In this document: positions 1-64,000 of the stretch, in pieces
Layout of the letters: the number at the start of each line of letters is the position of its first letter
Position numbering within the stretch: the stretch's first letter is position 1
Source of the DNA: Escherichia phage I29
Length of the DNA: 64,000 nucleotides
Sequence record: ON286975
Reading direction: 5' to 3' (one strand)
Position numbers and translations under genes: made by a program
The notes under the pieces: generated by a model
The model's input: only the letters and a program-made list of their open reading frames with translations
Told to the model about the DNA's origin: nothing
Database searches by the model: none

Positions 1-373
1 GCTCCCACGATACCAGATCTCCATACGAGGAAATAGGATTACCGTCGATGAGTATGTCCTCTATACCTTCCAGAGGATGATTAGCAAGAACAATGGCACA
101 ATGGAGGGTTCTGTCTCTGTCCTGCTCCAAAAACGCAAGCAGTCCAGACGTGCGTGTCTTCCCATACACTACAGAGCAGGGTGCAGCAGAAGATCTGAGA
201 AGCTTTTGTCTATCTTGCTGACTTCTGTAAGATTTGTTGCCCTCAAAAATCTTATCCAGAGTTCTGGTGGTAACAGTGTTCAGGCTGTCAGCCAGAGCTG
301 CCTTGGATGCGTTCCAGTCATAACTTGAAGATCTTGCAGAAGCAACGATGTTATCAATCATTGCAATTGGCAT
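1..373 (-). CDS. hypothetical protein, 3'-truncated by window edge
   Basis: Own translation of minus strand: ATG at 373..371 overlaps the TAA of the upstream gene; frame stays open for 124 codons (MPIAMIDNIVASARSS...GNPISSYGDLVSWE) to the window edge. Absent from ORF track because there is no stop inside the window. Confidence 0.4.
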   Translation of the reverse strand, partial: MPIAMIDNIVASARSSSYDWNASKAALADSLNTVTTRTLDKIFEGNKSYRSQQDRQKLLRSSAAPCSVVYGKTRTSGLLAFLEQDRDRTLHCAIVLANHPLEGIEDILIDGNPISSYGDLVSWE

Positions 374-798
374 TAATACCTCCAGACATCAACAACGATA
401 GAATCTTTCATGTCGAACATAAAGACCCCTTTATCACCTTTCGCCCAAATCTGGTTGTTCCAGAACACACCAGCGGTGAGCCCGTTCAGACCTTCGAAGA
501 TAACAATATCGCCACGCTGAACCTGTTTAGGAGTATCTAGTCGAGTCATAAAGAGATCAAAAATAGTAGGCAGGTGTGTGGTTTTGAAACGGAGCATGCA
601 CCATCTTTTGCTTTCCAACTCTGTTTTATACGTTCCTTCGAAGTTAGAAAGAAAATCTGTTCCGTATTGGGCATCAACACACTTAGCTGCAAAGGTGCAG
701 CAATCGTGGAATCCCCATTCAAAAGGTATGGTGGCCTCTTCGTCAAACACTCTCCACAATCTTTCTTGCCAATCCACTAAACGAGGGTGTGTGCTCAT
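373..798 (-). CDS. NlpC/P60-like cysteine peptidase domain protein (lambda gpK C-terminal-like), putative tail-associated
   Basis: ORF track 373..810; ATG at 798 overlaps upstream stop (TAATG), whereas the track start at 810 is TTG. Motifs HDCCTFA ... GDIVIFEG ... TAGVFW match the Cys/His pattern of NlpC/P60 peptidases. Confidence 0.45.
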   Translation of the reverse strand: MSTHPRLVDWQERLWRVFDEEATIPFEWGFHDCCTFAAKCVDAQYGTDFLSNFEGTYKTELESKRWCMLRFKTTHLPTIFDLFMTRLDTPKQVQRGDIVIFEGLNGLTAGVFWNNQIWAKGDKGVFMFDMKDSIVVDVWRY

Positions 799-1349
799 TA
801 AACCTCCCAAATGATCGGGCGGCTCGCCACCTGATCCACATATTTAAAAAATCTGTCATTATCGTTTCTTGAGCTGTGGCTTTCCTCCGTGTACCGATAA
901 GGAAAACCTCTTAACCAGCTGTTGAAGATGGAAGAGATGGATATGGACAAAGCACTATTCTCACCTGTCTGAATAGCCATATCTGTTATAAGTCCGTCAA
1001 ACAAGCCATTAGTTGTAACAGGTAGACCATTCTCCATAGCGGTAATGTACAACGTGGCACGACAACCAGAATACTCCGTCTTCAGCAGATCACCCACATA
1101 CTTGGGATCAAACCCGTTTAATGTTGCTACCACAGATCCGAAGTTGGTGGCATCTTTCTCAGACACAGCAGTTAATGTTGCTGATCCACCTATCCCTATA
1201 AAATGTTGCCCCTCAATTACTACAACACCAGTGCCTGAGCACACTCTGACAGTTCCTGTCGGTAGCTCCAGCTTTGCAGCAATTAAGATCTCAACACCAT
1301 CAAGCTCCAGCTTTTCAAGAAATAAATTATCTAATGGCGCTCTGATCAT
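798..1349 (-). CDS. hypothetical tail-region protein
   Basis: ORF track 798..1364; first ATG at 1349 sits 1 nt after upstream TAA (track start is TTG). Co-oriented and tightly packed with tail genes. Confidence 0.45.
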   Translation of the reverse strand: MIRAPLDNLFLEKLELDGVEILIAAKLELPTGTVRVCSGTGVVVIEGQHFIGIGGSATLTAVSEKDATNFGSVVATLNGFDPKYVGDLLKTEYSGCRATLYITAMENGLPVTTNGLFDGLITDMAIQTGENSALSISISSIFNSWLRGFPYRYTEESHSSRNDNDRFFKYVDQVASRPIIWEV

Positions 1350-1350
1350 C

Positions 1351-1941
1351 TTAAAAATCCTCAAAGAAGTTGATAACTATATTATCACCTTTTTGCATAG
1401 CATCGACTTTTTGCTTAATTTTATAAATATCTCTGATATGAAACCTACCCTTCGGAGATTGAGTTATTATCTTCATGGTGTCCCCTGCGGCAATAGGTTT
1501 TCTAAGTCTTGGAGATATGCCTATAACAGCAGACCCAACACCATCACTACGCACTGGAGCTGTTACCACTTTCAACTCATCGTTCACAGATATTTTATCA
1601 CCAGCTCTGGCTATGTCTCTGTTTGGCTCCCACCCGACCGTCTTCAAAAAATCGTCGTTACCAGTAGGCCCAAGGGCGATTGGCTCGTTAGCTGTTACAG
1701 AGTGACCGTAAGTTTTAATAAGAAAGATGTTCCCATCTTTATACACCTGATCAACAAAGCTCTTAAGCTCTAGCAACTGTGACTCGCTGATATTGGAGAC
1801 CGTCAAAGTGCCTTTCCAGTTAGGTGTGGCATAGGTTACTTTTTGCGTTTTACCTGTAAACGGACTTTTAAACGTAACAATATCTGCCAGCAGCTCCAAT
1901 CTAATATCTGGAAGGTATCTAGGCCTTTCCCATAAAAACAT
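1351..1941 (-). CDS. hypothetical tail-region protein
   Basis: 196-aa ORF; ATG at 1941 preceded by GGAGG RBS on the minus strand. Confidence 0.5.
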   Translation of the reverse strand: MFLWERPRYLPDIRLELLADIVTFKSPFTGKTQKVTYATPNWKGTLTVSNISESQLLELKSFVDQVYKDGNIFLIKTYGHSVTANEPIALGPTGNDDFLKTVGWEPNRDIARAGDKISVNDELKVVTAPVRSDGVGSAVIGISPRLRKPIAAGDTMKIITQSPKGRFHIRDIYKIKQKVDAMQKGDNIVINFFEDF

Positions 1942-2002
1942 TGTGCCTCCAGGTTAAACAATCATGATAGTTATTTTACCAGATTTTGAGTTAATACGCA
2001 AT

Positions 2003-2033
2003 ACAAACAAAAAGCCCCCGCCGAAGCGAGGGC
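2003..2033 (-). terminator. intrinsic terminator downstream of long tail fiber gene
   Basis: Minus-strand reading GCCCTCGC-TTCG-GCGGGGGC (8-bp stem, one GU pair) followed by TTTTTGTTTGT. Confidence 0.65.
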
Positions 2034-2040
2034 AAAACAG

Positions 2041-5000
2041 TTACTTCAGTTTCTCTTGCAACCCAGTAACAACCTCTGTCAATTTTTTAACCTGCTCCTC
2101 AAGGGCGGTTATTTTATCGTCCTGTTCCCTGCAAACCTGGACAAGCAAGCCTGTTACAGCTGCATAGTCAACGTTATAGAATCTTTCCTCAGTCATCAGA
2201 GGGGTGCCGTCTTGAGTAGGCCCTGGAACCTCTTTCCTTTGCACGAAAGACCCAACCGCTTCTGGTAATGCTTCCATAACTTCTTGAGCAATTACCCCTG
2301 CGTAAGGCATACCATTCTCTTTTAAAGTATAGGTATAGCCTTTCATCTTCCGGATAGCTTCTACAGCGTTAGGTATGACCTCGATATTATCCTTCAGGTC
2401 ACGGTCAGAACTTTGACTAACAGTGGTGCATTCTACTGCACCATTGACAGCAAAATATCTTGATTTGGCCTCATCTGTCTTGGCCCCGCAATGGAATACC
2501 CAGTTGGAGAGTGTTGAGTTATCACTTATCTGGAACTCAAGCACATTCTTCCGGTCTGCACCATTGCCCCAATAATATAACCTACCTGTATTAGCAGGTA
2601 TGTTGGAACTGTTGCCAACAGTAGCTCCGCCGCCAGTGTGGATTATAAACTCTGGGTCAAGATTCGAACCTTGAGTTTTCAAAGTGATCCCTTTGCCACC
2701 AAGCTGCTGCCAAGGTCCCCATGTGAAAACACTACCTATTGTTGTTCCATAACGCAGGAATTTTTCCCCAAGATATGATACATATTCCTGCACACAGCTC
2801 TCAGGCACGTTGGCGTAATTCCTGTACACAATAAGTGTACCTGCCTGAGCACAAGGGTAGTTTCTCTCCGGAGTGGCCTGAGCATTGGCCTCTTGGTGAT
2901 AAAAACCCTCTCTATCCCCTTTGTAGTCGTTAAGGTCATTAGTTCCCAACCCTTGACCACGGTGCTGAATAACTTTGTTCCACGCTCTGTGGTTTCCCTG
3001 CTCTATGGAACGAGTGTACAGCTGGTCTAAACGACCTGCCATCTGGAAAGCGTAGTTTCCAGAAAAACCAACCGACAACCCTGCTACAACCATGGAACCT
3101 TCAGGTCCGTTGACGTTACCAGCCATTATTTTAGAAGGGTTGTTATTTCCGAACTGGTTGTTCCAGTCTGCACCTGTGTGGCATACAAAACCACCAGGAG
3201 CTGAGAAAGTGCCATCTTTGTTGAAGTTGTAGAATTTGTGAGCAGAACCTACAACATCACGAACAATAACTTGACCAGCCTCTGGAGTAGATCTGAACTC
3301 TGCCTGTCCTTTGAGACCAGCACCATTACCGCATTTAGAGGTAAACGTACCGTTAGTCAGATCCTCTGTCCCATCTGATGCACACTGGAAGCCTGCATTA
3401 GAGAATAACGCCTTTCTAGGACTGCCGTAGCACAAATAGTTAAGACCGTCTGCCCATAGCTCGACTTTTGGCATATTCATTTTGCTCATCACAGCATAGC
3501 GTTCAGCAGTGCCTATATAGTGCCACTGTGTGCCGCCACCAGTGTAGAACCCTGAAGTCCCTTTGAAGTCAACAATAGGTCTGGTGTTGGTATTATTATC
3601 TCCAAGAACAGCAAGATTCAAATCTGCTGACTGGAGAGGTGCAACGAACTTAACACCGTCCTGATTGTCTGTTACAGAGCCAACCTGGTAATCTTGCTCC
3701 CTGGTAAACACCTCGACAACATTTCTACTTGCGTATATGCTGACAGGGAAAGCACGCGCCTCTGCATAGAAAGCAACATATTCTTGTTTACCCCTTGTTG
3801 GAGCAACCATCCCAAGAAGTGCTTTTTCATTCTGGTAGAAATTTACTACCCCGTAGAAAGAGTCTCCTCTGTCTGTCCAACCACCAGTTCTATAGTGACA
3901 CTGTAAGGTCGCACAGTTCATAGGGTCATTTCCAGATGAAGACCTGGTGACTATAGTAATATCTGTACCTGTCGAAGGGGCGTAATACGGATCTGTTCTA
4001 ACGATGATTGGGTAGTATTTCCCATCTTCCATCCCTGCGGTTCTTGGCAGTGTTAAGAAGTCTTTTACACCTGCTGCTATAGGAACTTTGAACAGATTCT
4101 GAGCATCTGCTAAAGTTGTAGCCCCAGTGCCACCTGCGGCTTGAGGTAGAGGTTCCCACTTGGCCTTCCGGTTGTTATAAACACCCCATTCAAGCGTTCC
4201 TTCACCTTGCTCGTCCATACCGCCATCCCAGACAACCATCTTGGCGGCTTTCTTGGACCCCCAGAAGCCTCTTTCTGCCCCTGAACTACGGATCCACTCT
4301 CCAAGTCCCCAGTTTGCCAGCTGACCGTTCAGATCACCAACCTGCATATATTTAGGACAATCTAAGACCCCATCCTCACGGAAGCCTAAATAGCTATGAG
4401 TTTCAGATCCTTTTGCGCCTTTGTGCAGGTGGATTGTCAACCAAGCCTTATTGTCGTTTCTTACCTCAGAGTAGATCCTATACCCATGCTCAAGGACACC
4501 GTCAGCGCCGTATTTATCCCCATGGAGAATACCTGATGGAGACTTAACCTCAGAAGTGCTTTGAGATAGGTAAAGGTGCCCGAAGGTAGGGGTATTTCTA
4601 GACCCGAGACCGATGTGCGATCTAAAGGTATCATCGTTACGAGGTCTGACCATCGGCTGCCATGCAGTCCACTGATTTGTGTTGGCCTGATAGGTTCTCA
4701 AATACCAAACATCTACGTTAGAGAATGGATAGTATTCCTGACGACAACCTGTACCGCCGTTAGCATTGTTCTGCCAGACAATCAAGTGACCAGCACCAGA
4801 ACCTGCAGGGTAACCATTTGCCTCAGTTGCATAAGCAGTCATCGGCTGGTAGTATACACCATCCTGATTACCAGTCAAGTTATTGATATTGAAATTTGGC
4901 TCAAGGGCTGCACGTTGCTTATAGAAAGCACCGATATTGATACGGACTCCAGCGGCATCTCTAGCCCCTGTGCCGCCTTGCTCTATAGCAAGAGGTTGCC

Positions 5001-5841
5001 ACGAAGCTGTTTGTTGGTTCCACATACCCCAACGGCCTGTTGCATCAAGCTGCAAGTACCCTGCCGTATTTAAATCATCTCCAGCACGGATAACTGTTCT
5101 TGTTGGGTTGTTTGCCTCTAGGCGTTTAAATTCATCACGAAGTGCTATTCTTTTCGTTGTTGCTACACCGTTGGTTACTGCAATGGTGTACATGGCTCCG
5201 GTGGTAGCGCCACGGAAAATACCATCAACAGTTGTAGTATCACGACGAGATACCACACCGTTCAGAAATTTTTCACCAGCTGCTACAGAAGGGTAGTTGG
5301 TAGTTCTTCCCTCTTCAATAACTGCAGGGCCAACAAAGTTATCAAGGTGAATAACATCGCCTACAGTGTGCACTGTACCAAAATCTACACGCTGTGCAAG
5401 TGCTTTGGCATCGTTAGCTGTCTGAACAGTAACATCCATTACATCCTGGACAGACTGCCCTTCGGCTGTCATGATCATAGATGCGCCAATGGTAGATTCC
5501 AGCTCCTCCCTTAAGGACGGGTCAGTATATACCATCCATGCAGCATCAGTGATCCCACCATCGGAGTACGGTGAAGACAGTGCAGGAACAGTGTGCGGAA
5601 ATTCGCCTTTCCAACGTAGGTAGAGGTCTTCCTCTTCGAAGTAGGCAAAATCCATTGGGCCGTTTAACTTACCACCTTCCTTAAAGGAGATTACATGAGA
5701 AACAGTCCCATCAACATGGACAACATCGCCAATTTTTACACGACGGGTCAGGTCTGGTTGTTGAACAACCAGGTAATCATCCTCTGTCACTGCGGTAGTG
5801 GCAGGAAGAGATTCAATTCTGACAACTTTAATATCAGCCAT
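2041..5841 (-). CDS. long tail fiber / receptor-binding protein with C-terminal intramolecular chaperone domain
   Basis: 1266 aa; AGGAG RBS before ATG at 5841. N-terminal ~100 aa paralogous to the 8477..9145 product. C-terminal ~120 aa contains SDRDLKDNIEVIP...KMKGYTY, matching the conserved Ser-Asp-x-x-Leu-Lys autoproteolytic chaperone motif of tail fibers and tailspikes. Confidence 0.8.
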   Translation of the reverse strand: MADIKVVRIESLPATTAVTEDDYLVVQQPDLTRRVKIGDVVHVDGTVSHVISFKEGGKLNGPMDFAYFEEEDLYLRWKGEFPHTVPALSSPYSDGGITDAAWMVYTDPSLREELESTIGASMIMTAEGQSVQDVMDVTVQTANDAKALAQRVDFGTVHTVGDVIHLDNFVGPAVIEEGRTTNYPSVAAGEKFLNGVVSRRDTTTVDGIFRGATTGAMYTIAVTNGVATTKRIALRDEFKRLEANNPTRTVIRAGDDLNTAGYLQLDATGRWGMWNQQTASWQPLAIEQGGTGARDAAGVRINIGAFYKQRAALEPNFNINNLTGNQDGVYYQPMTAYATEANGYPAGSGAGHLIVWQNNANGGTGCRQEYYPFSNVDVWYLRTYQANTNQWTAWQPMVRPRNDDTFRSHIGLGSRNTPTFGHLYLSQSTSEVKSPSGILHGDKYGADGVLEHGYRIYSEVRNDNKAWLTIHLHKGAKGSETHSYLGFREDGVLDCPKYMQVGDLNGQLANWGLGEWIRSSGAERGFWGSKKAAKMVVWDGGMDEQGEGTLEWGVYNNRKAKWEPLPQAAGGTGATTLADAQNLFKVPIAAGVKDFLTLPRTAGMEDGKYYPIIVRTDPYYAPSTGTDITIVTRSSSGNDPMNCATLQCHYRTGGWTDRGDSFYGVVNFYQNEKALLGMVAPTRGKQEYVAFYAEARAFPVSIYASRNVVEVFTREQDYQVGSVTDNQDGVKFVAPLQSADLNLAVLGDNNTNTRPIVDFKGTSGFYTGGGTQWHYIGTAERYAVMSKMNMPKVELWADGLNYLCYGSPRKALFSNAGFQCASDGTEDLTNGTFTSKCGNGAGLKGQAEFRSTPEAGQVIVRDVVGSAHKFYNFNKDGTFSAPGGFVCHTGADWNNQFGNNNPSKIMAGNVNGPEGSMVVAGLSVGFSGNYAFQMAGRLDQLYTRSIEQGNHRAWNKVIQHRGQGLGTNDLNDYKGDREGFYHQEANAQATPERNYPCAQAGTLIVYRNYANVPESCVQEYVSYLGEKFLRYGTTIGSVFTWGPWQQLGGKGITLKTQGSNLDPEFIIHTGGGATVGNSSNIPANTGRLYYWGNGADRKNVLEFQISDNSTLSNWVFHCGAKTDEAKSRYFAVNGAVECTTVSQSSDRDLKDNIEVIPNAVEAIRKMKGYTYTLKENGMPYAGVIAQEVMEALPEAVGSFVQRKEVPGPTQDGTPLMTEERFYNVDYAAVTGLLVQVCREQDDKITALEEQVKKLTEVVTGLQEKLK

Positions 5842-5877
5842 TCTTTCTCCTGAAAGGGGGCAAACAGCCCCCCTATG

Positions 5878-8475
5878 TTAAAGGTACAATCCACGGTATT
5901 GAGCATAAAGGCCCAGACCGCGAAGGATTTCGCCAGAGTGATAGCCAACCGGATCAGAAACTGCCCAGCAGCCGTTTAAAATATTATCCCCATTAATGAA
6001 GTGGTGCTTTTGCAGTAGCTTCACACAGGCTTCCACAACAATATCTATTTGAGGTATTGTCTCTGAATACCCGCACAGACCTAGCCAGCAGCAACCTGCA
6101 AGCCATTCACCTACCACCCACATCCTGTCTCCTCTGTCCTGATAAGAATATCCCCCAGAGGTGTTAAAGTCTGTAGGCAGATTTCCTGAATGAGATGACT
6201 GGAATCTGTTGAGGAACCATGCCCATTTCTGGCAGAACAGGAATAGTCTTTCATCAACAGGTTCTTTATGTTTCTTGAGCTCATATATTGTGCGGCACGC
6301 AGCAACAAAAGATCTTGACTGGAGCTTAGAGTTATCTACCATCTCCCACCAACCAGTCAACCCTTCATTACCTCTTTGCCATACATAACGTGAGGCAACT
6401 GGACCCTCTGTCTTAAATGTATTATTATACCAGACTTGAGCGTCATACAGAAAGCCTATTGTATTTGACAATCTATGGCGATCTATGTTTTCTGCACCCA
6501 TGCAGTAGACTGCTGGGTATTGCATGCCAGGGTAGGGCCAATTTGGCCTTTCCTCTAAGAGATAGTTTTCCTTATCTATCACCTTTCCGGCAGGGAACAC
6601 ACCTGGTGTGTGCCTGTATGCACCTTGCTTGTAGTTTCTGACATAGCAATCACCAACCTTGGCGGTTGATTCTGTCTTGCTTGCCATCCATACGCTAAAC
6701 CAGATTAGATAAGCATCCCTATCTGCAATATAGAATTGCGGCAGTGTGTTGACGCAATATAGATCAAACAAGCCATTACCTATCTGCCTGTCGCTTAGGC
6801 TGAAATCTACAGAGGTGAGTCCCTTAGGATTAGCAAAGAAAGGTTTAATCTCTTCTTCAGTGTGATGAGGTTGTGTCGGATCTAGTTTGAAATCTCCTAG
6901 AGTAAGAGTTTCTGTTATCCATTGTCCATTAGTGGCATATAGATCAGCATACCATAACCACCTGTCTTTGTCAAGAAATTTGACCCTTACCATCTCATCA
7001 TCTGATCGATAAGTTACTGAGTTTAAAGAAATCTCTCTTCCAAAGTTGAAAGTTACTTTGCCTCTTGCTATATTACAACGGGTGAAGTTGTCAGAGTGGT
7101 TGTAAATGTCAGTATCGTACTGCATACTAACACTGGCACCACCGCTCACGGCAATGTTTTCCTCTTTAGGTAAGAGGTACGGATTACCGTCTTTACCAAC
7201 TACCTCTACGAAATCAGTAACCTTGGCAACTATTTCTGTTACCTCTGCCCCTCCAAAAGGAACCCCTATCCTGTACTGTTTTTTGTTATTGTTGCCATCA
7301 TTAAGGATGAAATGTGGCTGGAACAGAACCCCTTCTCCTCCGAAATTCATAACAATTTCAGCATCTCTGCCTATTTTGTATGTAGTCCCTTTTTGAATTA
7401 TTTCGCAAGGCTGGCGTGCGTTCATTCTAAAATTGATATACCCGTCACTGTCTCTGCTCATGACAGGAACTGTTCCTGCAACAAGACAAGTACCGTCTGT
7501 AAACGGTGCCTTAATCAACGTGGTCTTTCTAAACAACTTGTCGTAGGCGTTTATATCACTGAAATTAAGCAACTTGTTGTAAGACTGTTTAAACGCGGTG
7601 TAATACTTTTCCTCACCTGTCAAGGTGTAGAGTTGATAACAAGCGTCACACCACATTTCTTCCCCGTCCAACTCTGGGGCCTGATTATCTGCAACCACGT
7701 TTATAGGATTTACAATTACAGGGGATCCAGCAGGTATCACCGATCCACCCTGCTCTTGAGGTAATCTTACACAATAGGTCACCTTGTGGCTTCCTGTAAC
7801 ACCCTTATCTTGTAATTGGATTGTGCCGAACTCTATAGACGTATGCCCACTGTCGGCTATGCTCCCGTTAGCCCAATAGCGGTTACCATCCCATGCTATG
7901 TACCACTCAACCCACCAACTTAATCCTGATGTTGTCCAATCTGGGTTAGCATCTGTGCCACCGTAAACATCAGAGTCTACAGTGTTTCTTCCTAACACAC
8001 CGTTATACGCTTGGAATGCCTTGTCCAGGTATTCCCCCCATGTCGGAGATCCAGCTGGGATTTTTCCTCTACCGTTGGTAAAAGACACTACCACATCTTT
8101 AAACCCACCGTGTGATGGAACCCCATCTGTGGATAGAGGGTAGTGGGACAATCTTTGCATTTTACTTTCTACGGCATATGCACCCAGAAGATGACTATTG
8201 TAAGCTTCCCAAGCATCTTTTGCCCTATCCAGATAGAAATCGCTTTTCGATGCCCTGTATGCTTCAATGTATCCCAGAATCAACACAGCTTGGGACTCAT
8301 GCATTGCCCAATCGTTATTTATCTTATTACCTGCCCACCCTGCAGCTATAAGACCATCAGGGTTTACTAGCTTATTTTGTGTAGGTGTGTTGGTAATACC
8401 TGTGTTGTTATCGAGGCACTTCCTGTGCCCCTCAATCATCTGAAATACGTTATCAATGTTGTGTTGAATACGCAT
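5878..8475 (-). CDS. putative tailspike-like protein, possible glycan-degrading enzyme
   Basis: 865-aa ORF between two fiber genes; its ATG lies 1 nt after the TAA of the upstream 222-aa anchor-domain protein. No anchor domain of its own. Enzymatic assignment is inference only. Confidence 0.45.
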   Translation of the reverse strand: MRIQHNIDNVFQMIEGHRKCLDNNTGITNTPTQNKLVNPDGLIAAGWAGNKINNDWAMHESQAVLILGYIEAYRASKSDFYLDRAKDAWEAYNSHLLGAYAVESKMQRLSHYPLSTDGVPSHGGFKDVVVSFTNGRGKIPAGSPTWGEYLDKAFQAYNGVLGRNTVDSDVYGGTDANPDWTTSGLSWWVEWYIAWDGNRYWANGSIADSGHTSIEFGTIQLQDKGVTGSHKVTYCVRLPQEQGGSVIPAGSPVIVNPINVVADNQAPELDGEEMWCDACYQLYTLTGEEKYYTAFKQSYNKLLNFSDINAYDKLFRKTTLIKAPFTDGTCLVAGTVPVMSRDSDGYINFRMNARQPCEIIQKGTTYKIGRDAEIVMNFGGEGVLFQPHFILNDGNNNKKQYRIGVPFGGAEVTEIVAKVTDFVEVVGKDGNPYLLPKEENIAVSGGASVSMQYDTDIYNHSDNFTRCNIARGKVTFNFGREISLNSVTYRSDDEMVRVKFLDKDRWLWYADLYATNGQWITETLTLGDFKLDPTQPHHTEEEIKPFFANPKGLTSVDFSLSDRQIGNGLFDLYCVNTLPQFYIADRDAYLIWFSVWMASKTESTAKVGDCYVRNYKQGAYRHTPGVFPAGKVIDKENYLLEERPNWPYPGMQYPAVYCMGAENIDRHRLSNTIGFLYDAQVWYNNTFKTEGPVASRYVWQRGNEGLTGWWEMVDNSKLQSRSFVAACRTIYELKKHKEPVDERLFLFCQKWAWFLNRFQSSHSGNLPTDFNTSGGYSYQDRGDRMWVVGEWLAGCCWLGLCGYSETIPQIDIVVEACVKLLQKHHFINGDNILNGCWAVSDPVGYHSGEILRGLGLYAQYRGLYL

Positions 8476-8476
8476 C

Positions 8477-9145
8477 TTAGATAGCTCCTGCGATAATCAA
8501 TGCCCCGTACCAAGTTAACCCGTTGTCGTAGGTTTCCAACTTGAAAATGTCTGTTGCACCAGCTGTAAATGTTAGGATAGGATCTCTTCCGTAGGACCAT
8601 TTAACATTACCAGGCCAATAGACTTTGTTGCCGCCAGAGGTCTGAGTAATGCATACGGTTATAGTTCTCGCCACCCCTTCAAGACCTTCTGTTTGATTTT
8701 CAAAAGAGATTGTGGTATTTGAAGTTAGTCGAACCTTAAAGGTATCCGCAACTTCAAGATCCATATCAAGCTGACCACCGATAGATCCGTAATCAACTAT
8801 TCTGCCAGAAGAAGTTGCAGCAAGCTCACCAAAAACAGACCAGGCGTTTGCAGACACACCCCCAGCACCCTCTACAGTGGAGTCTGGGAGGATTATTTTA
8901 GGATAATCCCCGTTCCACGTGTAGTAGCGCTTAGTTTCTGGATCATAAGCAAAGTCCTTCTTGCTCTTAAGATAACCACCCTCTGTGAAATAGACTATCT
9001 TAGTAATGCTAAGATCGTTGACAACATCGTCAATCTTAGCCTTTCTTGTCCCATCAGTCTGGTTGACAACCAAGAAGTCATCACTCAGGACTGTTTCTGC
9101 ATCTTCAAGATCTGGAATTGGTATTGTAGGATAAGCTACAGCCAT
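8477..9145 (-). CDS. short tail fiber / adaptor protein with conserved N-terminal anchor domain
   Basis: 222 aa; N-terminus (DDFLVVNQTDGTRKAKIDDVV ... FTEGGYLKSKKDFAY ... WNGDYP) aligns with the N-terminus of the 1266-aa fiber. Confidence 0.55.
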   Translation of the reverse strand: MAVAYPTIPIPDLEDAETVLSDDFLVVNQTDGTRKAKIDDVVNDLSITKIVYFTEGGYLKSKKDFAYDPETKRYYTWNGDYPKIILPDSTVEGAGGVSANAWSVFGELAATSSGRIVDYGSIGGQLDMDLEVADTFKVRLTSNTTISFENQTEGLEGVARTITVCITQTSGGNKVYWPGNVKWSYGRDPILTFTAGATDIFKLETYDNGLTWYGALIIAGAI

Positions 9146-9154
9146 GATTTCTCC

Positions 9155-9871
9155 TTAGTTAACATCAATAGCACGACCAGACTGGTTGGCAATAGCCTCA
9201 TCATTGGAGGTAGCAATAACACCAGAGTATTCGCGCTCATCTGGAGCAAGAGTCCAGGTATTGCGGTTAATGGTTTGTTCTGCCTCGGTCATCAGCAGAT
9301 CTTTATCCTGAGTCAACAGAGAGCCTACAGGGATAGGGTTTTCCATCTCAGGACCAGCATACTGGTTCCACCATGTGGCATCTCCGGTTCTAGGCAATCT
9401 GAAGTTGATCAGGTAGTACAGTTTATTGGCCCACTTAATCCAACCTTCATCATCACAGAGAGAGGTTGTCCCAGAATCAGGCTGTGGGTAGGTAAACTGA
9501 TCAAGACCTACGAAAGCCAGCCTTACAATCTCGTTCTCTTTGGTAACAACCTCAAAGAACGCTTGGTATGTTCTCGATCTTCGATCCATGGTAGACTGGA
9601 AGTTTACGATGTTTAGCACATCCGGCTCTTGTCTTGCCACTTCCATAATCTTGTTATCAAGAACAGTCTTCATGACCTTCTTACTGAGAAAGTCCATATA
9701 AGGGAAGCCAAACAACTCGTCAAAGTACCAGCTCCCCTTCCACGTATTAAACCTCATCCACAAGCGCTGGCGCAGACTTACCTGGTTTGAATCTATCAAC
9801 TCAAGACCTTTGTCTATCGCCAAATCGCCTGTCTGTGGGTCCATCAATATATCACTATAAAGCGTAGCCAT
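9155..9871 (-). CDS. hypothetical baseplate/tail protein
   Basis: 238-aa ORF between spike-like gene and fiber genes; position only. Confidence 0.4.
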   Translation of the reverse strand: MATLYSDILMDPQTGDLAIDKGLELIDSNQVSLRQRLWMRFNTWKGSWYFDELFGFPYMDFLSKKVMKTVLDNKIMEVARQEPDVLNIVNFQSTMDRRSRTYQAFFEVVTKENEIVRLAFVGLDQFTYPQPDSGTTSLCDDEGWIKWANKLYYLINFRLPRTGDATWWNQYAGPEMENPIPVGSLLTQDKDLLMTEAEQTINRNTWTLAPDEREYSGVIATSNDEAIANQSGRAIDVN

Positions 9872-9883
9872 GAAAGCCCTCTA

Positions 9884-10561
9884 TTAGTGCGGTCCACTTG
9901 TCTCGCCATCAGGGCAAGAGTGGGTATGACCTTTATATTCTGCATAGAATGAATCCAAATCCACACCAGCAGCAGTTATAATTCTACCAGATGGGTCTAT
10001 TGTGGCACCATTCATTCTGATATTTCCATCCACAGCAGCTCGCAAATTGGCAGCACCGTTAGTGAAAGAAAACTCCCCGCTGCTGTCGCACCGTAATGTC
10101 CCACCCGGTGTTTGAAGCTCAAAATCTCCAGAAGGTGTCAGTTTAAAATAGACCTTATCATTCCATAACTCTACGTTATCAGGATCGATCTGTAAAGCGT
10201 TTGAGTCTGAATGAACAGAGGTTATTGCCCACCCAGGAAACAGGCCGTGAGTTTGTTGATCGTCGTTATTGTTTTCATTTCTCTCTGAAAACTGCAATCC
10301 TACAACATCACCAGCTTTAATAGGAAGTGTTAACCTTGCCTTTCCACTGTTTGCAGACATCACTTGAATTGGAACGTCATAGATAAGAGGGTATCTCTCC
10401 ACATCTCCATCATCAAACGTGGTTTCAGCTATTGGCTGCACGGCTGCAGAAGGGATACTGTAGTCTACACTGACAACTCTGGCCCTGATACTGGTGTGGT
10501 AGTCCCTCATTATTTTTTCTATAAAGGATCTTACAGCAGCATCTTTCCTATTTATTGCCAT
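9884..10561 (-). CDS. baseplate central spike-like protein (gpV / Mu gp45-like)
   Basis: 225 aa; C-terminal HTHSCPDGETSGPH resembles the His-rich apex of gpV-type spikes; located downstream of tape measure and hub-like genes. Confidence 0.5.
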   Translation of the reverse strand: MAINRKDAAVRSFIEKIMRDYHTSIRARVVSVDYSIPSAAVQPIAETTFDDGDVERYPLIYDVPIQVMSANSGKARLTLPIKAGDVVGLQFSERNENNNDDQQTHGLFPGWAITSVHSDSNALQIDPDNVELWNDKVYFKLTPSGDFELQTPGGTLRCDSSGEFSFTNGAANLRAAVDGNIRMNGATIDPSGRIITAAGVDLDSFYAEYKGHTHSCPDGETSGPH

Positions 10562-11565
10562 TATACCTCCTCAGTTTTGTCAACAACCCCACCGACTGTT
10601 TCCCCAAGGCCAAGCTCTGTGATGTAATCACCTCCTTCTATGGTTCCTTTATGATGCACCGTGATCACCTTATAGAAGCCTGTATATTGCTTGCTTTTAA
10701 GATAAATAGTGGACTCTGGGAGGATAGCTCCGTTAAGGCATGTGGTTACAGTAAGGCCAACATCCTCTCTCGGGTTTTTCTTTTTCTTTTTAGATGTCGA
10801 ACCACCTTTGGCAGCAGCTTTAGCTTTTCGTTTTTTAGCAGGTTCTGGATTTTTAGGGGTAGGAGATCCGTGCATCCCAGACTCTGCACTTATTTCAAAC
10901 ACAGAGTCTTTGAACCTTTTTCCAACCTTGGTCCAATACAAAGCCCCATCCTGAACGCTAAATGTGGAGTTGGTCAGCCTTGCAAACCTGCGGAGGTTCT
11001 CTGCAGTGTTTCCAGAGAAAGCCATAGAGTATTGTAAAGTCTGGTTTCCAAAACCAACAACCCTACCTTTTGGCAAGTTCATATCCTTCAGTAGGTCATT
11101 AAGCACAGAGTTCAGAGGCGTGCCTTTCTGATAAGATCTTGTGCTTTGGCACTTAATGATGTTCTCAGTGCCATCCCCAAAGATGAACTTAGTTTTTCTG
11201 GTAGGGCCTTCCCATCTGTCTTCAACAAACTCCACAGTTCCGGAGAATATCAACTGGTTCTCATTATCATAGCCAGCTTCAAACATAACTGCAAGGGCAT
11301 CAGCCTGATGCATATCCAAGTAGTTAACTGTATCGTCAGACAGGTTGTAAACTGTCACATAACCTTTGTTTGGCTCTTTGGTATTGTCCTTTTGTATGTC
11401 AAACTCTATATTGGCAGCACCAGTGTCCGAGCTAACTTCATAAACTCCGGAATCACTCTCCCCTTTCTTTTCAACAGATTTTGGGATATTGGTTTTTGAT
11501 TTGCCGCCATGTTCTACAGGACGACCAAACAATAATCGCCATGTTCTACGTCTGTACTCTGCCAT
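10561..11565 (-). CDS. baseplate hub-like protein (hypothetical)
   Basis: 334-aa ORF overlapping the spike gene start; Lys-rich internal stretch; assignment by position. Confidence 0.4.
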   Translation of the reverse strand: MAEYRRRTWRLLFGRPVEHGGKSKTNIPKSVEKKGESDSGVYEVSSDTGAANIEFDIQKDNTKEPNKGYVTVYNLSDDTVNYLDMHQADALAVMFEAGYDNENQLIFSGTVEFVEDRWEGPTRKTKFIFGDGTENIIKCQSTRSYQKGTPLNSVLNDLLKDMNLPKGRVVGFGNQTLQYSMAFSGNTAENLRRFARLTNSTFSVQDGALYWTKVGKRFKDSVFEISAESGMHGSPTPKNPEPAKKRKAKAAAKGGSTSKKKKKNPREDVGLTVTTCLNGAILPESTIYLKSKQYTGFYKVITVHHKGTIEGGDYITELGLGETVGGVVDKTEEV

Positions 11566-11945
11566 TATTCTAACCCTTGCTGTTCCTTGTAAAGATCAAC
11601 CGGGGTGCCGTATACAAGTTGTAGCTCAGATCTCGCCCCAAGGTTATATCTTCCAACCCTGCCCCAATATTGATCGTCTTTAAACGACAGCGCCATCAGT
11701 CTACCTTTCGGTAAATCATCTCTGTAATGCAGTCCGTCTAAAATATCTTGACAAGCTGTTACTTTTCTGGTTACTAAAGGACTGTCACCTACTGGACCAA
11801 GAGATAACCACCAGGACTCATCCCTCTCATTCCATTGCATACGCATTTCATACGTTTCATTGTCTAAAACAACACGCATGGTTTGATCAGGAAAGCCGTC
11901 AATGTCCCACACAAAGGTGATTATGCACCAATCTTTAAGCTCCAT
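11565..11945 (-). CDS. hypothetical tail protein
   Basis: 126-aa ORF, start/stop coupled to neighbours. Confidence 0.45.
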   Translation of the reverse strand: MELKDWCIITFVWDIDGFPDQTMRVVLDNETYEMRMQWNERDESWWLSLGPVGDSPLVTRKVTACQDILDGLHYRDDLPKGRLMALSFKDDQYWGRVGRYNLGARSELQLVYGTPVDLYKEQQGLE

Positions 11946-11957
11946 TATACGCTCCCC

Positions 11958-12842
11958 TTATTTCCCGTTAACTTTGTTGTAGTTTCCCTGCTCAGATGGG
12001 ACTATGGTAGAAGGTCTTCCATATTCCTGATAATACCAATCCGCAGCCGATTGGGTAACACCGTTTTCATCTGTCCACATCATAGATTTGTATGGCTGCC
12101 ACTCCTCTGCAGCGTTTGTGGATGCAGTGTCTGCGAATGCTCCTGTGTCCCTCTTGTTACCTACGTTACTACCATTCTTACAGTCGTTGACAGCGCCTTT
12201 TTGTTGGGTCTTGCCTACTTTCTTAGGATTGCTGTATACAGTTGCATTAACAACCTTATTCAAGTAGAATGTGCGGAACTCTGTAAGTTCTACATCAAAC
12301 ACCATTGCAGCGCCTTCACCAACAGACTTGTTGGCAGAAAGACTGGTTATGATGTAGTTCTCAAGAAGTCTCTCCTCGGTAACCAAAGAAACCAACTGGC
12401 GCTTATTAATGATCTCAGTCAAAGCCTCCAGTGCAGCGCCCGGTCGCATAGATGCTGCAGGGTTTTTAGAGTCAGTATTCCTGTCAATGTAGTTTTGCTC
12501 ATAGATTATATGTGGAGATGTATTTACCCTGCCAGTAAAAGAAAATACACCATCTTTAATTACAGCGTGGTCTGACAGGGTAGATTTATCTTCCACCGCA
12601 AACCCAGTCTTATCAACAGAATGTTTGAAAGAGTAATTCTCAACCTGATCGAAGATAATGGCAAGATCGTTAGTAAAGTTTTTACCCTTCATCTCCGTAT
12701 TGCGACCACCATAGTTAAGACCGCTGACAAACATAGTATACTTTACATCGCTTTCAGTTTGCTGCTCTGCCTTTTCAGCCTTTGGAGATTTAACCTCTTG
12801 AGGCTTGTACAGGTCTTTTTCATCAACTATATTGCTTGGCAT
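11958..12842 (-). CDS. hypothetical tail protein (immediately downstream of tape measure)
   Basis: 294-aa ORF; position after tape measure gene. Confidence 0.45.
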   Translation of the reverse strand: MPSNIVDEKDLYKPQEVKSPKAEKAEQQTESDVKYTMFVSGLNYGGRNTEMKGKNFTNDLAIIFDQVENYSFKHSVDKTGFAVEDKSTLSDHAVIKDGVFSFTGRVNTSPHIIYEQNYIDRNTDSKNPAASMRPGAALEALTEIINKRQLVSLVTEERLLENYIITSLSANKSVGEGAAMVFDVELTEFRTFYLNKVVNATVYSNPKKVGKTQQKGAVNDCKNGSNVGNKRDTGAFADTASTNAAEEWQPYKSMMWTDENGVTQSAADWYYQEYGRPSTIVPSEQGNYNKVNGK

Positions 12843-12946
12843 AACCTCTCCAGGACACTCCTATACCATCTAGATATTGTATCATAAAATAGCCGTTTTT
12901 ACAACACCGATAAAATAAAGGGGGCCGGAGCCCCCTGCACAGTTTA

Positions 12947-15283
12947 TTACCAAAGGTCGGTAGACATGAAGTTGATATCTTTATTGTTCTCCCACTCAAG
13001 TTTTGCATCAAATATTTTGTTAAACTCACCCTCATCTATTGAAATCGTGATTTTCCCATCACTGATCTCTAAAGGTAGCATTTCCATAGTTCTTAATTGA
13101 GAAGCAAAACCAGGGCCACCCGGCAACGGAAGAGTCCCGCCCGGTAAGGTGTCCAAAGGATTAACAAACCCGTTACCTCCCGATATGATATCTTTGCGAA
13201 TCATATCGCTGATAGTGTCCAGCTGCTGATTTCTTTCACTTAGTGGGTTGTAACGGTCATTAAATAATTCCCCGGCGCTTAGTATTGTACCGATAATGCC
13301 CAGCTTACCGAGCAGACCAACTTTGCCACCAGGTGTCTTGAGGCCACCCCCACCTTTTCCTGCCGGAGCTCCACCACCAGATCCTTCTGTAGTAGCGGCA
13401 CCCGCTGCTCCGGCTGCACCCCTTAGAGAGTTAAGGAATTTAAAGGTTTTTACAAGCATGGATGCCATGACAAAACCTTTTGTTAGGGCATTGACTACCA
13501 GCATGATGGCAGCAGCAAACCCTGCCCATTTAGCATAGCTAAAGGTGTCATGAAGCTCTTCAGAATATTCCTTCGTCTTAGCTGTTATGAATCCCCATTT
13601 AATCCCCCATTCAAGGAAAAACATGCGGATCTTGACTATGGTGTTGTTTAGTTCACCAACTACCCAGTTAAGGCCTCTCACAAACCCGCTAACAAAATCA
13701 CCAGAGGCATCCCACACAAATTGCAGAGTCTCACCAGTGCGGATTAGTGTATAATAGAACTCTGTTAGTTCGTCGGACCAACGGGTGAACAGTTTCTGAC
13801 GAGTCAGTTCGATGAAGGTTTTCAGTCTGTTTTCTGCCAGCACGTTAGACTTCTGCATTCTTTCATAACCAGCTGCAGATGCCTCGTTCATGTACTTAGC
13901 CACATACTTCATGATCTTGGCTGTTTTAACCTCACCTTTCTTCATCATGTCCATGAACTGATCCATGGAGAGTTCAGAAAGACCAAAAGCCTCTTTGGTG
14001 GCCTTGATAAAAGGTTCGTATGCACCGGGCAATGCTTCAGCAAGTTGTTGCTTCAGTTCTTCGGACATTACTTGTCCCTTGCCAAGCATCTGTTGGATAG
14101 CCATAATACCGCGCTGGTATTTTACCTCATCGGCACCATAAGCAGCAGCATACTGTGAGTATGCAGAAAACAGCTCATGCACTTCCTGATTTGTCATCTG
14201 GTTTTTGGCGTTTACCGACATCTGGGCGTAACCTTGAAGACCAGATTTGAGATCAAAACCAAGACGCATAGCCTCTTGCTGGACAAACGCAACCTCACTG
14301 TTGGCTTTGTTTGGATCTCCAGTAACAGCAGTAAGAGCAGCACTTGCCCCCTCCATCATGTGACCGGATCTGTTAACCGCAGCAAATCCAGAAAAAGCCG
14401 TATACGCAGCTGTTGCATTAATAACAGATCTACGTAAGTCTCTCATGGCATCGCCTAGTGTAAGCGTTTGGCTGGTGGCGCTTTTAAACCCAGACTGCAG
14501 CGCTGACAGGTGGGCGTTAAAGGTTGACTTCTTCATCTCCCCGCGAGCAAACCTGGACTCTAACTCTGAGTATCCTGGTAAGCTTCCACGGAATCCGGCC
14601 CCATACTTGGCAGAAAGTCTTATCGCGGAGTTGTAGAGGTGGGTTCTCCTTGCCTCACGATCCGACATAAGCTTATTATCCATACCAGCTTTACTGTCTC
14701 TTCTTAGCTGTCTATGATAACGATTCATAGCGGCTGTCTGAGCTTTCACAAGGTTAGGGTCGGAAGCCACACCACCCATATTAGGGTTACCGGGGATATA
14801 TTTGAAAGATTTGGCATTAGCCAAAACTCTTGCCTTAGGTGCCTTATAACCACCGTAAGACACTGGTGCAGATTTGGCAGCCTTTTTGGCCTCTTTAGCT
14901 TGCTGCTGGTAGAACTTACGCATCCTAGCCATTTCTGGATTTTTAGCGGTAAGATTACCTACAGCTTGTTTACGTCTCGCATTCTCCCTACGTTCTATTG
15001 CAGCCCTTACTGCAGCCTCTTTCTTGGCCTGTGCTACGCTCTCTCTGTGCAGTTTAGCATTTGCCTGAGATTGCTGTCTGGCAACCCGCTGCATTGTCTG
15101 CTGGGTTTTAACAGCTACCGCCTGCCATCTGCTCATGGGGTTGGCTGAGTTAAAATCTTCGCCCAGTTTCCTGAACTCCCTCCCAATACTGCGAATTTTC
15201 TCTACAGCTTTTTTGTAGGAGGAGTTCTCTATCTCAAAGCCAATCTTGTTGACTGTTGTGGCAACTATTTTGTTTGTAGCCAT
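12947..15283 (-). CDS. tail tape measure protein
   Basis: 778 aa, Ala/Gln/Lys-rich helical sequence with Gly-rich segment (GAAGAAGAATTEGSGGGAPAGKGGGGLKTPGG); located after the chaperone gene pair. Confidence 0.8.
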   Translation of the reverse strand: MATNKIVATTVNKIGFEIENSSYKKAVEKIRSIGREFRKLGEDFNSANPMSRWQAVAVKTQQTMQRVARQQSQANAKLHRESVAQAKKEAAVRAAIERRENARRKQAVGNLTAKNPEMARMRKFYQQQAKEAKKAAKSAPVSYGGYKAPKARVLANAKSFKYIPGNPNMGGVASDPNLVKAQTAAMNRYHRQLRRDSKAGMDNKLMSDREARRTHLYNSAIRLSAKYGAGFRGSLPGYSELESRFARGEMKKSTFNAHLSALQSGFKSATSQTLTLGDAMRDLRRSVINATAAYTAFSGFAAVNRSGHMMEGASAALTAVTGDPNKANSEVAFVQQEAMRLGFDLKSGLQGYAQMSVNAKNQMTNQEVHELFSAYSQYAAAYGADEVKYQRGIMAIQQMLGKGQVMSEELKQQLAEALPGAYEPFIKATKEAFGLSELSMDQFMDMMKKGEVKTAKIMKYVAKYMNEASAAGYERMQKSNVLAENRLKTFIELTRQKLFTRWSDELTEFYYTLIRTGETLQFVWDASGDFVSGFVRGLNWVVGELNNTIVKIRMFFLEWGIKWGFITAKTKEYSEELHDTFSYAKWAGFAAAIMLVVNALTKGFVMASMLVKTFKFLNSLRGAAGAAGAATTEGSGGGAPAGKGGGGLKTPGGKVGLLGKLGIIGTILSAGELFNDRYNPLSERNQQLDTISDMIRKDIISGGNGFVNPLDTLPGGTLPLPGGPGFASQLRTMEMLPLEISDGKITISIDEGEFNKIFDAKLEWENNKDINFMSTDLW

Positions 15284-15337
15284 GGTTTCCTCATAATAAA
15301 AAGGGCCAGATCCCAGAAAAGGAATCCGGCCCTTAGA

Positions 15338-15586
15338 TTATCCTCTCCTGCGCTTAGCTTTCGCAGCAGCTGCGGCAGCCTTCTGCTCCCGCTCCATTTC
15401 CCTGTTTTGGACGGTATCTAGGAATTCTTCGATATCAAGATACTCACAGAGCTTCAGGAAATACGCCATATCTGCAAGATTTAGCGATTCAAAATTTTCC
15501 CCTTTGAAATTCTTGAGCACCCTGCACCAAAGAAAGTCGAACCAGTTGAGTGAACTGTTCTTGGCTGCCCACTCACTGGCCCTCAC
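15338..15586 (-). CDS. tail assembly chaperone, downstream frame (possible frameshift extension)
   Basis: 82-aa ORF with GTG start at 15586; its frame is open upstream across the stop of 15598..16071 (own translation ...DSGRAGISKVV-MRA...), the usual G/GT arrangement before a tape measure gene. Confidence 0.35.
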   Translation of the reverse strand: MRASEWAAKNSSLNWFDFLWCRVLKNFKGENFESLNLADMAYFLKLCEYLDIEEFLDTVQNREMEREQKAAAAAAKAKRRRG

Positions 15587-15597
15587 AACAACCTTAC

Positions 15598-16071
15598 TTA
15601 TTCCTGCTCTTCCGGAGTCTGATCCAGGTTGTTCACCTGCTGAATCATACCCATCTGCTGTAACATCTCCAGAAGGCTTCCTAAACCGTCTTGTGTGAAA
15701 AAACAGCCGTAGTTAACCTCCAGAACCTTACCTGCCAGCTTAATCATCTCCAGCAGATGCCCTGCAAACACAACATCCGGGTTAAGCTTATCCACACCAT
15801 CTACGGTAATATCTTCGAACAAGATTTTAAATAACTCTTCAATAGAATTATCATCAAGTTCTTGGAACAGGTAAGCCAGAGCAGTAGGAAGGACCTCTGC
15901 CATATTCTGACCACCAGAGATAATAGATCCACCGATAGCACCTAGCGGGACAGCCACAATCTTACCGATTTTAGGCATGTTTTTCATTGCTTTCATCGGT
16001 CCCCAGTGGGTGATCACAAAGTTGTGCCCTGCTAAATCAATCTCTGTTGTAGGTCTAAAGTTTATAGCCAT
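15598..16071 (-). CDS. tail assembly chaperone (gpG-like)
   Basis: 157-aa acidic ORF directly upstream of the tape measure gene; RBS AAGGATG upstream of the ATG. Confidence 0.45.
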   Translation of the reverse strand: MAINFRPTTEIDLAGHNFVITHWGPMKAMKNMPKIGKIVAVPLGAIGGSIISGGQNMAEVLPTALAYLFQELDDNSIEELFKILFEDITVDGVDKLNPDVVFAGHLLEMIKLAGKVLEVNYGCFFTQDGLGSLLEMLQQMGMIQQVNNLDQTPEEQE

Positions 16072-16114
16072 TTTATAGCATCCTTATTAGTCATGTTGTG
16101 CACCATATTTGTGT

Positions 16115-16143
16115 ATTTTACCATGATTATGGTGCATTGTCAA
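16115..16143 (-). promoter_or_regulatory. sigma70-like promoter (TTGACA-17-TAAAAT) upstream of chaperone/tape-measure genes
   Basis: Minus-strand reading TTGACAatgcaccataatcatggTAAAAT. Confidence 0.5.
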
Positions 16144-16180
16144 TTTAACCTTTCAAGCAATTCAAGAACGTGTGTCAAAA

Positions 16181-16212
16181 CCATAAAAGCAAAAAGCCCC
16201 ACCCTAAGGTGA
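16181..16212 (-). terminator. intrinsic terminator after tube-like gene
   Basis: Minus-strand AGCCTCACC-TTAG-GGTGGGGCT (9-bp stem) followed by TTTTTGCTTTT. Confidence 0.65.
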
Positions 16213-16233
16213 GGCTTATGCTAAAATGTGCCC

Positions 16234-16707
16234 TTAGATAATACCTGCAAGACCTGCGAGGCCAGTGAGAGCACCAGTAATGTTATCACGGTTGAGCCAT
16301 GCATCCAGAATACCGATATCCCAGTCCAGTTGACCTACTTCGGTTCCGTAAGTCAGGTCAGGCTGTTTCTGGATCCAACCGATTGTGGAAATACCAGGGC
16401 CCTGGCTACCTTCCAGCAGAACCGGGAAGAATACCAGGCCAGTAATAGATGCCTGTTTCTGCCAGTCAGAAAGGTAAGCGTTCCATACAGAAGTGTTCTG
16501 CAAAGACACAGTCATAACACCAGATTGGTTACGGGACAGAGCTGCAGACATTTCACCATCCACACCAACGTGAGGATAAATGTTGTCTTCGTTTCTTGAA
16601 ACAACAATCTTGGTGTCAGCAGCGAAGCCAGTGACACGCTGCTGCATCAGATACAGTTTGACCTTTTTAGGGTCATACGCATAAGGAGTTAAAATTTGAG
16701 TTTCCAT
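16234..16707 (-). CDS. tail tube-like protein
   Basis: 157-aa ORF between the 458-aa sheath-like gene and the chaperone pair; assignment by gene order. Confidence 0.4.
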   Translation of the reverse strand: METQILTPYAYDPKKVKLYLMQQRVTGFAADTKIVVSRNEDNIYPHVGVDGEMSAALSRNQSGVMTVSLQNTSVWNAYLSDWQKQASITGLVFFPVLLEGSQGPGISTIGWIQKQPDLTYGTEVGQLDWDIGILDAWLNRDNITGALTGLAGLAGII

Positions 16708-16717
16708 CTAGGCTTCC

Positions 16718-18094
16718 TTATTCAGTCATTGCAACAGCATTGGTGGATTTAGAACCAACTTTGTCCAGAAGGACGTTGATCCGGATACGAACGAAGTGCA
16801 GGGCGTTGTTATACACCAGTTCTACTTTCACACCTTCCAGAACACGAGCAGCCAACTGATTGGTTGGGATTTCTGCACGTTTAGGAACTGTGATGATCGG
16901 GTCGTAGAACACATTGTTGTCTTCGTCAAAACCTGTCAGGATCGCGCCATTCTTAATGCCAGTATTGATCGGGTTGTTCATCAGAACAGACTTGATAACC
17001 GGAAGATCATCATCAGACATCTTCATGCTTAAACCCATGTTGGAGCGACGATGCATGTACCCAAACATAGATTCTTCAGATCTGAACTTGATCCAGTGTG
17101 CAAAACGAATAGCGTCTGCATACTGACCTGAAGCACACTTACCTTCCCAGAAAGCGCCAACACCGTTAATCATTCTGTAGAAGTTAACGTGGTTTTCCCA
17201 AATAGCCATACGCTGAGTTAAAGTCAGAGACGGTGCAATCACACCTGGCATCTGTTTTAAGTGCAAGCTGTCGCCGTAAGACGGATCGTTGGATGCCATA
17301 GCACCTATGATACCACCCTCCGGGAAGTCCTTATCTGCACGAGGATCGTACATGCCGACACTGTCATATTGTGCAGATTTCAGTTTGGTGGCGATGTTAT
17401 TATCTTTACCAGTCACATCTTCTGCAGTAGAGTAGACATGCAGCTTGTAGTTAGCCTGAGCCCACTTAGCACATGCTTCAATGTCGGTGTGGTCTTCATG
17501 GCACAGGAAGTACCAATTGTCACGCTCAGCATTGATCTTATCAACTACTGTAGAAGGTTTTTCAGCATTGGCGATATTTTTGATTGTATAGTTACCAGTA
17601 TGGTAACCAACAGTACAGTCACCAGTGATGGTGATAACACCATCAGCAGCCTCTACAGTGATATCGTCCAAGTTATCATCTGCTTCGATTTTAGTCTTCA
17701 TTGACTCTGCAATCTGAGTTGCAGCTGTTCCACCAGAGATAGGGACTATCAAAGAGGTATTGTAGCTACCTTTTGCAATAGTCATTACGACATCGGTATC
17801 AGCTGCGGCAGCAATACCTTTAAAATCTACAGTGGTCTTTTCTTTGGCCTGTCTGCCGATCATAACGTATTGTGGAGGGAATACACCACCAAAAGCTTTT
17901 GCTGCAAACTCATACGCTGCAGAGCCTTGTGCGAAACCATCTTCCACCATCTGATCCAGCTCTGCATATACGCGAGCTCGCTCAGTAAAGTTGTTGTGGA
18001 TAGCGATGAACAGGGGAGTTTCGAAACCTACAGTGTCAATAGGCTGGGTTCCGAGGTTAACTGTAACATCTACCACTTTATCTAAATATGGCAT
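16718..18094 (-). CDS. major tail protein, sheath-like
   Basis: 458-aa ORF followed by tube-size ORF, chaperones, tape measure and gpV-like spike, which fits a contractile-tail order; it could alternatively be a siphovirus major tail protein. Confidence 0.45.
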   Translation of the reverse strand: MPYLDKVVDVTVNLGTQPIDTVGFETPLFIAIHNNFTERARVYAELDQMVEDGFAQGSAAYEFAAKAFGGVFPPQYVMIGRQAKEKTTVDFKGIAAAADTDVVMTIAKGSYNTSLIVPISGGTAATQIAESMKTKIEADDNLDDITVEAADGVITITGDCTVGYHTGNYTIKNIANAEKPSTVVDKINAERDNWYFLCHEDHTDIEACAKWAQANYKLHVYSTAEDVTGKDNNIATKLKSAQYDSVGMYDPRADKDFPEGGIIGAMASNDPSYGDSLHLKQMPGVIAPSLTLTQRMAIWENHVNFYRMINGVGAFWEGKCASGQYADAIRFAHWIKFRSEESMFGYMHRRSNMGLSMKMSDDDLPVIKSVLMNNPINTGIKNGAILTGFDEDNNVFYDPIITVPKRAEIPTNQLAARVLEGVKVELVYNNALHFVRIRINVLLDKVGSKSTNAVAMTE

Positions 18095-18166
18095 TTGTTT
18101 CCTCTTAATATCTGTGCACGGATATCAAACACGCAGTGTAATCATTACACTACACAATTATAACGA

Positions 18167-18718
18167 TTACTGACCACTGTCTGTAACCGCTTTACCAGAA
18201 TTGGGTGAAGGGAAGTGTGTGGTTATTTCAGCCTTAATTCCCTGAAGATCCTCAAAAGCCCCAATGTCTGTTTCAACAAACCTTACGTTAAATGTCAGCA
18301 TCACAGTGGCTCTATTTTCATACGTCTGCTTATTCAACGGCACTCTTTGAGGTGAGATTGTTGAATTGTTAGAGTAGGCAAAGCACGATCCCAGAGGGAA
18401 ATACTTGTCATAAAACATTGGAAGGTTTATTGCTTGCAATACTCTGCTAAGTGCAGCATATGCCCTGCCACGATAAGCTGTTAACAGATAAGTAACAGTG
18501 TAGCTGTGGGTGACGTAAGCATTACCCTCCGCATCTTGAAACTCATTATCTTCCCAAGTGGTGGGATTGATCGCCAAGGTTTGTAAGAGTACAAACTCAC
18601 CTTCCGGCTTCGGTATGGTAGAGCTTTCTGCCAGAACTACAGTTCTTCCTGTGGCAACCTTGACAAGCTTAGCAATGGTTGTTTCAAGATCAGAAAAAAC
18701 TTTTTCGAAAGCTTCCAT
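18167..18718 (-). CDS. hypothetical head-tail joining/tail completion protein
   Basis: 183-aa ORF; position between head and tail genes. Confidence 0.4.
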   Translation of the reverse strand: MEAFEKVFSDLETTIAKLVKVATGRTVVLAESSTIPKPEGEFVLLQTLAINPTTWEDNEFQDAEGNAYVTHSYTVTYLLTAYRGRAYAALSRVLQAINLPMFYDKYFPLGSCFAYSNNSTISPQRVPLNKQTYENRATVMLTFNVRFVETDIGAFEDLQGIKAEITTHFPSPNSGKAVTDSGQ

Positions 18719-19143
18719 CAGTTTTCTCCTTCAGGCTCTTCTACCACAAAAAATCTATATCTCCCACCACCAGAGGTAACATATGCATCGCATTTTAAAA
18801 CAGTAAACCATTTCAAGTCACCACGGATGTCAGGCAGCTGAATTTGGTCAGCCATTGCATATGTTCCTTCGTCCGGACTATACAACTTGGTTGAGGAGTA
18901 AACTGTAAAAGCCTCGTACTGTCTGTCACCTTCAGGGTTTATTTGAGAGGAGTAATCTTTAGCTGCCCTTCCTGTCAACGGCTGCACAACACACTCTAAG
19001 ACATCAAACTCTTCATACTCAAGTTCTAACCCCTCGTTGGCAAAAGGGCCACCAACTGTTTTGTTATACACTCTGTGGCGACCTTTGAATGTTTTACGAG
19101 GTATTAGTCTGTTCTTTCCTATCAGCTTATAACCTGCTGCCAC
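18718..19143 (-). CDS. hypothetical head-tail protein
   Basis: 141-aa ORF overlapping neighbour by 1 nt. Confidence 0.4.
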   Translation of the reverse strand: MAAGYKLIGKNRLIPRKTFKGRHRVYNKTVGGPFANEGLELEYEEFDVLECVVQPLTGRAAKDYSSQINPEGDRQYEAFTVYSSTKLYSPDEGTYAMADQIQLPDIRGDLKWFTVLKCDAYVTSGGGRYRFFVVEEPEGEN

Positions 19144-19159
19144 TCAACCCCCTTATTTT

Positions 19160-19630
19160 TTACTGTCCGATTTTAAAGGTTGCAGATTCAAGCAGCACAT
19201 CGTAATGCCGCATAGCCTCGTTGAAGCCTTTCTCTTGTGCCCACTGCTCGCTAACAGTAGGATTACTAAACTGCCCAGCCTCAATAACAAACTGGATAGC
19301 TTTGGCCCCTGTGTCCCCCATCTGCTTAAGAATAGCCTCTGCACTTGATCCTCTAGCCATAGCTCTCAACAATTTTTCTGTCAAGGTCTGTAGTTGAGTG
19401 CTGTGAAATGCAAAGGCTGTCTCCATGAAATTGCGAACAGGCAGCCCGTTCCAACCGAAGTTGTGAATGGCTGCCAATGTTGCCATATTTAAGCCTGACG
19501 GGTGAGGTTCATCATAAAAGCCGTAGGTTATTGTTTTACTTTCAAGTCTCACAAGTTCTTTGTAGAAGCTATCTAAACGCTTTAGGTTGAACCTTGTTTG
19601 ACATTTAACCTTTAGCATTATATCCCTCAC
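19160..19630 (-). CDS. hypothetical head-tail connector protein
   Basis: 156-aa ORF; position. Confidence 0.4.
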   Translation of the reverse strand: MRDIMLKVKCQTRFNLKRLDSFYKELVRLESKTITYGFYDEPHPSGLNMATLAAIHNFGWNGLPVRNFMETAFAFHSTQLQTLTEKLLRAMARGSSAEAILKQMGDTGAKAIQFVIEAGQFSNPTVSEQWAQEKGFNEAMRHYDVLLESATFKIGQ

Positions 19631-19671
19631 TAATGTATTTTACCACAAAGATACATCAAAAGCAACAATTT

Positions 19672-20292
19672 TTAAAAACTGCGTTTGCGTCTTGGGTGGC
19701 GGGGAGGTTGGTTATTTAGACCACTGATAGGTGTAATACCCTGGACATCGAACGGCCCGTTGCTGTTTTCATTAAATTTAACCCGAATTCCTTCATCTAC
19801 ACGAACACCACCAATGATAATCATTCTGCTGTAAGCATCTAGCTCAGAATCTACATAGTCTGGGTGTGCCAGCAGCCAATCAAGGAAATCTTTCCATTGG
19901 GCGTAGGAAGATCCACCACGAATCTCTATGGTCTCATCACCTATTTTTTCCAGACGGGAAGTTATACTTGCATTACCGCTGGACACTTCCTGCATCATCA
20001 GCCACCGCACAAGCTGCACAAGCACATTGTACTTAAGCAGGGGCAGCTTATCAGGATCTGCCGGATAATTTAGTTTCAACTTCTCCATGTCAAGGAATGT
20101 TTTAATTACCTCATCAGGGAGGGTTTCCTCATCAACATTGCCAAGCAACAACCTCATAATATTAATAAGAGGTTGGTCTGGATCAGGTTCCGGAGGTACA
20201 GGATCTTCTTTTGGTGGTTCTTCTGGGGTATCGACTACACCATCATGGTTAGGCGGGGACGGGATAATCTCTTCATCTTCATACCATGCCAT
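19672..20292 (-). CDS. hypothetical head-tail protein
   Basis: ORF track 19672..20349 begins with TTG; ATG at 20292 (MAWYEDEE...) has a GAGG RBS and avoids overlap. Confidence 0.4.
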   Translation of the reverse strand: MAWYEDEEIIPSPPNHDGVVDTPEEPPKEDPVPPEPDPDQPLINIMRLLLGNVDEETLPDEVIKTFLDMEKLKLNYPADPDKLPLLKYNVLVQLVRWLMMQEVSSGNASITSRLEKIGDETIEIRGGSSYAQWKDFLDWLLAHPDYVDSELDAYSRMIIIGGVRVDEGIRVKFNENSNGPFDVQGITPISGLNNQPPRHPRRKRSF

Positions 20293-20351
20293 TTGAAAAT
20301 ACCTCGTAAAAATAAAGCCCCATTCCTGATTTGGAAGGGGCCTTAACAAAA

Positions 20352-21197
20352 TTATGCCAGTGCAGCCTCAAAATCTTTCATCATATTTTGGAAAGTTTTT
20401 GCCTTACTTAAGGTAACACCGTGCTCTTTGGCGAAGGTTTGGAGTGCATCTTTTGAACCACTTTTGTCATCTTCGTTGTTAAGAGCTGCGGCCTGCTGCA
20501 GTATGGCATCAATATCACTGCGAGAAGATCTTGATTCTTGTGCCTGTTCAGGATCCTGCTCAGTACCTCCCGGTGCAGCCGGATCTGGGGATTCTTCACC
20601 GTCACCACCAGGTTCAGTAGGACCTACAGGCAGCTCCGGTTCTGGTTCAGGCGGTGGAGCTATCGTAGAAACCAGTCCAAGATTTACAACCTGAGAACGT
20701 TTCTTAGGCCACTCAATGGTGAAAGTTTGGGTATCTTCTTCATAAACAATGTTGCATTGCTCATCGTTTATGGTCACTTTTTTAGGCATCCCTACAGGGT
20801 CCCATAGATGGCCCTCTGCCACGGAAACTTGGAAAGCAGCATCTACCTCTTTAAACACTGACGGGGTGAGGGTGATATTGACATCCCCGCTTTGCAGTGT
20901 TAAAGTGCTTTCATCAAGGTTCTCTGTGAAGAACAGAAGAATAACACCCATACGGATAGTTGAAATACCAGTATCAATTGGCAGGCCTGTATGTTTTGCA
21001 ATCTTCTCGAAGAAGTCTACAATCGTTCTACATGGATAGTGAACACTGCCAATAACGAATTCTGTTGGTGGCAGCAGAGCTGATAAACCAACATTGATTT
21101 CTTGATTGTATTGTGCTAAAAATTGATAAAAACTTAATTGATTGTTGAAAACTCTTAATAGAGGATCATACTCAACTGGATATACAGCTCTCTTCAC
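20352..21197 (-). CDS. hypothetical head protein with Pro/Glu-rich linker
   Basis: 281-aa ORF, GTG start with AGGAG RBS; internal PPPEPEPELPVGPTEPGG low-complexity linker. Confidence 0.4.
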   Translation of the reverse strand: MKRAVYPVEYDPLLRVFNNQLSFYQFLAQYNQEINVGLSALLPPTEFVIGSVHYPCRTIVDFFEKIAKHTGLPIDTGISTIRMGVILLFFTENLDESTLTLQSGDVNITLTPSVFKEVDAAFQVSVAEGHLWDPVGMPKKVTINDEQCNIVYEEDTQTFTIEWPKKRSQVVNLGLVSTIAPPPEPEPELPVGPTEPGGDGEESPDPAAPGGTEQDPEQAQESRSSRSDIDAILQQAAALNNEDDKSGSKDALQTFAKEHGVTLSKAKTFQNMMKDFEAALA

Positions 21198-21223
21198 GGG
21201 ACACTCCTGTTAAACCCTAATAA

Positions 21224-21254
21224 ATAAAAAGGGGAGGGGAGAACCCCCTCCCCA
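21224..21254 (-). terminator. intrinsic terminator immediately after major capsid gene
   Basis: Minus-strand GGGGAGGGGG-TTCT-CCCCTCCCC followed by TTTTTATTT. Confidence 0.7.
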
Positions 21255-21277
21255 TATGGGATGAATCACCTTAGTGA

Positions 21278-22288
21278 TTAGCCACCGTTTTTCAGAGTTA
21301 CTTTAACAACCAGCTCTGGGCGGGTGTTAACTGCCAGCATAGAAGTTTCAGATTCAATCTTCTCTTCACGCAGGTATGCAGAGTGTTTATACCACATATA
21401 CAGTTCCTGTGCTGGGGTATTTGCTTCGTTAACATCGTCTGCCGGAGCAAAGTGCAGCTGGAACATCTGATCAATACCCATCGGCAGAATGCGAGCTTCT
21501 TTCTTAGGAATATTGCCAGAGATATCTTCGATAAAGGTGATACCTTTATGCTCAAACACACGGTATACGCTGTCTTGACCGCCAGCACCCAGACGGCGAC
21601 GCAGAGGTTCCTGAGCAGAGCCGTAATAGGTGTATGCCAGTTCTACCAGCGGGTGATGGGTAATAGCACTGAAGAACTCTGGTGAGCACAGGGCTACAAT
21701 ACGATAGCCAGCTGCATTATCACCAGCTTGCAGTGCGATGTGCAGACGAGCTTCTTCCAGAACCTCCATAGGATCCTGATCTGCTTTTGCAGGGTCAATT
21801 TCAACAGATTTCTGAGACACACCCCACAGAGTGTAGTAATCATACTGACAGGTGGTGTCACCAGGTGCATAGGATTTACCCAGAATAGCCTGGAACAGCG
21901 CTTTCTCACGCAGTGCTTCATGAGAAACACGGATACGGCGAACAACGCGGGTTACTACGTCCTGAACAGTTTTCGGAGCATCAGGAGTGAAGTAACGACG
22001 GAAGTTCTGAACATCTGCGGCAGTGATGCCTTTGTCCAGAGGGAAGAACGGGATGTTCAGGTTTTTAACCTGAGCACGTTCACTACCAACGTAGTTACGC
22101 TCACCACCACGACGGCGTGCCGGAATGTCGGTTACAACTTCATCAACACGTTCGATCTGAGCAATTGTTGAGGTGCCGAGACGAGTTTCGAACAGATCCA
22201 TACCAGTAATCAGGCGGAATTGACGCGGAACAAGGTCCAGAGTAGCACCTAAATCAACAATGCCAAATTCATCTTTACGAGTAATCAT
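21278..22288 (-). CDS. major capsid protein
   Basis: 336-aa ORF downstream of scaffold and decoration-like genes and followed by a strong terminator; size and position typical for a major capsid protein. Confidence 0.6.
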   Translation of the reverse strand: MITRKDEFGIVDLGATLDLVPRQFRLITGMDLFETRLGTSTIAQIERVDEVVTDIPARRRGGERNYVGSERAQVKNLNIPFFPLDKGITAADVQNFRRYFTPDAPKTVQDVVTRVVRRIRVSHEALREKALFQAILGKSYAPGDTTCQYDYYTLWGVSQKSVEIDPAKADQDPMEVLEEARLHIALQAGDNAAGYRIVALCSPEFFSAITHHPLVELAYTYYGSAQEPLRRRLGAGGQDSVYRVFEHKGITFIEDISGNIPKKEARILPMGIDQMFQLHFAPADDVNEANTPAQELYMWYKHSAYLREEKIESETSMLAVNTRPELVVKVTLKNGG

Positions 22289-22336
22289 TTATTTCTCCAA
22301 AATAAAACTTAAATATTTTCCCGAACAATTTAGGGC

Positions 22337-22726
22337 TTACTCTTCACCAAGAGTCTGGACCTGAACCTTGTTGCCCAGAGCCTCAAGCTTGTCTAACACA
22401 GCCTGTTCTGCTTTAGCGCCACCAGTTGCCAGCAATTTATCCTTGGCAAAAGTAACACCACGCACAGCAACAACCAGTTTATATTTCTTTGTGCCAAGAG
22501 GTTCAGCGATATGTACTTTACCAGCAGAGTCTGGAATTAAAGCACGATCCACCAGAACGCCGTAGGCGTCTGAACCGTCCTGATTAGCAATGCTGCCATC
22601 TTTGGTCACAACCGTGCCAGCATGATGGTGCTCTGTCAGTGTAATTTCCATCTCTTTAAAATTGTAGCCAGCATCGCTAGAATCAACTTTGCCGAGCACG
22701 ATATCAGAATATTGAGCGGTAATCAT
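22337..22726 (-). CDS. head decoration-like protein (hypothetical)
   Basis: 129-aa ORF between scaffold and capsid genes. Confidence 0.35.
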   Translation of the reverse strand: MITAQYSDIVLGKVDSSDAGYNFKEMEITLTEHHHAGTVVTKDGSIANQDGSDAYGVLVDRALIPDSAGKVHIAEPLGTKKYKLVVAVRGVTFAKDKLLATGGAKAEQAVLDKLEALGNKVQVQTLGEE

Positions 22727-22746
22727 TTATTTCCCCCGTTAATGTC

Positions 22747-23724
22747 TTATTTGTTAGATTCTGCACGTGCACGAGCAAGTGCTTTTGCAACGTTTTCAGC
22801 AAGAATTTCTTCTGCGGATTTTGCAATATCATCCACAACAGGTTCGCCATCATTACCATGTTCAGTGGTGGCAAACTCTTCTTTGGTTTTATGAACCTCT
22901 GCTTCCAGCTCTTCAATTTTTGCTTGAGCTTTCTCCAGCATAGCTACGATAGGTTCGTTAGCTTTTTCCAGCATGAAGTCAACCAGGGTTGCGTGATCTT
23001 CTTCACCAACAAAGCTTAAAGCTTGAGCCTTAGTCAGCATTTTAGCTTTTTCAACTTCAACCTGGGCCTTGATAATTTCTTCAGCTTTACTCTGGGTTGC
23101 TTTCAGCTCTTCTACTTGCTTCAGCAGATCCAGATACTCTTTAGTTTTGGTTACGTCCACCGGATTCTCCTCGGTATTTGCGGATTTTGCAACATCATCC
23201 ACCTCGGTAGTTTTATCCACCTCAGCAGGTTCCTGTACCGCCTTGATCAGGTTCCCTTCTTTATCGAAGAGATCAGCGGTTACTTGTTCAAAAATCTGTT
23301 GTGTTTTTAACAGACTGTACTGATCTACCACACTAAGCTGCTTGCCTTCTTTTGCAGCTTTATGAATGGTCACGTTATCACAACGCTCTTCCAGCCATGC
23401 AATACAAGACTCTGCGTCAGCTTGCGCCCATTCCCAATCGGGGTGCTCTTTAGCCCAAGCCTCTTCTTCAATCTCAAAACCAAGCATGTGTGCAAGTGCT
23501 TTAGCATCATCATACCACATATCGAAGAAACGACGCAGGTATTCTTCAAAACTAAGCTCCACAGTAACTTGGCGAAGTGCCTTAACAATATCGTCTGTTA
23601 ACTGCTCCGGCTTAAGATCACTCTTCATCAAAAGAGATACAGGTCTGTTGTTAGCGCTATAGCCTTGCGCCTTATGGCACAGGGCGATCCCCTTCTCTTT
23701 AATAGTAATCGTTTTTTCAGACAT
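22747..23724 (-). CDS. scaffolding protein
   Basis: 325 aa, acidic, Ala/Glu/Lys-rich with coiled-coil character; located between portal region and capsid gene. Confidence 0.55.
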   Translation of the reverse strand: MSEKTITIKEKGIALCHKAQGYSANNRPVSLLMKSDLKPEQLTDDIVKALRQVTVELSFEEYLRRFFDMWYDDAKALAHMLGFEIEEEAWAKEHPDWEWAQADAESCIAWLEERCDNVTIHKAAKEGKQLSVVDQYSLLKTQQIFEQVTADLFDKEGNLIKAVQEPAEVDKTTEVDDVAKSANTEENPVDVTKTKEYLDLLKQVEELKATQSKAEEIIKAQVEVEKAKMLTKAQALSFVGEEDHATLVDFMLEKANEPIVAMLEKAQAKIEELEAEVHKTKEEFATTEHGNDGEPVVDDIAKSAEEILAENVAKALARARAESNK

Positions 23725-24155
23725 TATTCATTGCCCTCTTCTACAACACTGATCCCGAAGTTTACGTTGGTAATTTCACCAGTTTCTTCATCAACATTAC
23801 CTGTTGCCTGAATGCTTAGGCCACCGACAATGCCAGCCTTCTTAGCTTCCCATAGTTCAGGATTATTGTATTTAACTTTAGCAACCCAAGAGCCAGCCTT
23901 GATGACCTGCTCAGTGCCAATTACTACAACATCAAACTCTTCTTGAATCCACGTCTTTTCAATAGTGAAAGCATCTGTAGAGGTCAAGTGGAAAAGGTTT
24001 TCAGAAACTAGGCCTGCAGCGTATGCTGCGTCCCAGTTATCTTTAGCCTTTTTGATGGTGTCTTTACTCATCCACTCACCGTGAGCATCTTTAGTGTCAG
24101 GCTCGTAGATGATTTCGTAGGAAATCATTTCTTCCTGTGGCATCTTATTCCCCAT
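23724..24155 (-). CDS. hypothetical head morphogenesis protein (start uncertain)
   Basis: ORF track 23724..24299 overlaps the portal 3' end by 89 nt; internal ATGs at 24155/24143/24128 are more plausible starts. Confidence 0.35.
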   Translation of the reverse strand: MGNKMPQEEMISYEIIYEPDTKDAHGEWMSKDTIKKAKDNWDAAYAAGLVSENLFHLTSTDAFTIEKTWIQEEFDVVVIGTEQVIKAGSWVAKVKYNNPELWEAKKAGIVGGLSIQATGNVDEETGEITNVNFGISVVEEGNE

Positions 24156-24210
24156 GTGGATTATTTTATCACGCCAAAGGAGGTTTTGCAACCCCCTGTG
24201 TTGATAATTT

Positions 24211-25767
24211 TTAATTTTCCATGTTGGATATGGAATTATCTCTGGTTGATGATATCTTAGAAGTGCCGTTGCCAGTGGATCCTGCAGCCATTCCATCACC
24301 AGCTCTACTGATGTCCTGGCCCAAGAGCTTCATCAGCTCTTCCTGATCCATGTCCTCGTCAAATCTTTCATCAAACCCGCCTACTTCAAGAATCTTATTA
24401 ATTACTGCAGGAGTTTTTGGCAAGTAACCTACAGCACCGATCCTCTGGACAAACTTGGAGAAGCTCTCCATATCCACTTCTTCAATCAGACCAGGTTTCA
24501 GTTTAGGCATATCATCATCTTCAAGGATGATACCATTCAATGCCAGAAGCTGTGGAATAAGATCCTTATTGAAGGCTTCAGTGATAATATCTATATCACG
24601 CTGAACAAAATGACCATGGATAGACTGTTTTGACTCAGACAGAGAGAAGGATCCAACGTTATCGTTACCGAGGTTAATAAAGCCAGCACCGAAACGGTCA
24701 AGAATCGCCTTCTTACGGGCATCAATCAAATCTTTAGTGGAATACTGCTTACCCATACCGTCAACCCCCTTCAGGGTCATGGAGTAAAGCTCTTTACCAG
24801 ACTTATCTCTATCAGACGGAAGTATAAAGAAACTTTGCTCACCACTATGGGCGTTTGCTGCGTCAAGCATAAGGTCTGCAACCATTCTCCCTTCCATTGA
24901 ATTCGGGTCAATGCTGGCCTTGTTCAAAATATTGGAAGGAATTTTCAGCTCAAGCACACCACCAAGGTCTTTGGAACAGCCAACAACCTCAAGGTTTTCA
25001 ATCAGAACTTTCTCACGGAAAGATCTGTAGCAACCTATCATAGGTGACACACCTGCAGGGTTAGATTCTGTTCCTGACAGGGTCATGAGCATAAGCTTTT
25101 TAGCAGGGATGAAAATTTCAGGCTCATTAAAGCCTTTTGAAGGCATTGCAGCAAGAGGTCCAGCCCAGCGTGCATTCTGAGTGTTTAGAAATGCATTAGG
25201 TGACTGATAAATACCTGTCAGTGTTCTGCTATTCTTATCAAAAACAAACGGCTCTGATCTGGACAGGCTGGCCTGAGGCCGGAATGCAATTTTATCGATA
25301 AGAAGCATCCCGGCATATTTACCTTCTTTCTCTCTGCGGTATACTTTCTCAAACAGTGAAAAACCATACTCGTTAAAGGTAGCTGCGCTTCTTGCAATAT
25401 CTCGAAGAGTTTGTTGGTTTGCCAAATTACGCAAAGAATACTCTATAAGCTCGGCAGCTTTCTTAGAGTCTTCACTTTTAACATTATAAAGGATCTTAAA
25501 ATCATTGAATGCTTTCGTGATGAAAACATATTTTGTATCTAAGGCAGTAGCAACTGTGGAATCACATTTCATAGTCTCCACTGTGGCAATCAGCTGAGGC
25601 CAACGCAATTCCTCAACCATCATAGATTGCGATTCTGCCATAATTTGGGAAAGTGCGCCAGAACCGATCTCACTCATACGAACATTATGAGTTGGTGCGC
25701 CTGCGTTCCCAGATTTATTCACAGTTTTGGCTGTGGCGTTGTGTTTCCTGCGGTTCTTTTTGGACAC
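24211..25767 (-). CDS. portal protein
   Basis: 518-aa ORF immediately downstream of large terminase; size and acidic C-terminus typical of portals. Confidence 0.7.
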   Translation of the reverse strand: MSKKNRRKHNATAKTVNKSGNAGAPTHNVRMSEIGSGALSQIMAESQSMMVEELRWPQLIATVETMKCDSTVATALDTKYVFITKAFNDFKILYNVKSEDSKKAAELIEYSLRNLANQQTLRDIARSAATFNEYGFSLFEKVYRREKEGKYAGMLLIDKIAFRPQASLSRSEPFVFDKNSRTLTGIYQSPNAFLNTQNARWAGPLAAMPSKGFNEPEIFIPAKKLMLMTLSGTESNPAGVSPMIGCYRSFREKVLIENLEVVGCSKDLGGVLELKIPSNILNKASIDPNSMEGRMVADLMLDAANAHSGEQSFFILPSDRDKSGKELYSMTLKGVDGMGKQYSTKDLIDARKKAILDRFGAGFINLGNDNVGSFSLSESKQSIHGHFVQRDIDIITEAFNKDLIPQLLALNGIILEDDDMPKLKPGLIEEVDMESFSKFVQRIGAVGYLPKTPAVINKILEVGGFDERFDEDMDQEELMKLLGQDISRAGDGMAAGSTGNGTSKISSTRDNSISNMEN

Positions 25768-25782
25768 AAGCTTTACCCCTCA

Positions 25783-25817
25783 AAACAGTATAACAAAATA
25801 GCCCTCGTCAGAGGGCT
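25783..25817 (-). terminator. hairpin with T-rich tail after terminase gene (weak terminator or attenuator)
   Basis: AGCCCTC-loop-GAGGGCT 7-bp stem; minus-strand downstream sequence ATTTTGTTATACTGTTTT. Confidence 0.4.
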
Positions 25818-25867
25818 AGTATCTCCAATTACTTTATTGTACCACATCTAATTAAGATTGGCAACAC

Positions 25868-27415
25868 TTAGATAAAACGCTTGAACATAGAAGGTGATGA
25901 GATTGATGGAATCACACAAGGAAGTGCTACCTCCTCTTTCTCTAGGAAATTAATCGCAGAAGCTACACAGTCGGCCCAGTCGTCTTTTCTGTTAAATGTT
26001 GATCTTTCCCCGTTGAATTTTTCAAGTTCAGTCAGAAATGCTTCCAGAGTATCAGGATGGAAACTGGATTTTACAATCCTCACCATTCCTTGTTGGGCAA
26101 GATTGGCAAAAGGTGAGAACCTTGTCAGTTTAGACTTGTTGGAAGGCATTGGGTCTTCTTCAACCCTGAACCCTTCGGCAAGCAAGGATCTGGAGGAGGT
26201 TAAGAACTCACTCTTACCTGCCTGCCCTGGGTCCACAGAGAAGACGATTATGCAATCATCACCATCGAACTGCGCCTGTTTCCTGATGATCACATCTCGT
26301 TCACCAGCCTTTTTACAGAACTTGCCTTCCAGACCTGTGGAATACCTCCCGTCATCCACGTTCTCAGGACAATAATCACCGGACAGGTAATAAAAGCCGT
26401 CGCTATCTTTACTTACCTTAATACTGGCAGTAAAGTCAGGAAATTTATTACCGGAAGTTCTCTCGGTTCCTGCCTTATCCCATGCCCTGCAAGATACTGA
26501 CCCAAGAGGTACTCTATCGGCATCACGAAGGAAAGATCTTTGAAAATAGTTTGCACCCTCAGGCTTTGCAAACCAGTTACCATGGAGAAGCTGAGCTTTT
26601 TCCAGCTCTGGTAGACCTTCGAGGAAAGCAAGGTATTCTGGGTTGTCTCTCAAACAGACAGGATTATCGAATATTGTTGCGCCTATGAACGAGAATGACA
26701 ACGGTCTTGGCTTGATCTCTACGCCAAGTCCGTTAACCGTGGTGTATTTCTCTATCAACTCTTCTTTAGAGTCTCCCCAGATAAATTCACCGTCGCGTCG
26801 GATAAAATATCTTTTCTTACCGCATTTCTCCGGATCTGGATACCCTTCATCGTCCAACCACCATCTAACCAGTTTGGCAAGCATGTGTTCTGAATCGGGG
26901 TTACAGCTGATAACCATTCTTGATGGATACTTTGACTGAGATCGCAGACGAGACATCAGATAGTCTATCTGCTCCCATTCGAACTGCGTGCCCTCATCGA
27001 AGCAAACCATGGTGTACTCAAGCCCCTGATGGTTAAGCTTATCTTGTACATACTCCATATGGCAGTATTTTACAACAGCTCCCTTTTTGCTTCTATCCCA
27101 CTTACCAGTGTTCGGATCAAACCGTGGAAAAATGAACTTATGATCCTTCTCTCTGAACTTTGGCTTAATGTTTTCAGGCAGATCACTGTAAATAGCTACT
27201 GCTTTAGGCCATAGTCCACCCTCACCTTCCAACTGTGGGGTTGTTCTTCGGAACATAACCACAGAGCTGTGGGGGTCATCAATAATTTTAAGTGGCATCA
27301 ACTGCAAGAGGAACGACTTGCCAGACCCTGCGGCACCGCCGATTACCAAAATATCTGCATCGTTTTCTAGGATCATCTTCTGCTTTTCAGAACACGGTCC
27401 GTAAATCTTAGACAT
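25868..27415 (-). CDS. terminase large subunit
   Basis: 515 aa; Walker A GGAAGSGKS near N-terminus, Walker B-like VCFDEG, nuclease-type C-terminal half. Confidence 0.85.
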   Translation of the reverse strand: MSKIYGPCSEKQKMILENDADILVIGGAAGSGKSFLLQLMPLKIIDDPHSSVVMFRRTTPQLEGEGGLWPKAVAIYSDLPENIKPKFREKDHKFIFPRFDPNTGKWDRSKKGAVVKYCHMEYVQDKLNHQGLEYTMVCFDEGTQFEWEQIDYLMSRLRSQSKYPSRMVISCNPDSEHMLAKLVRWWLDDEGYPDPEKCGKKRYFIRRDGEFIWGDSKEELIEKYTTVNGLGVEIKPRPLSFSFIGATIFDNPVCLRDNPEYLAFLEGLPELEKAQLLHGNWFAKPEGANYFQRSFLRDADRVPLGSVSCRAWDKAGTERTSGNKFPDFTASIKVSKDSDGFYYLSGDYCPENVDDGRYSTGLEGKFCKKAGERDVIIRKQAQFDGDDCIIVFSVDPGQAGKSEFLTSSRSLLAEGFRVEEDPMPSNKSKLTRFSPFANLAQQGMVRIVKSSFHPDTLEAFLTELEKFNGERSTFNRKDDWADCVASAINFLEKEEVALPCVIPSISSPSMFKRFI

Positions 27416-27702
27416 TAACCTCTCTCCTTTGGAAACAGTGTTCTAATATAGTCTTGCAAAATGATCAATTTAGCTCTATCATTGCTACAAGACAGATTAT
27501 TATCCCTCATAATGCCAGAATTCACTGCATCTGGCGCACCTTTCTTCAAAGGCATAGCTTTAGCAGGTGGTTTCATGGCACCTTCCGGGGGTTTAACAAT
27601 CAACCTTCCTACATCCGGAGGGTCAATCTTGTATTCTCTCTCAACGCTGGTTGCACACCCACATAATAACAAGCACACAATAAACAGTGTAGCAACTCTC
27701 AT
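27415..27702 (-). CDS. o-spanin-like outer membrane lipoprotein (Rz1-like)
   Basis: 95 aa; signal peptide with Cys-containing lipobox-like LLLCGCATS; Pro-rich mature region; ends ...ERG as lambda Rz1 does; overlaps upstream i-spanin-like gene by 4 nt. Confidence 0.6.
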   Translation of the reverse strand: MRVATLFIVCLLLCGCATSVEREYKIDPPDVGRLIVKPPEGAMKPPAKAMPLKKGAPDAVNSGIMRDNNLSCSNDRAKLIILQDYIRTLFPKERG

Positions 27703-28097
27703 CTACCCTCCTGATTAATACTCTCATTATAAATATCTATAAGCTGATCAGGGAGTGTTGACTTCTTACCCTCAGGTGACTGGAGGTAAATAATCTGCTT
27801 TTCTTTACCTGCCTTCTCAGCCATATTTAATTTATCCTGTAGATCAGAAAGGGATTTTTCAAGGTTTTTAACCTCCTCTGCGTGGCCCATTTTAATTTTG
27901 TCGGCCTGCTTTTGTTGCTGATCAAGGATCCGTTCCCACTTTAACTCTGTTGCTGACACACCTTCTTGGTAGGCATCATTAAGCTTAGAGTTAAACCAAT
28001 ACACGGCCCCAAGATAAGCTGTACCTATCGCAGCTGCAAAAACTAAACCTTTTATGATCCATCTATACCTGCTCAGCCATGTTAAAACTGAAATCAT
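27699..28097 (-). CDS. i-spanin-like protein (Rz-like)
   Basis: 132 aa; N-terminal transmembrane segment (WIIKGLVFAAAIGTAYLGAVYWF) followed by charged coiled-coil-like region. Confidence 0.55.
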   Translation of the reverse strand: MISVLTWLSRYRWIIKGLVFAAAIGTAYLGAVYWFNSKLNDAYQEGVSATELKWERILDQQQKQADKIKMGHAEEVKNLEKSLSDLQDKLNMAEKAGKEKQIIYLQSPEGKKSTLPDQLIDIYNESINQEGR

Positions 28098-28113
28098 TTT
28101 AAGGCTCCAGAAA

Positions 28114-28148
28114 CGAAAAAACCCCGCAGCTATACAGCTAACGGGGCG
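28114..28148 (-). terminator. hairpin plus T-tract (terminator) upstream of spanin genes
   Basis: Minus-strand CCCCG...CGGGG stem enclosing AGCTGTATAGCT, followed by TTTTTTCGTTTCT. Confidence 0.45.
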
Positions 28149-28202
28149 GGTTAAAATTGAGTAACCTAAATAGATCGAAACTAACTAAAAGGAGACTAAT
28201 AC

Positions 28203-28472
28203 TTATCGAGGCACTCGGTGGATGATTCTAACAGTAACTGCATTTTCATTCATCAAGTATGCATCTACATCTCTGTAAATATAAAACTTCTGCTCACTAT
28301 CAACAACACAAGCTACCGCCCCTTCAGAGTTGTCTTCAAAAAAGACCACCACTGCATCGCAGCTGAGTTCATGATATGACTCTCGAAGATTTACAGCCAG
28401 AGGATTGAAATCGTCACGAAAATCTACGGTATGGGTTGGATTTACACGCTCTACAATTTTAAGTGTATACAT
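28203..28472 (-). CDS. hypothetical protein
   Basis: ORF track 28203..28562 would overlap tRNA-Pro; internal ATG at 28472 (MYTLKIVERV...) has an AAGGAAC RBS. Confidence 0.4.
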   Translation of the reverse strand: MYTLKIVERVNPTHTVDFRDDFNPLAVNLRESYHELSCDAVVVFFEDNSEGAVACVVDSEQKFYIYRDVDAYLMNENAVTVRIIHRVPR

Positions 28473-28518
28473 TTTAAAGGTTCCTTTTGTTTGTATATGT
28501 TTAAAGTATAACTGAAAG

Positions 28519-28595
28519 TGGTCTCCACGGAGTGATTCGAACACTCGACCTCCTGATCCCAAATCAGGCGCTCTACCAAGCTGAGCTACGCGGAG
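28519..28595 (-). tRNA. tRNA-Pro (anticodon UGG)
   Basis: Hand-folded: acceptor CTCCGCG/CGTGGAG (C1-G72), anticodon stem CCTGA/TCAGG, loop TTTGGGA, T-arm GAGTG-TTCGAAT-CACTC, encoded CCA. Confidence 0.8.
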
Positions 28596-28606
28596 TATTT
28601 ATTATT

Positions 28607-28681
28607 TGGTGGCCCTGGGTGGAATTGAACCACCGTCTGGCGATTATGAGTCGCTTGCTTGAACCTTCCAGCTACAGGGCC
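28607..28681 (-). tRNA. tRNA-Met or Ile2 (anticodon CAU)
   Basis: Hand-folded: acceptor GGCCCTG/CAGGGCC, anticodon loop CTCATAA, T-arm GGTGG-TTCAATT-CCACC, encoded CCA. Confidence 0.75.
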
Positions 28682-28682
28682 A

Positions 28683-28758
28683 TGGTGCTGATGGCAGGAC
28701 TTGAACCTGCAACCTATTGATTACAAATCAATTGCACTACCAATTGTGCTACATCAGC
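28683..28758 (-). tRNA. tRNA-Thr (anticodon UGU)
   Basis: Hand-folded: acceptor GCTGATG/CATCAGC, D-stem GCAC/GTGC, anticodon stem ATTGA/TCAAT, loop TTTGTAA, T-arm GCAGG-TTCAAGT-CCTGC, CCA. Confidence 0.8.
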
Positions 28759-28763
28759 AAAAA

Positions 28764-28862
28764 GGTGCTAGGTGATGGAATCGAACCACCTATGTATTCA
28801 ACGACTACCTCGTCTATTTTCAGGATTAAAAATCCTCGCCCTTGCCAAAGGGCTTACCTAGC
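28764..28862 (-). ncRNA. atypical tRNA-like element (possible pseudo-tRNA or small stable RNA); anticodon not assignable
   Basis: 7/7 complementary acceptor ends GCTAGGT/ACCTAGC, D-arm GCCC-TTTGGCAA-GGGC and T-arm GGTGG-TTCGATT-CCATC, but the 46-nt middle has no canonical anticodon arm and contains a tight AGGATT-TTT-AATCCT hairpin; 3' end is ACC-T rather than CCA. Confidence 0.35.
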
Positions 28863-28960
28863 TCAGTATGTTGACCATGTTGCTAGTCGGCGATGACGAC
28901 TGTAACATTTGATAATCCGGTTCTGCTTCCGGCTTTCGCTTAATTACAAGGTCAACAATA

Positions 28961-29051
28961 TGGCTGAGGGTAATGGAATCGAACCATCATCAAGTCATCC
29001 TCAACGGGACGGTTTTCAAGACCGCTTGAGCACCATTGCTCCCTACCCTCA
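28961..29051 (-). tRNA. tRNA-Ser (anticodon UGA), type II with long variable arm
   Basis: Hand-folded: acceptor TGAGGGT/ACCCTCA, anticodon stem GCGGT/ACCGT, loop CTTGAAA, long variable arm, T-arm GATGG-TTCGATT-CCATT, discriminator G, CCA. Confidence 0.7.
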
Positions 29052-29165
29052 TTTATAAACAATACTGATAATGACACTGATTTTCGAGCAGTTAGTGACT
29101 AGTATAAACGACGATAAATATCAATGCCATTATCTGTATGATTTATGCATTTAAAACTATAAATT

Positions 29166-29252
29166 TGGTGGGGAGTGGTGGAGTCGAACCACCCGAGTCG
29201 CAATGACAATAGATTTACAGTCTACACCGCTACCCCTACGGGATAACTCCCC
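29166..29252 (-). tRNA. tRNA-Tyr (anticodon GUA), type II
   Basis: Acceptor GGGGAGT/ACTCCCC, anticodon loop CTGTAAA and variable arm TGTCATTGCGACTCG closely resemble bacterial tRNA-Tyr; T-arm GGTGG-TTCGACT-CCACC, CCA. Confidence 0.8.
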
Positions 29253-29256
29253 AATT

Positions 29257-29331
29257 TGGCACCCCGTACTGGACTCGAACCAGTGTCAACGGCTTAGAAG
29301 GCCGCTGCTTTATCCACTAAGCTAACAGGGC
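29257..29331 (-). tRNA. tRNA-Arg (anticodon UCU)
   Basis: D-arm TTAGCTTAGTGGATAAAGC, anticodon stem-loop GCGGC-CTTCTAA-GCCGT, T-arm ACTGG-TTCGAGT-CCAGT, CCA; resembles bacterial tRNA-Arg(UCU). Confidence 0.75.
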
Positions 29332-29389
29332 ACTGGGTGGCTTTCTTTTACACCTTAGCCGCCAGAAAAGGTGGGAGACCATGTTTACA

Positions 29390-29419
29390 ATATTACACTG
29401 TTAAGCAAAGTTTGTCAAG
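29390..29419 (-). promoter_or_regulatory. sigma70-like promoter (TTGACA-18-TAATAT) upstream of tRNA cluster
   Basis: Minus-strand reading cTTGACAaactttgcttaacagtgTAATATtg, about 60 nt upstream of the first tRNA. Confidence 0.5.
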
Positions 29420-29427
29420 AAAATATT

Positions 29428-29766
29428 TTAGCTATTGCTAACAGGTTGTATTTCTGTGGTAAATGGCATAAAAGGTGCTGGTTTTTCAGCCTCTTCTACT
29501 ACCACCTCTTCCTCTTCACCAAACATCTCATCATATTCTTCCTGCATTCGGTCTGCCTTATCAAGAACATACTCTGCAATGCTTTGACGAATATTTTGTT
29601 TGGTTTTCGGGTCCAACATCAGCTCTCTTAAAACTTTGTGAGCTTCTGGAACCATCGCTATAAAAGATTCCTTCATATCAAGGATGTTCTTCTCTAGCTG
29701 AATGGCGTTGGACTCCTCTTTCAGAGGTCTGCCTCTACGGCGACGCTTTTTAGTTGTATCCGCCAT
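29428..29766 (-). CDS. small DNA-binding-like protein with AT-hook-type motif and acidic C-terminus
   Basis: ORF track 29428..29886; ATG at 29766 has a GGAGGAAAC RBS and sits downstream of the promoter at 29795..29823. N-terminus MADTTKKRRRRGRPLKEE contains an RGRP core; C-terminus is Glu-rich. Confidence 0.45.
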   Translation of the reverse strand: MADTTKKRRRRGRPLKEESNAIQLEKNILDMKESFIAMVPEAHKVLRELMLDPKTKQNIRQSIAEYVLDKADRMQEEYDEMFGEEEEVVVEEAEKPAPFMPFTTEIQPVSNS

Positions 29767-29794
29767 GTTTCCTCCATTATCACGTGATAGGTGG

Positions 29795-29823
29795 ATTTTA
29801 TCATAGCAAATACTGATTGTCAA
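29795..29823 (-). promoter_or_regulatory. sigma70-like promoter (TTGACA-17-TAAAAT)
   Basis: Minus-strand reading cTTGACAatcagtatttgctatgaTAAAATcc; same TTGACAAT...TAAAAT pattern as the promoter at 16115..16143. Confidence 0.55.
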
Positions 29824-30110
29824 GTTCGCCGCAGGGTGGTATTCCCTGCGACTTGTCCAGCGTCCTGGACCAGAAAGACCCAACAAGTGGGTTACCAGAG
29901 CCCATTACCGCACTTTGGCTCGACCTTATTACAGGTTGGCTGGGGTCACATCGTCATGTGCTGGCTGCCCCTACCATTTTAAGTGTGGTGCACTATCAAG
30001 CCCTCTAAGGGGAACTCAGCCTTCTCCGAACCCTGTTTCAAAGCATCCGGAGATAAAGCCATCAAATTCATCTTTAAATTGGATATTCATCATGATACAC
30101 GAAAACAACC

Positions 30111-30353
30111 TCATTGTAAAGCACAAATAAATAAAACATACTTAATTTGTTTGTTATCAGGCTCAGGGTAGAAGTAGAAGATCTTGCTATCACCGATCTG
30201 AACACCACCATCCCAACAGCATAGCCCATAACCCGTATTCATACAAGCTAAGTCGTTGGCAAAATCTATTGCATCATCCAGTGCACGAAATTCACCTTCA
30301 TCTTCTAAATAATCCTCATTCATGGAACGAAAAACGAGCTTAACCTTAAACAT
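30111..30353 (-). CDS. hypothetical protein
   Basis: 80-aa acidic ORF. Confidence 0.35.
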   Translation of the reverse strand: MFKVKLVFRSMNEDYLEDEGEFRALDDAIDFANDLACMNTGYGLCCWDGGVQIGDSKIFYFYPEPDNKQIKYVLFICALQ

Positions 30354-30429
30354 AGCATTACCTGTAGACCTCGTAAGTTAAAATTGCATCACATCATATT
30401 GCAGATCTTATCAGGTAACACTATTTTTG

Positions 30430-30639
30430 TCAACAGATTCCGGCCTTATCCTTCCTGTCTGCGTATTCTTTAATCGCAACCTCATCTGCATTAGTGACCA
30501 GGTCTTCAAAGTAACTCTCAAGCTCCTCGTCAATGTCAGGAGACCAGCTCTTTTTCCTGTCAGTGTGAATTGCAGACTTGTTGAACTTATTACAGTTCTT
30601 TGCTACCGGGTTGTTCATTAAGCGCTCCTCAGCGTTCAT
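30430..30639 (-). CDS. hypothetical protein
   Basis: 69-aa ORF overlapping the stop of the upstream gene. Confidence 0.3.
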   Translation of the reverse strand: MNAEERLMNNPVAKNCNKFNKSAIHTDRKKSWSPDIDEELESYFEDLVTNADEVAIKEYADRKDKAGIC

Positions 30640-31207
30640 AGTAAATCTTATTTAACATTACCTCATCCTTTGCAGAAAGGATATCAAGATATGCATCACC
30701 AAATCTTCCTGCAACAACCTCTGCATGATACATCACTTCGTTAACATCGTCAAGAGTGATAACCGGATGACCATATCTTTCTGAATATTGTCTCAGGGTG
30801 CGATGTAACGAGTCGTCATCATATGCAGACTTTTTAATATCACAAACACGACGAATAGCCTTGATGTCGAAAAAACCTGTGCGATACCACCCAAGAAAAA
30901 GGTTTCGTGCAGTGTCAACATCTACATTGATACCATCAAGAACCTTATCTACAAGATAGCTGTCATCCTTTGGACCAGCGTCCTTAGTGCGAATGTAGTT
31001 GCCATCTTTTCCAGGCGACATCTCCTTCTCATCCCCAACCTGCATGCCATCATTTGGCGGTGTTAGCCACTTATCCGGATGCTTACGATCACGAGCGTTA
31101 GAATGATTACGCTGGAAACCGGGCTTCCACTTGAAAGTTTTCTCCATCTGTTCTTCATTCTGATAACGTTTTGCAATCTTTTCACGGTCATCTTTGCGTG
31201 AACCCAT
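30629..31207 (-). CDS. hypothetical protein
   Basis: 192-aa ORF; first gene leftward of the iteron-containing intergenic region. Confidence 0.45.
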   Translation of the reverse strand: MGSRKDDREKIAKRYQNEEQMEKTFKWKPGFQRNHSNARDRKHPDKWLTPPNDGMQVGDEKEMSPGKDGNYIRTKDAGPKDDSYLVDKVLDGINVDVDTARNLFLGWYRTGFFDIKAIRRVCDIKKSAYDDDSLHRTLRQYSERYGHPVITLDDVNEVMYHAEVVAGRFGDAYLDILSAKDEVMLNKIYYER

Positions 31208-31711
31208 AGCTGCCTCCTCTTCAAGTTATAGAAAAACTAACTGTATCGCTTTGTAACGAGCTTTTCTATCAAACTGGTGCGATTGCATTACCTGGTATAG
31301 TTTATATAGCTGTGGAGCGATTTAGGGGCCTTCTTGTCAGTTTCCACACATAAACTTCATCCAAGCTCGCGCGGGAGACTCTCAACCGACTCCTTACGGC
31401 GCTGGCAAGCTTTCGTCGGTGGTCCACATCAGTGCTCGGCCTTTGGCCTGCGCTATCGCTTCGCTCCCACACATGTTAACAGACCTGTATGTATGAACTT
31501 CTGTTATTGTGTGCACCAAAGAGGCCCGGCATCTCGCCCCTCGTAGGCGAGTGCCAATGAAGGGCCGACACTGCCCATAGTAAGTAATAAATTTAAAACA
31601 TGGTACTTAGGATCTAGTATATTCTACATAAGTTAAGTATATGTACTTAGTACCATAAGTACTAGATCTTTTATTTTTTTATTATTTAGTTATTTTAGTT
31701 ATATTCTTTAT

Positions 31712-31820
31712 GTGTCCGTATCACGGACAGCTAGTGTCCGTATTACGGGCAGATGTGTCCGCGTGACGGACAGTAGTGTCCGTATCACGGACAGTTAATA
31801 GTATCCGTTCCATGGCGAAC
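31712..31820. repeat. array of four tandem ~21-bp direct repeats (iteron/operator-like), each with internal inverted repeat, plus one degenerate copy
   Basis: GTGTCCGTATCACGGACAG at 31712-31730 and 31776-31794 (identical), GTGTCCGTATTACGGGCAG at 31734-31752, GTGTCCGCGTGACGGACAG at 31755-31773, degenerate copy about 31800-31820; spacing 22/21/21 bp; each unit contains GTCCG...CGGAC. Confidence 0.8.
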
Positions 31821-31868
31821 ATAAAACATACGAATCCTTATAGTACAGATATTTAAGTTTTTACTGGT

Positions 31869-32219
31869 CTAACCAGTTGTTGACATCCGAATAACTTCTT
31901 CTGGTGGCAAAACTTTGGAAAATGTGCATCTTTTACCTCTCCCTTGTGTGGATGTTTCAACCACTCCTGCACATTCTAAAGTTTTAACGCACGCTGCTGC
32001 TTTTGTTTTCTTTATCCCAACATCTGCTGCAATTTTCCTTGTGCTTGGTGTGAAGCGTGAATTTCCTCCAAGCTTATACCAGTTGTGCAGGTAGCAGTAT
32101 ACGATCTTGTCATACAAGTCAAGAACAACAACCTCCCCAGTTGTGTCATTCAAAACTTTTGACATAGATAGTATTTCAAGGGGGACTTTAAGATATAGCA
32201 GCTTATCCCCATCTTTCAT
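31869..32219 (-). CDS. hypothetical protein, possible helix-turn-helix DNA-binding protein
   Basis: 116-aa ORF; segment STRKIAADVGIKKTKAAACVKTL has helix-turn-helix character (inference); 3' end abuts the iteron array. Confidence 0.35.
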   Translation of the reverse strand: MKDGDKLLYLKVPLEILSMSKVLNDTTGEVVVLDLYDKIVYCYLHNWYKLGGNSRFTPSTRKIAADVGIKKTKAAACVKTLECAGVVETSTQGRGKRCTFSKVLPPEEVIRMSTTG

Positions 32220-32266
32220 ATCTCCTGATTCTCCTTGTGTGGCAATTTTCTTTAAAATAGCAGGGA

Positions 32267-32821
32267 TTACTCCCTGCTGTCAATATCAAAACTCATTGCA
32301 ATACGGTATGCCTCTTCTAATGGTAAGAGTCTCCCCCACACATCCCAACCGACATCAAGCTGCCTGCCAAACAACTGTTGTGTGGTTCCGTGAGCATGAC
32401 CGAACAGTTGGACTGATCCGTGAGGCTTTCTGTTCCACTTTGCAAACTGGTAATGGCTCATACAGATCAAATTCTTGTTGTGGCGAAGCTCGTAATAATC
32501 TACAACCTCATGACCGAACTCTTTCATAATTCTGACAGTCGTCCTTGTGTCATGGTTGCCACGAACAAGAATAATATGTCCGTTCAACATATTTAGAATA
32601 TCTGGAAGTAAGTTGTTGATATTCTTATCATTAGTGCACGCAATATCTCCCAAGTGGAACACAGTGTCTGCAGGTGACACAACAGAGTTCCACTTGGCGA
32701 TGATTCCCGCATTCATACTGTCAAGATTGTGATCATACTGAGATCTGTGTTTTTGACATGAATCAAACTCCATGACCCGCTGGTGGAGAAAGTGTGTGTC
32801 GCTTGTTACAAAGTATTTCAT
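32267..32821 (-). CDS. calcineurin-like metallophosphoesterase (candidate RNA 2',3'-end phosphatase)
   Basis: ORF track 32267..32926; ATG at 32821 (MKYFVTSDTHF...) has a GAGGAA RBS. Motifs SDTHF, GDI, GNHD, GHAHG match binuclear metallophosphoesterases. Confidence 0.7.
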   Translation of the reverse strand: MKYFVTSDTHFLHQRVMEFDSCQKHRSQYDHNLDSMNAGIIAKWNSVVSPADTVFHLGDIACTNDKNINNLLPDILNMLNGHIILVRGNHDTRTTVRIMKEFGHEVVDYYELRHNKNLICMSHYQFAKWNRKPHGSVQLFGHAHGTTQQLFGRQLDVGWDVWGRLLPLEEAYRIAMSFDIDSRE

Positions 32822-32828
32822 ACATTCC

Positions 32829-33239
32829 TCATTTAAGTTTAATGCAGTTTTTAAGCTGGCGTTCCATACGATCCACAACCTTGTCTGGAACATCATGAAT
32901 GCTTTTATTACCGTGGCGGTTTTCAACCACGATCACGGTATAACTATACCCATGACTGATTGCCATGTCAACATATTCCTGCACATGTTTTTCTTTTGTA
33001 AACGTATTACTTACCACGATACGGTCGTATCCCATACGCATCATATCTTCTACGTTATCTTTGCACCATTTTGCTGCGAGTGTTACTTTACTTGCATCCC
33101 AGTTGTAATTGCCGTCATCGTCATACCAGAACATGTCGTTCTCAAAATGTGGATACAGACCCTCTAAAGATAGCGCATTTGCCAGTGTTGATTTGCCAGA
33201 CCCTGGTAGACCACGCACGATATATAGCATTTTAGACAT
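32829..33239 (-). CDS. P-loop kinase, polynucleotide kinase-like
   Basis: ORF track 32829..33296; ATG at 33239 (MSKMLYIVRGLPGSGKST...) has a GGAGGG RBS; Walker A GLPGSGKST at the N-terminus as in polynucleotide 5'-kinase domains; adjacent to phosphoesterase and RNA ligase-like genes. Confidence 0.55.
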   Translation of the reverse strand: MSKMLYIVRGLPGSGKSTLANALSLEGLYPHFENDMFWYDDDGNYNWDASKVTLAAKWCKDNVEDMMRMGYDRIVVSNTFTKEKHVQEYVDMAISHGYSYTVIVVENRHGNKSIHDVPDKVVDRMERQLKNCIKLK

Positions 33240-33339
33240 AGTGACCCTCCGTTTTAATTTCAACGGTAGTATACCTGACTGTTTTGTTAATTTCAAGTGT
33301 TGACACTAGGTTATTTGTGTGGCAGGATAGACTGACAAA

Positions 33340-34275
33340 ATGACAAATGAGGAACGTATGATGAAGTATTTTAATGCAGACGACCTAGTTGACAAAGGTC
33401 TTGTAACCAGTAGGTATTACCCAGATCTCGGGTTAAAGATCTATAAATATGCTAGAAAAGTATTTTACAACAATTTATGGCATTTGTCCCCTCGTTTACT
33501 GGAGTGCCGAGGCATTGTTGTAGGTAATGAAGGAAATGTTGTGGCATGGCCCTTCACAAAAGTGTTTAACTTGGGAGAAAACTCCACCAACCTGCCTGAC
33601 AATAAGCTTGTGACTGCGGTAGAGAAAAAGAACGGATTCCTTGGTGTGGTATCATCTCATAAAGGTGACCTATTGTTCTCAACAACCGGGTCTCTTGATT
33701 CTCCATATTGTAACCTTGCAAAGGAAACCATCCAAGAGCAATGTGGTAATTTAGATCTTATCAAGAAGGTTATGGGCAATGAAAACATGACATTCATGTT
33801 TGAAATTTGTCACCCTTCAGATCCGCATATTGTTCAAGAAGACCATGGCGCATATTTGATAGGTTGCAGATATAATGATTCTGGAATAATGCTACCAGAA
33901 GCAGCTTTAGATGGGATTGCCAAATACCTTGGTGCAAAACGTCCTCACACTGTGCGTGAAATCCCGTTCAGCTATGCAAAAGAATTAGCTGCAGAAACAA
34001 GGGGCGAAGGGTATATGATCCGTAAGCCTTACTACCCTTATGACCTGCAGCTGAAGATCAAGTCTCCATACTATTTGGCACGGAAGGCCGTAATGAGGGG
34101 TAAAGCTTGGAAGATTTGGGATGATGATATCTTTAAACGTATTGACGAAGAGTTTTATGGCATGGTAAACTTCATTCGTAGCAATTACACAGAAGATGTG
34201 TGGAACTGCCTCCTGGAGCAGGAACGCCGTGAGATACTTGATTGCTATTTTCACAACGAGGACTATATGCAATGA
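33340..34275 (+). CDS. RNA ligase-like nucleotidyltransferase
   Basis: 311 aa; covalent nucleotidyltransferase motif I-like VEKKNGFLG (KxNG); distinct from the DNA ligase at 36746; divergent from the kinase/phosphatase pair. Confidence 0.5.
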   Translation: MTNEERMMKYFNADDLVDKGLVTSRYYPDLGLKIYKYARKVFYNNLWHLSPRLLECRGIVVGNEGNVVAWPFTKVFNLGENSTNLPDNKLVTAVEKKNGFLGVVSSHKGDLLFSTTGSLDSPYCNLAKETIQEQCGNLDLIKKVMGNENMTFMFEICHPSDPHIVQEDHGAYLIGCRYNDSGIMLPEAALDGIAKYLGAKRPHTVREIPFSYAKELAAETRGEGYMIRKPYYPYDLQLKIKSPYYLARKAVMRGKAWKIWDDDIFKRIDEEFYGMVNFIRSNYTEDVWNCLLEQERREILDCYFHNEDYMQ

Positions 34276-34622
34276 AGAAGTTGATTGTGTGGCTAGATGA
34301 CTTGAGAGATCCGTCAAATTACGGAATCCAAGATGCTCTTTGGCTGAAGAACTCTTCTGAGTTCATGGATTTTATTAACGATAATAGAAAGCTCTACAGG
34401 CGCGTTTCTGAGTGGCATTTTGACAATGATCTAGGTGAAGTGCTTGAAGGGTACGACTGCTTCTCTGCGCTAGAGGAGAAACTTGTATTCGGAAAGCCAC
34501 CACTTATTGACAACGTGATTATTTTCGTGCATACTTCTAATCCATCGGCAGCTCGTAAATTTATGCTTGCTGCTGACTCATTCAAGAAGTTTGGAATAGA
34601 GATTAAACAAAACATCTACTGA
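34272..34622 (+). CDS. hypothetical protein, receiver (CheY-fold)-like residue pattern
   Basis: ORF track 34242..34622; ATG at 34272 overlaps the RNA ligase stop (ATGA). Pattern LIVWLDD ... HFDNDLG ... IFVHTSNP ... AARKF recalls the acidic/Thr/Lys positions of receiver domains (inference). Confidence 0.4.
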   Translation: MKKLIVWLDDLRDPSNYGIQDALWLKNSSEFMDFINDNRKLYRRVSEWHFDNDLGEVLEGYDCFSALEEKLVFGKPPLIDNVIIFVHTSNPSAARKFMLAADSFKKFGIEIKQNIY

Positions 34623-34630
34623 GGACACTT

Positions 34631-35392
34631 ATGCGACGACTGATTATTATCTCCGGTGCTGGTTTGAGCGCTGAATCTGGTATTCCCACTTTCCGATCTG
34701 GTAGCACTGCAATGTGGGAGAATTTCAGCATCGATGAGGTGTGCAACATCCACACCTTTGCCAAGAACTACTATAAGGTGCATGACTTTTACAATGCACG
34801 TCGTGTAGCTCTGGGCAGTGTTGATCCTAACCTTGCACATCTTCGGATCGCTGAGTGGTATTCCCGCTGGTCTGGTCGTGTGATCAACCTTACTACCAAT
34901 GTAGATGATTTGCTGGAGCGTGCTGGTGTAAAACATGAAGATATTTTACATGTCCACGGGTATTTGCCTGAAATCACCTACGAAGATGCTGAAGGTAATG
35001 ATGTAATTAAAAATATCGGATACACGGAGGTAGATACAGGCAAGTATACCTGGGTTAAGCCCAATGTAGTGTTCTTCGGTGAGGTTGCTCCTAAGTATAC
35101 AGACATGTATGACCTGTTGACATCTCTCACAAGCAATGATATGGTGATCCTGGTAGGTTGTTCTAACACAGTTATTAATTTTAACTGGGAATTGTTTCCT
35201 GCTACTTGTAAAGGCACAAAACTGCTGATTGTAAACAAGTATGATTCGCAGAGTGCAGATGGAAGTGGCATTTCACGTAGCGACCTTTATCAATATGAGG
35301 ATCGCGGGATCCCTGTATGGTTTAACGGTGCTGTTGACGCTTTCTCTGATAAAGCATTTATTGAAACTGTAGAAAACTTTATGGAACTTTAA
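34631..35392 (+). CDS. Sir2-family NAD-dependent deacylase/ADP-ribosyltransferase-like protein (zinc-ribbon-less)
   Basis: 253 aa; N-terminal GAGLSAESGIPTFRSG matches the Sir2 NAD-binding signature, with later HVHG; the canonical tetracysteine zinc module is not evident. Confidence 0.75.
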   Translation: MRRLIIISGAGLSAESGIPTFRSGSTAMWENFSIDEVCNIHTFAKNYYKVHDFYNARRVALGSVDPNLAHLRIAEWYSRWSGRVINLTTNVDDLLERAGVKHEDILHVHGYLPEITYEDAEGNDVIKNIGYTEVDTGKYTWVKPNVVFFGEVAPKYTDMYDLLTSLTSNDMVILVGCSNTVINFNWELFPATCKGTKLLIVNKYDSQSADGSGISRSDLYQYEDRGIPVWFNGAVDAFSDKAFIETVENFMEL

Positions 35393-35405
35393 AAGGAGAC
35401 CTTTA

Positions 35406-36119
35406 ATGCTGAATACTAAACTGATCGACAACCTGGAAAAACTGTCCCAGCCTGAAAACTACCTTTGGTCTGCCAACTGGGTGGAAAACTGGAACCGTGT
35501 GGCAGCTAAAGTGAAAAAATCATACACACCATTCGAATTACAGCTTAGCTTCATTGAGGAAGAGTTCAATGAGGTTTTGGAAGAGCTGGAGAAAGGTGAT
35601 GGTGGAGATCACCTGCTAAAAGAGGCCTGCGATCTTCACGTTGTCACAAGTTATGCAGCTTATCTTGTTAATGATAACCACGAAAAGTGGTCAAACCTGT
35701 TTGATAATCCGCGAGGTCTTAAGTTCAAGATCGGTGAGTTCTATGATACACTGATCGCTGCGAAAAACACATCCAAGCAAAGAGCGTCAGCTTACCGACT
35801 AGCGGAGTTATCAACAGCTTTGCTGTTCCAGCTTAGCGGGGATGTGTGTGGGATGATGCGGAAGGTTCTAAAATCTAATGACAGTAAGTTTGCACGGATC
35901 AACCATCTACGGCATTCACACGGTGCCAGTGCAGATATGCCTGCTGAACAACTCATCGAGTTGGAGATTAAAGATCTTGAGCGTCGTTTTGGTGGTCGCT
36001 ACGAAGGTTTCGTTGCTAAAGAGGAGTTCTACAACGGCAATAAAGTTATTATATTCCTTGACAGTAAAGGTAAGATTATGAAGCCTTCGAGCTTCAAGGA
36101 TGTAACAGAGTATATTTAA
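35406..36119 (+). CDS. hypothetical protein, possible MazG-like NTP pyrophosphohydrolase
   Basis: 237 aa; EEEFNEVLEELEKGD ... LLKEACDLH resembles the EExxE...D metal-binding motif of MazG-like enzymes (weak). Confidence 0.35.
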   Translation: MLNTKLIDNLEKLSQPENYLWSANWVENWNRVAAKVKKSYTPFELQLSFIEEEFNEVLEELEKGDGGDHLLKEACDLHVVTSYAAYLVNDNHEKWSNLFDNPRGLKFKIGEFYDTLIAAKNTSKQRASAYRLAELSTALLFQLSGDVCGMMRKVLKSNDSKFARINHLRHSHGASADMPAEQLIELEIKDLERRFGGRYEGFVAKEEFYNGNKVIIFLDSKGKIMKPSSFKDVTEYI

Positions 36120-36124
36120 CAACA

Positions 36125-36150
36125 TAGCCGGGATTACCCGGCTTTACTTA
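36125..36150 (+). terminator. hairpin terminator after 35406..36119
   Basis: AGCCGGG-ATTA-CCCGGCT 7-bp stem followed by TTTACTTATTAT. Confidence 0.5.
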
Positions 36151-36181
36151 TTATGGAAAGTATGCAGTGAGGTAGTCAGTT

Positions 36182-36490
36182 ATGTACAAGCATTCCAGAG
36201 ATCTTGAAAAAGATGCTGTGTTTGGCGACCAGATGAAGGAGCTGATCAAACTTATTGGTAGAATGGAAGATAAGTTTGACACTAAAATCTACATCGATAG
36301 CAAGGTCTTCAACCACAAAATATGGACAAATGTGTGTGTTGGGCTACATGGTGATAAAGATATTGTAAATTTGGTTGTAATAAAGTTCATAGTGTGGCAG
36401 AATAGGACTATACGTTATTACGACCCACACTTACTTGTTTATCCTATAAAAGACCTACTACAGAAGGAGGACTGCAATGCCGTTATTTAA
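36182..36490 (+). CDS. hypothetical protein
   Basis: 102-aa ORF. Confidence 0.4.
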   Translation: MYKHSRDLEKDAVFGDQMKELIKLIGRMEDKFDTKIYIDSKVFNHKIWTNVCVGLHGDKDIVNLVVIKFIVWQNRTIRYYDPHLLVYPIKDLLQKEDCNAVI

Positions 36491-36746
36491 TCTTGCTAAA
36501 CCTGTAGAAGCACATCAGTTTGACGGAAGCTCTTCATCAGTATCTGATCTGCAACGGTGGATTGATACAGGTGTGTTTACATCGTCACCTGTTCGGACCA
36601 GAGATCTTCGTCGCATGTGTGAGCTTGTCGAGCCTTTTGGTAACCTTGTCTTGTACCAGGGAGATTGGCTAGTTGACTTTATGGGAGACTGGTTGGTAAT
36701 GAGTAAAGAAGAGATGTTTAAAATTTTTAAGGAAGAGGCCGAGTAA
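36477..36746 (+). CDS. hypothetical protein
   Basis: 89-aa ORF overlapping neighbours at both ends. Confidence 0.4.
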   Translation: MPLFNLAKPVEAHQFDGSSSSVSDLQRWIDTGVFTSSPVRTRDLRRMCELVEPFGNLVLYQGDWLVDFMGDWLVMSKEEMFKIFKEEAE

Positions 36747-38029
36747 TGCATCAGATCAAAACAACACTGTACGCACTGAATAAAGATGGCAGCTACCAAC
36801 AGTGGAAAGTATTCACGGATGGTGATAAGGTTATCGTAGAGTTTGGCAAGCTTGATGGTAAACTGCAGTACAAAGAGACGGTATGCACACCTAAGAACGT
36901 AGGTCGTGCCAACGAGACTACAGCTGAGCAACAGGCCGAGCTTGAGGCTATCAGCAAGTGGGAAAAACAAGTCCGTCTGGGGTATGTTGAAAACATGGAA
37001 GATTGCGAGCAGGGTGTTGATCTTTTACCCATGCTGGTGCATGACTACCTGAAGCGTGGCAAGGCACTTAAATTACCTTGCTGGATCTTGCGTAAGTTAG
37101 ATGGCCTTCGTCTGCTTGTTGTTTTCCAAAATGGTGAGCCTAAATTTATTTCCCGTGGTAATAAGTCCTACCCTATTCAAGGAAAGCTTTTAGAGCAACT
37201 TCGTTCTTTCCATTCTACCACTGGGATTAAACAACTTGATGGGGAACTATACATTCATGGTCTTCCTTTGCAGAAAATAGTGTCTCTTGCTAAACGGTGG
37301 CGCACACAGGAAGAGATTCAGGCCGAGATCGATAAAGACTATGAGGCAGATAAAAAACGCCGTCATGCAGCAATTAAGGCAGGTTTATCAACATACAAAA
37401 ACTTCAACAAGGTAGATATTCCTGTCGATGTTGAGCCTGTTCGTGATGATTTGCGTTACGGTGGGTACTGTAGCTACGATCTGGAGTATCACATTTTTGA
37501 TATTCCTAGCGACAAGGTGTGGTGGGATCCAGAAACAGAGTCTGGACGCTGCAAGGATCTTATGGATGCAGAGGATACCGTTACCACTCTGATGCTTGAC
37601 CATATCAAGGTTGTTGACGCAGAGCTTGCGTACACAGTTGATCATTGCGAAGAATCTGTTGGTATATTCATGTCCGAAGGATATGAAGGTACTATCATGC
37701 GTAATTTCTGCGGTAAATACGAGTACGGTCAGCGAACATCTGAAGCATTGAAATGGAAAAAGTTCAACGACGCAGAGGTGAAAGTTATTGACGTTGAGAA
37801 AGATAAGAATGATGAAGGTGTTCTTATCTGTGTTGACAAGGAAGGTGTTATTGTTAAAATGAAGATGAAAGGCACGCACGAGGAGCGTAGCTATGACAGG
37901 ATGCAGGAAATGATCGGCAAGTTTGTCACCTTCAAATATCAATCAAGGACAGAAGACAACAACTACCAATTCCCTGTCGGTATCTGCGTCCGAAATGTTG
38001 ACCCAGACACTTGGGAGGTTCTGGAATGA
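36746..38029 (+). CDS. ATP-dependent DNA ligase
   Basis: 427 aa; motif I KLDGLR (KxDGxR) at about residue 118. Confidence 0.65.
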   Translation: MHQIKTTLYALNKDGSYQQWKVFTDGDKVIVEFGKLDGKLQYKETVCTPKNVGRANETTAEQQAELEAISKWEKQVRLGYVENMEDCEQGVDLLPMLVHDYLKRGKALKLPCWILRKLDGLRLLVVFQNGEPKFISRGNKSYPIQGKLLEQLRSFHSTTGIKQLDGELYIHGLPLQKIVSLAKRWRTQEEIQAEIDKDYEADKKRRHAAIKAGLSTYKNFNKVDIPVDVEPVRDDLRYGGYCSYDLEYHIFDIPSDKVWWDPETESGRCKDLMDAEDTVTTLMLDHIKVVDAELAYTVDHCEESVGIFMSEGYEGTIMRNFCGKYEYGQRTSEALKWKKFNDAEVKVIDVEKDKNDEGVLICVDKEGVIVKMKMKGTHEERSYDRMQEMIGKFVTFKYQSRTEDNNYQFPVGICVRNVDPDTWEVLE

Positions 38030-38153
38030 TGTAGGAAGGTTTAGTAGGTAACGGTAGCCAATCGAATGATGGTTTTTCAATTGGCACCTACATAACCACA
38101 CTGTGTAGTGTTGTTGATCTGGTTAGTTATGAGTAAACTGGAGAGTATGAAAA

Positions 38154-38624
38154 ATGAAACTTGATAAAAATGTTCAACGAAAAGCTTTCTTGGATATGAT
38201 CGCATATTCAGAAGGCACAGATAATGGTAGACAACCCACCAAGGATCGGGGCTATGATGTCATAGTTGGTGGCAAGCTGTTTAGCGATTACAGCAAGCAT
38301 CCAGGTGTGTACGTTAAGCTAAATGCTAAACTTACCTCCTCCGCTGCTGGGCGTTACCAGGTTTTGGAGAAGTTTGCTAAACACTACATGGAACAGTTAG
38401 GATTGCCAGATTTTGGCCCTGCCAGTCAGGACAAGATTGCGTTGCAACTGATCCGTGAGTGCAAGGCTCTCGCCGACATTGACGAAGGGCGTATCCACGA
38501 GGCTATCCATAAATGCCGTTCCCGCTGGGCTTCGTTACCTGGTGCTGGATATGGTCAGCATGAACAGAAGATTGAGAAGTTGATCGAGGTGTTTAAAAAG
38601 GCAGGCGGTGTTGTCCTTGATTGA
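38154..38624 (+). CDS. endolysin, lambda R-like lytic transglycosylase
   Basis: 156 aa; near-colinear similarity to lambda R as recalled: QRKAFLDMIAYSEGTDNGRQ ... GYDVIVGG ... AAGRYQ ... WASLPGAGYGQHEQ. Confidence 0.85.
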   Translation: MKLDKNVQRKAFLDMIAYSEGTDNGRQPTKDRGYDVIVGGKLFSDYSKHPGVYVKLNAKLTSSAAGRYQVLEKFAKHYMEQLGLPDFGPASQDKIALQLIRECKALADIDEGRIHEAIHKCRSRWASLPGAGYGQHEQKIEKLIEVFKKAGGVVLD

Positions 38625-38687
38625 TCATTGACATAACCACACGGACGTGGTATTGTTGCCTCATAGAATGTTCGAAAGGGTTTAACC

Positions 38688-38894
38688 ATGAAAGATTTTC
38701 TGTTGGCAATTTTGTTCATGGCAGCATGTCTGGCCTGTGGTGTCGTGTTTGCAGGTGAAACAGCGTATCTTGTCGATGTATATCGGGACAATGGTAAACG
38801 TATTTGCCTTTATGAGACAAGCCAAGGTGAGCTCTACGAGCTTGTGAAACAAGGCGAGGCTGGATCTTGTCCTCGCACCCATTTCTTTGAATGA
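38688..38894 (+). CDS. small secreted/membrane protein (signal peptide, Cys-containing)
   Basis: 68 aa; hydrophobic N-terminus FLLAILFMAACLACGVVFAG; immediately downstream of endolysin. Confidence 0.4.
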   Translation: MKDFLLAILFMAACLACGVVFAGETAYLVDVYRDNGKRICLYETSQGELYELVKQGEAGSCPRTHFFE

Positions 38895-38903
38895 GGAGAA
38901 TAC

Positions 38904-39368
38904 GTGGAAGACGGACGTTTAATGAAGTCTGAACGCAGGCTTATTGTGCAACTGATCCCAGAAACAGCTTGGTATAATAACCTACGAAACGCTGTGAAGA
39001 AGAGTGAGTGGGATAAGATCCGTAAGAAGTGCTACAGAGAAGCCAACTACACTTGTGAGGTGTGCGGAGGTAAAGGCAGCAAACATCCAGTGGAGTGTCA
39101 TGAACTTTACACTTTCGAAGAGGGAGTGATCCGGCTTGTCGGACTGATAGCGTTGTGCCCAGATTGTCACACATCTGTGCATCCTGGGTTAGCAAATATC
39201 CGTGGAAAGTATGCTCAGGCAGTTAATCAGTTGGCTAAGGTGAATAAGATCACCAAGGGTATGGCAGAGGCCTATTACCGAGACTGCTTTGCAGAGTGGC
39301 GTGAGCTTAGTAAAGTTCCAGAATGGAAGACTGACTTTTCGTGGATAGAAGGTTACCTTGATGGCTAA
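38904..39368 (+). CDS. HNH-like zinc-binding nuclease (putative)
   Basis: 154 aa; CEVCGG ... ECHE ... CPDCH...VH Cys/His pattern. Confidence 0.45.
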   Translation: MEDGRLMKSERRLIVQLIPETAWYNNLRNAVKKSEWDKIRKKCYREANYTCEVCGGKGSKHPVECHELYTFEEGVIRLVGLIALCPDCHTSVHPGLANIRGKYAQAVNQLAKVNKITKGMAEAYYRDCFAEWRELSKVPEWKTDFSWIEGYLDG

Positions 39369-39651
39369 GAAACCTGCAAAAGAGAAATTTGATAAGACAG
39401 CTTTTGTATTCGATACACCTCTGGACGATATCATCAGAGGTATGCAAGCCTTGTATCGGAAGTCTGAATCTGAGCAGTTGTCGGAATCAGAGCTTTACTG
39501 GTTGGGTTGGTGGGAGCTTAATCTACCTAAAGCTGAAAGCTCTGATCTAAAAACCGTTAAAACGTGTGCCCAAGAAAATGCTGCACTTGGAATTTACCAC
39601 AAAAGAAAAAGATCAACAAAAAGCTCTCCAAGAAAGACTAAAAAGTCTTGA
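39358..39651 (+). CDS. hypothetical protein
   Basis: 97-aa ORF, basic C-terminus. Confidence 0.35.
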   Translation: MMAKKPAKEKFDKTAFVFDTPLDDIIRGMQALYRKSESEQLSESELYWLGWWELNLPKAESSDLKTVKTCAQENAALGIYHKRKRSTKSSPRKTKKS

Positions 39652-39677
39652 CAAATGAGTCTCTGATCTGATATTAT
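39648..39677 (+). promoter_or_regulatory. sigma70-like promoter (TTGACA-18-TATTAT)
   Basis: TTGACA at 39648-39653, TATTAT at 39672-39677; downstream AGGAGAACTAGGT-ATG start of 39711 gene. Confidence 0.5.
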
Positions 39678-39710
39678 CAGTTAACTATTTATTAACTAGG
39701 AGAACTAGGT

Positions 39711-40019
39711 ATGCTTAAAATTTTTATTGTTGAAGATAAAGATATCGTCCAGTTGTATGCAAATGAGAATCACAAAGGTATGATTCTGAAGAAGGCAAGC
39801 AACCTTCATGAAAACACAATTCAACCTGGCGATGTAATTAAGATCTGTGGCTATCTGATACCAGACTCCTTGATGAAAATAACCCACCACTGGGGGTCTA
39901 ATCCGTTCCTTTTTGAAAAGTATTGGGATGTTGAGTCACTTATTGCAGAAAGTGATGATGCATTTCATTACAGCATCCAACCATCTTGCAGAGTAACTAA
40001 CAGGAGGGGCTTTGAGTAG
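39711..40019 (+). CDS. hypothetical protein
   Basis: 102-aa ORF with RBS. Confidence 0.4.
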   Translation: MLKIFIVEDKDIVQLYANENHKGMILKKASNLHENTIQPGDVIKICGYLIPDSLMKITHHWGSNPFLFEKYWDVESLIAESDDAFHYSIQPSCRVTNRRGFE

Positions 40020-41151
40020 AGAATATCCACTTATTGAATCTGTAGATTGTCTTGCTGATCTTCTCGAACCTGACGCTATAGTTTATTATGACTTCGACCA
40101 GGTTGCATATCAAGCTGCGGCAAGTTGTGAAAAAAGGACAATTGAGGTAACACACAAAGCCTCCGGACGCAAGAAGATGTTTAAAACACGAACAGAGTTC
40201 TGGGGGCGGCAGAAGAACACCGTTGGTGGTTGGTTAAAAGCTGAGAATACCAACCGTGAAGCCGCATGTAAAAAGGCTGGAAAGGAGTTTATTCCGTGGA
40301 CACGCGAAGATTTCGATGTCTTGGATATCCAAACCCCTGATCCTGTAGAGAACTGCTTACACACAATTAAGTGTAAAGCTAATGCAGTTCTTAACTATCT
40401 AGGTATTCCGGAAGAGCGATGTGTCGGGGTGTTGGGAGGCACAGGTAACTTCAGACTAGATCTTCCAATGCCGGAAAGATACAAGGCCAACCGTAACAAT
40501 ACTCTTCGACCACTGCTGCTTGGAGATGCAAGACAGTATCTACAAAAGCAGTATAATGCTCAAGTGATCAACGGTATCGAGGCTGACGACTGGTTAGCTA
40601 TTCAGCAATTTGAAGGTTGGAACCACTACCAAAAAACAGGTAAGTTCAACAAGTTTATTATCTCTATTGATAAGGACCAAAGAACACTACCTGGGCTTGT
40701 GTTCGATCCCATGCGAAACGATAAGGGGGATTTTGTAAGGGAAACCCCTATGCTGATCGATAACGGTATGGGGAACATCTTCATGAAGCCTAATGGAGAG
40801 GTTGGTGGTTACGGAATGCTGTTCTTCGGATACCAAATGCTGTGTGGTGACTCTGCTGACAACATTAAGCCGTATCAAGGACTTATCGGTAAGGGTAAGT
40901 TCGGGGATGCCTCAGCATTCTACCTACTGTCTCAGTGCAGCACTCCAAAGGAGATGTGGGTGGCTATTATTGATCAGTACAAGAAGTGGTTCCCGAAAGG
41001 TGTTGTTAAGTATACTGACTTCAATGGTGTTGATCGTAGAATTTCCGTAGGTCAATGGATGAGTATAATTTTTGACTGTTTGTATATGAAGCGAACATTC
41101 AATGATCAAACAAAACTTGTTAACGTTCTTAGAAATGTTGGAGCAATTTGA
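40012..41151 (+). CDS. 5'-3' exonuclease / flap endonuclease (RNase H-like, FEN family)
   Basis: 379 aa; H3TH-type motif LCGDSADNIKPYQGL. Confidence 0.6.
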   Translation: MSREYPLIESVDCLADLLEPDAIVYYDFDQVAYQAAASCEKRTIEVTHKASGRKKMFKTRTEFWGRQKNTVGGWLKAENTNREAACKKAGKEFIPWTREDFDVLDIQTPDPVENCLHTIKCKANAVLNYLGIPEERCVGVLGGTGNFRLDLPMPERYKANRNNTLRPLLLGDARQYLQKQYNAQVINGIEADDWLAIQQFEGWNHYQKTGKFNKFIISIDKDQRTLPGLVFDPMRNDKGDFVRETPMLIDNGMGNIFMKPNGEVGGYGMLFFGYQMLCGDSADNIKPYQGLIGKGKFGDASAFYLLSQCSTPKEMWVAIIDQYKKWFPKGVVKYTDFNGVDRRISVGQWMSIIFDCLYMKRTFNDQTKLVNVLRNVGAI

Positions 41152-41483
41152 TGACTAAAAATTCTGTAGATAATGCAATTATGGAAGCTGTTTTTGAGGA
41201 TGATCATACAACAGGGACCATTAAAACAAAAAATACATTTATTGTTGCCACAGGTATGTGGCGGTTGTATGAAGATGACACTATTTCATACATCCTGTAC
41301 ACGGATGATTACGCAGATGACCGTGTATGGTCTGCTGTTTTAAAAGAGGATTGTGAGCTGATTGAGGGCGAGCGGTTATGCATGTTCACCAGTGTGGAAA
41401 CAGATGTTAAGCTTTGCTCTCTCGTCCTGTTCAAAGATAAGGCTTATGCTCCTGATGAAGGAGAGGAGGATGAGGAAGCATGA
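41148..41483 (+). CDS. hypothetical acidic protein
   Basis: 111-aa ORF, Glu/Asp-rich C-terminus. Confidence 0.4.
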   Translation: MMTKNSVDNAIMEAVFEDDHTTGTIKTKNTFIVATGMWRLYEDDTISYILYTDDYADDRVWSAVLKEDCELIEGERLCMFTSVETDVKLCSLVLFKDKAYAPDEGEEDEEA

Positions 41484-42109
41484 GAGAGCGTCTATTATCC
41501 ATAGACCAGTCGTTGACACACACAGCTTGCGTTGTATGGGACGATGGAAAGCCTGTTCACAAGGTTGTGTTACGAACTCAAAGCTCATCTGCAAAAGAGA
41601 AGAAACCAGGGACGGTTTCTTTTGCAACAGCTGCTGAGCGTATTGACTGGATCTGCAAACAGGTCAGATATTATATCCACACGCACCACGTTGACACCGT
41701 GGTTATGGAAGGGCTTTCCTTTGGATCACGCGGGGATGCCACACGTGAACTGGCTGGGTTGTTTTACGGTCTCGAAGTTATGCTTTGGGATGCTTTAGCT
41801 GATTGTGAAAATGACGGCCTGTTTAAGGTTCACACAGTGACACCAACAACTGCCAAAAAGTTTGCTCGTAGTCATCTTCCTGAGGAACTTGCTTTTGAGG
41901 AGAAGAAAAAGCTTGACAAAAGGACAGGTAAAGAGCATACTGTGAAGAAACCTGTTACGATGGATAAAAAGTTGATGGTTAAGGCCTGCGAAGTATCTGA
42001 ACCTGGGTTCCTAGATGGGATCAATTTGGTACAAGGTAAGGCCGATCTTGCAGATGCTTATTGGATAGGCAGGGCGCATCTGGAGGGATTATCGCAAAGC
42101 GTAAAATAA
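41480..42109 (+). CDS. RuvC-like Holliday junction resolvase (putative)
   Basis: 209 aa; N-terminal LSIDQSLTHTACVVWDDG and C-terminal DAYWIGRA resemble RuvC-fold catalytic segments (inference). Confidence 0.5.
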   Translation: MRERLLSIDQSLTHTACVVWDDGKPVHKVVLRTQSSSAKEKKPGTVSFATAAERIDWICKQVRYYIHTHHVDTVVMEGLSFGSRGDATRELAGLFYGLEVMLWDALADCENDGLFKVHTVTPTTAKKFARSHLPEELAFEEKKKLDKRTGKEHTVKKPVTMDKKLMVKACEVSEPGFLDGINLVQGKADLADAYWIGRAHLEGLSQSVK

Positions 42110-42666
42110 GAAAGAAAGCTGTCAAAGCTCCCGTTCATAACGGGTGGTTAAAAGATTCTAAGGACATAGCCAACTTTCGAAAAGAATTGTCAGAGGAGCA
42201 GGATGGTCTTGATCCAATCTTGTGCGAGCCACTTCGTAAGCCTTGTTTAGATCATGATCATCTGACTGGTCGTTGCAGGGGTGTTTTGTCTCAATGCACT
42301 AATACCTTTGAGGGGTATGTGCTTAAATACTGGATGAAATACTGTAACGAGTATACAGATTGCAGTTTATCAGAGGCGTTGCGCCGGATGGCTGACTATT
42401 TGGAGAAAGACTACAGCGACTTCCCGCTCCACAAAAACTACAGAGATGATATGACAAAGTTCTTGAGGAGATGCTCTAAAGCTACGATCATTGCACGAGC
42501 AGAATCAGATCTCAATCTTGTCATTAATCCGGAGTGCACCAAGCATGAGGCTATTGAGTTCTACATGCAGGAGTTTATAAAGAAAACTGAGGAGAGAGAT
42601 TTCTATGGGGATGAAAAAGGTATTCAATCCTTGCGACTCAGTCCTGATCAGGATGAAATACCGTAA
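42061..42666 (+). CDS. endonuclease VII-like (T4 gp49 family) HNH nuclease
   Basis: 201 aa; CLDHDHLTGRCRGVLSQCTN matches the DHDHxTGxxRGxLCxxCN signature. Track start is TTG and overlaps the RuvC-like gene by 49 nt, so the true start is uncertain. Confidence 0.6.
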   Translation: MDRQGASGGIIAKRKIRKKAVKAPVHNGWLKDSKDIANFRKELSEEQDGLDPILCEPLRKPCLDHDHLTGRCRGVLSQCTNTFEGYVLKYWMKYCNEYTDCSLSEALRRMADYLEKDYSDFPLHKNYRDDMTKFLRRCSKATIIARAESDLNLVINPECTKHEAIEFYMQEFIKKTEERDFYGDEKGIQSLRLSPDQDEIP

Positions 42667-42826
42667 CTGGAAAGGTGTTGTTGCAGATCGCTGCGTTACT
42701 GAGCCTAATTTATGGTTTGGCTCTACAGAGTATCATAAAGAAGAGCAGTGGTTGATGCGTGCCTTCGATGTAGACAAGGGCGAATATCGTGACTTCGCTT
42801 TAAAAGACATTCTTCAGTTTTACTAA
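42605..42826 (+). CDS. hypothetical protein (start uncertain)
   Basis: 73-aa ORF overlapping the endonuclease VII-like gene; internal ATG at 42653 is an alternative start. Confidence 0.3.
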   Translation: MGMKKVFNPCDSVLIRMKYRNWKGVVADRCVTEPNLWFGSTEYHKEEQWLMRAFDVDKGEYRDFALKDILQFY

Positions 42827-42838
42827 GGAATCTTAACG

Positions 42839-43822
42839 ATGATGACAAAGTTAACTCTTGAGCAAATTTTAACACTAAAGCAACAGGGATACACTAATAG
42901 ACAAATTGCTCGTGAATTTTTAGGCCGTGAGTCACGTGAGAGCTGGATCCGACTACAGCTTAAACGTGCACAAGAGAATATGTCAGAGATTGTAGGAGAA
43001 GCAACGGAGCGCTTCCTTGAAGAGCACAAAGGCGCTAAAGTTTGGGTGTATGATACAGAGACATCCCCAACAAACGGCTGGTTCTTTGGGCACTATAAGA
43101 CCAACATTCAAACCTGTGGTATTGAAGTTATGCCTTATATGCTAACTTTCGCAGGTAAGTGGTTAGACAGCCCTAGTGTGGTTGACTGCGCTCTTCCCGA
43201 TTACAAAATGTGGGATGAGGATATTCACAATGATCTCGAATTGATTCAGGATTTGTGGTATTATCTGGATAAATGCGATGTCGCAGTAGCCCACAATTCA
43301 GGTTTTGACTGCGGGTGGGCCAACCAACGATTTGCATTTCACGGGTTGCCTCCAACAAGCCCCTACAAAGAGGTTGACACCCTTAAAATGATCAAGAAGG
43401 CATTCCGTTTGAATGCAAACACTTTGGAGTATGCATGCAAATACTTCCAACTGGCCAGACAGAAACTGATTGATCACACATTTGAAATGTGGATCAAGTG
43501 TGTCCATGGCGATCTTGAGGCATTTAAACAGATGCGGGAGTATAATGTTGGTGATATCCTGTCTCTGGAAGGACTGTATTTGCTGGCTCGCCCGTTTGCT
43601 AAGCAGCACCCAAACATGTCATTGTACTACCAGGACGAGGAGCCAAAGGTTCGTTGCCCACGCTGTGGTGGAGAACACCTTCACGAGGAAGAAGCTTTGG
43701 CATATACTCAGCTGAGTGCATTTAAAACATACCGCTGCGAAGGTTGTGGATCTGTTGTTCGTGACCGTAACAACATCCGTACCAGAGAAGAAATGAAAAA
43801 CACCCTGATTCAGATAATCTAA
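42839..43822 (+). CDS. DEDDh-type 3'-5' exonuclease (DnaQ-like) with N-terminal HTH-like segment
   Basis: 327 aa; Exo I VWVYDTETS, Exo II AHNSGFDCGW, Exo III YNVGDI; C-terminal CxxC...CxxC. Confidence 0.65.
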   Translation: MMTKLTLEQILTLKQQGYTNRQIAREFLGRESRESWIRLQLKRAQENMSEIVGEATERFLEEHKGAKVWVYDTETSPTNGWFFGHYKTNIQTCGIEVMPYMLTFAGKWLDSPSVVDCALPDYKMWDEDIHNDLELIQDLWYYLDKCDVAVAHNSGFDCGWANQRFAFHGLPPTSPYKEVDTLKMIKKAFRLNANTLEYACKYFQLARQKLIDHTFEMWIKCVHGDLEAFKQMREYNVGDILSLEGLYLLARPFAKQHPNMSLYYQDEEPKVRCPRCGGEHLHEEEALAYTQLSAFKTYRCEGCGSVVRDRNNIRTREEMKNTLIQII

Positions 43823-43837
43823 CAATTATAGGGAGGC

Positions 43838-44686
43838 TTGCGCCTCCCTTTTCCTTTTGGAGGCACTTTGAGCAAGAAAGAGTCCAACGACAAATATTAC
43901 ACAAACCCTGAGTATGCAGAATATCTTGTTGGTAAAGTAAAAGATAAGTATGGAAATTGTGCATACGTTGAGCCTTCTGCTGGAAGAGGTTCTTTTTCAA
44001 AACTATTTTCAGAGATACTGTCGTACGATTTAGTACCAGATCCTGAATTTGAAGGGCCAACACCGTGCATTCAGGCAAACTTCTTGGAGGTGCACCCCAA
44101 GGCAGATGTCTTCATAGGTAACCCACCATTTGGCAAGAATTCATCTTTAGCTTGCAAATTCTTCAACCATTGTGCATCATTGCTAGAGCTTGGAGGGGCC
44201 ATAGCCTTCATCTTGCCACGGACATTTGAAAAAATATTTTTTGCAAACAAATTGGACATGTCGATGCACCTTGTCTACAGCGAAAGGTGCCCTAAGAATT
44301 CGTTTTTACTTAATGGCAAACCTTATGACGTGCCGTGTGTTTTCCAAATTTGGGAGAAAAAGGCGTGTAATAGGGATCCTGTAGAGATTGGAGAGAATAA
44401 GTTATTTTCTTTTAGCACTCCAGATGACTACGACTTCTGTGTAAGACGTGTTGGGTATAATGCTGGAAAAGTATTGGGGGATGATGACCCAAAATCTGAA
44501 GAATCGACATATTTCATAAAATCTTTAGTTGACGGTGTTGACAGAGTGTTTTCTGAATGCTATTCTTCTTTTCAAGAAGAAGCAGGTAAGACTGCCGGAA
44601 TGAAGAGTATAGGCAAGAAAGAACTACAATACATTTTGGAGACCAGGTATGATCAAAAGCATAGACTTGACCAAAGAACTCACTGA
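43838..44686 (+). CDS. DNA amino-methyltransferase (N6-adenine or N4-cytosine), orphan
   Basis: 282 aa; motif I VEPSAGRGSF and motif IV GNPPFG. Confidence 0.7.
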   Translation: MRLPFPFGGTLSKKESNDKYYTNPEYAEYLVGKVKDKYGNCAYVEPSAGRGSFSKLFSEILSYDLVPDPEFEGPTPCIQANFLEVHPKADVFIGNPPFGKNSSLACKFFNHCASLLELGGAIAFILPRTFEKIFFANKLDMSMHLVYSERCPKNSFLLNGKPYDVPCVFQIWEKKACNRDPVEIGENKLFSFSTPDDYDFCVRRVGYNAGKVLGDDDPKSEESTYFIKSLVDGVDRVFSECYSSFQEEAGKTAGMKSIGKKELQYILETRYDQKHRLDQRTH

Positions 44687-45107
44687 TGCGAAAGCTTTTG
44701 GTGAGACAGCGGTACAAAGGGGGCAGGCAATGGGACTGGCACTACCTTTCGTCTTAAAAGAGCACTTTACAGATTTTCAACTTATCAAGGGCGATAAGGG
44801 AATGCTTATCCTGGAGCATAAGTTGAGTAAGAAACGCTATAAAGTTGTTTTTAATTCTAAAGCTCCAACAAAACTGGGATTCAGAACTTACAATCTTAAC
44901 CCATCCTACACTAAGGGTGTTGGAAGGGTAGAACAACAGCATTTCAGTGCCAGAGCTTCTTTAGCCCCTTTGATGCTAAATTTCTCAGGGGTGGCTTTAG
45001 GATACCTTGATAAGAAAAGAGTTCTTCATGTCCGTTTCACAGACTTTGTAACGCTTTTAGCTAACAACGAGGTTGATGAAAAGGGACGTGTAAAAACAAA
45101 CTTCTAA
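44649..45107 (+). CDS. hypothetical protein (start uncertain)
   Basis: 152-aa ORF overlapping methyltransferase end by 38 nt. Confidence 0.35.
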   Translation: MIKSIDLTKELTDAKAFGETAVQRGQAMGLALPFVLKEHFTDFQLIKGDKGMLILEHKLSKKRYKVVFNSKAPTKLGFRTYNLNPSYTKGVGRVEQQHFSARASLAPLMLNFSGVALGYLDKKRVLHVRFTDFVTLLANNEVDEKGRVKTNF

Positions 45108-45122
45108 TAACGCATAATATGA

Positions 45123-45326
45123 TTGGAGACCACAATGACACTAAAGTTAACAATTCCAGACAGCTTTTCAGAAAACTTTATCCCAGAAATGATGAGTAAG
45201 ATGCGATCATTGCTTGATCAGATTGAGGAGGCTGTTTGGGAAGACGATGCTGTAGTGGCTAACGAGCTGGTAGATAAGTGTAAAAGTATTATTGATGCAG
45301 TTGAAGAATACCACGGAGGTTTTTGA
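45123..45326 (+). CDS. hypothetical protein
   Basis: 67-aa acidic ORF. Confidence 0.35.
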   Translation: METTMTLKLTIPDSFSENFIPEMMSKMRSLLDQIEEAVWEDDAVVANELVDKCKSIIDAVEEYHGGF

Positions 45327-45940
45327 TGGATATTATTGTTCTTAACGCCCCACCCAGCAGTGGTAAGGATCACATTGCAGATCTCTTGTTGGAAGCTATT
45401 CCTAACTCACACCACCGTGAGGTTAAGGAGATGCTCTTCAGTGTGGCAATTAAGGCAGCTGGTGTAACTCCTCAACTCTGGAATGCCCTTTATGACCGCC
45501 ACTACAAAGAAGAGCCTTGCCCTTTCTTAATGATAGACGGCAAGCATGTTTCTCCGCGAGAATGGATGATCCATTGTAGTGAAAATCTGATTAAACCTAT
45601 CTTTGGTGAAGATGCTTTCGGTAAAGCCGCAGTCACATCTTTGAAGAAAGATTTCCCTGAAGGTAAAGGGGTTATTGTTTACTCCGATGGGGGATTCAAA
45701 GAGGAGCTGGCATGCCTTAGTGAGTACGCATACAGTACAGGTGGAGATCTGTTGTTGTTCCGTATTCACCGTGTAGGATATGACTGGGGAAATGATTCCA
45801 GAACCTACCTAAGTCTGGAAAAGAACGGAATAAAAGGGGTTGAGTTTGATGTTGTAAACCCTGAAGGTGCACCTTGGGAGTGTGCATCGGAGATTGTGTG
45901 CAAGTATATTGATGCTAAAGAGGCCCAAGAAGAATGTTAA
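45323..45940 (+). CDS. deoxynucleoside monophosphate kinase-like P-loop protein
   Basis: 205 aa; N-terminal IIVLNAPPSSGKDH resembles the phage dNMP kinase P-loop. Confidence 0.45.
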   Translation: MMDIIVLNAPPSSGKDHIADLLLEAIPNSHHREVKEMLFSVAIKAAGVTPQLWNALYDRHYKEEPCPFLMIDGKHVSPREWMIHCSENLIKPIFGEDAFGKAAVTSLKKDFPEGKGVIVYSDGGFKEELACLSEYAYSTGGDLLLFRIHRVGYDWGNDSRTYLSLEKNGIKGVEFDVVNPEGAPWECASEIVCKYIDAKEAQEEC

Positions 45941-46527
45941 TCGGAATTGATGTAGATCTGACACTGGTAGATTCAGGAACAGCATGGTGGGAGTGGTTGG
46001 AGCGTTTGTATGGTCCAGCCAGTAAGACAGTCGCTAAACCTTCTAATGGGTTAATGTATTACGATCTGTCAAAGTATTGGCCTGATCGCCCCAAAGAAAA
46101 CATCATAGGGCCTTTTGATTTCTGGAGTGACCCGTTCCTTTACGACTTTCTTAAGCCTGAAGAGGGGGCTATTGAGGTTATGAAAGATTTGGTGGCTCGT
46201 GGTCACAAGCTTGCGTTTATCTCGGTATGCAAGAAAGGTCACCTTGCATCTAAATCAAGGTTCTTAAAGCGTTGGACCAGTGATTTTATGGATCTGGACG
46301 ATCACACCCAGGGCCACGGATTCTACGCCACACATTTCAAAGGGAATGTGGCTGTAGATGTTATAATTGACGACAGGCATGAATACCTGAACCAATTCGC
46401 TTCACGACCTGAAGTTATTAAAATCCTAAAAGATACGCCTTATGAGCAATTCGAGGAGTTAAAGGTCAGTATTGACTATACCGCCAATAGCTGGTATAAA
46501 ATAGGAAAGTTTTTAGAAGGTATTTGA
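45934..46527 (+). CDS. HAD-superfamily phosphatase, 5'(3')-deoxyribonucleotidase-like
   Basis: 197 aa; motif I GIDVDLTLVDS (DxDxT) and later VIIDDR. Confidence 0.55.
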   Translation: MLIGIDVDLTLVDSGTAWWEWLERLYGPASKTVAKPSNGLMYYDLSKYWPDRPKENIIGPFDFWSDPFLYDFLKPEEGAIEVMKDLVARGHKLAFISVCKKGHLASKSRFLKRWTSDFMDLDDHTQGHGFYATHFKGNVAVDVIIDDRHEYLNQFASRPEVIKILKDTPYEQFEELKVSIDYTANSWYKIGKFLEGI

Positions 46528-46528
46528 A

Positions 46529-46729
46529 ATGGGCAGATGTTCTAAAGGTGGCGATCCTGTAGTCAGATACGGAGACTGGCTAGAGGTATATAATCTGGAG
46601 GGAAAGCTAGTGTATGCTTCCAGGATCACCCAGGATATGTGCTCTGATATGTTTAACAGGTACCTTGCATTTAAGGCCAACATAAACCCAGACGAAATTT
46701 CCAAAATTAAAACAAGGAGAGCTAAATAA
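46529..46729 (+). CDS. hypothetical protein
   Basis: 66-aa ORF. Confidence 0.35.
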   Translation: MGRCSKGGDPVVRYGDWLEVYNLEGKLVYASRITQDMCSDMFNRYLAFKANINPDEISKIKTRRAK

Positions 46730-47712
46730 TGCTAAAACTGTGCACTGCAAAGATTATTGCTGACAGCATTTCCGAGAAAGGTAAGCGTATAACCACTTTT
46801 GAGCTAGAGTATCCTAGAATCATTCACTCTGAACTCATGACACACCGAGTTTTCAGCAGAAACGCCATGTCCTCTCGTGCAGTACCTGTTAACAAAATGC
46901 TGCAGCAGGTTGTGGAAAATCCTGCAATGCCAGTTCGTTTTGGTGTAAACCAGCGAGGTATGGAGGATGGTGGCGATCACGATCAGAAGATCCGTGTAGA
47001 GTATACTGATCTTGAGTTCTCTCCTGAAGAGTTCTGGAAAGAAGCTGCCAAAAATGCAGCCTGGCATGCAGAGAAGTTCGCACTTGCTGGTTACCATAAG
47101 CAAGTATGTAACCGCTTAGTGGAGCCTTTTCAGCGCATGAAAACAGTTGTAACAAGCACCGAGTGGAATAATTTTTTCCACCTCCGTTGCTGGCACGATG
47201 CGGATCCTACGATTCAGATGTTGGCTAATTGTATGTGGGAGGCTCTTGGGAATAGCACTCCTGAAATCCTTAAACCGGGTCAATGGCACACCCCATATGT
47301 AGAGCACGTTTATTTGGACGGAGAGTTTAACTACGCTGTGCGTGACACAGAAGGAAAGCTCTGCATTCTCGATACTAAAGAAGCTCTGTCTATCAGTGCT
47401 AGTTGCTGTGCACAAGTATCTTATCGAAATATTGACAGCACGTTTGAAAAGGCAGACAGTGTGGCTAAAAAATTGATTGGTGGGGATCGTATTCATGCAA
47501 GCCCTTACGAGCACCAGGCAACACCTATGGATCACGATAACGCAATGGAACGTTTAAACTACTACCTGTCTTCATGTGAAATCACACAAGACATCAGTAC
47601 TTGGCAGGAAGGTGTAACCCATCAAGACCGTGATGGTAAATTCTGGTCTGCCAACTTTTGTGGGTGGGTTCAGCACAGACAACTGCTTAATAACCACTTC
47701 GTGAAAGGTTAA
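46729..47712 (+). CDS. thyX: flavin-dependent thymidylate synthase ThyX
   Basis: 327 aa; ThyX signature THRVFSRNAMSSRA (RHRxxSxxxxSxR). Confidence 0.85.
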   Translation: MLKLCTAKIIADSISEKGKRITTFELEYPRIIHSELMTHRVFSRNAMSSRAVPVNKMLQQVVENPAMPVRFGVNQRGMEDGGDHDQKIRVEYTDLEFSPEEFWKEAAKNAAWHAEKFALAGYHKQVCNRLVEPFQRMKTVVTSTEWNNFFHLRCWHDADPTIQMLANCMWEALGNSTPEILKPGQWHTPYVEHVYLDGEFNYAVRDTEGKLCILDTKEALSISASCCAQVSYRNIDSTFEKADSVAKKLIGGDRIHASPYEHQATPMDHDNAMERLNYYLSSCEITQDISTWQEGVTHQDRDGKFWSANFCGWVQHRQLLNNHFVKG

Positions 47713-47713
47713 T

Positions 47714-47738
47714 CCTATCACAGCGATAGGTAACTTTT
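47714..47738 (+). terminator. hairpin after thyX (weak terminator)
   Basis: CCTATC-ACAGC-GATAGG followed by TAACTTTTGTG. Confidence 0.35.
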
Positions 47739-47741
47739 GTG

Positions 47742-47770
47742 TTGACTAATAGTATCAGATAATCTATAAT
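47742..47770 (+). promoter_or_regulatory. sigma70-like promoter (TTGACT-17-TATAAT)
   Basis: TTGACT 47742-47747, 17-bp spacer, TATAAT 47765-47770; followed by GGCTCAC-TTTGTTA-GTGAGCC hairpin at 47774-47794. Confidence 0.6.
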
Positions 47771-47810
47771 AATGGCTCACTTTGTTAGTGAGCCAGAAAT
47801 GGAGACAGAT

Positions 47811-48272
47811 ATGAGTAATGTTATGATTCCTAAAAAGACATTTATTTCAGTTACTTTGGATTTCCTATCTACCGTTCCCGGGTTTAACGTTCGCACACGA
47901 AACGGTCTCCGAGCTGCACTCTTTGCCGTAGGGTTCGATTTAAAAAGTATTGATGTTCTTCGTGGAAAAAACGTTCGATGCAAAAATAAGCCAACACATT
48001 ATCGAAAGGCAGATGTATTTGCTGGTGTCATGCGTGCAGACTTTAGATATCCGCAAATGTATAACGGTGTAGATATTTTAGATGTAGATAAAGCACCCGG
48101 TGAGGCAATGCTTGTTCAAGATCTTCCGTATGATATCCCTGTAGAGGATCGTGTTAATGTAAGAAAGTATACAAAACAATCTGAAAAGGCTGAAGATATT
48201 CATATTGTTGATGAACCTTTCAATTTTGAAGATCTGCATCGCCTGGAAAAATTATTCGGTATTGAAAGCTAA
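47811..48272 (+). CDS. hypothetical protein
   Basis: ORF track 47772..48272; the ATG at 47772 lies inside the -10 region, so ATG at 47811 (MSNVMIPKK...) with GGAGA RBS is the likely start. Confidence 0.4.
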   Translation: MSNVMIPKKTFISVTLDFLSTVPGFNVRTRNGLRAALFAVGFDLKSIDVLRGKNVRCKNKPTHYRKADVFAGVMRADFRYPQMYNGVDILDVDKAPGEAMLVQDLPYDIPVEDRVNVRKYTKQSEKAEDIHIVDEPFNFEDLHRLEKLFGIES

Positions 48273-48285
48273 GGTGGTGAAGATG

Positions 48286-48513
48286 AGTCATAACTCCAAG
48301 TGGAAGGATCTTGGTTTTGCAAGCCGGGCAGAGTATGTTGGTTGGCTTTGGTTCAATGGCCTGACAAACGATATTAAAATGTATGATGATGTCTATTATG
48401 ACGAGTATACAGGTAAAATTATAAATATCTCTGTAGAAGAGGATACTTTTATCCAGCAAGATACTGATACCTGCCTTGATAAATACGTTAGTGAAGTGGA
48501 GGAAGCAAATTGA
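48286..48513 (+). CDS. hypothetical protein
   Basis: ORF track 48205..48513; internal ATG at 48286 (MSHNSKWKDLG...) avoids the overlap. Confidence 0.35.
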   Translation, partial: SHNSKWKDLGFASRAEYVGWLWFNGLTNDIKMYDDVYYDEYTGKIINISVEEDTFIQQDTDTCLDKYVSEVEEAN

Positions 48514-50825
48514 TCACCAAGGTAATTAAAAGCAACGGATGTGAAGTGGCATTCGATCCAGAACGTTTAAATAAGGCAGCTATTTTCGGTGACGACGGTA
48601 ACGGCAATTGGTCACACATTGCACTGGATGCATACAAACGACTGTATGATGGATGTACAACCAAAGAAGTTAACCAAGCTATCATAGACTCCTGTGTTAG
48701 CCGTAAAGACGAAGCACATTCCCGTATGGCTGGTCGTGTTCTTATTGGTCAGATTTATAAAGAGGCTTTTGGAGGGTTTACAAAGATCCCTTCCTTACCA
48801 TCATTTTACAATACCATGGTTGAGAAAGGGTATTGGGAGGATATGGGCTATAGCTTTACCGAGCTAAACACTTTAGACGCTGTTATTGACCACAGTAAAG
48901 ATCTCGGTTATGGCTATGCAGTCCTTAAACAGTTTCGCGACAAATACGGGATCAAGGATACTCTTAAAGACACCCTGTTTGAATCTCCCCAGATGATGTT
49001 TATGGGGATAGCAATGGCTGTCATGAAGAATATGCCGAAAGAACGTCGTATCAACGATGTTGTAAAATTGTACACTTATCTGTCCGACTTAAAGATCAAT
49101 GCCCCGACACCGTACTTAAACGGGCTGCGCACAGGTAAGACAGGGTATGCATCTTGTTGTGTAATAAAAGCTGACGATACAGCAAAATCTATTGGTGTGG
49201 CACGTGAAGTTGCGTACACAATGACGGTTAACCAAGCAGGTATCGGCTACTATTTATCATCAAGATCTGCAGGCGATGGTGTTCGTGGTAACACTATTAA
49301 ACATATGGGTAAGATTCCATATTATCGAGGTATTGATGCTGGGGTTAAGGAGAACAGACAACAATCACGTGGCGGTTCTGCAACAGTATCATTCCTTGCA
49401 CTGGACCCGCAGATTGATGAGCTAATCCGTTTGAGAAACCCTATGACTGTTGCTTCAAAAAGAATCAACACCATGGACTACTCCATCGGTATTAATAGGT
49501 CGTTTATCAACCGTGTGGCTAAGAATTTGGATTGGATGCTTGTTTCTTATAAGCACGCGCCTCAACTGCATGAGGGTATCTTCACCATGTCTATGGAGGA
49601 GTTTGATGCAGAGGTTGATCGTATCGCTAAAGATGACAGTATTCCTAAAACATGGATCCGAGCTAGAGATCTTGCTGTTGAGCTGATCACGCAGCGTACC
49701 GAGGTGGGAAGACTGTACGTATACTGGACAGATGAGATGAATAGACATACACCTTTTAAAGATGTGATCTATTCAAGTAACCTGTGTGCAGAAATAGCTC
49801 TCCCGACAAAAGGCTATTCAGATATGCGTAATATCTTCAAGCACGATGTTGATGATGGCGAAGTTGCATTGTGCTTCCTGTCATCTCTTGTAGCTGGAAG
49901 GGTTACCCCAGAGGAGTATGAGGATGTTGCATACTACACGGTGCTTATGATTGACAATGTTATGGAAATCATGACATATCCGTATGAAAATATGGAAAGC
50001 ACAGTTAAAAAACGCAGATCCATCGGGGTTGGCCTTACCAATGTTGCACATTTTATTGCCAGCCACAAGGTTACTTACGGATCTCCTGAAAGTAAACAGC
50101 TCGTTCACGATCTTGCAGAACTTCACAGCTACAGCTTGCATAAGGCAAGTTTACGGTTGGCAAAAGAGCGTGGTGTCTGCGAGTGGATGCATAAAACAAA
50201 ATATCCAGAAGGTTGGTTACCAATCGACACCTACAACAAAGAGGTCGATAGCGTGGTGAAAGATCCTTCTCTTAAACAGGATTGGGAAGGGTTACGTAAA
50301 GAAATCATTGAAAATGGTGGGCTACGTAATAGCGTTCTTGAAGCATATATGCCTAATGAAAGCTCTTCGCTGGCAACAAACACCACTAACGGGGTTTATC
50401 CTGTCCGTGAGCACATTATCTTTAAAAAGTCGCCACAAGGGCAGGTGCTGTTTATCGTTCCTGACTATGATGAGTTGAAAGAGTATTACACCTCGGCTTG
50501 GGACGTTGATACTAACGACATGATCGATATGTATGCTGTAATTCAAAAATTCACAGGTCAGGCAATCAGCGCGGATTTATACATAGACTACACCAAGTTG
50601 AAAGATGGTAAAATTTCAATGAAGGAGCAGTTAGGGTACCTTATCCGTGCCACTAAATTCGGGATGAAGACATGGTATTATTTAAACTCTAGGGTTGGTG
50701 CTGGTGACTCCTTGGCAGAGGAACTTCATGCCAAGAAACAGGCTGAAGATGAAACCAGAAAGAACTATCCTTTGATTGCAGATAGTTCAGTTGAAGATCC
50801 GTATTGCGAAAGCTGTGCACTATAA
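48510..50825 (+). CDS. nrdA: ribonucleotide reductase class Ia large subunit
   Basis: 771 aa; N-terminal ATP-cone (VIKSNGCEVAFDPERL), active-site SNLCAEI, C-terminal CESCAL. Confidence 0.9.
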   Translation: MITKVIKSNGCEVAFDPERLNKAAIFGDDGNGNWSHIALDAYKRLYDGCTTKEVNQAIIDSCVSRKDEAHSRMAGRVLIGQIYKEAFGGFTKIPSLPSFYNTMVEKGYWEDMGYSFTELNTLDAVIDHSKDLGYGYAVLKQFRDKYGIKDTLKDTLFESPQMMFMGIAMAVMKNMPKERRINDVVKLYTYLSDLKINAPTPYLNGLRTGKTGYASCCVIKADDTAKSIGVAREVAYTMTVNQAGIGYYLSSRSAGDGVRGNTIKHMGKIPYYRGIDAGVKENRQQSRGGSATVSFLALDPQIDELIRLRNPMTVASKRINTMDYSIGINRSFINRVAKNLDWMLVSYKHAPQLHEGIFTMSMEEFDAEVDRIAKDDSIPKTWIRARDLAVELITQRTEVGRLYVYWTDEMNRHTPFKDVIYSSNLCAEIALPTKGYSDMRNIFKHDVDDGEVALCFLSSLVAGRVTPEEYEDVAYYTVLMIDNVMEIMTYPYENMESTVKKRRSIGVGLTNVAHFIASHKVTYGSPESKQLVHDLAELHSYSLHKASLRLAKERGVCEWMHKTKYPEGWLPIDTYNKEVDSVVKDPSLKQDWEGLRKEIIENGGLRNSVLEAYMPNESSSLATNTTNGVYPVREHIIFKKSPQGQVLFIVPDYDELKEYYTSAWDVDTNDMIDMYAVIQKFTGQAISADLYIDYTKLKDGKISMKEQLGYLIRATKFGMKTWYYLNSRVGAGDSLAEELHAKKQAEDETRKNYPLIADSSVEDPYCESCAL

Positions 50826-50832
50826 TTTTAAA

Positions 50833-50851
50833 GGGGCTTCGGCCCCATTTT
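50833..50851 (+). terminator. GC hairpin with TTCG tetraloop between nrdA and nrdB (attenuator or RNA stabiliser)
   Basis: GGGGC-TTCG-GCCCC followed by ATTTTAG; lies in the 38-nt nrdA-nrdB gap. Confidence 0.4.
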
Positions 50852-50863
50852 AGAGGTAGAATA

Positions 50864-51952
50864 ATGGCTGTATTTAATGCTGAGAACACCGCTCATAAAA
50901 CTGGTGACTATCCGCTGTTTCTGGGACAGCAAATGGGTATGTACGACTCTATCAACAAAAAATATCCACAACTGTTTGAACTATACAAAAAACAAAAAGA
51001 GCAAGATTGGGCAGAGGATGAAGTGGATTTGTCGCAATCTATTTCAGATTTTGTAACATGCTCAAAGTCAACTTATGACGTGATGGTACAGACCTTGATG
51101 TGGCAATGGGAGGCTGATAGCGTTGCGGCAAGATCGATCATCTGCCTCTTTTCACCATTCATCACTAATAGTGAGCTTTTCACTCTATTGATGAAACAGT
51201 CAGAGATTGAAGTTCTTCACGCACTAACTTACTCAGAGATTGTTAGACAATGCCTCCCCAATGCCCGTGAGATTATAGAAGAGATTCAGGAAAACCAAAA
51301 CGTTCTGAGCAGATCCGGCGTTATTGTCAAATACATGCAAGAGCTTGAGGTTATTGGTGCAAAATACCGCCTGGATCCTTCTAGTGTTGAAGAAGATATT
51401 GTGCGGAAATGCATTCTTAGAGCGCTTTTTGCACTTTTAGCCCTGGAAAGTATTGAGTTTATTGCAAGTTTTGCATGCACTTTCGCAGTAGCTGAACAGG
51501 GTATTTTTGTTCAGGTGGCGCAGCTTGTTCAAAAAATCATGCTTGACGAAATGCTACATTCGAAAGGTGATTTTGCCATCATTGATATCTTGCTTAACGA
51601 TCCCGCATGGGAGAAAAGCTTCCTGGAGATAAAAGGGGAGTTAAAAGAGATTCTTGATGAAGTACGAACCAAAGAGTACGGTTGGAGTGACTATATTTTC
51701 AGCGAAGGAAGAGCGATTATAGGTCTTAACTCACCGTTGCTTAAAGAATGGGTTGACTATAACTGCTCACCGATTTATGATTACTACGACATCGACAAAG
51801 ACTTTGTGCCGCCAACAAAGGACCCGCTACCGTTTATGCAGGTGTGGATGAAACCTTCATTGCAACAGACGGCGAACCAAGAAATGTCGAACACTGACTA
51901 CCGCGTCAACACAACTGTTAACGACGCTGAAGAAGAAATTTGGGAGTTTTAA
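50864..51952 (+). CDS. nrdB: ribonucleotide reductase class Ia small subunit
   Basis: ORF track 50804..51952; ATG at 50864 (MAVFNAENTAHK...) follows the hairpin and an AGAGGTAGA RBS; helical di-iron type protein, adjacent to nrdA. Confidence 0.85.
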   Translation: MAVFNAENTAHKTGDYPLFLGQQMGMYDSINKKYPQLFELYKKQKEQDWAEDEVDLSQSISDFVTCSKSTYDVMVQTLMWQWEADSVAARSIICLFSPFITNSELFTLLMKQSEIEVLHALTYSEIVRQCLPNAREIIEEIQENQNVLSRSGVIVKYMQELEVIGAKYRLDPSSVEEDIVRKCILRALFALLALESIEFIASFACTFAVAEQGIFVQVAQLVQKIMLDEMLHSKGDFAIIDILLNDPAWEKSFLEIKGELKEILDEVRTKEYGWSDYIFSEGRAIIGLNSPLLKEWVDYNCSPIYDYYDIDKDFVPPTKDPLPFMQVWMKPSLQQTANQEMSNTDYRVNTTVNDAEEEIWEF

Positions 51953-51955
51953 TAT

Positions 51956-52234
51956 ATGAGCTGCGAAAAATCTTTTTTCATCATCATTTACGGTAAGGAT
52001 AACTGCCCACATTGTGTCAGAGCAAAAGAATTTGCAATCAGCAAAGGTCTGCCTTTTGTATATAAGACACTTGGCGAGGGCTACACAAAAGAAGAGCTTA
52101 TTGAGAAGTGTAGTCCAATCGTCCCCCGAACGTTGCCGCAGATCTTCTTAGAAAGCGATCTTGACAGTATCCATATAGGCGGTGCCGACGATTTCATCTC
52201 TTTTGTTAAGAATGGTTTTGGAGAGAAAAAGTGA
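51956..52234 (+). CDS. glutaredoxin/NrdH-like redoxin
   Basis: 92 aa; CPHC active site (IIYGKDNCPHCVRAKEF). Confidence 0.7.
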   Translation: MSCEKSFFIIIYGKDNCPHCVRAKEFAISKGLPFVYKTLGEGYTKEELIEKCSPIVPRTLPQIFLESDLDSIHIGGADDFISFVKNGFGEKK

Positions 52235-54369
52235 AAGTTGTAAAACGGGACGGTAGAGAAGAGTTCTATAACGGAATTAAGGTGATCAAGGCGGCAGAGT
52301 CCGCCTTACTTGAGTCTGGACATACTGAAGAAGAAGCTTACCGGATCGCTTGTGCGGTTAATGAAGTTGTTGCTAACAATCTGCCAACCGACCAGTGCAC
52401 GATCTCTGTAAAAAATATCCATATCCTTGTTGAAGATGCTCTTATGGATATGGGTTTAAAATGTGCAGCCAGAGAATACATCCAGTATAGACAGACAAGA
52501 GATAATAACAGAGAGGCAGGTGGAAAACTGCTTGCAGATATTAGTGGCTTCTTGGATCGAACTTGTGATGAATTTACAAAAGAAAACGCAAATAAGCCCA
52601 CTAATCATGTACACACTCATCGTGACCTGCTTGCAGGCATCCTTAGCAAACACCTTGCATCAACACAGATCCTGCCAGACCGTGTCTCCGAAGAGCACAA
52701 TAAAGGCTTCATCCATGTGCATGATCTTGACTACTTGATCAGTCCGTTAACAAACTGTTGTTTGGTAAATTATCCAGATATGCTGGAAAACGGATTCAAC
52801 ATTGGTAACGCCCATGTCAGTAAGCCGAAGTCAATAGGGGTTGCAACAACAATCCTTAGCCAAATCTCCAGTGCGGTAGCTAGTGCTCAATATGGTGGTC
52901 AGACTATGAGCCATATTGATCATTATCTGGCACAGTATGCTGAAGCGACCTATGAGAAGAACCTTAAATTTTGCCAGGAACATTGGTTGCCAGATGCTGA
53001 GACCGTTGCAATGCAAATGACAGATAAAGACGTGTTTGACAGCATGCAGACTTTGCTCTATCAAATCAATACGTTAACCTCTGTCAACGGGCAAACTCCA
53101 TTCATCACATTAAGTTTAGGACTGGATACCTCGGTCTTTGGTAGAATGATTACCAAAAATTACTTGAAAGTCCACAAAATGGGTCTTGGTGAAGAACGGA
53201 TCACACCTGTGTTCCCTAAAGTGCTGTTCTTCCTAGAAGAGGGTGTCAACATGAGCCCTAGAGATCCTAACTATGATTTGAAACGATTAGCTCTGGAATG
53301 CTGTGCAGAACGTATCTATCCTGACTTCGTATCTGTACCACTAAATAGAAAAGTGACAGGCTCGACAGATGGCAAAGTAACGAGCATGGGTTGCCGGAGT
53401 TTTCTTAGCAAATACAATGACTTGGAAACAGGCGAGGAGAAATACCTTGGCAGATTTAACTTAGGCGTTGTTAGCCTTAACCTGCCAATGATTGCGGCAA
53501 AAGCTAAGACGGAAGGTGTTGATTTCTTTGCAGTTCTTGACGAATACTTAGATCTTGCATACGAGGCTCACCTTGTAAGGGTTAACCGTCTAAAAGGAAC
53601 AAAGGCAGGGCAGAACCCCATCATGTGGTGTGAAGGCGCTCTTGCTCGCCTGGATCCTGAAGAAAGTATTGATAAACTCTTCTATGACGGGTACGCTTCC
53701 ATCAGCATTGGGTACATTGGTGTGTATGAAACCTGTCAGATTTTGGGCAGAGAAGGTGACAAGGCTTTAGCTCTTGGAATCCTTCAGCACATGAGAGATG
53801 CTTGTGAGCGATACAAGAAGGAAAGTAGACTAGCATTTAGCTTGTACGGCACTCCTTCTGAGAGTCTATGCTATAAAGCTGCAACCTGTCTGGATCGTGA
53901 ATATCCAGAAGTGTTAAAGCACGAGCATGAATATCTCACCAACAGTTTCCATCAGCCAGTATGGATCAATAGCTCTCCTTTTGATAAGTGGGAGTATGAG
54001 GAAGGTTTTGCTATGATCTCCTCCGGTGGCAACATCGGATACGTAGAGACACCTAACCTGAAAAACAACCTTGATGCTTTAGAGGCTCTTGTTGACTTCG
54101 GGTATAAACACATTATGTATTTTGGTATTAACCAACCTGTGGATAAATGTCTCAAGTGTGGTTTCTCTGGTGAGTTCAGTGCAACAGCTAAAGGGTTCTG
54201 CTGCCCTGCGTGCGGATGCCACGATGAACAATATATCTCAGTGATCCGAAGAGTGTCTGGCTATCTCTCCAGCCCGAACAGTAGGCCGTATAACACAGGT
54301 AAACAAGCAGAGGTTATCGAACGTGTTAAACATGTTGGGAATGTAGACTGTTGTCCGTTGAGTAAATAA
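52231..54369 (+). CDS. nrdD: anaerobic ribonucleoside-triphosphate reductase
   Basis: 712 aa; N-terminal ATP-cone, C-terminal Zn-ribbon CLKCGFSG...CCPACGCHD and glycyl-radical-type RVSGY. Confidence 0.85.
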   Translation: MKVVKRDGREEFYNGIKVIKAAESALLESGHTEEEAYRIACAVNEVVANNLPTDQCTISVKNIHILVEDALMDMGLKCAAREYIQYRQTRDNNREAGGKLLADISGFLDRTCDEFTKENANKPTNHVHTHRDLLAGILSKHLASTQILPDRVSEEHNKGFIHVHDLDYLISPLTNCCLVNYPDMLENGFNIGNAHVSKPKSIGVATTILSQISSAVASAQYGGQTMSHIDHYLAQYAEATYEKNLKFCQEHWLPDAETVAMQMTDKDVFDSMQTLLYQINTLTSVNGQTPFITLSLGLDTSVFGRMITKNYLKVHKMGLGEERITPVFPKVLFFLEEGVNMSPRDPNYDLKRLALECCAERIYPDFVSVPLNRKVTGSTDGKVTSMGCRSFLSKYNDLETGEEKYLGRFNLGVVSLNLPMIAAKAKTEGVDFFAVLDEYLDLAYEAHLVRVNRLKGTKAGQNPIMWCEGALARLDPEESIDKLFYDGYASISIGYIGVYETCQILGREGDKALALGILQHMRDACERYKKESRLAFSLYGTPSESLCYKAATCLDREYPEVLKHEHEYLTNSFHQPVWINSSPFDKWEYEEGFAMISSGGNIGYVETPNLKNNLDALEALVDFGYKHIMYFGINQPVDKCLKCGFSGEFSATAKGFCCPACGCHDEQYISVIRRVSGYLSSPNSRPYNTGKQAEVIERVKHVGNVDCCPLSK

Positions 54370-54380
54370 GGAAAGAGGTG

Positions 54381-54419
54381 GAGAGCAAGGATGCTCTCAT
54401 TTTTTTTTTTTTTGTTTTT
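54381..54419 (+). terminator. strong intrinsic terminator after nrdD
   Basis: GAGAGCA-AGGA-TGCTCTC 7-bp stem followed by a run of about 20 T. Confidence 0.75.
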
Positions 54420-54420
54420 A

Positions 54421-54449
54421 TTGACTTCTATTCCTCTTTTCTATAGTAT
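54421..54449 (+). promoter_or_regulatory. sigma70-like promoter (TTGACT-17-TAGTAT)
   Basis: TTGACT 54421-54426, TAGTAT 54444-54449, upstream of 54488 gene. Confidence 0.4.
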
Positions 54450-54487
54450 GCAATATAAAGTGAATAGCGGAAGGGTCTGGTCTGGTA

Positions 54488-55420
54488 ATGAGAAGACTAA
54501 CAACCGAAGAGTTTATAGAAAAAGCTCAGACTATACATGGTGACAAATATGATTACTTCAAAGTGGAGTATAAAAACAACAAGACACCTGTGTGTATAAT
54601 TTGTCCTGAGCACGGTGAGTTCTGGCAAACCCCTGTGGCACATGCTTTCAAGAATCATGGTTGTCCAAGGTGTGGTGGGTCAGCGAAAAAGAACACTGAA
54701 GAGTTCATAAAAGAGGCTATGGCTGTTCATGGGGACAAGTACGATTACTCATTAGTCAAATATGCGAACATGAGAACGCCTGTAAAAATTGTTTGCCCTG
54801 AACACGGTGTGTTTGAACAATACCCTGAAAACCACTTATACCAAAGAAACGGCTGCCCAGAGTGCTATGACTTAAGACGTGGGCAAAGTCAAGCGTTAAC
54901 CCATAAGGAGCATGCTGCAATTATCCACAAAGCCAACCCAGACATAGAAATATTAGAGAAAATTGCCAATGATAACACAAAAGTGCAATGTAGGTGCAAA
55001 ATTTGTGGGTATAAGTGGTCTGCTAAACCTAATAACCTAAAAAGTGGTCGTGGCTGCTGTAAATGCGCACAAAATGGATTCTTATCTCATGAGTACGGTA
55101 AACTCTACATTATGGTTGATGACTTAGAAGTGCCAACACTTATGAAAATCGGTGTATGCGTTAAAATGCACAGGAGGAAAAATGAGGTGCTTAACAGTGC
55201 TCGTAAATCTGGCGCAGGTGTCCACACTCTTCACGTAGTAAAAACATGGAGCGGATCAACTCAAAACATGGTAGATTTAGAAAAATCTGTGCATAAGGCC
55301 TTGAGCAAGTATAAAATAAACTTTCCTGTAAAATTTGACGGTAGCACTGAGTTTTTCTACTACAGGCCTGAAGTGTTTGACACGGTAGAAGAGGTATACA
55401 AGAAGATTTGTGGTAAATGA
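54488..55420 (+). CDS. homing-endonuclease-like protein (repeated Zn-finger modules plus T5orf172/GIY-YIG-like C-terminal domain)
   Basis: 310 aa; three repeats of HGDKYDY..V.Y.N..TPV.I.CPEHG.F.Q.P..H....GCP.C; C-terminal GKLYIMVDD...KIGVCVK...VHTLHVV...GSTEFF. Inserted between nrdD and nrdG with own terminator/promoter. Confidence 0.45.
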   Translation: MRRLTTEEFIEKAQTIHGDKYDYFKVEYKNNKTPVCIICPEHGEFWQTPVAHAFKNHGCPRCGGSAKKNTEEFIKEAMAVHGDKYDYSLVKYANMRTPVKIVCPEHGVFEQYPENHLYQRNGCPECYDLRRGQSQALTHKEHAAIIHKANPDIEILEKIANDNTKVQCRCKICGYKWSAKPNNLKSGRGCCKCAQNGFLSHEYGKLYIMVDDLEVPTLMKIGVCVKMHRRKNEVLNSARKSGAGVHTLHVVKTWSGSTQNMVDLEKSVHKALSKYKINFPVKFDGSTEFFYYRPEVFDTVEEVYKKICGK

Positions 55421-55472
55421 TTGTAGAAAGATATGCATATCTTAAACATGCTATTAACTAAGGAGGTGCAGT

Positions 55473-55589
55473 ATGTCATCAGGTATTTATAAAATTTGCA
55501 AGTGCGGCTGTAGTTGCAATCTTCGTTGGTGCAAGGCACTAGACGATTTTATTTGGCATTGCCCTAAATGTGATGCGGAGTATCTATGA
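55473..55589 (+). CDS. 38-aa Cys-rich micro-protein (zinc-ribbon-like), translationally coupled to nrdG
   Basis: Own translation MSSGIYKICKCGCSCNLRWCKALDDFIWHCPKCDAEYL; AAGGAGGT RBS 5 nt upstream; stop TGA overlaps nrdG ATG (ATGA). Below the ORF-track size cutoff. Confidence 0.45.
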   Translation: MSSGIYKICKCGCSCNLRWCKALDDFIWHCPKCDAEYL

Positions 55590-56059
55590 ACATTGTCGGA
55601 TACACAGAAATATCTTACACCGAAGGGCCAGGTATTAGAACTGCCTTGTGGGTATCTGGGTGCCCACACGCTTGCCCTGGTTGCTTTAATCAGGCATTTT
55701 GGTCAAAAGATAAGGGGAGGGAGTTCACTGAAGAAGACTTGCAAAAAATCTTGTCAGATTTAGATAACCCGTCTGTGTGCGGTATCTCTCTGCTGGGTGG
55801 AGAACCCTTAGCATACTATAATGAGCCAGATATTATTAGCCTGATGGAGAAAATTAAGGAAAAATTTGGTGACAAGAAAACTATTCTTGTATATACTGGG
55901 TTCACATTTGACCATATCTCTAGTGATGTTCTTAAACTGGCTGATATCATCATTGACGGTAAGTATGTAAAAGATTTACCAACCAAGAAACCGTTCCGAG
56001 GCAGTGATAACCAAAGAATGTTTAAAAAAGTATCAGGCGGTTGGGTTCAGGTAGACTAG
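55586..56059 (+). CDS. nrdG: anaerobic ribonucleotide reductase activating protein (radical SAM)
   Basis: 157 aa; radical-SAM cysteine motif CPHACPGC near N-terminus. Confidence 0.85.
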   Translation: MNIVGYTEISYTEGPGIRTALWVSGCPHACPGCFNQAFWSKDKGREFTEEDLQKILSDLDNPSVCGISLLGGEPLAYYNEPDIISLMEKIKEKFGDKKTILVYTGFTFDHISSDVLKLADIIIDGKYVKDLPTKKPFRGSDNQRMFKKVSGGWVQVD

Positions 56060-56062
56060 TTG

Positions 56063-56092
56063 TTGACAAAGCTTTGTTTAGATAGGTATAAT
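56063..56092 (+). promoter_or_regulatory. sigma70-like promoter (TTGACA-18-TATAAT)
   Basis: gTTGACAaagctttgtttagataggTATAATtatcg. Confidence 0.6.
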
Positions 56093-56123
56093 TATCGTAA
56101 AATGAAAGTAGAGGAGGTGCCAA

Positions 56124-56237
56124 ATGGCTAAAAAAGCCTTGAAGAAGGCGTACAAGAAAGAGATTGCGCTTGAGCTTAAGAAAAAACACAAGCGTGAAAA
56201 GAAACATCATGGAGATGAAGAGGGGGTGCAACAGTGA
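56124..56237 (+). CDS. 37-aa Lys-rich basic micro-protein (hypothetical)
   Basis: Own translation MAKKALKKAYKKEIALELKKKHKREKKHHGDEEGVQQ; GAGGAGGTG RBS; stop overlaps GTG start of next ORF. Confidence 0.3.
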   Translation: MAKKALKKAYKKEIALELKKKHKREKKHHGDEEGVQQ

Positions 56238-56584
56238 CACAAGAACGTATCGATTTGGCTAATAAGTTTGTAGATCTCATTTTGCCACGGTTAGTTACTC
56301 AACATGCAGATGCTATTTCTACTAATCTTGATGGCTTACGCCTAATGCTGAATCGCACAGATGACCCTCGTATTCGGGCTGATTTAGAAGCCTCTGCCAA
56401 CAAACTGGAAAAGTTCTTGCAAGTAGACACGCAAGAAGCCTTGCACAAGATTATGGTGGAAGGTTTCTCTAAAGAATTTACCATTAAAGAGCTTAAGGAG
56501 CTGATCCACCAAGAAGAGATGAATATCCGAGTTCAGGCTGTTGCAAGCAGCATGGAAGCGGCTATTGAAAAACTGTTGCAGTAA
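56234..56584 (+). CDS. hypothetical protein
   Basis: 116-aa ORF (GTG start). Confidence 0.4.
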   Translation: MTQERIDLANKFVDLILPRLVTQHADAISTNLDGLRLMLNRTDDPRIRADLEASANKLEKFLQVDTQEALHKIMVEGFSKEFTIKELKELIHQEEMNIRVQAVASSMEAAIEKLLQ

Positions 56585-56622
56585 AAGTACTTGGCACATC
56601 TCAATCTGAAAGGAGTCCCAAC

Positions 56623-57411
56623 ATGGGTCGAGCTAAAGAAACAAAACGCATGCGTGATGAAGCTAGAGAGGCTCGCAAATCTGATCGCTTGCGTAAGGCT
56701 GCTGAGAAATTTGCTGACGAAAGAGAGCACACCGCTCCAGCTCTCCGACCAATGAATAAGAAGCAGCAAAAGTATCTTGATTATCTAGGGTCACGTAAGA
56801 TTATTATTGTAAACGGTGTGTTTGGATCCGGTAAGACATTTATGGCATCTGCATATGCAGGTGATCTTCTGCGTAAGAACGAGATTGATAAGATCATTGT
56901 TGCACGTCCTTACGTCCAGACAGGAAAGACTTCAGGATTTAAACCCGGAAATGCAATTCAGAAACTGTGGCCCTATCTTCGAAGCATGATGGACACGATT
57001 TGTCGTCGTGTTGGCAAAGGTGCTTTTGCCGCAATGCTGGGAGACGGTCAGAACAGTCGTATCGAGATTTGTGAGGTTGAAAGCATTCGTGGTCGTAGTT
57101 TCGATGAGCGATGCTTTGTCCTGATTGACGAGGCACAGCAAACTAACCCTGAAGAAATGTTGTCAATTATCACAAGGATCTCTGATCAAGCCACCCTTGT
57201 AATTATGGGTGATAATAGCCAACGTGACATCCCTGGTAAATCTGGCCTTGCGTGGGTGACGGATTTCTTTACTCGTCATCCAGATCCTGAGGTTGGAATG
57301 ATCAGCTTTGATAGTCCAGACGATGTCGTTCGTTCCGGGTTGGGCCGTCAGATCGCACTCAATCTTATTGAGGATCGTGCAAATCATATTTGGACCCCTG
57401 TTTCCGAGTAA
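56623..57411 (+). CDS. phoH: PhoH-like ATPase
   Basis: 262 aa; Walker A VNGVFGSGKTF and conserved PhoH core (LIDEAQQ, IMGDNSQRD). Confidence 0.8.
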   Translation: MGRAKETKRMRDEAREARKSDRLRKAAEKFADEREHTAPALRPMNKKQQKYLDYLGSRKIIIVNGVFGSGKTFMASAYAGDLLRKNEIDKIIVARPYVQTGKTSGFKPGNAIQKLWPYLRSMMDTICRRVGKGAFAAMLGDGQNSRIEICEVESIRGRSFDERCFVLIDEAQQTNPEEMLSIITRISDQATLVIMGDNSQRDIPGKSGLAWVTDFFTRHPDPEVGMISFDSPDDVVRSGLGRQIALNLIEDRANHIWTPVSE

Positions 57412-57416
57412 TACAG

Positions 57417-57437
57417 AAGGGTGGTTATTCCACCCTT
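57417..57437 (+). terminator. hairpin after phoH (weak terminator)
   Basis: AAGGGTGG-TTATT-CCACCCTT 8-bp stem; downstream sequence is A-rich, so efficiency is doubtful. Confidence 0.35.
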
Positions 57438-57455
57438 AAATATCTAAAACAGTTG

Positions 57456-57484
57456 TTGACAAATAGGTAAGCTTTAGATATTAT
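57456..57484 (+). promoter_or_regulatory. sigma70-like promoter (TTGACA-17-TATTAT)
   Basis: gTTGACAaataggtaagctttagaTATTATcgg; shares the GTTGTTGACAAA -35 context with the promoter at 56063. Confidence 0.55.
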
Positions 57485-57512
57485 TATCGGACAAAACAGA
57501 GAGAAGGACAGT

Positions 57513-57824
57513 ATGGCTACAATACAAGAGAAACTGAATAAAATATACTGCCTGTTTGTCTATAACGGCGAGACAATTTTGGCAAATAAAGGATCCAAGA
57601 ATGTGTGGACCAAGGACAGCGGTGGTAATATAATTAACTTAGCGTTGCTACGTGAGCGCCGACACAGATTCTTTATCGAGTCTCGAATTATTGAAAGCAG
57701 CACTTGCTACAGAACAGGCGATAAAGTAATTGTTGACAATGATACGTGGTATGTGGTAGATTGGCAATCATTGAGTTGTGATGCTTCTGACAATCGTAAG
57801 TACTCCATAGTGATTGCTAAATAA
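57513..57824 (+). CDS. hypothetical protein
   Basis: 103-aa ORF. Confidence 0.4.
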   Translation: MATIQEKLNKIYCLFVYNGETILANKGSKNVWTKDSGGNIINLALLRERRHRFFIESRIIESSTCYRTGDKVIVDNDTWYVVDWQSLSCDASDNRKYSIVIAK

Positions 57825-57884
57825 AGGTAAATGTGAATCAGGTTTAAATAAATAGCTTTCAACTTCCAATATTAAGGATTTCTC

Positions 57885-58934
57885 ATGAATTTAACACCTC
57901 GCAGCACCATGGTACACGGCATGAAAGAAAAACAGAACGGTTTCGAACCTATGAGTAATAAAATGTTTGGTATGCCGGGCGGTATCATGGAAACATACAG
58001 CTACCCAACACCTGTTGTTGACCACGTTCTTTATATCGACGATTTGGAGGACCTGCAGGATCATATGTCTCGTCTGCAGACGATCCGTATGGCTCAGCCG
58101 GAAGAAAGCATTCGTGTGATCATCAATAGCCCTGGTGGTTGCGTGCACATTGCAATGGCTTATCTGCAGGCATTCCGCGAGTCTCAGGCAAGCGTTGTTG
58201 CACATGCTGAAGGGATGTGCTGCTCTGCTGGAACAATCTTATGGCTTGGTTGCAAAGAACGTACTGTGGCTCCGGACACAGAATTTATGTTCCACTACTA
58301 TCAAGGTGGCACTTATGGTAACGGTGTTAACATGAATACTCAGGTCAGCTACTGGAAAAAACGTTTTGAACACCTGATCGAAAAATACTACGGTGGGGTG
58401 CTGACAGAAGATGAGATCGCATCCATCACAGCTGGTGGCGAAGTGTGGTTGGACGGAGAAGAGTTGGCAGCACGCACTGGAGCTATTATTCTGGATGAAG
58501 GCAACATACAACGCATCCAGAACGGACAAAAACCGAAAAAGCTTCTGGCAAAAGGTGATGAAGAAGGCGTGTTAGGTGAAGCAGGTCTTCCGGAGATTCA
58601 TCAGTGCACATCTTTAGATGAGTTAGTTCATGCTGTTGAATCTGCAAAAGCGGGTGGTTCGAAAGGTGATGTTCACACTGTGTTCCTGAATCTGCAGATG
58701 GAAAGTGGCGAGACCGTCCGAATTGCCCTGGGTGAGATTACTTCAGAAGATCTGCAGAGATTCTCTGTCGTTGAACTTCAGGATATTCTGTCTCAATTGA
58801 AGACTACTCTGAACGGCGGTGAAGAGGTTAAGGTGAAAGATAAGACTCGCAAGCGTCTTGTGGACAATATTATTAAAACAGCAAAAGAGCTCAATGAAAA
58901 AATCCTGGGTGCAGGAATTGTCGAAGAAGCTTAA
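57885..58934 (+). CDS. ClpP-family (S14-like) serine protease homolog
   Basis: 349 aa; ClpP-like blocks VIINSPGG, AEGMCCSAGTIL (Ser) and FMFHYYQGG (His); long C-terminal extension; true start may be a downstream Met. Confidence 0.7.
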   Translation: MNLTPRSTMVHGMKEKQNGFEPMSNKMFGMPGGIMETYSYPTPVVDHVLYIDDLEDLQDHMSRLQTIRMAQPEESIRVIINSPGGCVHIAMAYLQAFRESQASVVAHAEGMCCSAGTILWLGCKERTVAPDTEFMFHYYQGGTYGNGVNMNTQVSYWKKRFEHLIEKYYGGVLTEDEIASITAGGEVWLDGEELAARTGAIILDEGNIQRIQNGQKPKKLLAKGDEEGVLGEAGLPEIHQCTSLDELVHAVESAKAGGSKGDVHTVFLNLQMESGETVRIALGEITSEDLQRFSVVELQDILSQLKTTLNGGEEVKVKDKTRKRLVDNIIKTAKELNEKILGAGIVEEA

Positions 58935-58947
58935 ACATTAATTCTAA

Positions 58948-58968
58948 AGCCCTCTTCGGAGGGCTTTT
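58948..58968 (+). terminator. intrinsic terminator after ClpP-like gene
   Basis: AGCCCTC-TTCG-GAGGGCT followed by TTTT. Confidence 0.6.
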
Positions 58969-58985
58969 ATGATCTGGAGATTTGC

Positions 58986-59519
58986 ATGACTTGTGCTAGA
59001 AAACCTGATGAACAACGTAACGCCTACGATGAGTATGTGACACCGGAGTGGTGTGCAGAAGGGCTGTATGACCTTATTCCGTTCCCAGAAGACTGGACCT
59101 ACTTAGAGCCTTGCAGGAATAGTGCCTCAGGTGTGTTCTACTCCCGTATGCCGTTAGGATCTGCATGGGGAGAAATCCAAGAAGGTGTTGACTATCTGAA
59201 TACAGAATACAACCATGTTGACTGTATTATCACCAACCCGCCGTACAGCCTGGCTCGTGAGTTTGTGGACAAGGCGTTGAAAGATGCCGACGTAGTTATT
59301 ATGCTTTTGCGTCTTAATTTTCTGGAAAGCAAGGCCAGATTTGAATGGTGGCTTGATAATGCACCTACCACTGTGATCACAATATCTAAGCGTCCGTCAT
59401 TCCAATCTAATGGTAGAACGGATGGGCAGGCATATGCATATTTTGTGTGGGATAAGAAAAACCGTTTAGACTTGCCGCCATTTATGTGGTTGGCACCCCC
59501 AGAGGTAGACCTGAAATGA
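58986..59519 (+). CDS. small DNA amino-methyltransferase (NPPY type)
   Basis: 177 aa; LEPCRNSASG (motif I-like) and ITNPPYS (motif IV). Confidence 0.55.
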   Translation: MTCARKPDEQRNAYDEYVTPEWCAEGLYDLIPFPEDWTYLEPCRNSASGVFYSRMPLGSAWGEIQEGVDYLNTEYNHVDCIITNPPYSLAREFVDKALKDADVVIMLLRLNFLESKARFEWWLDNAPTTVITISKRPSFQSNGRTDGQAYAYFVWDKKNRLDLPPFMWLAPPEVDLK

Positions 59520-59800
59520 AAATGAGTGCTAAGGACAAATTACACCAGTTAGCGCTAAAACGTCCTGTAACGCTCCCTGACGAGCTTAACTCCATTTATG
59601 ATGCGATTGTAGGGGAGATACAAAATAAAGCGTTAGCAGGCTTTCTGGGATGCGGATTTTCGATAAATCTACCGTCGCATCTCTCAGATTACTTCCCGCA
59701 CATTGTTGGAGATTTAAGGGCAGGAGGTTTGCAGGTAGATGTTGTCGGCATCTCTCCAGAGAAAAATAACACGGTTGCCTACTTGACAGTAACCTGGTAG
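59516..59800 (+). CDS. hypothetical protein
   Basis: ORF track 59486..59800; ATG at 59516 overlaps the methyltransferase stop (ATGA). Confidence 0.35.
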   Translation: MKMSAKDKLHQLALKRPVTLPDELNSIYDAIVGEIQNKALAGFLGCGFSINLPSHLSDYFPHIVGDLRAGGLQVDVVGISPEKNNTVAYLTVTW

Positions 59801-59807
59801 TTGTGTA

Positions 59808-60074
59808 TTGTTGTTCTCAACAAGGGGGTCATTTATGTACAAGTCATTCTCAATTTACTCAAGACAGGCGAAACACTACACAGAGATCCTGATTACTCAG
59901 AAAAAATCTGTAGAAGGTGAGTGGGAATATCACCATAAAATGTTGCGTCCAGATTGGGTTTTTGATAGACTTATTGCCATGATCCCTCTTGGGGAAGTAT
60001 ACCCTCTGACAGCCCATCGCGATGCTTGGGATTTAATTGATTACATAGATTCATTTAAGGAGCCTAGATTATGA
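59808..60074 (+). CDS. hypothetical protein
   Basis: 88-aa ORF. Confidence 0.35.
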   Translation: MLFSTRGSFMYKSFSIYSRQAKHYTEILITQKKSVEGEWEYHHKMLRPDWVFDRLIAMIPLGEVYPLTAHRDAWDLIDYIDSFKEPRL

Positions 60075-60472
60075 AGATTGAGATTACTAAAGAAGGTAAG
60101 AAAGTGTCCGGCAACTATGCAACAGTAATTCGGGATTTAATGTTTGAAGCCACCAAGATAGGTACATCTAAAGTTGGTCAAACTGTTAGTGTGAAAAGTA
60201 ATATCGCCACAGGAGAGAAGGTATTCATTGTGGTCAAAGGGCAGGATCCTGTGGAAGGAACAGTGGGCCGAGGAGGTTACCTGTGCATTTCTGAAGAGCC
60301 TCGTATGCTAGTGGCTGACTCCGCTACTATAGGTGGGAAACGTGTGTGCGAGGCGGATGAGGTAATGATTATCCAGCCTGTTGACCCAGATGATCCAGCA
60401 ACTTGGGTGGTAGGAAATGAAATCTTCTCTTTAGAAGAGTTATCCTTCCCAGCCCCGCGCTCTGTTCAGTAA
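60071..60472 (+). CDS. hypothetical protein
   Basis: 133-aa ORF, ATGA overlap with upstream ORF. Confidence 0.4.
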   Translation: MKIEITKEGKKVSGNYATVIRDLMFEATKIGTSKVGQTVSVKSNIATGEKVFIVVKGQDPVEGTVGRGGYLCISEEPRMLVADSATIGGKRVCEADEVMIIQPVDPDDPATWVVGNEIFSLEELSFPAPRSVQ

Positions 60473-60511
60473 TAATTTATCTTACCAGGGACGGTAGAAG
60501 CAGGAGGTAGC

Positions 60512-60745
60512 ATGAAAGTTAAATTTCTTACAGATTTAGGGTACCCTTCCTTGGTTGACTGTGTTGGTAAAATTGTGGAAGCAAAACGGCTATCTGCAAA
60601 CGAGAATGTTGTCCTGGTTAAAGGGAAGGATTTACTAGCTGCAGGTGCAGAGTCTGGCAGGATCTCTCCTGATTATATGTATTACCTATCTTTAAGTAAT
60701 CTGCCAGAGCGAGGCGGTAAAGGCCTTGAAGTTGTGGAGGAGTGA
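60512..60745 (+). CDS. hypothetical protein
   Basis: 77-aa ORF. Confidence 0.35.
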   Translation: MKVKFLTDLGYPSLVDCVGKIVEAKRLSANENVVLVKGKDLLAAGAESGRISPDYMYYLSLSNLPERGGKGLEVVEE

Positions 60746-61275
60746 CAGGTATGCTTCTGATTAACTGGGAAGACCTCTATGGGGACAAAGACCCTGTTGC
60801 GTTTGTTGATCGTAGGTGGAGATACACTGAAGAACAACTGGCGGCAAAAAATTTAACTGCAAAACGCAGAAAGATCATCCAGTGCAAGTACAAATACGCA
60901 CAGTTTGCTGCAAAAGTGTCTCCACAAATCGAGAGCTTTGTGCTTAAATTGTATGACGAGTACCTCAAATTCAAATTGGATTTTGTACAGGTGTACCGTG
61001 CACAGGTACGACCAGATACCAACATATGTAGATGGAAGGTTGTTTGTGACGGTAAAGATTTGCCGCTCAGCTTGACAATTGAGTGGCGTTATGGGTATCA
61101 TGAGTGTGGTCTGTATGATATTTGGGATGTCATTGTAGATCCTGCTAAGCATCTGAACACAGAGGAGCTGGAATATATCAATAAGGTTATTCTCGATATG
61201 TTTTTCAGCTACACCCATGAAAACTCTGAGAAAGAACGGGATAATTTTCTTGACACCCTCAGCTGCCATTTGTAG
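60742..61275 (+). CDS. hypothetical protein
   Basis: 177-aa ORF. Confidence 0.4.
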   Translation: MTGMLLINWEDLYGDKDPVAFVDRRWRYTEEQLAAKNLTAKRRKIIQCKYKYAQFAAKVSPQIESFVLKLYDEYLKFKLDFVQVYRAQVRPDTNICRWKVVCDGKDLPLSLTIEWRYGYHECGLYDIWDVIVDPAKHLNTEELEYINKVILDMFFSYTHENSEKERDNFLDTLSCHL

Positions 61276-61305
61276 TATACAATTTAACCTACAAAGGGAG
61301 GACCA

Positions 61306-61542
61306 ATGAGTATAAATGTTGTGCTAATAGGTTACCTGGTAATGTCCGTTATAACAGCGGTATTCTTGACAGGTGTATGCATCGTGTCCAGACGAAGGGT
61401 GAAGTTTGATGATTTTATCACCATCATCACTGCTGCACCTTTTTGGCCTGTTGTTATCTTCATCGTGATAATGTGCCTGGTTGATTACTACAAGAATATC
61501 CGTAAGGAGAAAAAGGAGGGTAGGGATGGAGACCGCACCTAA
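61306..61542 (+). CDS. small membrane protein with two predicted TM segments (holin-like topology)
   Basis: 78 aa; two hydrophobic stretches (VLIGYLVMSVITAVFLTGVCIV and ITAAPFWPVVIFIVIMCLV) and a charged C-terminus. Confidence 0.4.
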   Translation: MSINVVLIGYLVMSVITAVFLTGVCIVSRRRVKFDDFITIITAAPFWPVVIFIVIMCLVDYYKNIRKEKKEGRDGDRT

Positions 61543-61678
61543 AACTGTTTATACTGTTCTTAAAGAGATTGCGTTCTACGCAGATCTTAGTCAGGCACCT
61601 TTATGGGAAAAGAACATGTATTTAAAATGGTGCGTTAATTTAGGGAGACCTTCCAGTGTTTCAAGCCATGTTTATTGA
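61526..61678 (+). CDS. hypothetical small protein
   Basis: ORF track 61481..61678; ATG at 61526 (METAPKTVYTV...) has a GGAGGG RBS. Confidence 0.3.
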   Translation: METAPKTVYTVLKEIAFYADLSQAPLWEKNMYLKWCVNLGRPSSVSSHVY

Positions 61679-61743
61679 GATGCTATCTGGGGTATTGTTA
61701 CTGGTAGCCATCTTAGGTGGTGCAGTTCTGATGTATAACTATC

Positions 61744-61947
61744 TTGAAAAAGGAGACAGTAATGGCAAAAAATAAATCTTTAGAGCAGGCTGAAAACCTT
61801 CTCCACGAGCTGGTAAAGGAGTGGAAAGTCGAATACTCAGATTTTAATGCACGAGAGGGTGAAGATTATTGGCCTACGGAGCGCTCCGAGGGTGAATGGT
61901 ATCAAGATTTTATAGAGTGGTTATATCAGACGTGCGATGAGGGGTGA
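61744..61947 (+). CDS. hypothetical protein
   Basis: 67-aa ORF. Confidence 0.35.
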   Translation: MKKETVMAKNKSLEQAENLLHELVKEWKVEYSDFNAREGEDYWPTERSEGEWYQDFIEWLYQTCDEG

Positions 61948-62414
61948 CGATGTTTGTTAAATATGTAAAAACGTGCCTCAACAGCCTTGGCAGAGAGCAT
62001 TGGTACACCTTGCTTGAAAAAGGAGAAATTTTAACAAAATCTGGAAAGATAACTTTGATACCTCTTGATAGTAAAGGTAAAGACCCGTCACGACTTGTTA
62101 TAGATGATTACGTTACAGGTGTGACGTTCGAGGTCTCTGTGGAGAGGTTAATACGCAGAGCTGGCGGCCCTTATGACCGAAGAGAGTATGTTTTCGATTC
62201 CGTTACAGAGATGGGGGAGCATCCGTCTTTAATGTTCAGGATGGTAATCAGAGATATGAGGTCATCTATAGATAGGATCGTAAAGGACATTAAGGAACCT
62301 TTTAGAGTAAAAGTTAAGAAGTTTTTCGATTCTAAGATTAACATACTCGCCGTTGCACTAGGTGTAGTTCAACTTCTGTTAATTTTGCACTATTTTGAAC
62401 TGTTGTTTAAGTAG
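61944..62414 (+). CDS. hypothetical protein
   Basis: 156-aa ORF; hydrophobic C-terminus. Confidence 0.4.
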   Translation: MTMFVKYVKTCLNSLGREHWYTLLEKGEILTKSGKITLIPLDSKGKDPSRLVIDDYVTGVTFEVSVERLIRRAGGPYDRREYVFDSVTEMGEHPSLMFRMVIRDMRSSIDRIVKDIKEPFRVKVKKFFDSKINILAVALGVVQLLLILHYFELLFK

Positions 62415-62474
62415 TGTGCAACAAGGCACAAAGGATGTGCCATAATTAAACAAATTAAGAAAGAGGTAGAGAGA

Positions 62475-62822
62475 ATGTCAAAGATTAAATCGATATTAAT
62501 GTGGGTAGCTGTTGTGGCTTTTGTAGGATACTGGACTTGGGAAACTGAATTAAAAGATATCGGATATACCAGTCTTGAGAGCAAGGCGTGCATTGGCATA
62601 ACCGATGCATTCAGGCAAAATGCTATGGATCACGAATGTGTCGATGCAGATATAGATGAGAAACTGTCTAAGGACAAGGATTTTTACCATGGTCATGCCT
62701 TGCTTGATAGTGGTGACACTGTAGAATTCTGGTCGTGGTTCCGTGAAGATGGAACAATAAAGACAGCAGTAAAGATTTCCAACAAAGAGTTAATGCTGTT
62801 GCAGCAGAAGGAGGTGCAATGA
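62475..62822 (+). CDS. hypothetical protein with N-terminal TM/signal segment
   Basis: 115 aa; N-terminal SILMWVAVVAFVGYWTW. Confidence 0.4.
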   Translation: MSKIKSILMWVAVVAFVGYWTWETELKDIGYTSLESKACIGITDAFRQNAMDHECVDADIDEKLSKDKDFYHGHALLDSGDTVEFWSWFREDGTIKTAVKISNKELMLLQQKEVQ

Positions 62823-63106
62823 TTTGGATATCCTACACTGATGGCACCATGCTGTATACTGCAGGTACCAGATATGAAGTTCAGGAGAACGATAAAAAAT
62901 TTATCGTAAAAACATTTGACAAGGACGACAACCTTTTGCTAGAATTGACTTACAAAGTTGGAGAGGTATCCAATATCCAGTTGGATTGTGGTCATAAAGA
63001 TAATCCACTCAAAAAACCTGGAGTAGGTAAGGCTTCAGAAGAACGTCTGTCTCGTATTGCAGAAAGCGTTTCTCCCCAAAAATCTAAGAAGAGGACTAGA
63101 AAATGA
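62819..63106 (+). CDS. hypothetical protein
   Basis: 95-aa ORF. Confidence 0.35.
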   Translation: MIWISYTDGTMLYTAGTRYEVQENDKKFIVKTFDKDDNLLLELTYKVGEVSNIQLDCGHKDNPLKKPGVGKASEERLSRIAESVSPQKSKKRTRK

Positions 63107-63297
63107 AAAACTTACGTTTTAACACTTATTACTACAACACATTGAATGATTTGTATTATATTGTTCGAAGTAAAAGTCCTGAAACAGTCCTATTCTGCCG
63201 CGAACCTTTCAAAGGGGAGGAAGTAGAGTCTGAGATGAATGTTAGCCAGATCACCTCTTTGTTGCTCTCAGGCGCAATGGAAGAAGCAATATTCTAA
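63103..63297 (+). CDS. hypothetical protein
   Basis: 64-aa ORF. Confidence 0.3.
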   Translation: MKNLRFNTYYYNTLNDLYYIVRSKSPETVLFCREPFKGEEVESEMNVSQITSLLLSGAMEEAIF

Positions 63298-63315
63298 ACC
63301 AGGCGGGAGGGTTTT

Positions 63316-63501
63316 ATGAAGCACTATTGCCTGTCTGGTAGAATGGGTGCAGATTGTGATTGGGTTTTCTTAAAACTTGTCAGCATTCGAGAGTTCATCC
63401 CAGAGGAAGAGCAAGAAAGCGAGCTGATGTCATGGATCAACCATTACGGTAACACTTTTCGGCATGTTAAGGTGGAAGAGTTGCCAAGCGAGGCTGATTG
63501 A
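63316..63501 (+). CDS. hypothetical protein
   Basis: 61-aa ORF. Confidence 0.3.
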   Translation: MKHYCLSGRMGADCDWVFLKLVSIREFIPEEEQESELMSWINHYGNTFRHVKVEELPSEAD

Positions 63502-63596
63502 CTATGATTGCATCAATATTAACGTTTATGGGTGGCGTGGCATTCGGATTCATTGTTTGCCTGTTTATAGTGATTATGTCTATGCGAGGCTGAATT

Positions 63597-63893
63597 ATGA
63601 AACTTTTTGAGTGGTTTAAAAAGTTTAAATATAAAGCTGTAGCCATCGTGCCGTGGTCCATTCAGTGGGTTGATGAAGGTGGTCTACCAATACCTGGTGA
63701 CAAAGATACTGGGTACTGGATTATGATGGAGAACGGGTTTGGAAAGCGAAAGTATACGTGCACAAACTCTACTCGATCTGCACTTAATAGAGTGCCTGGT
63801 TACAAACTTATGGTTGTGTGGAAAATGTCAGGTGTGCCTCCAGCTAATGCTCAATTTCTTACTGACAATCCGACCACGGTGGAGGGAGATTGA
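63597..63893 (+). CDS. hypothetical protein
   Basis: 98-aa ORF. Confidence 0.35.
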   Translation: MKLFEWFKKFKYKAVAIVPWSIQWVDEGGLPIPGDKDTGYWIMMENGFGKRKYTCTNSTRSALNRVPGYKLMVVWKMSGVPPANAQFLTDNPTTVEGD

Positions 63894-63895
63894 TA

Positions 63896-64000
63896 ATGAA
63901 AAAGATTAACAGTGGTGAAGTTGAGTTTAAACTTGTCGGGAAAGGCACTTACTGGGAAGTTCGTCAAAAGGTATATTTGTTCGGTCTTATTCCCTATTGG
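63896..64000 (+). CDS. hypothetical protein, 3'-truncated by window edge
   Basis: ATG at 63896 preceded by GGAGGGAGA RBS; open to window end (MKKINSGEVEFKLVGKGTYWEVRQKVYLFGLIPYW). Confidence 0.3.
   Translation, partial: MKKINSGEVEFKLVGKGTYWEVRQKVYLFGLIPYW

Follow-up and report, generated by a model that had tools for sequence, protein, structure and literature searches.

A small protein with a tail-fibre anchor as the probable mount of a glycosidase-like partner in rV5-like phages

Introduction

The assignment of genes to fibres in rV5-like and phi92-like phages is a recognised question in the literature, described in the BASEL paper as “far from clear”. These phages are common, have a broad host range and are candidates for therapy. 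The question arises again in a stretch of 64,000 nucleotides from Escherichia phage I29 (record ON286975), referred to below as the window, where a small protein gene, a large one and a tail fibre gene follow one another. An original prediction, made from the sequence, had described these genes as a receptor-binding module in which the small protein might dock the large one onto the particle. How would the large protein be attached to the virion, and what does the small protein share with the fibre?

Gene layout of the locus

The window belongs to an rV5-like Vequintavirus and its three genes are those of rV5 gp43 (222 aa), gp42 (865 aa) and gp41 (1266 aa). All three open reading frames were found at the predicted positions on the minus strand. 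The genes and signals of the locus are as follows.

2041..5841, minus strand: gene of the 1266-residue lateral tail fibre, rV5 gp41 orthologue, variable in rV5-like phages (open reading frame; phrog_6578)
5878..8475, minus strand: gene of the 865-residue glycosidase-like virion protein with a predicted (alpha/alpha)6 barrel, rV5 gp42/phi92 gp141 family (phrog_2871)
8477..9145, minus strand: gene of the 222-residue putative adaptor, rV5 gp43 orthologue (open reading frame list; relatives; phrog_7760)
8485..8489, minus strand: Shine-Dalgarno sequence AGGAG of the 865-residue protein gene, within the final codons of the 222-residue protein gene (sequence read)
9155..9871, minus strand: gene of a 238-residue baseplate protein, directly upstream of the 222-residue protein gene (phrog_4233 and phrog_120, 'baseplate wedge subunit')

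The genes stand in the order seen in Bas58, a close relative. Across all 7.1 kb, nucleotide identity is 91-97% among the listed full-length matches, and at least 80% of the query is covered in 115 of the 123 matching phage records. In rV5, gp43 has the same size (222 aa), gp41 has 1272 aa vs 1266 aa here, and gp42 is named without a size (PMC3606486). The 238-residue protein is the positional counterpart of phi92 gp139, the sheath initiator (PMC13450770).

The junction between the two smaller genes, read on the minus strand as ...GCAGGAGCTATC TAA G ATG..., agrees with the predicted spacing. Indeed, one nucleotide (8476) separates the stop codon of the 222-residue protein gene (8477-8479) from the ATG of the 865-residue protein gene (8473-8475), and the two genes are in different reading frames. 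They would be translationally coupled, so that the two partners would be produced together.

A shared N-terminal attachment region

The predicted homology between the N-termini of the 222-residue and 1266-residue proteins is significant in pairwise alignment. BLASTP aligns residues 8-105 of the former with residues 7-105 of the latter (about 99 aa, one gap) with 38% identity and 55% positives (E = 3e-18). For the first 110 residues, the Smith-Waterman score is 175, vs 27.7 +/- 4.9 after shuffling (maximum 61; z about 30), and each half is significant alone (residues 1-45, z = 11; residues 46-110, z = 18). In both proteins, an anchor of about 45 residues precedes a Pfam Tail_spike_N domain (PF18668, residues ~46-105), which scores 41 bits in the 222-residue protein (E = 2.1e-10) and 40.9 bits in the fibre, for a cut-off of 25.

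9011..9145, minus strand: N-terminal anchor motif of the putative adaptor, residues 1-45, with its paralogue at the beginning of the 1266-residue protein (alignment, z = 11)
8831..9010, minus strand: Tail_spike_N domain (PF18668) of the putative adaptor, residues ~46-105 (Pfam)
5533..5841, minus strand: anchor (residues 1-45) and Tail_spike_N domain (residues 46-103) of the 1266-residue fibre (alignment, Pfam, HMM, shuffles)

The PDB sequence matches of the small protein's Tail_spike_N domain are tailspike N-terminal heads, including those of CBA120 TSP1, TSP3 and TSP4. An HMM built from both anchors also finds gp140 and the endosialidase gp143 of phi92, gp049 and the colanidase gp047 of 4MG, and the small protein of phAPEC8. 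Within the whole tail-fibre locus of Bas58, only the counterparts of the 222-residue and 1266-residue proteins carry this N-terminus. As had been predicted, the 865-residue protein is devoid of it, with no significant BLASTP similarity to either neighbour (best E values 1.5 and 0.30). In the predicted monomer, the N-terminus of the 222-residue protein has a pLDDT below 50.

The proposal of a common attachment domain thus gains from the presence of Tail_spike_N in both proteins and from the recurrence of the anchor in protein pairs of other genera; together, these sequence data support the view that the two proteins share a known type of region for attachment to the virion or to a complex. The similarity might instead be a remnant of duplication or recombination with no common role in attachment, given that phage fibre genes are mosaic and that the 1266-residue fibre clearly swaps distal parts with other phages. 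We consider this highly improbable: three diverged lineages (rV5-like phages, Seunavirus 4MG/PVP-SE1 and phi92) have each retained an adaptor next to a spike or fibre that shares its anchor, the domain is a known tailspike head, and both of its halves are conserved.

A putative globular partner

The 865-residue protein has no CAZy, Pfam or PDB sequence match, and its sequence identity to any solved enzyme is 9-13%. Its predicted fold is an (alpha/alpha)6 barrel divided by large beta-sandwich insertions, in a model of moderate confidence (pLDDT 70) built on an alignment of seven sequences. The alignment is shallow because word-indexed protein searches, with single proteins or alignments as queries, gave few matches (4, 6 and 46 proteins). 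An exhaustive search of representatives returned only 92 clusters, among which N-terminally extended variants are present and none is annotated. Invariant D, E, R, Y and W residues occur in the family and do not map to a known catalytic pair. The N-terminal helix is also conserved. phi92 gp141 was previously listed as a putative glycosidase (PMC5380687), and the only labels that the literature gives to the family are 'glycosidase' and 'hydrolase predicted'. As modelled, the protein is a globular, glycosidase-like putative enzyme and not a fibre. It is also part of the particle in a close relative: virion mass spectrometry of rV5 detected gp41, gp42 and gp43 (PMC3606486), which answers the concern that the 865-residue protein might be absent from virions.

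The C-terminal domain of the small protein

Relatives of the 222-residue protein in rV5-like phages show 98-100% identity to it, and its entire length is matched by phrog_7760, 'tail fiber protein'. Beyond the attachment region lies a C-terminal domain (C-domain) whose structure is modelled with confidence in the predicted monomer.

8480..8806, minus strand: C-terminal beta-sandwich of the putative adaptor, residues ~114-222 (last ~105 aa), proposed socket for the 865-residue protein

Structural comparison places the C-domain among modules of phage spikes and adaptors (CBA120 TSP4-N, a T4 gp9-like protein, the Pa223 spike and StcE/CpaA), the neighbour set of XD1. These neighbours of an XD1-like sandwich led us to reject its assignment to the T4 gp10-like docking beta-jellyrolls XD2/XD3, each about 60 aa long, of branching adaptors such as CBA120 TSP2 and TSP4 and G7C gp66. 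The label 'sialidase domain protein' given by BASEL was rejected as well, since the 222-residue protein has no Pfam sialidase match and its Foldseek comparisons with sialidases give E > 1, a probability of at most 0.08 and about 60 aligned columns. Phage_T7_tail (PF03906) is also absent from this protein according to Pfam. Residues of the C-domain are invariant across phages of Escherichia, Vibrio, Erwinia, Serratia and Yersinia.

Conserved pairing and natural fusions

Among 50,697 phage records, 535 match the C-domain and 524 the 865-residue protein; genus counts agree and the coordinates are adjacent. Annotated pairs of a small gene followed by a large one occur in Vequintavirus, Seunavirus 4MG, phi92 (gp140/gp141), phAPEC8, Rosemountvirus SE13, Kolesnikvirus (Erwinia), Grimontviridae A24, Autographiviridae (ISAO8, Kaonashi), a Seoulvirus jumbo phage and a 157-kb Vibrio phage. 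An IMG/VR sample contained 80 loci with a homologue of the putative enzyme, 75 of which have upstream sequence and are informative. A C-domain reading frame ends -19 to +14 nt from the enzyme start in 63 of these 75; in the other 12 the enzyme itself is lengthened in frame at its N-terminus, and no locus has neither (0/75). For 11 of these 12, the extension is the P2 baseplate protein gpI (Tail_P2_I, E = 2e-53); the surrounding genes follow the canonical V-W-J-I-H-G-sheath order, and no C-domain is encoded there.

The N-terminal parts of the small proteins fall into at least 17 unrelated classes, including Phage_T7_tail (T7 gp17), P2 gpH-type Phage_tail_fib, lambda-type phage_tail_N and Tail_spike_N. 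The PF03906 N-terminus is found in the Aghbyvirus members of the cassette (ISAO8, Kaonashi, phiR8-01). A further fusion, in the jumbo phage P0080, has a weak C-domain-like module just before the enzyme (HMM score 10.5 bits vs a maximum of 7.9 in 1000 shuffles); among the N-terminal extensions of jumbo-phage fused enzymes, the HMM was significant for P0080 only, and hhalign of the C-domain against such extensions gives a probability of 9%. A mirror-tree comparison of C-domain and enzyme distances was uninformative (rho = 0.41, falling to 0.09 for distant pairs, barely above the N-terminal parts).

Identity of at least 99% to the 222-residue and 865-residue proteins is reached in about 96 rV5-like records, vs only two phage records for the 1266-residue fibre. 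Distal parts of the latter are exchanged with T5-like fibres, and it carries an intramolecular chaperone.

2254..2409, minus strand: Peptidase_S74 intramolecular chaperone, residues 1145-1196 of the 1266-residue fibre (PF13884, E = 6.6e-14, 52.4 bits, cut-off 22)

Judged from sequence records, the conserved co-inherited unit is therefore the 222/865 pair, near-invariant in rV5-like phages. Of the predicted three-gene module, the pair stands, whereas the fibre is a separate, variable partner. We found no published account of the pairing; papers on S144, phi80-18, Septuagintavirus and RBPseg are silent on it.

Three readings of the pairing

Gene pairing across diverse phages and the gpI fusions strongly favour the predicted adaptor role, with physical docking as the step that we infer. 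We regard it as likely that the 222-residue protein is an adaptor mounting the 865-residue enzyme on the virion. Adjacency and co-inheritance could also reflect a joint function without contact.

The small protein could, alternatively, be a short receptor-binding fibre whose C-terminal knob touches the host, with the 865-residue protein as an assembly factor or an accessory that it does not carry. The knob lies at the distal tip, the usual place of receptor-binding domains, and the database name is 'tail fiber protein'. Its likeness in fold to the glycan-binding modules of StcE and CpaA and to the capsid spike of Pa223, itself ending in a knob, means that the C-domain could bind a receptor itself. 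However, its invariant residues across phages of five host genera are unlike receptor-binding tips, and in the loci examined the knob never occurs without the enzyme and is absent precisely from those in which gpI is fused to the enzyme. At 865 to 1150 aa, and present in virions, the enzyme is far bigger than known fibre chaperones, and in the Aghbyvirus podoviruses it has no other visible route to the tail. This alternative is unlikely.

Less probable still is that the 865-residue protein binds the baseplate by itself through an unrecognised surface, the pairing reflecting shared regulation or function only. Its conserved N-terminal helix could serve as an attachment element, and cryo-EM studies of rV5-like phages and phi92 give no location for the enzyme. 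Yet the enzyme occurs on P2-like tails as well as on podo-, myo- and jumbo-phage particles, and these have unrelated baseplates; from one particle type to another, it is the small protein that has a different N-terminus; and where the small protein is absent, the enzyme is joined covalently to a baseplate component.

Proposed mechanism

In the adaptor model, the 222-residue protein (rV5 gp43) would be short and probably trimeric. Its N-terminal ~105 residues would fix it to the baseplate periphery, and the 1266-residue fibre (gp41) would attach by the same kind of anchor. We infer this attachment site, as well as the stoichiometry of the complex. The C-terminal beta-sandwich knob would grip the 865-residue protein (gp42), which has no anchor of its own, non-covalently, and the enzyme would be displayed on the virion beside the variable fibre. 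There, it would probably bind or cleave a conserved envelope glycan at adsorption; both substrate and catalysis are putative. Rather than being stacked, fibre and adaptor more probably occupy equivalent sites next to each other. Hence, of the predicted branched complex, an adaptor carrying the 865-residue protein is supported and the term “branched” is uncertain.

phi92 gp140/gp141 are candidates for fibre II of phi92. A wider reading, which we offer tentatively and with slightly less than even confidence, is that a universal and portable joint of the plug-and-socket kind links the C-terminal knob to the (alpha/alpha)6 enzyme. This two-gene cassette would have moved between unrelated virions (podoviruses, several myovirus families, jumbo phages and P2-like tails) by change of the N-terminal anchor or by fusion of the enzyme to a baseplate protein. 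It would constitute the short thick fibre II of phi92/rV5-like phages, carrying a non-fibrous enzyme against a glycan conserved in Gram-negative hosts.

Comparison with known systems

In podoviruses of the SP6, K1-5 and K1E type, enzymatic spikes that have no tail-binding domain of their own are held by a small tail-attached protein of the gp37 type, whose N-terminus resembles that of T7 gp17. Anchor-branch receptor-binding systems were reportedly described in Klebsiella phages by Latka and colleagues in 2019. The Aghbyvirus members of the cassette resemble the SP6/K1-5 adaptors by their PF03906 N-terminus. In contrast with the SP6/K1-5 and Klebsiella systems, the docking domain and the cargo are of other families here, with at least 17 N-terminal classes on several virion types.

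The branched tailspikes of CBA120 (TSP1-4) and G7C (gp66/gp63.1) differ in three respects. The carrier here lacks an enzymatic body; a C-terminal XD1-like domain is the putative socket, whereas TSP4 and gp66 bind partners by XD2/XD3 jellyrolls; and the cargo is a predicted globular (alpha/alpha)6 enzyme without a Tail_spike_N head rather than a trimeric beta-helix tailspike. The modelled barrel is that of glycoside hydrolases and epimerases (GH8, GH88, GH105, GH76 and AGE family), but split by beta-sandwich insertions.

phi92 has an orthologous arrangement, with gp139, the small gp140, the putative enzyme gp141 and then gp143, which bears the N-terminal motif of gp140. Unlike in the window, gp140 has no Tail_spike_N segment and an extra gene, gp142, lies between enzyme and spike. 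A 2026 cryo-EM paper on phi92 left fibre II unassigned and never considered gp141.

Implications

For rV5-like and phi92-like phages, these results offer a concrete and testable assignment, in which the adaptor gp43/gp140 would carry the enzyme gp42/gp141 and would be anchored like the adjacent fibre. If the joint is real, it points to a conserved envelope glycan as the putative target. The analysis also defines a small conserved docking domain that is naturally joined to many virion anchors and that, if the joint is real, would offer a ready-made means of attaching an enzyme to engineered phages or tailocins.

The Locus and Its Gene Order

The three-gene region matches rV5-like Escherichia phages of the genus Vequintavirus, with 91-97% nucleotide identity among the full-length matches listed and at least 80% of the query covered in 115 of 123 matching phage records. 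The parts of the window discussed here are the following.

2041-9145, minus strand: ORFs of 222, 865, and 1266 aa
8477-9145, minus strand: the 222-aa ORF
5878-8475, minus strand: the 865-aa ORF, a predicted enzyme
373-1941, minus strand, and past the window start: four genes downstream of the 1266-aa fiber
About 32000-35000: change of sign in GC skew

All three ORFs are found where the original prediction placed them. They correspond to rV5 gp43 (222 aa), gp42 (865 aa), and gp41 (1266 aa; 1272 aa in rV5). As predicted, a single base separates the stop of the 222-aa gene from the ATG of the 865-aa gene; an AGGAG motif lies 9 nt upstream of this ATG, within the final codons of the 222-aa gene. 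The presence of the 865-aa protein in virions, which the prediction presupposed, is borne out for rV5, where a proteomics study reported gp42 in particles together with gp41 and gp43 (PMC3606486). The gene order is annotated in the relative HeinrichReichert (Bas58).

Gene order in Bas58
1-4: tape measure, tube initiator, hub, central spike
5: "baseplate protein", 238 aa
6: "sialidase domain protein", 222 aa
7: "lateral tail fiber protein with glycosidase domains", 865 aa
8: "lateral tail fiber protein", 1266 aa; then more baseplate and fiber genes

The four genes downstream of the fiber (Bas58 locus L001:10734-15901) resemble a siphovirus-style tail-tip module within a myovirus baseplate cluster. 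The first product (196 aa) matches phrog_1302, a "distal tail protein" family; the second (188 aa) is a tail protein of phrog_2048 and the third (145 aa) a DUF6950 protein. The fourth, seen in Bas58, is 1199 aa long and has domains of the lambda gpJ type (Phage_Tail_Tip, Ig_J, Ig_J_second). At this position, phi92 has only one 88-aa gene. In addition, the 228-aa "putative tail terminator" bas58_0033 occupies the position of the gpI-like wedge protein gp146 of phi92. Elsewhere in the window, GC skew turns from negative to positive near 33-34 kb, which coincides with the passage from minus-strand structural genes to plus-strand genes.

A Conserved Two-Gene Cassette

Searches with tblastn found the 222-aa protein in 535 phage records and the 865-aa protein in 524, with nearly equal counts per genus and adjoining coordinates. 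Outside the rV5/Seunavirus/PVP-SE1 group, only the last ~105 residues of the 222-aa protein are matched, in small "tail fiber" proteins.

Phage records matched by tblastn, by genus (222-aa protein, 865-aa protein)
Escherichia: 243, 242
Salmonella: 99, 101
Vibrio: 58, 62
Campylobacter: 23, 23
Cronobacter: 12, 12
Aeromonas: 7, 7

The ~23 "Campylobacter phage" records (MG0656xx: A116, A147, A141, A12a, A110a; host Campylobacter jejuni) look like mislabelled or contaminating coliphages, to judge from their sequences: in the rV5-like ones, the genes match those of E. coli rV5-like phages at 99-100% identity, and in A110a the version is phi92-like (35% identity).

In annotated examples, without exception, a protein of 157-269 aa is directly followed by one of 916-1157 aa. 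Such pairs occur in phi92 (gp140/gp141), phAPEC8, 4MG, Rosemountvirus SE13, Erwinia Kolesnikvirus, Grimontviridae A24, the T7-like Aghbyviruses ISAO8 and Kaonashi, a 240-kb Seoulvirus, and a 157-kb Vibrio phage. When aligned, the small proteins have in common the C-terminal domain alone, in which certain W, P, G, and D residues are invariant. Conservation of the large proteins begins at about residue 10 and continues to the end. With 92 clusters among 1.8 billion proteins (at 50% identity), the enzyme family is small. Within the Vequintavirinae, Septuagintavirus appears to be devoid of the cassette, as judged from its published virion protein table. In Rosemountvirus/Loughboroughvirus (L006, SE13, 3336-6916), the pair lies outside the baseplate cluster, between head-tail connector and tail sheath/tube genes, and the small protein has a coiled-coil N-terminus that forms a separate class; in these phages, the neck or collar may be where the enzyme is attached.

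The original prediction grouped all three genes in one module. In about 96 rV5-like records, identity of both the 222-aa and the 865-aa protein is 99% or higher, whereas the 1266-aa fiber reaches this level in only 2 and swaps its distal two-thirds with T5-like and other fibers. Because the pair is near-invariant and the fiber variable, the conserved unit, at the level of sequence, is the 222/865 pair, whose target on the host is probably a conserved structure. By contrast, the 1266-aa protein is a variable host-range element with the same kind of anchor.

A Probable Anchor Shared With the Fiber

The predicted homology of the 222-aa protein with the 1266-aa protein at the N-terminus is well supported. 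Their alignment spans 99 residues, contains a single gap, and reaches 38% identity (E = 3e-18), and the local score of 175 compares with 27.7 +/- 4.9 for shuffled sequences (z about 30). Each segment is significant by itself, with z = 11 for the first 45 residues and z = 18 for residues 46-110. Across the entire Bas58 fiber locus, this N-terminus is confined to these two proteins; the 865-aa protein lacks it, as predicted, and resembles neither neighbor.

In both proteins, residues ~46-105 score above the gathering threshold of Tail_spike_N (PF18668) and match solved tailspike N-terminal heads, including those of CBA120 TSP1, TSP3, and TSP4. The ~45 residues before this head form a distinct motif. 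An HMM built from the two anchor copies retrieves the small protein of Seunavirus 4MG and its adjacent colanidase, phi92 gp140 and the endosialidase gp143, and the small protein of phAPEC8; phi92 gp140 has only the 45-aa motif, without the Tail_spike_N segment. Since, in three diverged lineages, the anchor is common to a small protein resembling an adaptor and to a spike or fiber encoded nearby, these matches argue for a common attachment role, in line with the virion-attachment domain originally proposed.

Exchangeable N-Termini and Fusions

IMG/VR was scanned with the large-protein alignment, which gave 80 loci, and all their ORFs were searched with HMMs of the C-domain (the C-terminal domain of the small proteins) and of the large protein. 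Five loci cut off upstream are uninformative. Of the other 75, 63 have an ORF that ends in the C-domain and whose stop lies -19 to +14 nt from the start of the large gene. The N-terminal part of this ORF belongs to one of at least 17 mutually unrelated classes, including the T7 gp17 tail-attachment domain (PF03906), a P2 gpH-type N-terminus (PF12571), Tail_spike_N, and, by a weak match, lambda-type phage_tail_N.

In the remaining 12 loci, the C-domain is absent and the large protein is extended in frame at its N-terminus. In 11 of them it consists of gpI, a baseplate protein of P2 (Pfam Tail_P2_I, E = 2e-53), and the genes follow the canonical arrangement of P2, V, W, J, I::enzyme, H, G, sheath; where the socket is absent, the cargo is covalently joined to a baseplate protein. 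The twelfth locus, from a jumbo phage, has a 278-aa extension without assigned identity. A C-domain match, weak but above shuffles, directly precedes the enzyme in the jumbo-phage fusion P0080; the extensions of the other fused variants gave no significant C-domain match. A constant socket for the cargo, combined with an exchangeable anchor matched to the particle, is the pattern expected of an adaptor.

The gpI-enzyme loci (L042, L047, L049, L050, L053, L054, L057-L060, and L089; IMG/VR contigs of about 7-20 kb) still encode an ordinary gpH fiber next door, and these P2-like clusters may be prophages or tailocins. There is, in addition, a homologue from Burkholderia vietnamiensis (P0010).

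Modeled Folds of the Knob and of the Putative Enzyme

For the 222-aa protein, AF2 gives a confident prediction at residues 114-222 alone (pLDDT about 86), which are modeled as a beta-sandwich. Structural neighbors of this C-terminal knob include N-terminal fragments of CBA120 TSP4, a T4 gp9-like baseplate protein, a long-tail-fiber proximal subunit, the Pa223 capsid spike, an Acinetobacter phage tailspike, and domains of StcE and CpaA. The knob is modeled as XD1-like because these neighbors fit the set described for XD1 in the TSP4-N paper (T4 gp9, gp10, CpaA, and StcE). We also considered an XD2/XD3 jellyroll, the partner binder in CBA120 and G7C, and rejected it, the fold neighbors being those of XD1. 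The BASEL/GenBank name "sialidase domain protein" (bas58_0025) is unsupported by Pfam, and sialidase fold matches are insignificant.

In the 865-aa model (mean pLDDT 70), each end forms helical hairpins and the middle contains beta-sandwich domains. The Vequintavirus enzyme represents a divergent subfamily that has been trimmed; its identity is 56% to the nearest outgroup and about 35% to the rest. Two segments that every other lineage conserves well, near "NNRHF...QPNGD" and "QPIPDxPxRYxCNWIINGKEP" (columns ~45-75 and ~120-140 of the large-protein alignment A2), are missing from it; the invariant residues, acidic ones such as D270, E272, D342, and D609 among them, are retained. Certain members of the family carry large insertions or C-terminal extensions, as in P0062 (1250 aa), P0072 (1795 aa), and L068/L088/L090 (about 1610-1630 aa). 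The P0062 insert looks by eye like RCC1-type repeats, and other members have C-terminal extensions of 700-900 aa, which suggests that the enzyme itself can be a platform for further modules.

A Proposed Adaptor-Cargo Complex

Taken together, the comparative evidence that the 222-aa protein is an adaptor for the 865-aa protein is strong, and we hold this relation to be likely. The originally proposed adaptor role gains from the conserved pairing, the exchangeable N-termini, and the gpI fusions; docking itself we infer. A gp43 trimer, as we suppose it to be, would use its anchor and head to attach at the periphery of the baseplate, beside gp41, and its C-terminal knob would hold gp42. Coupled translation of the two genes would favor co-assembly. 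During adsorption, gp42 is predicted to bind or trim a conserved envelope glycan. The attachment of gp43 at the wedge, by analogy with phi92, and the predicted catalysis by gp42 are put forward with less confidence than the adaptor-cargo relation.

No description of the small-protein/enzyme pairing was found in the searchable literature. A 2026 phi92 structure paper treats gp140 as an uncharacterized fiber-like protein, never mentions gp141, and describes a "short, thick, rigid" fiber II, joined to the base of fiber I, without gene assignment. The gp140/gp141 pair is an obvious candidate for this fiber. Maps are available for Bas49 and Bas54 (EMD-51868 and EMD-51869) and for the extended baseplate of phi92.

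That one virion-bound protein can carry anchorless enzymes is already known from CBA120, G7C, SP6/K1-5, and the Klebsiella phages. What would set the present case apart is, first, the socket, a C-terminal XD1-like knob on a carrier without catalytic body, whereas CBA120 and G7C partners are bound by an XD2/XD3 jellyroll. Second, the cargo has the predicted fold of a split (alpha/alpha)6 barrel, in contrast to a beta-helix trimer. Finally, the joint appears portable, being combined with 17 or more classes of anchor across several virion morphotypes, besides the gpI fusions.

Follow-up and report, generated by a model that had tools for sequence, protein, structure and literature searches.

The tail fibre protein of Escherichia phage I29 ends in a Peptidase_S74-type C-terminal intramolecular chaperone domain (CIMCD). 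With a length of 122 residues (1145–1266), it forms the extreme C terminus of a 1266-aa lateral tail fibre of the rV5 type. We identified it in a window of 64,000 nucleotides (record ON286975), the whole stretch of phage DNA analysed here; all coordinates refer to this window (Table 1). The identity of the domain, its catalytic residues, its fold, its C-terminal position and the variability pattern of the fibre were observed directly. Our overall explanation, to which we assign a probability of about 0.88, is that this S74-type CIMCD would support trimerization and templating of the fibre and would then remove itself through Ser1145 and Lys1150, leaving a mature chain that ends at Ser1144.

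The first-pass annotation had located an SDRDLKDNIEV motif in the last ~120 fibre residues, and its coordinates, strand, motif and length were all exact: translation of 2044–2409 on the minus strand yields 122 codons, with SDRDLKDNIEV first and the last sense codon at the end. It had also proposed a comparison with the Peptidase_S74 profile, and PF13884 matched with 52.4 bits, where the curated cutoff is 22 (E 6.6e-14). Ser1145 stands at position 1 of this profile. The codon of this predicted nucleophile lies at 2407–2409 and that of the predicted general base, Lys1150, at 2392–2394, both on the minus strand.

Searching with the last 186 fibre residues, we found 76 proteins at E ≤ 1e-5, nearly all of which carry a precomputed PF13884 assignment. 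Thirty-six of these homologues were aligned; Ser1145, Asp1146, Lys1150 and Ile1153 are present in every one of the 35 that cover the columns from Ser1145 to Ile1153, and position 1144 varies (S, G, H, T, Y and others). The invariant Ser and Lys next to a variable position 1144 fit a nucleophile and a base inside the domain, combined with an unconstrained P1 residue. The profile match, the conservation of Ser and Lys in homologues and a predicted fold like that of known intramolecular-chaperone (IMC) structures together uphold the earlier assignment to the self-cleaving type. We scanned the 64-kb window in six frames for SDxxxKxx[ILV] and obtained six matches, of which only SDRDLKDNI falls within a long fibre ORF at a distance of ~120 residues from its C terminus; the scan revealed no further S74-type candidate in a fibre context anywhere in the window. 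One of the matches, SDMIRKDII at 13210, is located mid-protein in a 778-aa ORF (12947–15283, minus strand), 87 residues from its C terminus, and is probably a chance match.

Table 1. Features of the I29 tail fibre gene and its surroundings, with window coordinates.
Feature	Position	Strand	Basis
Complete tail fibre gene, 1266 aa plus stop	2041..5841	−	ORF list
Tail_spike_N (TSP1/Gp66 type) N-terminal attachment domain, residues 46–103	5533..5706	−	Pfam PF18668, E 2.2e-10, 40.9 bits, cutoff 25
Hypervariable distal region of the mature fibre, residues 951–1144, ending at Ser1144	2410..2991	−	Sliding identity
Predicted scissile bond between Ser1144 and Ser1145, codons AGT, TCT	2407..2412	−	Read from sequence; analogy to S16, T5
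C-terminal intramolecular chaperone/autoprotease domain, residues 1145–1266, 13.6 kDa, pI 4.7	2044..2409	−	Translation, Pfam, homologue alignment, model, fold searches
Peptidase_S74 profile core, residues 1145–1196 (profile positions 1–57 of 58)	2254..2409	−	PF13884
Long beta-hairpin, residues 1196–1224	2170..2256	−	Model strands E116–125 and E135–144 of 186-aa query
C-terminal 40-residue helix, residues 1226–1265	2047..2166	−	Model helix H146–185, block-mean pLDDT 80–95
Terminator-like GC-rich hairpin and T-run, starting 8 nt after the fibre stop codon	2004..2033	−	Stem of 8 pairs (7 G-C) at 2033..2014

A PHROGs profile search placed the 1266-aa protein in the tail fibre class (phrog_6578, E 0, residues 1–969), with other PHROG fibre families spanning its C-terminal ~180 residues. 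The Tail_spike_N region, which gave PDB sequence matches to the N-terminal parts of tailspikes and fibres, is the virion-proximal fibre end. Many rV5-like myoviruses (Vequintavirus), among them Escherichia phages A6-1, HeinrichReichert (Bas58) and CM1, match the first 8.5 kb of the window at 95–97% nucleotide identity. Orthologues of the fibre are rV5 gp41, which was detected in virions by mass spectrometry (PMC3606486), CM1 orf40 and bas58_0027, a ‘lateral tail fiber protein’ that in Bas58 is flanked by another lateral fibre gene and by small tail and baseplate genes. We also observed an ~80-residue domain that is duplicated inside the fibre, at residues 318–397 (4651–4890) and 969–1047 (2700–2937) on the minus strand, with 33% identity (E 2e-11) and the motif Y.Q...A......YP...AG.LIV..N.AN....C.QEY...W..WQ. 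Neither copy matched a Pfam family, and the second falls inside the hypervariable distal region.

For the structure model we used a 186-aa query consisting of the last 186 fibre residues. Fold searches returned known intramolecular-chaperone structures as the best structural neighbours of the predicted fold, with 3GW6 among the top, and the model contains the elements that characterize the CIMCD fold, namely a small alpha/beta core, an extended beta-hairpin ‘tentacle’ and a C-terminal helix, which in this fold builds a trimeric coiled coil. Single-sequence and profile searches of the PDB did not reach 3GW6 or 4UW8, which were recovered by fold searches only. Judging from the model, the hairpin is probably the counterpart of the ‘tentacle’ described for T5 pb1 (PMC4690869) and would embrace the fibre tip before cleavage. 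The C-terminal helix probably forms a trimeric coiled coil that nucleates trimerization; a coiled coil was predicted for rV5 gp41 too (PMC3606486). The region preceding the Ser is not alignable by sequence to T5 or K1F, and no equivalents of their sensor Arg and Asp were mapped. In this family, an upstream Arg supplied by a neighbouring chain and an Asp provide the oxyanion hole and tie cleavage to a correctly folded trimer; Arg1128, the obvious candidate for this Arg in I29, varies among the homologues.

A mature tip that stops immediately ahead of the motif Ser, as the first-pass annotation had also claimed, agrees with the published cuts in T5 pb1 (PMC4690869) and S16 gp37 (PMC7917993), from which we infer the same for rV5-like phages. 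T5 pb1 is cut between Thr1263 and Ser1264, with Ser1264 leaving with the chaperone, as is likewise reported for the nucleophile Ser of K1F (PMC4690869); S16 gp37 is cut between two serines, DLNVS^SDRRIKK (PMC7917993). The context in the I29 fibre, TVSQS^SDRDLKD, resembles that of S16 and, taken with the loss of the Ser in T5 and K1F, indicates that the mature chain should end at Ser1144 (codon 2410–2412, minus strand). By analogy with these homologues, the I29 fibre would thus be cleaved at exactly this bond. The computed mass of the full-length protein is 138.6 kDa, compared with 125.0 kDa for a mature chain of 1144 aa and 13.6 kDa for the acidic fragment that would be released. The predicted tryptic peptide spanning the bond is YFAVNGAVECTTVSQSSDR, and the predicted semi-tryptic C-terminal peptide of the mature chain is YFAVNGAVECTTVSQS.

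Homologues further suggest a chaperone role for residues 1145–1266, for which we propose the following course. The C-terminal coiled-coil helix would bring three nascent chains into register, and the beta-hairpins would wrap the distal fibre and template its intertwined trimeric fold. Once this fold is correct, Lys1150, five residues downstream, would activate Ser1145 for attack on the Ser1144–Ser1145 peptide bond. Each chain would release its 13.6 kDa fragment, which would be absent from virions, and the mature 125.0 kDa fibre would end right after its most variable, presumably host-contacting part.

To place the cut site relative to allelic variation, we compared the fibre with four rV5-like alleles by identity in 50-residue windows. 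Residues 1–400 are 94–100% identical to all four. Windows in the range 951–1150 share 40–74% identity with typing phage 5 (rV5 type) and BP9, compared with 80–100% for most of the remaining fibre; further variable windows occur at residues 401–450 (76–84%) and, in BP9, also at 551–750. Within the chaperone domain (1151–1266), identity is back up to 88–100% among rV5-like alleles. The main hypervariable cassette thus runs right up to the predicted cut site, where a host-contacting end would be expected, and has a conserved module on its downstream side. In E. coli prophage homologues, similarity begins abruptly at SDRDLK; the upstream sequences are unrelated and the chaperone alone is shared. 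Sequence comparison suggests that the conserved chaperone domain could act as a flank for recombination when tips are exchanged. The last ~50 mature residues (~1095–1140, 2425–2560) carry the motif WGN..R..V.E...VNG, and in profile searches this segment matched the T4 gp34 shaft repeat (5NXF/4UXE/9X3R, E ~6e-4) and distal S16 gp37 (6f45_A). Given the gp34 match, the mature end looks like a shaft repeat, with no obvious globular head.

Other readings of these data can be weighed. That the SDRDLKDNIEV string matches only by coincidence and belongs to some unrelated C-terminal tail is vanishingly improbable: the motif is short, but nothing else favours this idea, and it is refuted by a profile match that extends over 52 residues, by the 76 homologues with their PF13884 assignments and by fold matches that are specific to IMC structures. 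It is also quite improbable, though less so, that the domain folds and trimerizes the fibre but stays uncleaved or partly cleaved, remaining as the distal end on the virion. We found no experimental cleavage data for Vequintavirus in the literature, including rV5 virion proteomics (PMC3606486), and the rV5 SDS–PAGE bands of 288, 174, 52, 26 and 9.7 kDa fit neither 125 nor 139 kDa (PMC3606486). However, both residues of the catalytic dyad, Ser and Lys, are invariant (35/35 homologues), and the characterized members with an intact dyad, K1F, T5 and S16, all self-cleave (PMC4690869, PMC7917993). When we mapped the eight gp41 virion peptides of rV5 Table S5 (PMC3606486), all fell within residues 434–1073 of the 1272-aa protein and none in the chaperone domain (residues 1151–1272); this table also lacks five tryptic peptides predicted from the IMC and one from the N terminus. 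With eight peptides only, the probability of missing the domain by chance without cleavage is ~0.45, so the peptide data agree with cleavage without being evidence for it.

Retention of the domain has to be distinguished from a reading in which the domain is cleaved but the exposed end docks another protein, either an adhesin or a component of the branched rV5 fibre set. In S16 gp37, IMC autocleavage exposes the docking surface for the gp38 adhesin (PMC7917993), and an exposed end therefore need not be a receptor-binding surface. S16 gp37 (6f45_A) is also the best sequence match among solved structures, including ~20 residues before the Ser, and which genes make which rV5 fibres is still unsettled (PMC8594841). 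Because the last ~50 mature residues recall a fibre shaft repeat more than a globular head, we keep docking open as a minor rival. It is nevertheless unlikely: there is no gp38-like adhesin gene in the immediate neighbourhood of the I29 fibre gene, and neither a gp38-like gene nor another adhesin is annotated in the Bas58 stretch examined around its fibre gene. Moreover, the strongest allelic variation lies within the fibre itself, directly before the cut site, as expected of host contact. The downstream 196-aa gene was considered as a gp38-like adhesin or fibre chaperone and rejected, since it encodes a Dit-like distal tail protein (phrog_1302). We give a similarly low chance to a combined arrangement, in which the Ser1144 end would be an S16-like dock for a non-adjacent component of the fibre set and the IMC would act in addition as the downstream homology arm for the swapping of tip cassettes between phages and E. 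coli prophages.

Beyond the fibre stop codon, the hairpin listed in Table 1 has the arms GCCCTCGC-TTCG-GCGGGGGC followed by the T-run TTTTTGTTTG, suggesting that transcription stops or is attenuated between the fibre gene and the downstream Dit-like gene. Further along, a 145-aa protein (373–810, minus strand) that is called ‘cell wall hydrolase protein’ in Bas58 has no matches other than Pfam DUF6950 (E 4e-33) and a PHROG without an assigned function, and the hydrolase label is thus unsupported by the Pfam and PHROG libraries. Among the 123 phage records that matched window positions 1–8500 in a megablast search, all at ≥80% nucleotide identity, 18 bear ‘Campylobacter phage’ names, 16 of them with the host Campylobacter jejuni. 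A Campylobacter host is implausible for Vequintavirus, and these records may reflect contamination or mislabelling.

The chaperone domain of the I29 fibre is correctly identified but already known, and it brings nothing biologically new. For rV5 gp41, annotation of the domain dates from 2013 (Table S3: ‘L-shaped tail fiber protein; PF13884.1 Peptidase_S74’), with an HHpred match to 3GW6 and a coiled coil described in the text of that paper (PMC3606486). The CM1 paper of 2019 reported HHpred matches of orf40 to the K1F chaperone, the T5 LTF and the S16 RBP, and the RBPseg fibre atlas of 2025 describes a self-cleaving peptidase S74 C-terminal domain in fibres of Markadamsvirinae, Vequintavirinae and Queuovirinae. 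With these three reports, the finding is an ordinary one. Its use is practical: receptor-binding models, host-range engineering and recombinant expression should be based on the mature fibre ending at Ser1144 (125.0 kDa), whose real distal end would then be formed by its 200 most variable residues. Expression constructs should retain the 122-residue domain, which the trimer probably requires in order to fold.

Several characterized systems are close to the I29 domain. The founding member of MEROPS/Pfam Peptidase_S74, the CIMCD of the K1F endosialidase endoNF (PDB 3GW6), shares with the I29 fibre the C-terminal position, the Ser...Lys(+5) dyad and the helix-bundle and tentacle architecture, but only ~11–14% structure-based identity and no sequence-level PDB match; the K1F domain serves the stalk of a tailspike that bears an enzymatic head, whereas the client in I29 is a long fibre. 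According to the T5 authors, T5 retains the residues that act in the mechanism put forward for K1F endoNF (PMC4690869). In the L-shaped tail fibre pb1 of T5 (PDB 4UW8/4UW7), Ser1264 and Lys1269 have the same spacing of five as Ser1145 and Lys1150. By contrast, the receptor-binding ‘bullet’ domain that precedes the T5 IMC has no detectable sequence similarity in the I29 fibre, onto which the T5 sensor residues Arg1250 and Asp1239 are not mappable. The gp12 appendage IMC of phi29/GA-1 (3GUD) is a further known system, gp12 being a podovirus appendage.

By sequence, the closest solved relative is the distal long tail fibre gp37 of S16 (PDB 6F45_A; E 9e-6 with a single sequence, 4e-14 with a profile), followed by the ICA domain of MyRF (PDB 7DC3), a eukaryotic membrane-bound transcription factor. 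The S^SD(R)xxK context is identical in S16 gp37 and the I29 fibre, each with a pair of adjacent serines at the cut, which is predicted in I29; S16, however, requires a separate gp38 adhesin docked on the cleaved end, and no gp38-like gene lies beside the I29 fibre gene. Finally, rV5 gp41 (1272 aa) and orf40 (1266 aa) of Shigella/Escherichia phage CM1 are the same gene at the same locus as the I29 fibre. Across window positions 1–8500, identity to the CM1 genome is 95.6%. The rV5-type allele differs from the I29 fibre by six residues in length and is 40–66% identical to it in residues 951–1150, compared with 88–100% in the IMC.

Follow-up and report, generated by a model that had tools for sequence, protein, structure and literature searches.

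The window analyzed here is a stretch of 64,000 nucleotides from Escherichia phage I29 (sequence record ON286975). By sequence comparison it is part of the genome of a Vequintavirus (rV5-like) myophage: over 3.7 kb, a region in it shares 99.9% identity with Escherichia phage pangalan (Vequintavirus), and a sequence search matched this region to hundreds of rV5-like records. The locus of interest lies on the minus strand and contains the large terminase gene, two small genes directly upstream of it and, farther upstream, a terminator-like hairpin, another small gene and a tRNA cluster:

25868..27415 (−), large terminase subunit TerL, 515 aa, uninterrupted; phrog_979 (3.4e-208)
27415..27702 (−), predicted o-spanin, 95 aa; phrog_1267 (1.3e-22); signal peptide, lipobox LCGC, 9 Pro
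27699..28097 (−), predicted i-spanin, 132 aa; phrog_4297 (8.6e-49); N-terminal TMD, conserved C-terminal motif
28115..28147 (−), hairpin resembling an intrinsic terminator, its 11-bp stem interrupted by one bulge and followed by U6; same place annotated as a terminator in Murica
28203..28472 (−), 89-aa protein (p89), function-unknown phrog_8729, no TMD; immediately upstream of the spanin genes
28519..29331 (−), 7 clustered tRNA genes, upstream of the spanins and TerL; arrangement conserved in the subfamily

Topology and relatives of the gene pair upstream of the large terminase

The 132-residue protein has a single hydrophobic stretch (residues 14-32; mean Kyte-Doolittle 1.8 in a 19-residue window) with R10, R12, and K16 on its N-terminal side, an arrangement that fits a type-II inner-membrane protein. 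This TMD is kept in the homologs from PVP-SE1 and Certrevirus, and a C-terminal motif, D-x-Y-N-E-S, is also conserved in homologs. An AF2 model of low confidence (mean pLDDT only 60.8, from a shallow alignment) comprises a helix at residues 12-100, a disordered segment at 101-116 and a helix at 117-127, so that the TM helix would run on into a long helix and a linker would join this to a short helix at the C-terminus; the weakness of the model reflects the alignment, as the homologs retrieved for it were all close relatives of at least 81% identity.

The 95-residue protein begins with MRVATLFIVCLLLCGC and continues with ATS, which provides a signal peptide with a predicted lipobox (LCGC, Cys16). 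The +2 residue of the predicted lipoprotein is Ala, not Asp, pointing to outer-membrane sorting. The protein is short and proline-rich, with nine prolines among its 95 residues, 80 of which form the mature part. In homologs of only 23-36% identity the lipobox Cys16 is invariant and C-terminal motifs of the spanins are conserved. A Pfam scan gave no match for this protein and sub-threshold chance matches only for its 132-aa partner. Conversely, the PHROG search matched both to Rz-like spanin families with values far beyond chance.

The two genes overlap by 4 nt (ATGA, 27699-27702, the stop codon of the first and the start codon of the second), which places the pair in the “separated” class by the criteria of Kongari 2018. 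All of the features that the initial annotation had described for a spanin-like pair on the minus strand, directly upstream of TerL, were found, and the TM and lipobox predictions to which it had left the assignment (a single TMD in the 132-aa protein, LCGC with Cys16 in the 95-aa protein) give a topology that supports spanins. We therefore consider that 27699-28097 (−) and 27415-27702 (−) very probably encode a two-component spanin of separated architecture, an assignment from sequence that is directly supported by the features above, homology, conserved synteny and prior annotation.

The cysteine content of the pair merits comment. Kongari 2018 describes an intermolecular disulfide as a general property of two-component spanins and two conserved cysteines as needed for the disulfides of the T4 o-spanin. 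Here, in contrast, cysteine is absent from the i-spanin, and the sole periplasmic cysteine of the o-spanin, C72, is an alanine in PVP-SE1 and Certrevirus, leading us to the view that an intermolecular disulfide is probably not a feature of this family. This departure, along with the predictive nature of the spanin assignment, could be taken to indicate that the two are envelope proteins of another role (superinfection exclusion or envelope remodeling) which resemble spanins in topology. We regard that explanation as very improbable. A spanin function fits the adjacent genes for a TMD protein and a lipoprotein, their 4-nt overlap and their sizes; it also fits an o-component rich in proline, an i-component that is helical, a place in the late operon and the strict conservation of both genes together across genera. 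Furthermore, the annotations of these genomes contain no second spanin candidate.

The spanin pair and its terminase-side position are already known in rV5-like phages from published work. Kongari 2018 lists an “rv5” family of two-component spanins, exemplified by PVP-SE1 gp78/gp77 and Murica gp65/gp64, the CB7 paper (PMC7344957) places the spanins of rV5, PVP-SE1, and CB7 next to the large terminase and outside any lysis cassette, and a spanin pair is annotated in the LL12 announcement. The same genes are annotated as i-/o-spanin in Murica, LL12, the BASEL phages, including MaxTheCat, and many other records. The proteins are the same as those of rV5, PVP-SE1, Murica, and LL12 (93-99% identity within Vequintavirus and 23-36% to PVP-SE1 and Certrevirus), and in those phages the genes likewise overlap by 4 nt and lie directly upstream of TerL. 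Nothing of substance separates the loci apart from TerL itself: rV5, LL12, and some relatives have introns or a homing endonuclease in this gene, and here it is uninterrupted. The order tRNAs, spanins, TerL, portal is kept in five Vequintavirinae genera, including Seunavirus, Certrevirus, Henunavirus, and Mydovirus.

Some GenBank records name the 95-aa o-spanin gene “putative large terminase subunit.” In pangalan this “terminase” label is a BLAST name propagated from APCEc02 without domain support, and the name should be corrected in the records that carry it. Beyond correct annotation, the spanin finding is of little importance.

As with lambda Rz/Rz1, the predicted components here are a type-II inner-membrane helical protein and a small proline-rich outer-membrane lipoprotein. 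Rz/Rz1 do their work once an R-type endolysin has acted, and the window encodes a lambda R homolog as its endolysin (3.4e-56). Conversely, Rz1 is embedded in Rz within the S-R-Rz/Rz1 cassette, whereas the genes here are separate and outside any cassette, and the pair also differs from Rz/Rz1 in that neither protein matched a Pfam family and the i-spanin has no cysteine. In its separated architecture, where stop and start codons overlap, the pair instead resembles T4 PseT.3/PseT.2. From homology to these two systems we infer a mechanism in which the i-spanin, as a type-II inner-membrane protein, would span the periplasm with its helical periplasmic domain. Once a holin had freed the soluble endolysin and the murein had been degraded, the spanin complex could fuse the inner membrane with the outer one and thereby complete lysis.

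Expression of the pair and the dispersed lysis genes

The stop codon of the o-spanin gene and the start codon of TerL overlap by 1 nt (TAATG) which, along with the ATGA overlap, suggests that the spanin genes are translationally coupled to each other and to TerL. The terminator-like hairpin ends ~20 nt short of the i-spanin ATG, leaving an interval into which a canonical promoter would not fit, and no promoter was found when we looked between the two. The rV5 “late” motif TGGTAAAATA is enriched across the window (19 matches versus 6.4 expected), and none of these 19 matches lies in 28098-28250, upstream of the spanins. We infer that the spanin genes are expressed by read-through of the terminator; the promoters at 29418 and 29823, farther upstream, are possible sources of such a transcript. 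Their position directly behind an intrinsic terminator means that the spanins are probably made together with the terminase, and at its modest level, and the two genes open the operon for packaging and head.

The remaining genes with a known or suggested link to lysis are on the opposite strand:

38154..38624 (+), soluble lambda-R-type endolysin, 156 aa; phrog_90 (3.2e-56), PDB 1AM7 (E = 3.4e-56)
38688..38894 (+), 68-aa protein (p68) with an N-terminal signal peptide or TMD; own sigma-70-like promoter at 38628-38656
61306..61542 (+), putative holin, 78 aa, two TMDs, K/R-rich C-terminus; homolog of rV5 gp129

The initial annotation had described a lambda-R-like endolysin about 10 kb away on the other strand, with a small signal-peptide protein close by and no obvious holin next to either locus. 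The distance from the i-spanin start to the endolysin gene is 10,057 nt and the 1AM7 match bears out the lambda R likeness; the small protein is p68, and no further membrane protein adjoins the spanins or the endolysin. The endolysin gene is located in the plus-strand replication and repair module. Its product has neither an N-terminal hydrophobic (SAR) segment nor a signal sequence, and it consequently depends on a holin for access to the cell wall.

We considered p68 as a holin or antiholin and rejected it. Its homologs in Serratia and Salmonella Vequintavirinae are located in the same ligase-exonuclease region with no adjoining endolysin, and its gene has its own promoter. As the adjacency of p68 and endolysin is not kept in other genera, p68 is not a convincing lysis gene.

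The holin claim of the initial annotation stands only in part: none is present beside the spanins or the endolysin, but a published candidate in the same window was missed. This is the 78-aa homolog of rV5 gp129, which the rV5 paper proposed as a putative holin; the rV5 genome encodes 15 membrane proteins. The C-terminus of the candidate is KNIRKEKKEGRDGDRT, and a sigma-70-like promoter lies directly upstream of the gene. The loop between its TMDs (SRRRVKFDD) is strongly basic, making the topology ambiguous. The protein is restricted to Escherichia Vequintavirus, and its only strong match is to a function-unknown PHROG. Confirmation of the holin would complete the lysis pathway of rV5-like phages, a widely used group found in cocktails for phage therapy and biocontrol.

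A second endolysin-holin cassette at 60.7-61.5 kb was also considered and not accepted, as Pfam and PDB searches gave no support to its “putative glycosidase” (60742-61275). Pfam scans of the endolysin, p68, p89, and this protein yielded nothing useful, and a PDB sequence search with the “glycosidase” found no match.

From the split layout the initial annotation had gone on to suggest non-standard lysis timing, and this suggestion is not supported, given that the layout is conserved across the Vequintavirinae, is in print and has parallels in T7 and T4. In T7, the spanins gp18.5/gp18.7 are, as here, immediately upstream of TerL (gp19) in the late packaging operon, between it and the TerS gp18, and the endolysin is likewise far off among DNA-metabolism genes. 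The T7 locus differs in that its o-spanin gene is fully embedded in the i-spanin gene, rather than separate but for 4 nt, and in having the holin gene 17.5 and TerS gene 18 directly upstream, where this phage has the 89-aa protein and the tRNA cluster. In T4, another virulent myophage with a large genome, the lysis genes (e, t, and the spanins) are also scattered, although its spanins, unlike those here, are not beside the terminase. The scattered arrangement of the T4 lysis genes is described in Kongari 2018 and in the rV5 paper.

A genuinely non-standard lysis program might entail, for example, early endolysin, holin-less lysis or timing limited by the spanins. The residence of the endolysin gene among replication and repair genes is in keeping with such a program, as are the location of the spanin genes, which lack their own promoter, downstream of a terminator and the putative status of the holin (the authors of LL12 were unable to find one, and the BASEL annotation lists none). 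We nevertheless think it very unlikely. An endolysin lacking a SAR segment or signal sequence needs a holin, and the rV5 gp129 homolog, with its two TMDs and charged C-terminus, has been proposed as one. The same dispersion occurs in T7 and T4, where timing is holin-controlled. It is the holin that sets lysis timing, and in lambda lysis neither the cytoplasmic endolysin nor the membrane-bound spanins do harm before holin triggering, which also argues against it. The dispersed arrangement, in which the spanins adjoin TerL, the endolysin belongs to the replication module and the holin candidate is located elsewhere, is the normal layout of the subfamily, and being both conserved and published it is ordinary, with no sign of unusual lysis timing.

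Candidates for the small terminase subunit

A TerS annotation is absent throughout the records of the rV5-like group. In agreement with the initial annotation, we found no recognizable TerS gene directly upstream of TerL: the neighboring 89-aa gene matches phrog_8729 only, with no match to a TerS family. We rejected p89 (28203-28472) as a TerS by analogy with the 89-aa T7 gp18, since the two have no similarity and the slot is not conserved, being occupied in other genera by unrelated proteins of 474 or 214 aa.

The initial annotation had also raised the prospect that the 132-aa protein might prove to be the small terminase. That it is, possibly along with the 95-aa protein, would be in keeping with the slot directly upstream of TerL, the overlapping stop and start codons of the 95-aa gene and TerL, the lack of a TerS annotated anywhere in the group and the “putative large terminase subunit” label of some GenBank records. 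However, the 132-aa protein carries a TMD at its N-terminus, is paired with a lipoprotein whose lipobox cysteine is invariant, and matches spanin PHROGs strongly and no TerS in Pfam or PHROGs. In addition, the T7 spanins demonstrate that the interval between TerS and TerL can house spanins, and the pangalan label was propagated from APCEc02. We give this reading next to no chance, as the topology features essentially refute it, and retain the 132-aa protein as the predicted i-spanin.

A more distant gene provides a tentative candidate:

29428..29766 (−), 112-aa protein (p112), candidate small terminase (tentative); phrog_3330; promoter 29823-29795

The p112 protein, named “hypothetical” in every record, carries RGRP in a basic N-terminus and PFTT(D/E)I as a conserved motif at its C-terminus; it also has an acidic linker and is predicted to form three helices. 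Several genera keep its gene upstream of the block formed by tRNAs, spanins, and TerL. Several lines of sequence evidence converge, though weakly, on a TerS-like protein. The p112 family profile had as its top match in the PDB the PaP3 TerS 7JOQ (E = 0.17). Two distant members of the family, P0047 and P0044, match the TerS families phrog_2538 (5.4e-9) and phrog_7344 (2.5e-3), respectively, and 14 of the 23 members of the P0047 family match phrog_2538. An hhalign comparison of p112 with the P0047 family gave a probability of 69.8% (E = 4.2e-5), but over just 35 columns. BLASTP of p112 against T7 gp18 was not significant, a Foldseek search of the PDB with an AF2 monomer of p112 returned no match, and contigs carrying P0052, a TerS-like bridge family, have no recognizable TerL beside it, so that the TerS reading is not strengthened by them. 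A late packaging gene would not typically have a strong sigma-70-like promoter such as that of the p112 gene (29823-29795).

Thus p112 may, though we think the odds somewhat against it, be the small terminase or DNA-recognition subunit of the Vequintavirinae, displaced from TerL by the tRNA cluster, a variable gene and the spanins. For the genome ends of LL12, a terminal repeat of 459 bp was inferred. A confirmed TerS would help to define the packaging strategy of these phages and their transduction risk, and if p112 is that protein, the locus would have the T7-like order TerS, spanins, TerL, stretched by insertions.

Identity and setting of the spanin pair

The initial annotation placed an i-spanin/o-spanin-like gene pair on the minus strand beside the large terminase (TerL), about 10 kb and a strand away from the endolysin. 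This layout was confirmed by the open reading frames, their overlaps and a distance of 10,057 nt between the endolysin and the i-spanin start, on opposite strands.

Features of the window referred to in the text
24211-25767: portal, downstream of TerL
25868-27415, minus strand: TerL (phrog_979, 3.4e-208)
27415-27702, minus strand: o-spanin, 95 aa, N-terminus MRVATLFIVCLLLCGC followed by ATS
27699-28097, minus strand: i-spanin, 132 aa, single hydrophobic segment at residues 14-32
29428-29766, minus strand: p112, 112-aa protein (phrog_3330)
38154-38624, plus strand: endolysin, lambda R homologue (PDB 1AM7, E = 3.4e-56)
38688-38894, plus strand: p68, 68-aa ORF
60742-61275: 177-aa protein upstream of the membrane protein cluster, "putative glycosidase" in BASEL records
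61306-61542, plus strand: rV5 gp129 homologue, putative holin, 78 aa, two TMDs, K/R-rich C-terminus
61656-61775, plus strand: 39-aa protein, one TMD
61944-62414, plus strand: 156-aa protein, C-terminal TMD (phrog_7821, "virion structural protein")

The sequence features of both products bear out their assignment as spanins. The i-spanin hydrophobic segment has R10, R12 and K16 on its N-terminal side, and the o-spanin has a signal peptide with the lipobox LCGC and Cys16, followed at +2 by Ala, so that retention in the inner membrane is not expected. The o-spanin also contains nine prolines and one further periplasmic cysteine, C72. Adjacent genes overlap by their stop and start codons, as ATGA between i-spanin and o-spanin and as TAATG between o-spanin and TerL, with a Shine-Dalgarno-like sequence ahead of each start. 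No Pfam model matched either protein; in PHROG, both matched Rz-like spanin families (i-spanin, phrog_4297, 8.6e-49; o-spanin, phrog_1267, 1.3e-22). Alignment with the counterparts in PVP-SE1 (Seunavirus) and PcCB7V (Certrevirus), at 23-36% identity, showed that the o-spanin keeps its lipobox Cys and an NNL...LQ.Y motif, and the i-spanin its TMD and, at the C-terminus, a D-x-Y-N-E-S motif. The AF2 model of the i-spanin, which is of low confidence (pLDDT 60.8, shallow alignment), has the TM helix continuing as a long helix to approximately residue 100, after which a disordered linker leads to a short helix at the C-terminus, a predicted fold that would resemble Rz. The only departure of the pair from general spanin rules is its cysteine content, as the i-spanin lacks cysteine altogether and the o-spanin has a single, non-conserved periplasmic one.

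Annotations as o-spanin and i-spanin already exist for this gene pair in Murica, in many other records and in the BASEL phages, which were curated manually and have their genomes opened at the i-spanin, and an "rv5" spanin family of seven members was described by Kongari et al. (2018); the finding is therefore already published. The identification is correct, and the feature is known and ordinary within its phage group. In pangalan (pangalan_150), ime, nomo, magaca and naam, the 95-aa o-spanin gene is labeled "putative large terminase subunit", a mis-annotation propagated as a BLAST label from APCEc02.

Across the 3.7 kb surrounding the spanin locus, identity is 99.9% with Escherichia phage pangalan, and 98-99% with Murica, ime, nomo, rV5 variants and numerous other phages. 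Every one of these belongs to Vequintavirus (Vequintavirinae), and the window therefore represents approximately one half of the genome of an rV5-like myophage, some 137 kb in length. Approximately 18 GenBank records titled "Campylobacter phage" (MG0656xx, host C. jejuni) in the phage database have 98.6-99.9% identity to window positions 25800-29500; these are probably mislabeled or co-isolated coliphages.

A conserved order of tRNA cluster, one variable gene, i-spanin, o-spanin, TerL and portal is present in full in Vequintavirus, Seunavirus (PVP-SE1, GAP31), Henunavirus and Mydovirus. The single Certrevirus record examined, PcCB7V, has the tRNA cluster, variable gene and spanin pair, and ends before TerL. 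The gene immediately upstream of the spanins varies by genus (89, 474 or 214 aa). TerL is here an uninterrupted ORF of 515 aa; in rV5, LL12, nomo, magaca, HdK5 and PDX it is split by introns or homing-endonuclease insertion, and megablast matches to this region of those relatives fall into two to three pieces.

Dispersed lysis genes and lysis timing

The lambda-R-like endolysin was assigned correctly from the outset. It has no hydrophobic N-terminus, and lies with DNA ligase on one side and an HNH endonuclease on the other. The small signal-peptide protein next to it, p68, is not convincing as a lysis gene, as it has its own promoter and its homologues in Serratia and Salmonella Vequintavirinae are found in the same ligase-exonuclease region with no endolysin adjoining them. 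Because those relatives have a p68 homologue but no endolysin there, the latter seems to have been inserted in a lineage-specific manner between DNA ligase and p68, a secreted or membrane protein.

The suggestion that this split layout reflects non-standard lysis timing found no support, as T7 and T4 also disperse their lysis genes. T7 has the same design, with holin 17.5, TerS 18, spanins 18.5/18.7 and TerL 19 in the late region, and its endolysin, gp3.5, encoded far away among DNA-metabolism genes. In T4, likewise, e, t and pseT.3/pseT.2 are scattered. In lambda and T4, neither a cytoplasmic endolysin nor membrane-anchored spanins act before the holin triggers, and gene positions therefore do not set timing. 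As the endolysin of the window has neither a SAR nor a signal sequence, it is expected to depend on a hole-forming holin.

It had been noted that no holin is obvious next to the spanins or endolysin, which holds as stated, but a published candidate elsewhere in the window had been overlooked. In a hydrophobicity scan of every ORF of the window we found the 78-aa homologue of rV5 gp129, a published putative holin (Kropinski et al.). It has a strongly basic inter-TMD loop and a sigma-70-like promoter directly upstream, is limited in distribution to Escherichia Vequintavirus, and its sole strong match is a PHROG of unknown function. The candidate belongs to a cluster of small membrane proteins (61306-62414, plus strand). 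Pfam and PDB sequence searches gave no support for the glycosidase label of the gene upstream.

Expression and the small terminase

Upstream of the i-spanin ATG, and separated from it by ~20 nt, is an intrinsic terminator-like hairpin followed by U6 (28115-28147, minus strand, -17 kcal/mol); a terminator is annotated at the same place in Murica. The stretch from hairpin to ATG contains neither a sigma-70-like site nor the rV5 "late" motif; the closest promoters further upstream are consensus-like, one at 29418 preceding the tRNAs and one at 29823 preceding the p112 gene. From this arrangement we infer that transcripts reading through the hairpin would supply the spanins and TerL, at modest levels.

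The observation that no small terminase (TerS) is recognizable upstream of TerL was upheld: none is annotated in any Vequintavirus record examined, and the P7_Pc paper reports that TerS was not identifiable in Certrevirus. The 132-aa i-spanin is excluded as TerS by its TMD, lipoprotein partner and spanin homology. The one small protein of this upstream region conserved across genera is p112, whose family is labeled "hypothetical". Its basic N-terminus (RRRGRPLKEESNAIQLEKN), which includes RGRP, and its C-terminal PFTT(D/E)I motif are invariant, and it also has an acidic linker and three predicted helices.

Against PDB, the top match of the p112 family profile was the PaP3 small terminase (7JOQ), a weak one (E = 0.17). 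The p112 HMM retrieved only 22 clusters from 1.84 billion representatives, and several of the most distant match TerS PHROGs (P0047 to phrog_2538, 5.4e-9; P0044 to phrog_7344, 2.5e-3). In the P0047 family, 14 of 23 members match phrog_2538, and hhalign of this family with that of p112 gave a probability of 69.8% (E = 4.2e-5), with the match confined to a helix-turn-helix segment of 35 residues. Foldseek with the p112 monomer model returned no match, and the genomic context of the bridging TerS-like family was uninformative, as contigs with P0052 had no recognizable TerL adjacent to it. The p112 promoter, of a strong extended -10 sigma-70 type, was counted as against or neutral to a TerS role; it lies within 29779-29823 (minus strand) and is near-consensus (TTGACA-17-TAAAAT, with an upstream TG). 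These similarities, weak but convergent, make p112 a tentative lead for the missing TerS of Vequintavirinae, a role it may possibly, though not probably, have.

Other features upstream of the spanins

The p112 gene has a perfect palindrome of 10 bp, ATCACGTGAT (29779-29788), between its -10 element and ribosome-binding site, which could serve as an operator. A tRNA-like gene of 99 nt at 28764-28862 (minus strand), with an anticodon of four bases, is called tRNA-??? by ARAGORN; its homologue in Murica carries the annotation tRNA-OTHER (Asp|Gly), and MaxTheCat has an annotated tRNA-Lys at the corresponding position. A non-coding stretch at 31712-31797 contains four tandem 21-22-bp repeats, each with the palindrome GTCCGT..ACGGAC, just downstream of a winged-helix gene (31869-32219, phrog_12838) annotated "transcriptional regulator / replication initiation protein". 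The pangalan record has a repeat_region marked at this site. The repeats look iteron-like, and could represent an origin or a protein-binding array.
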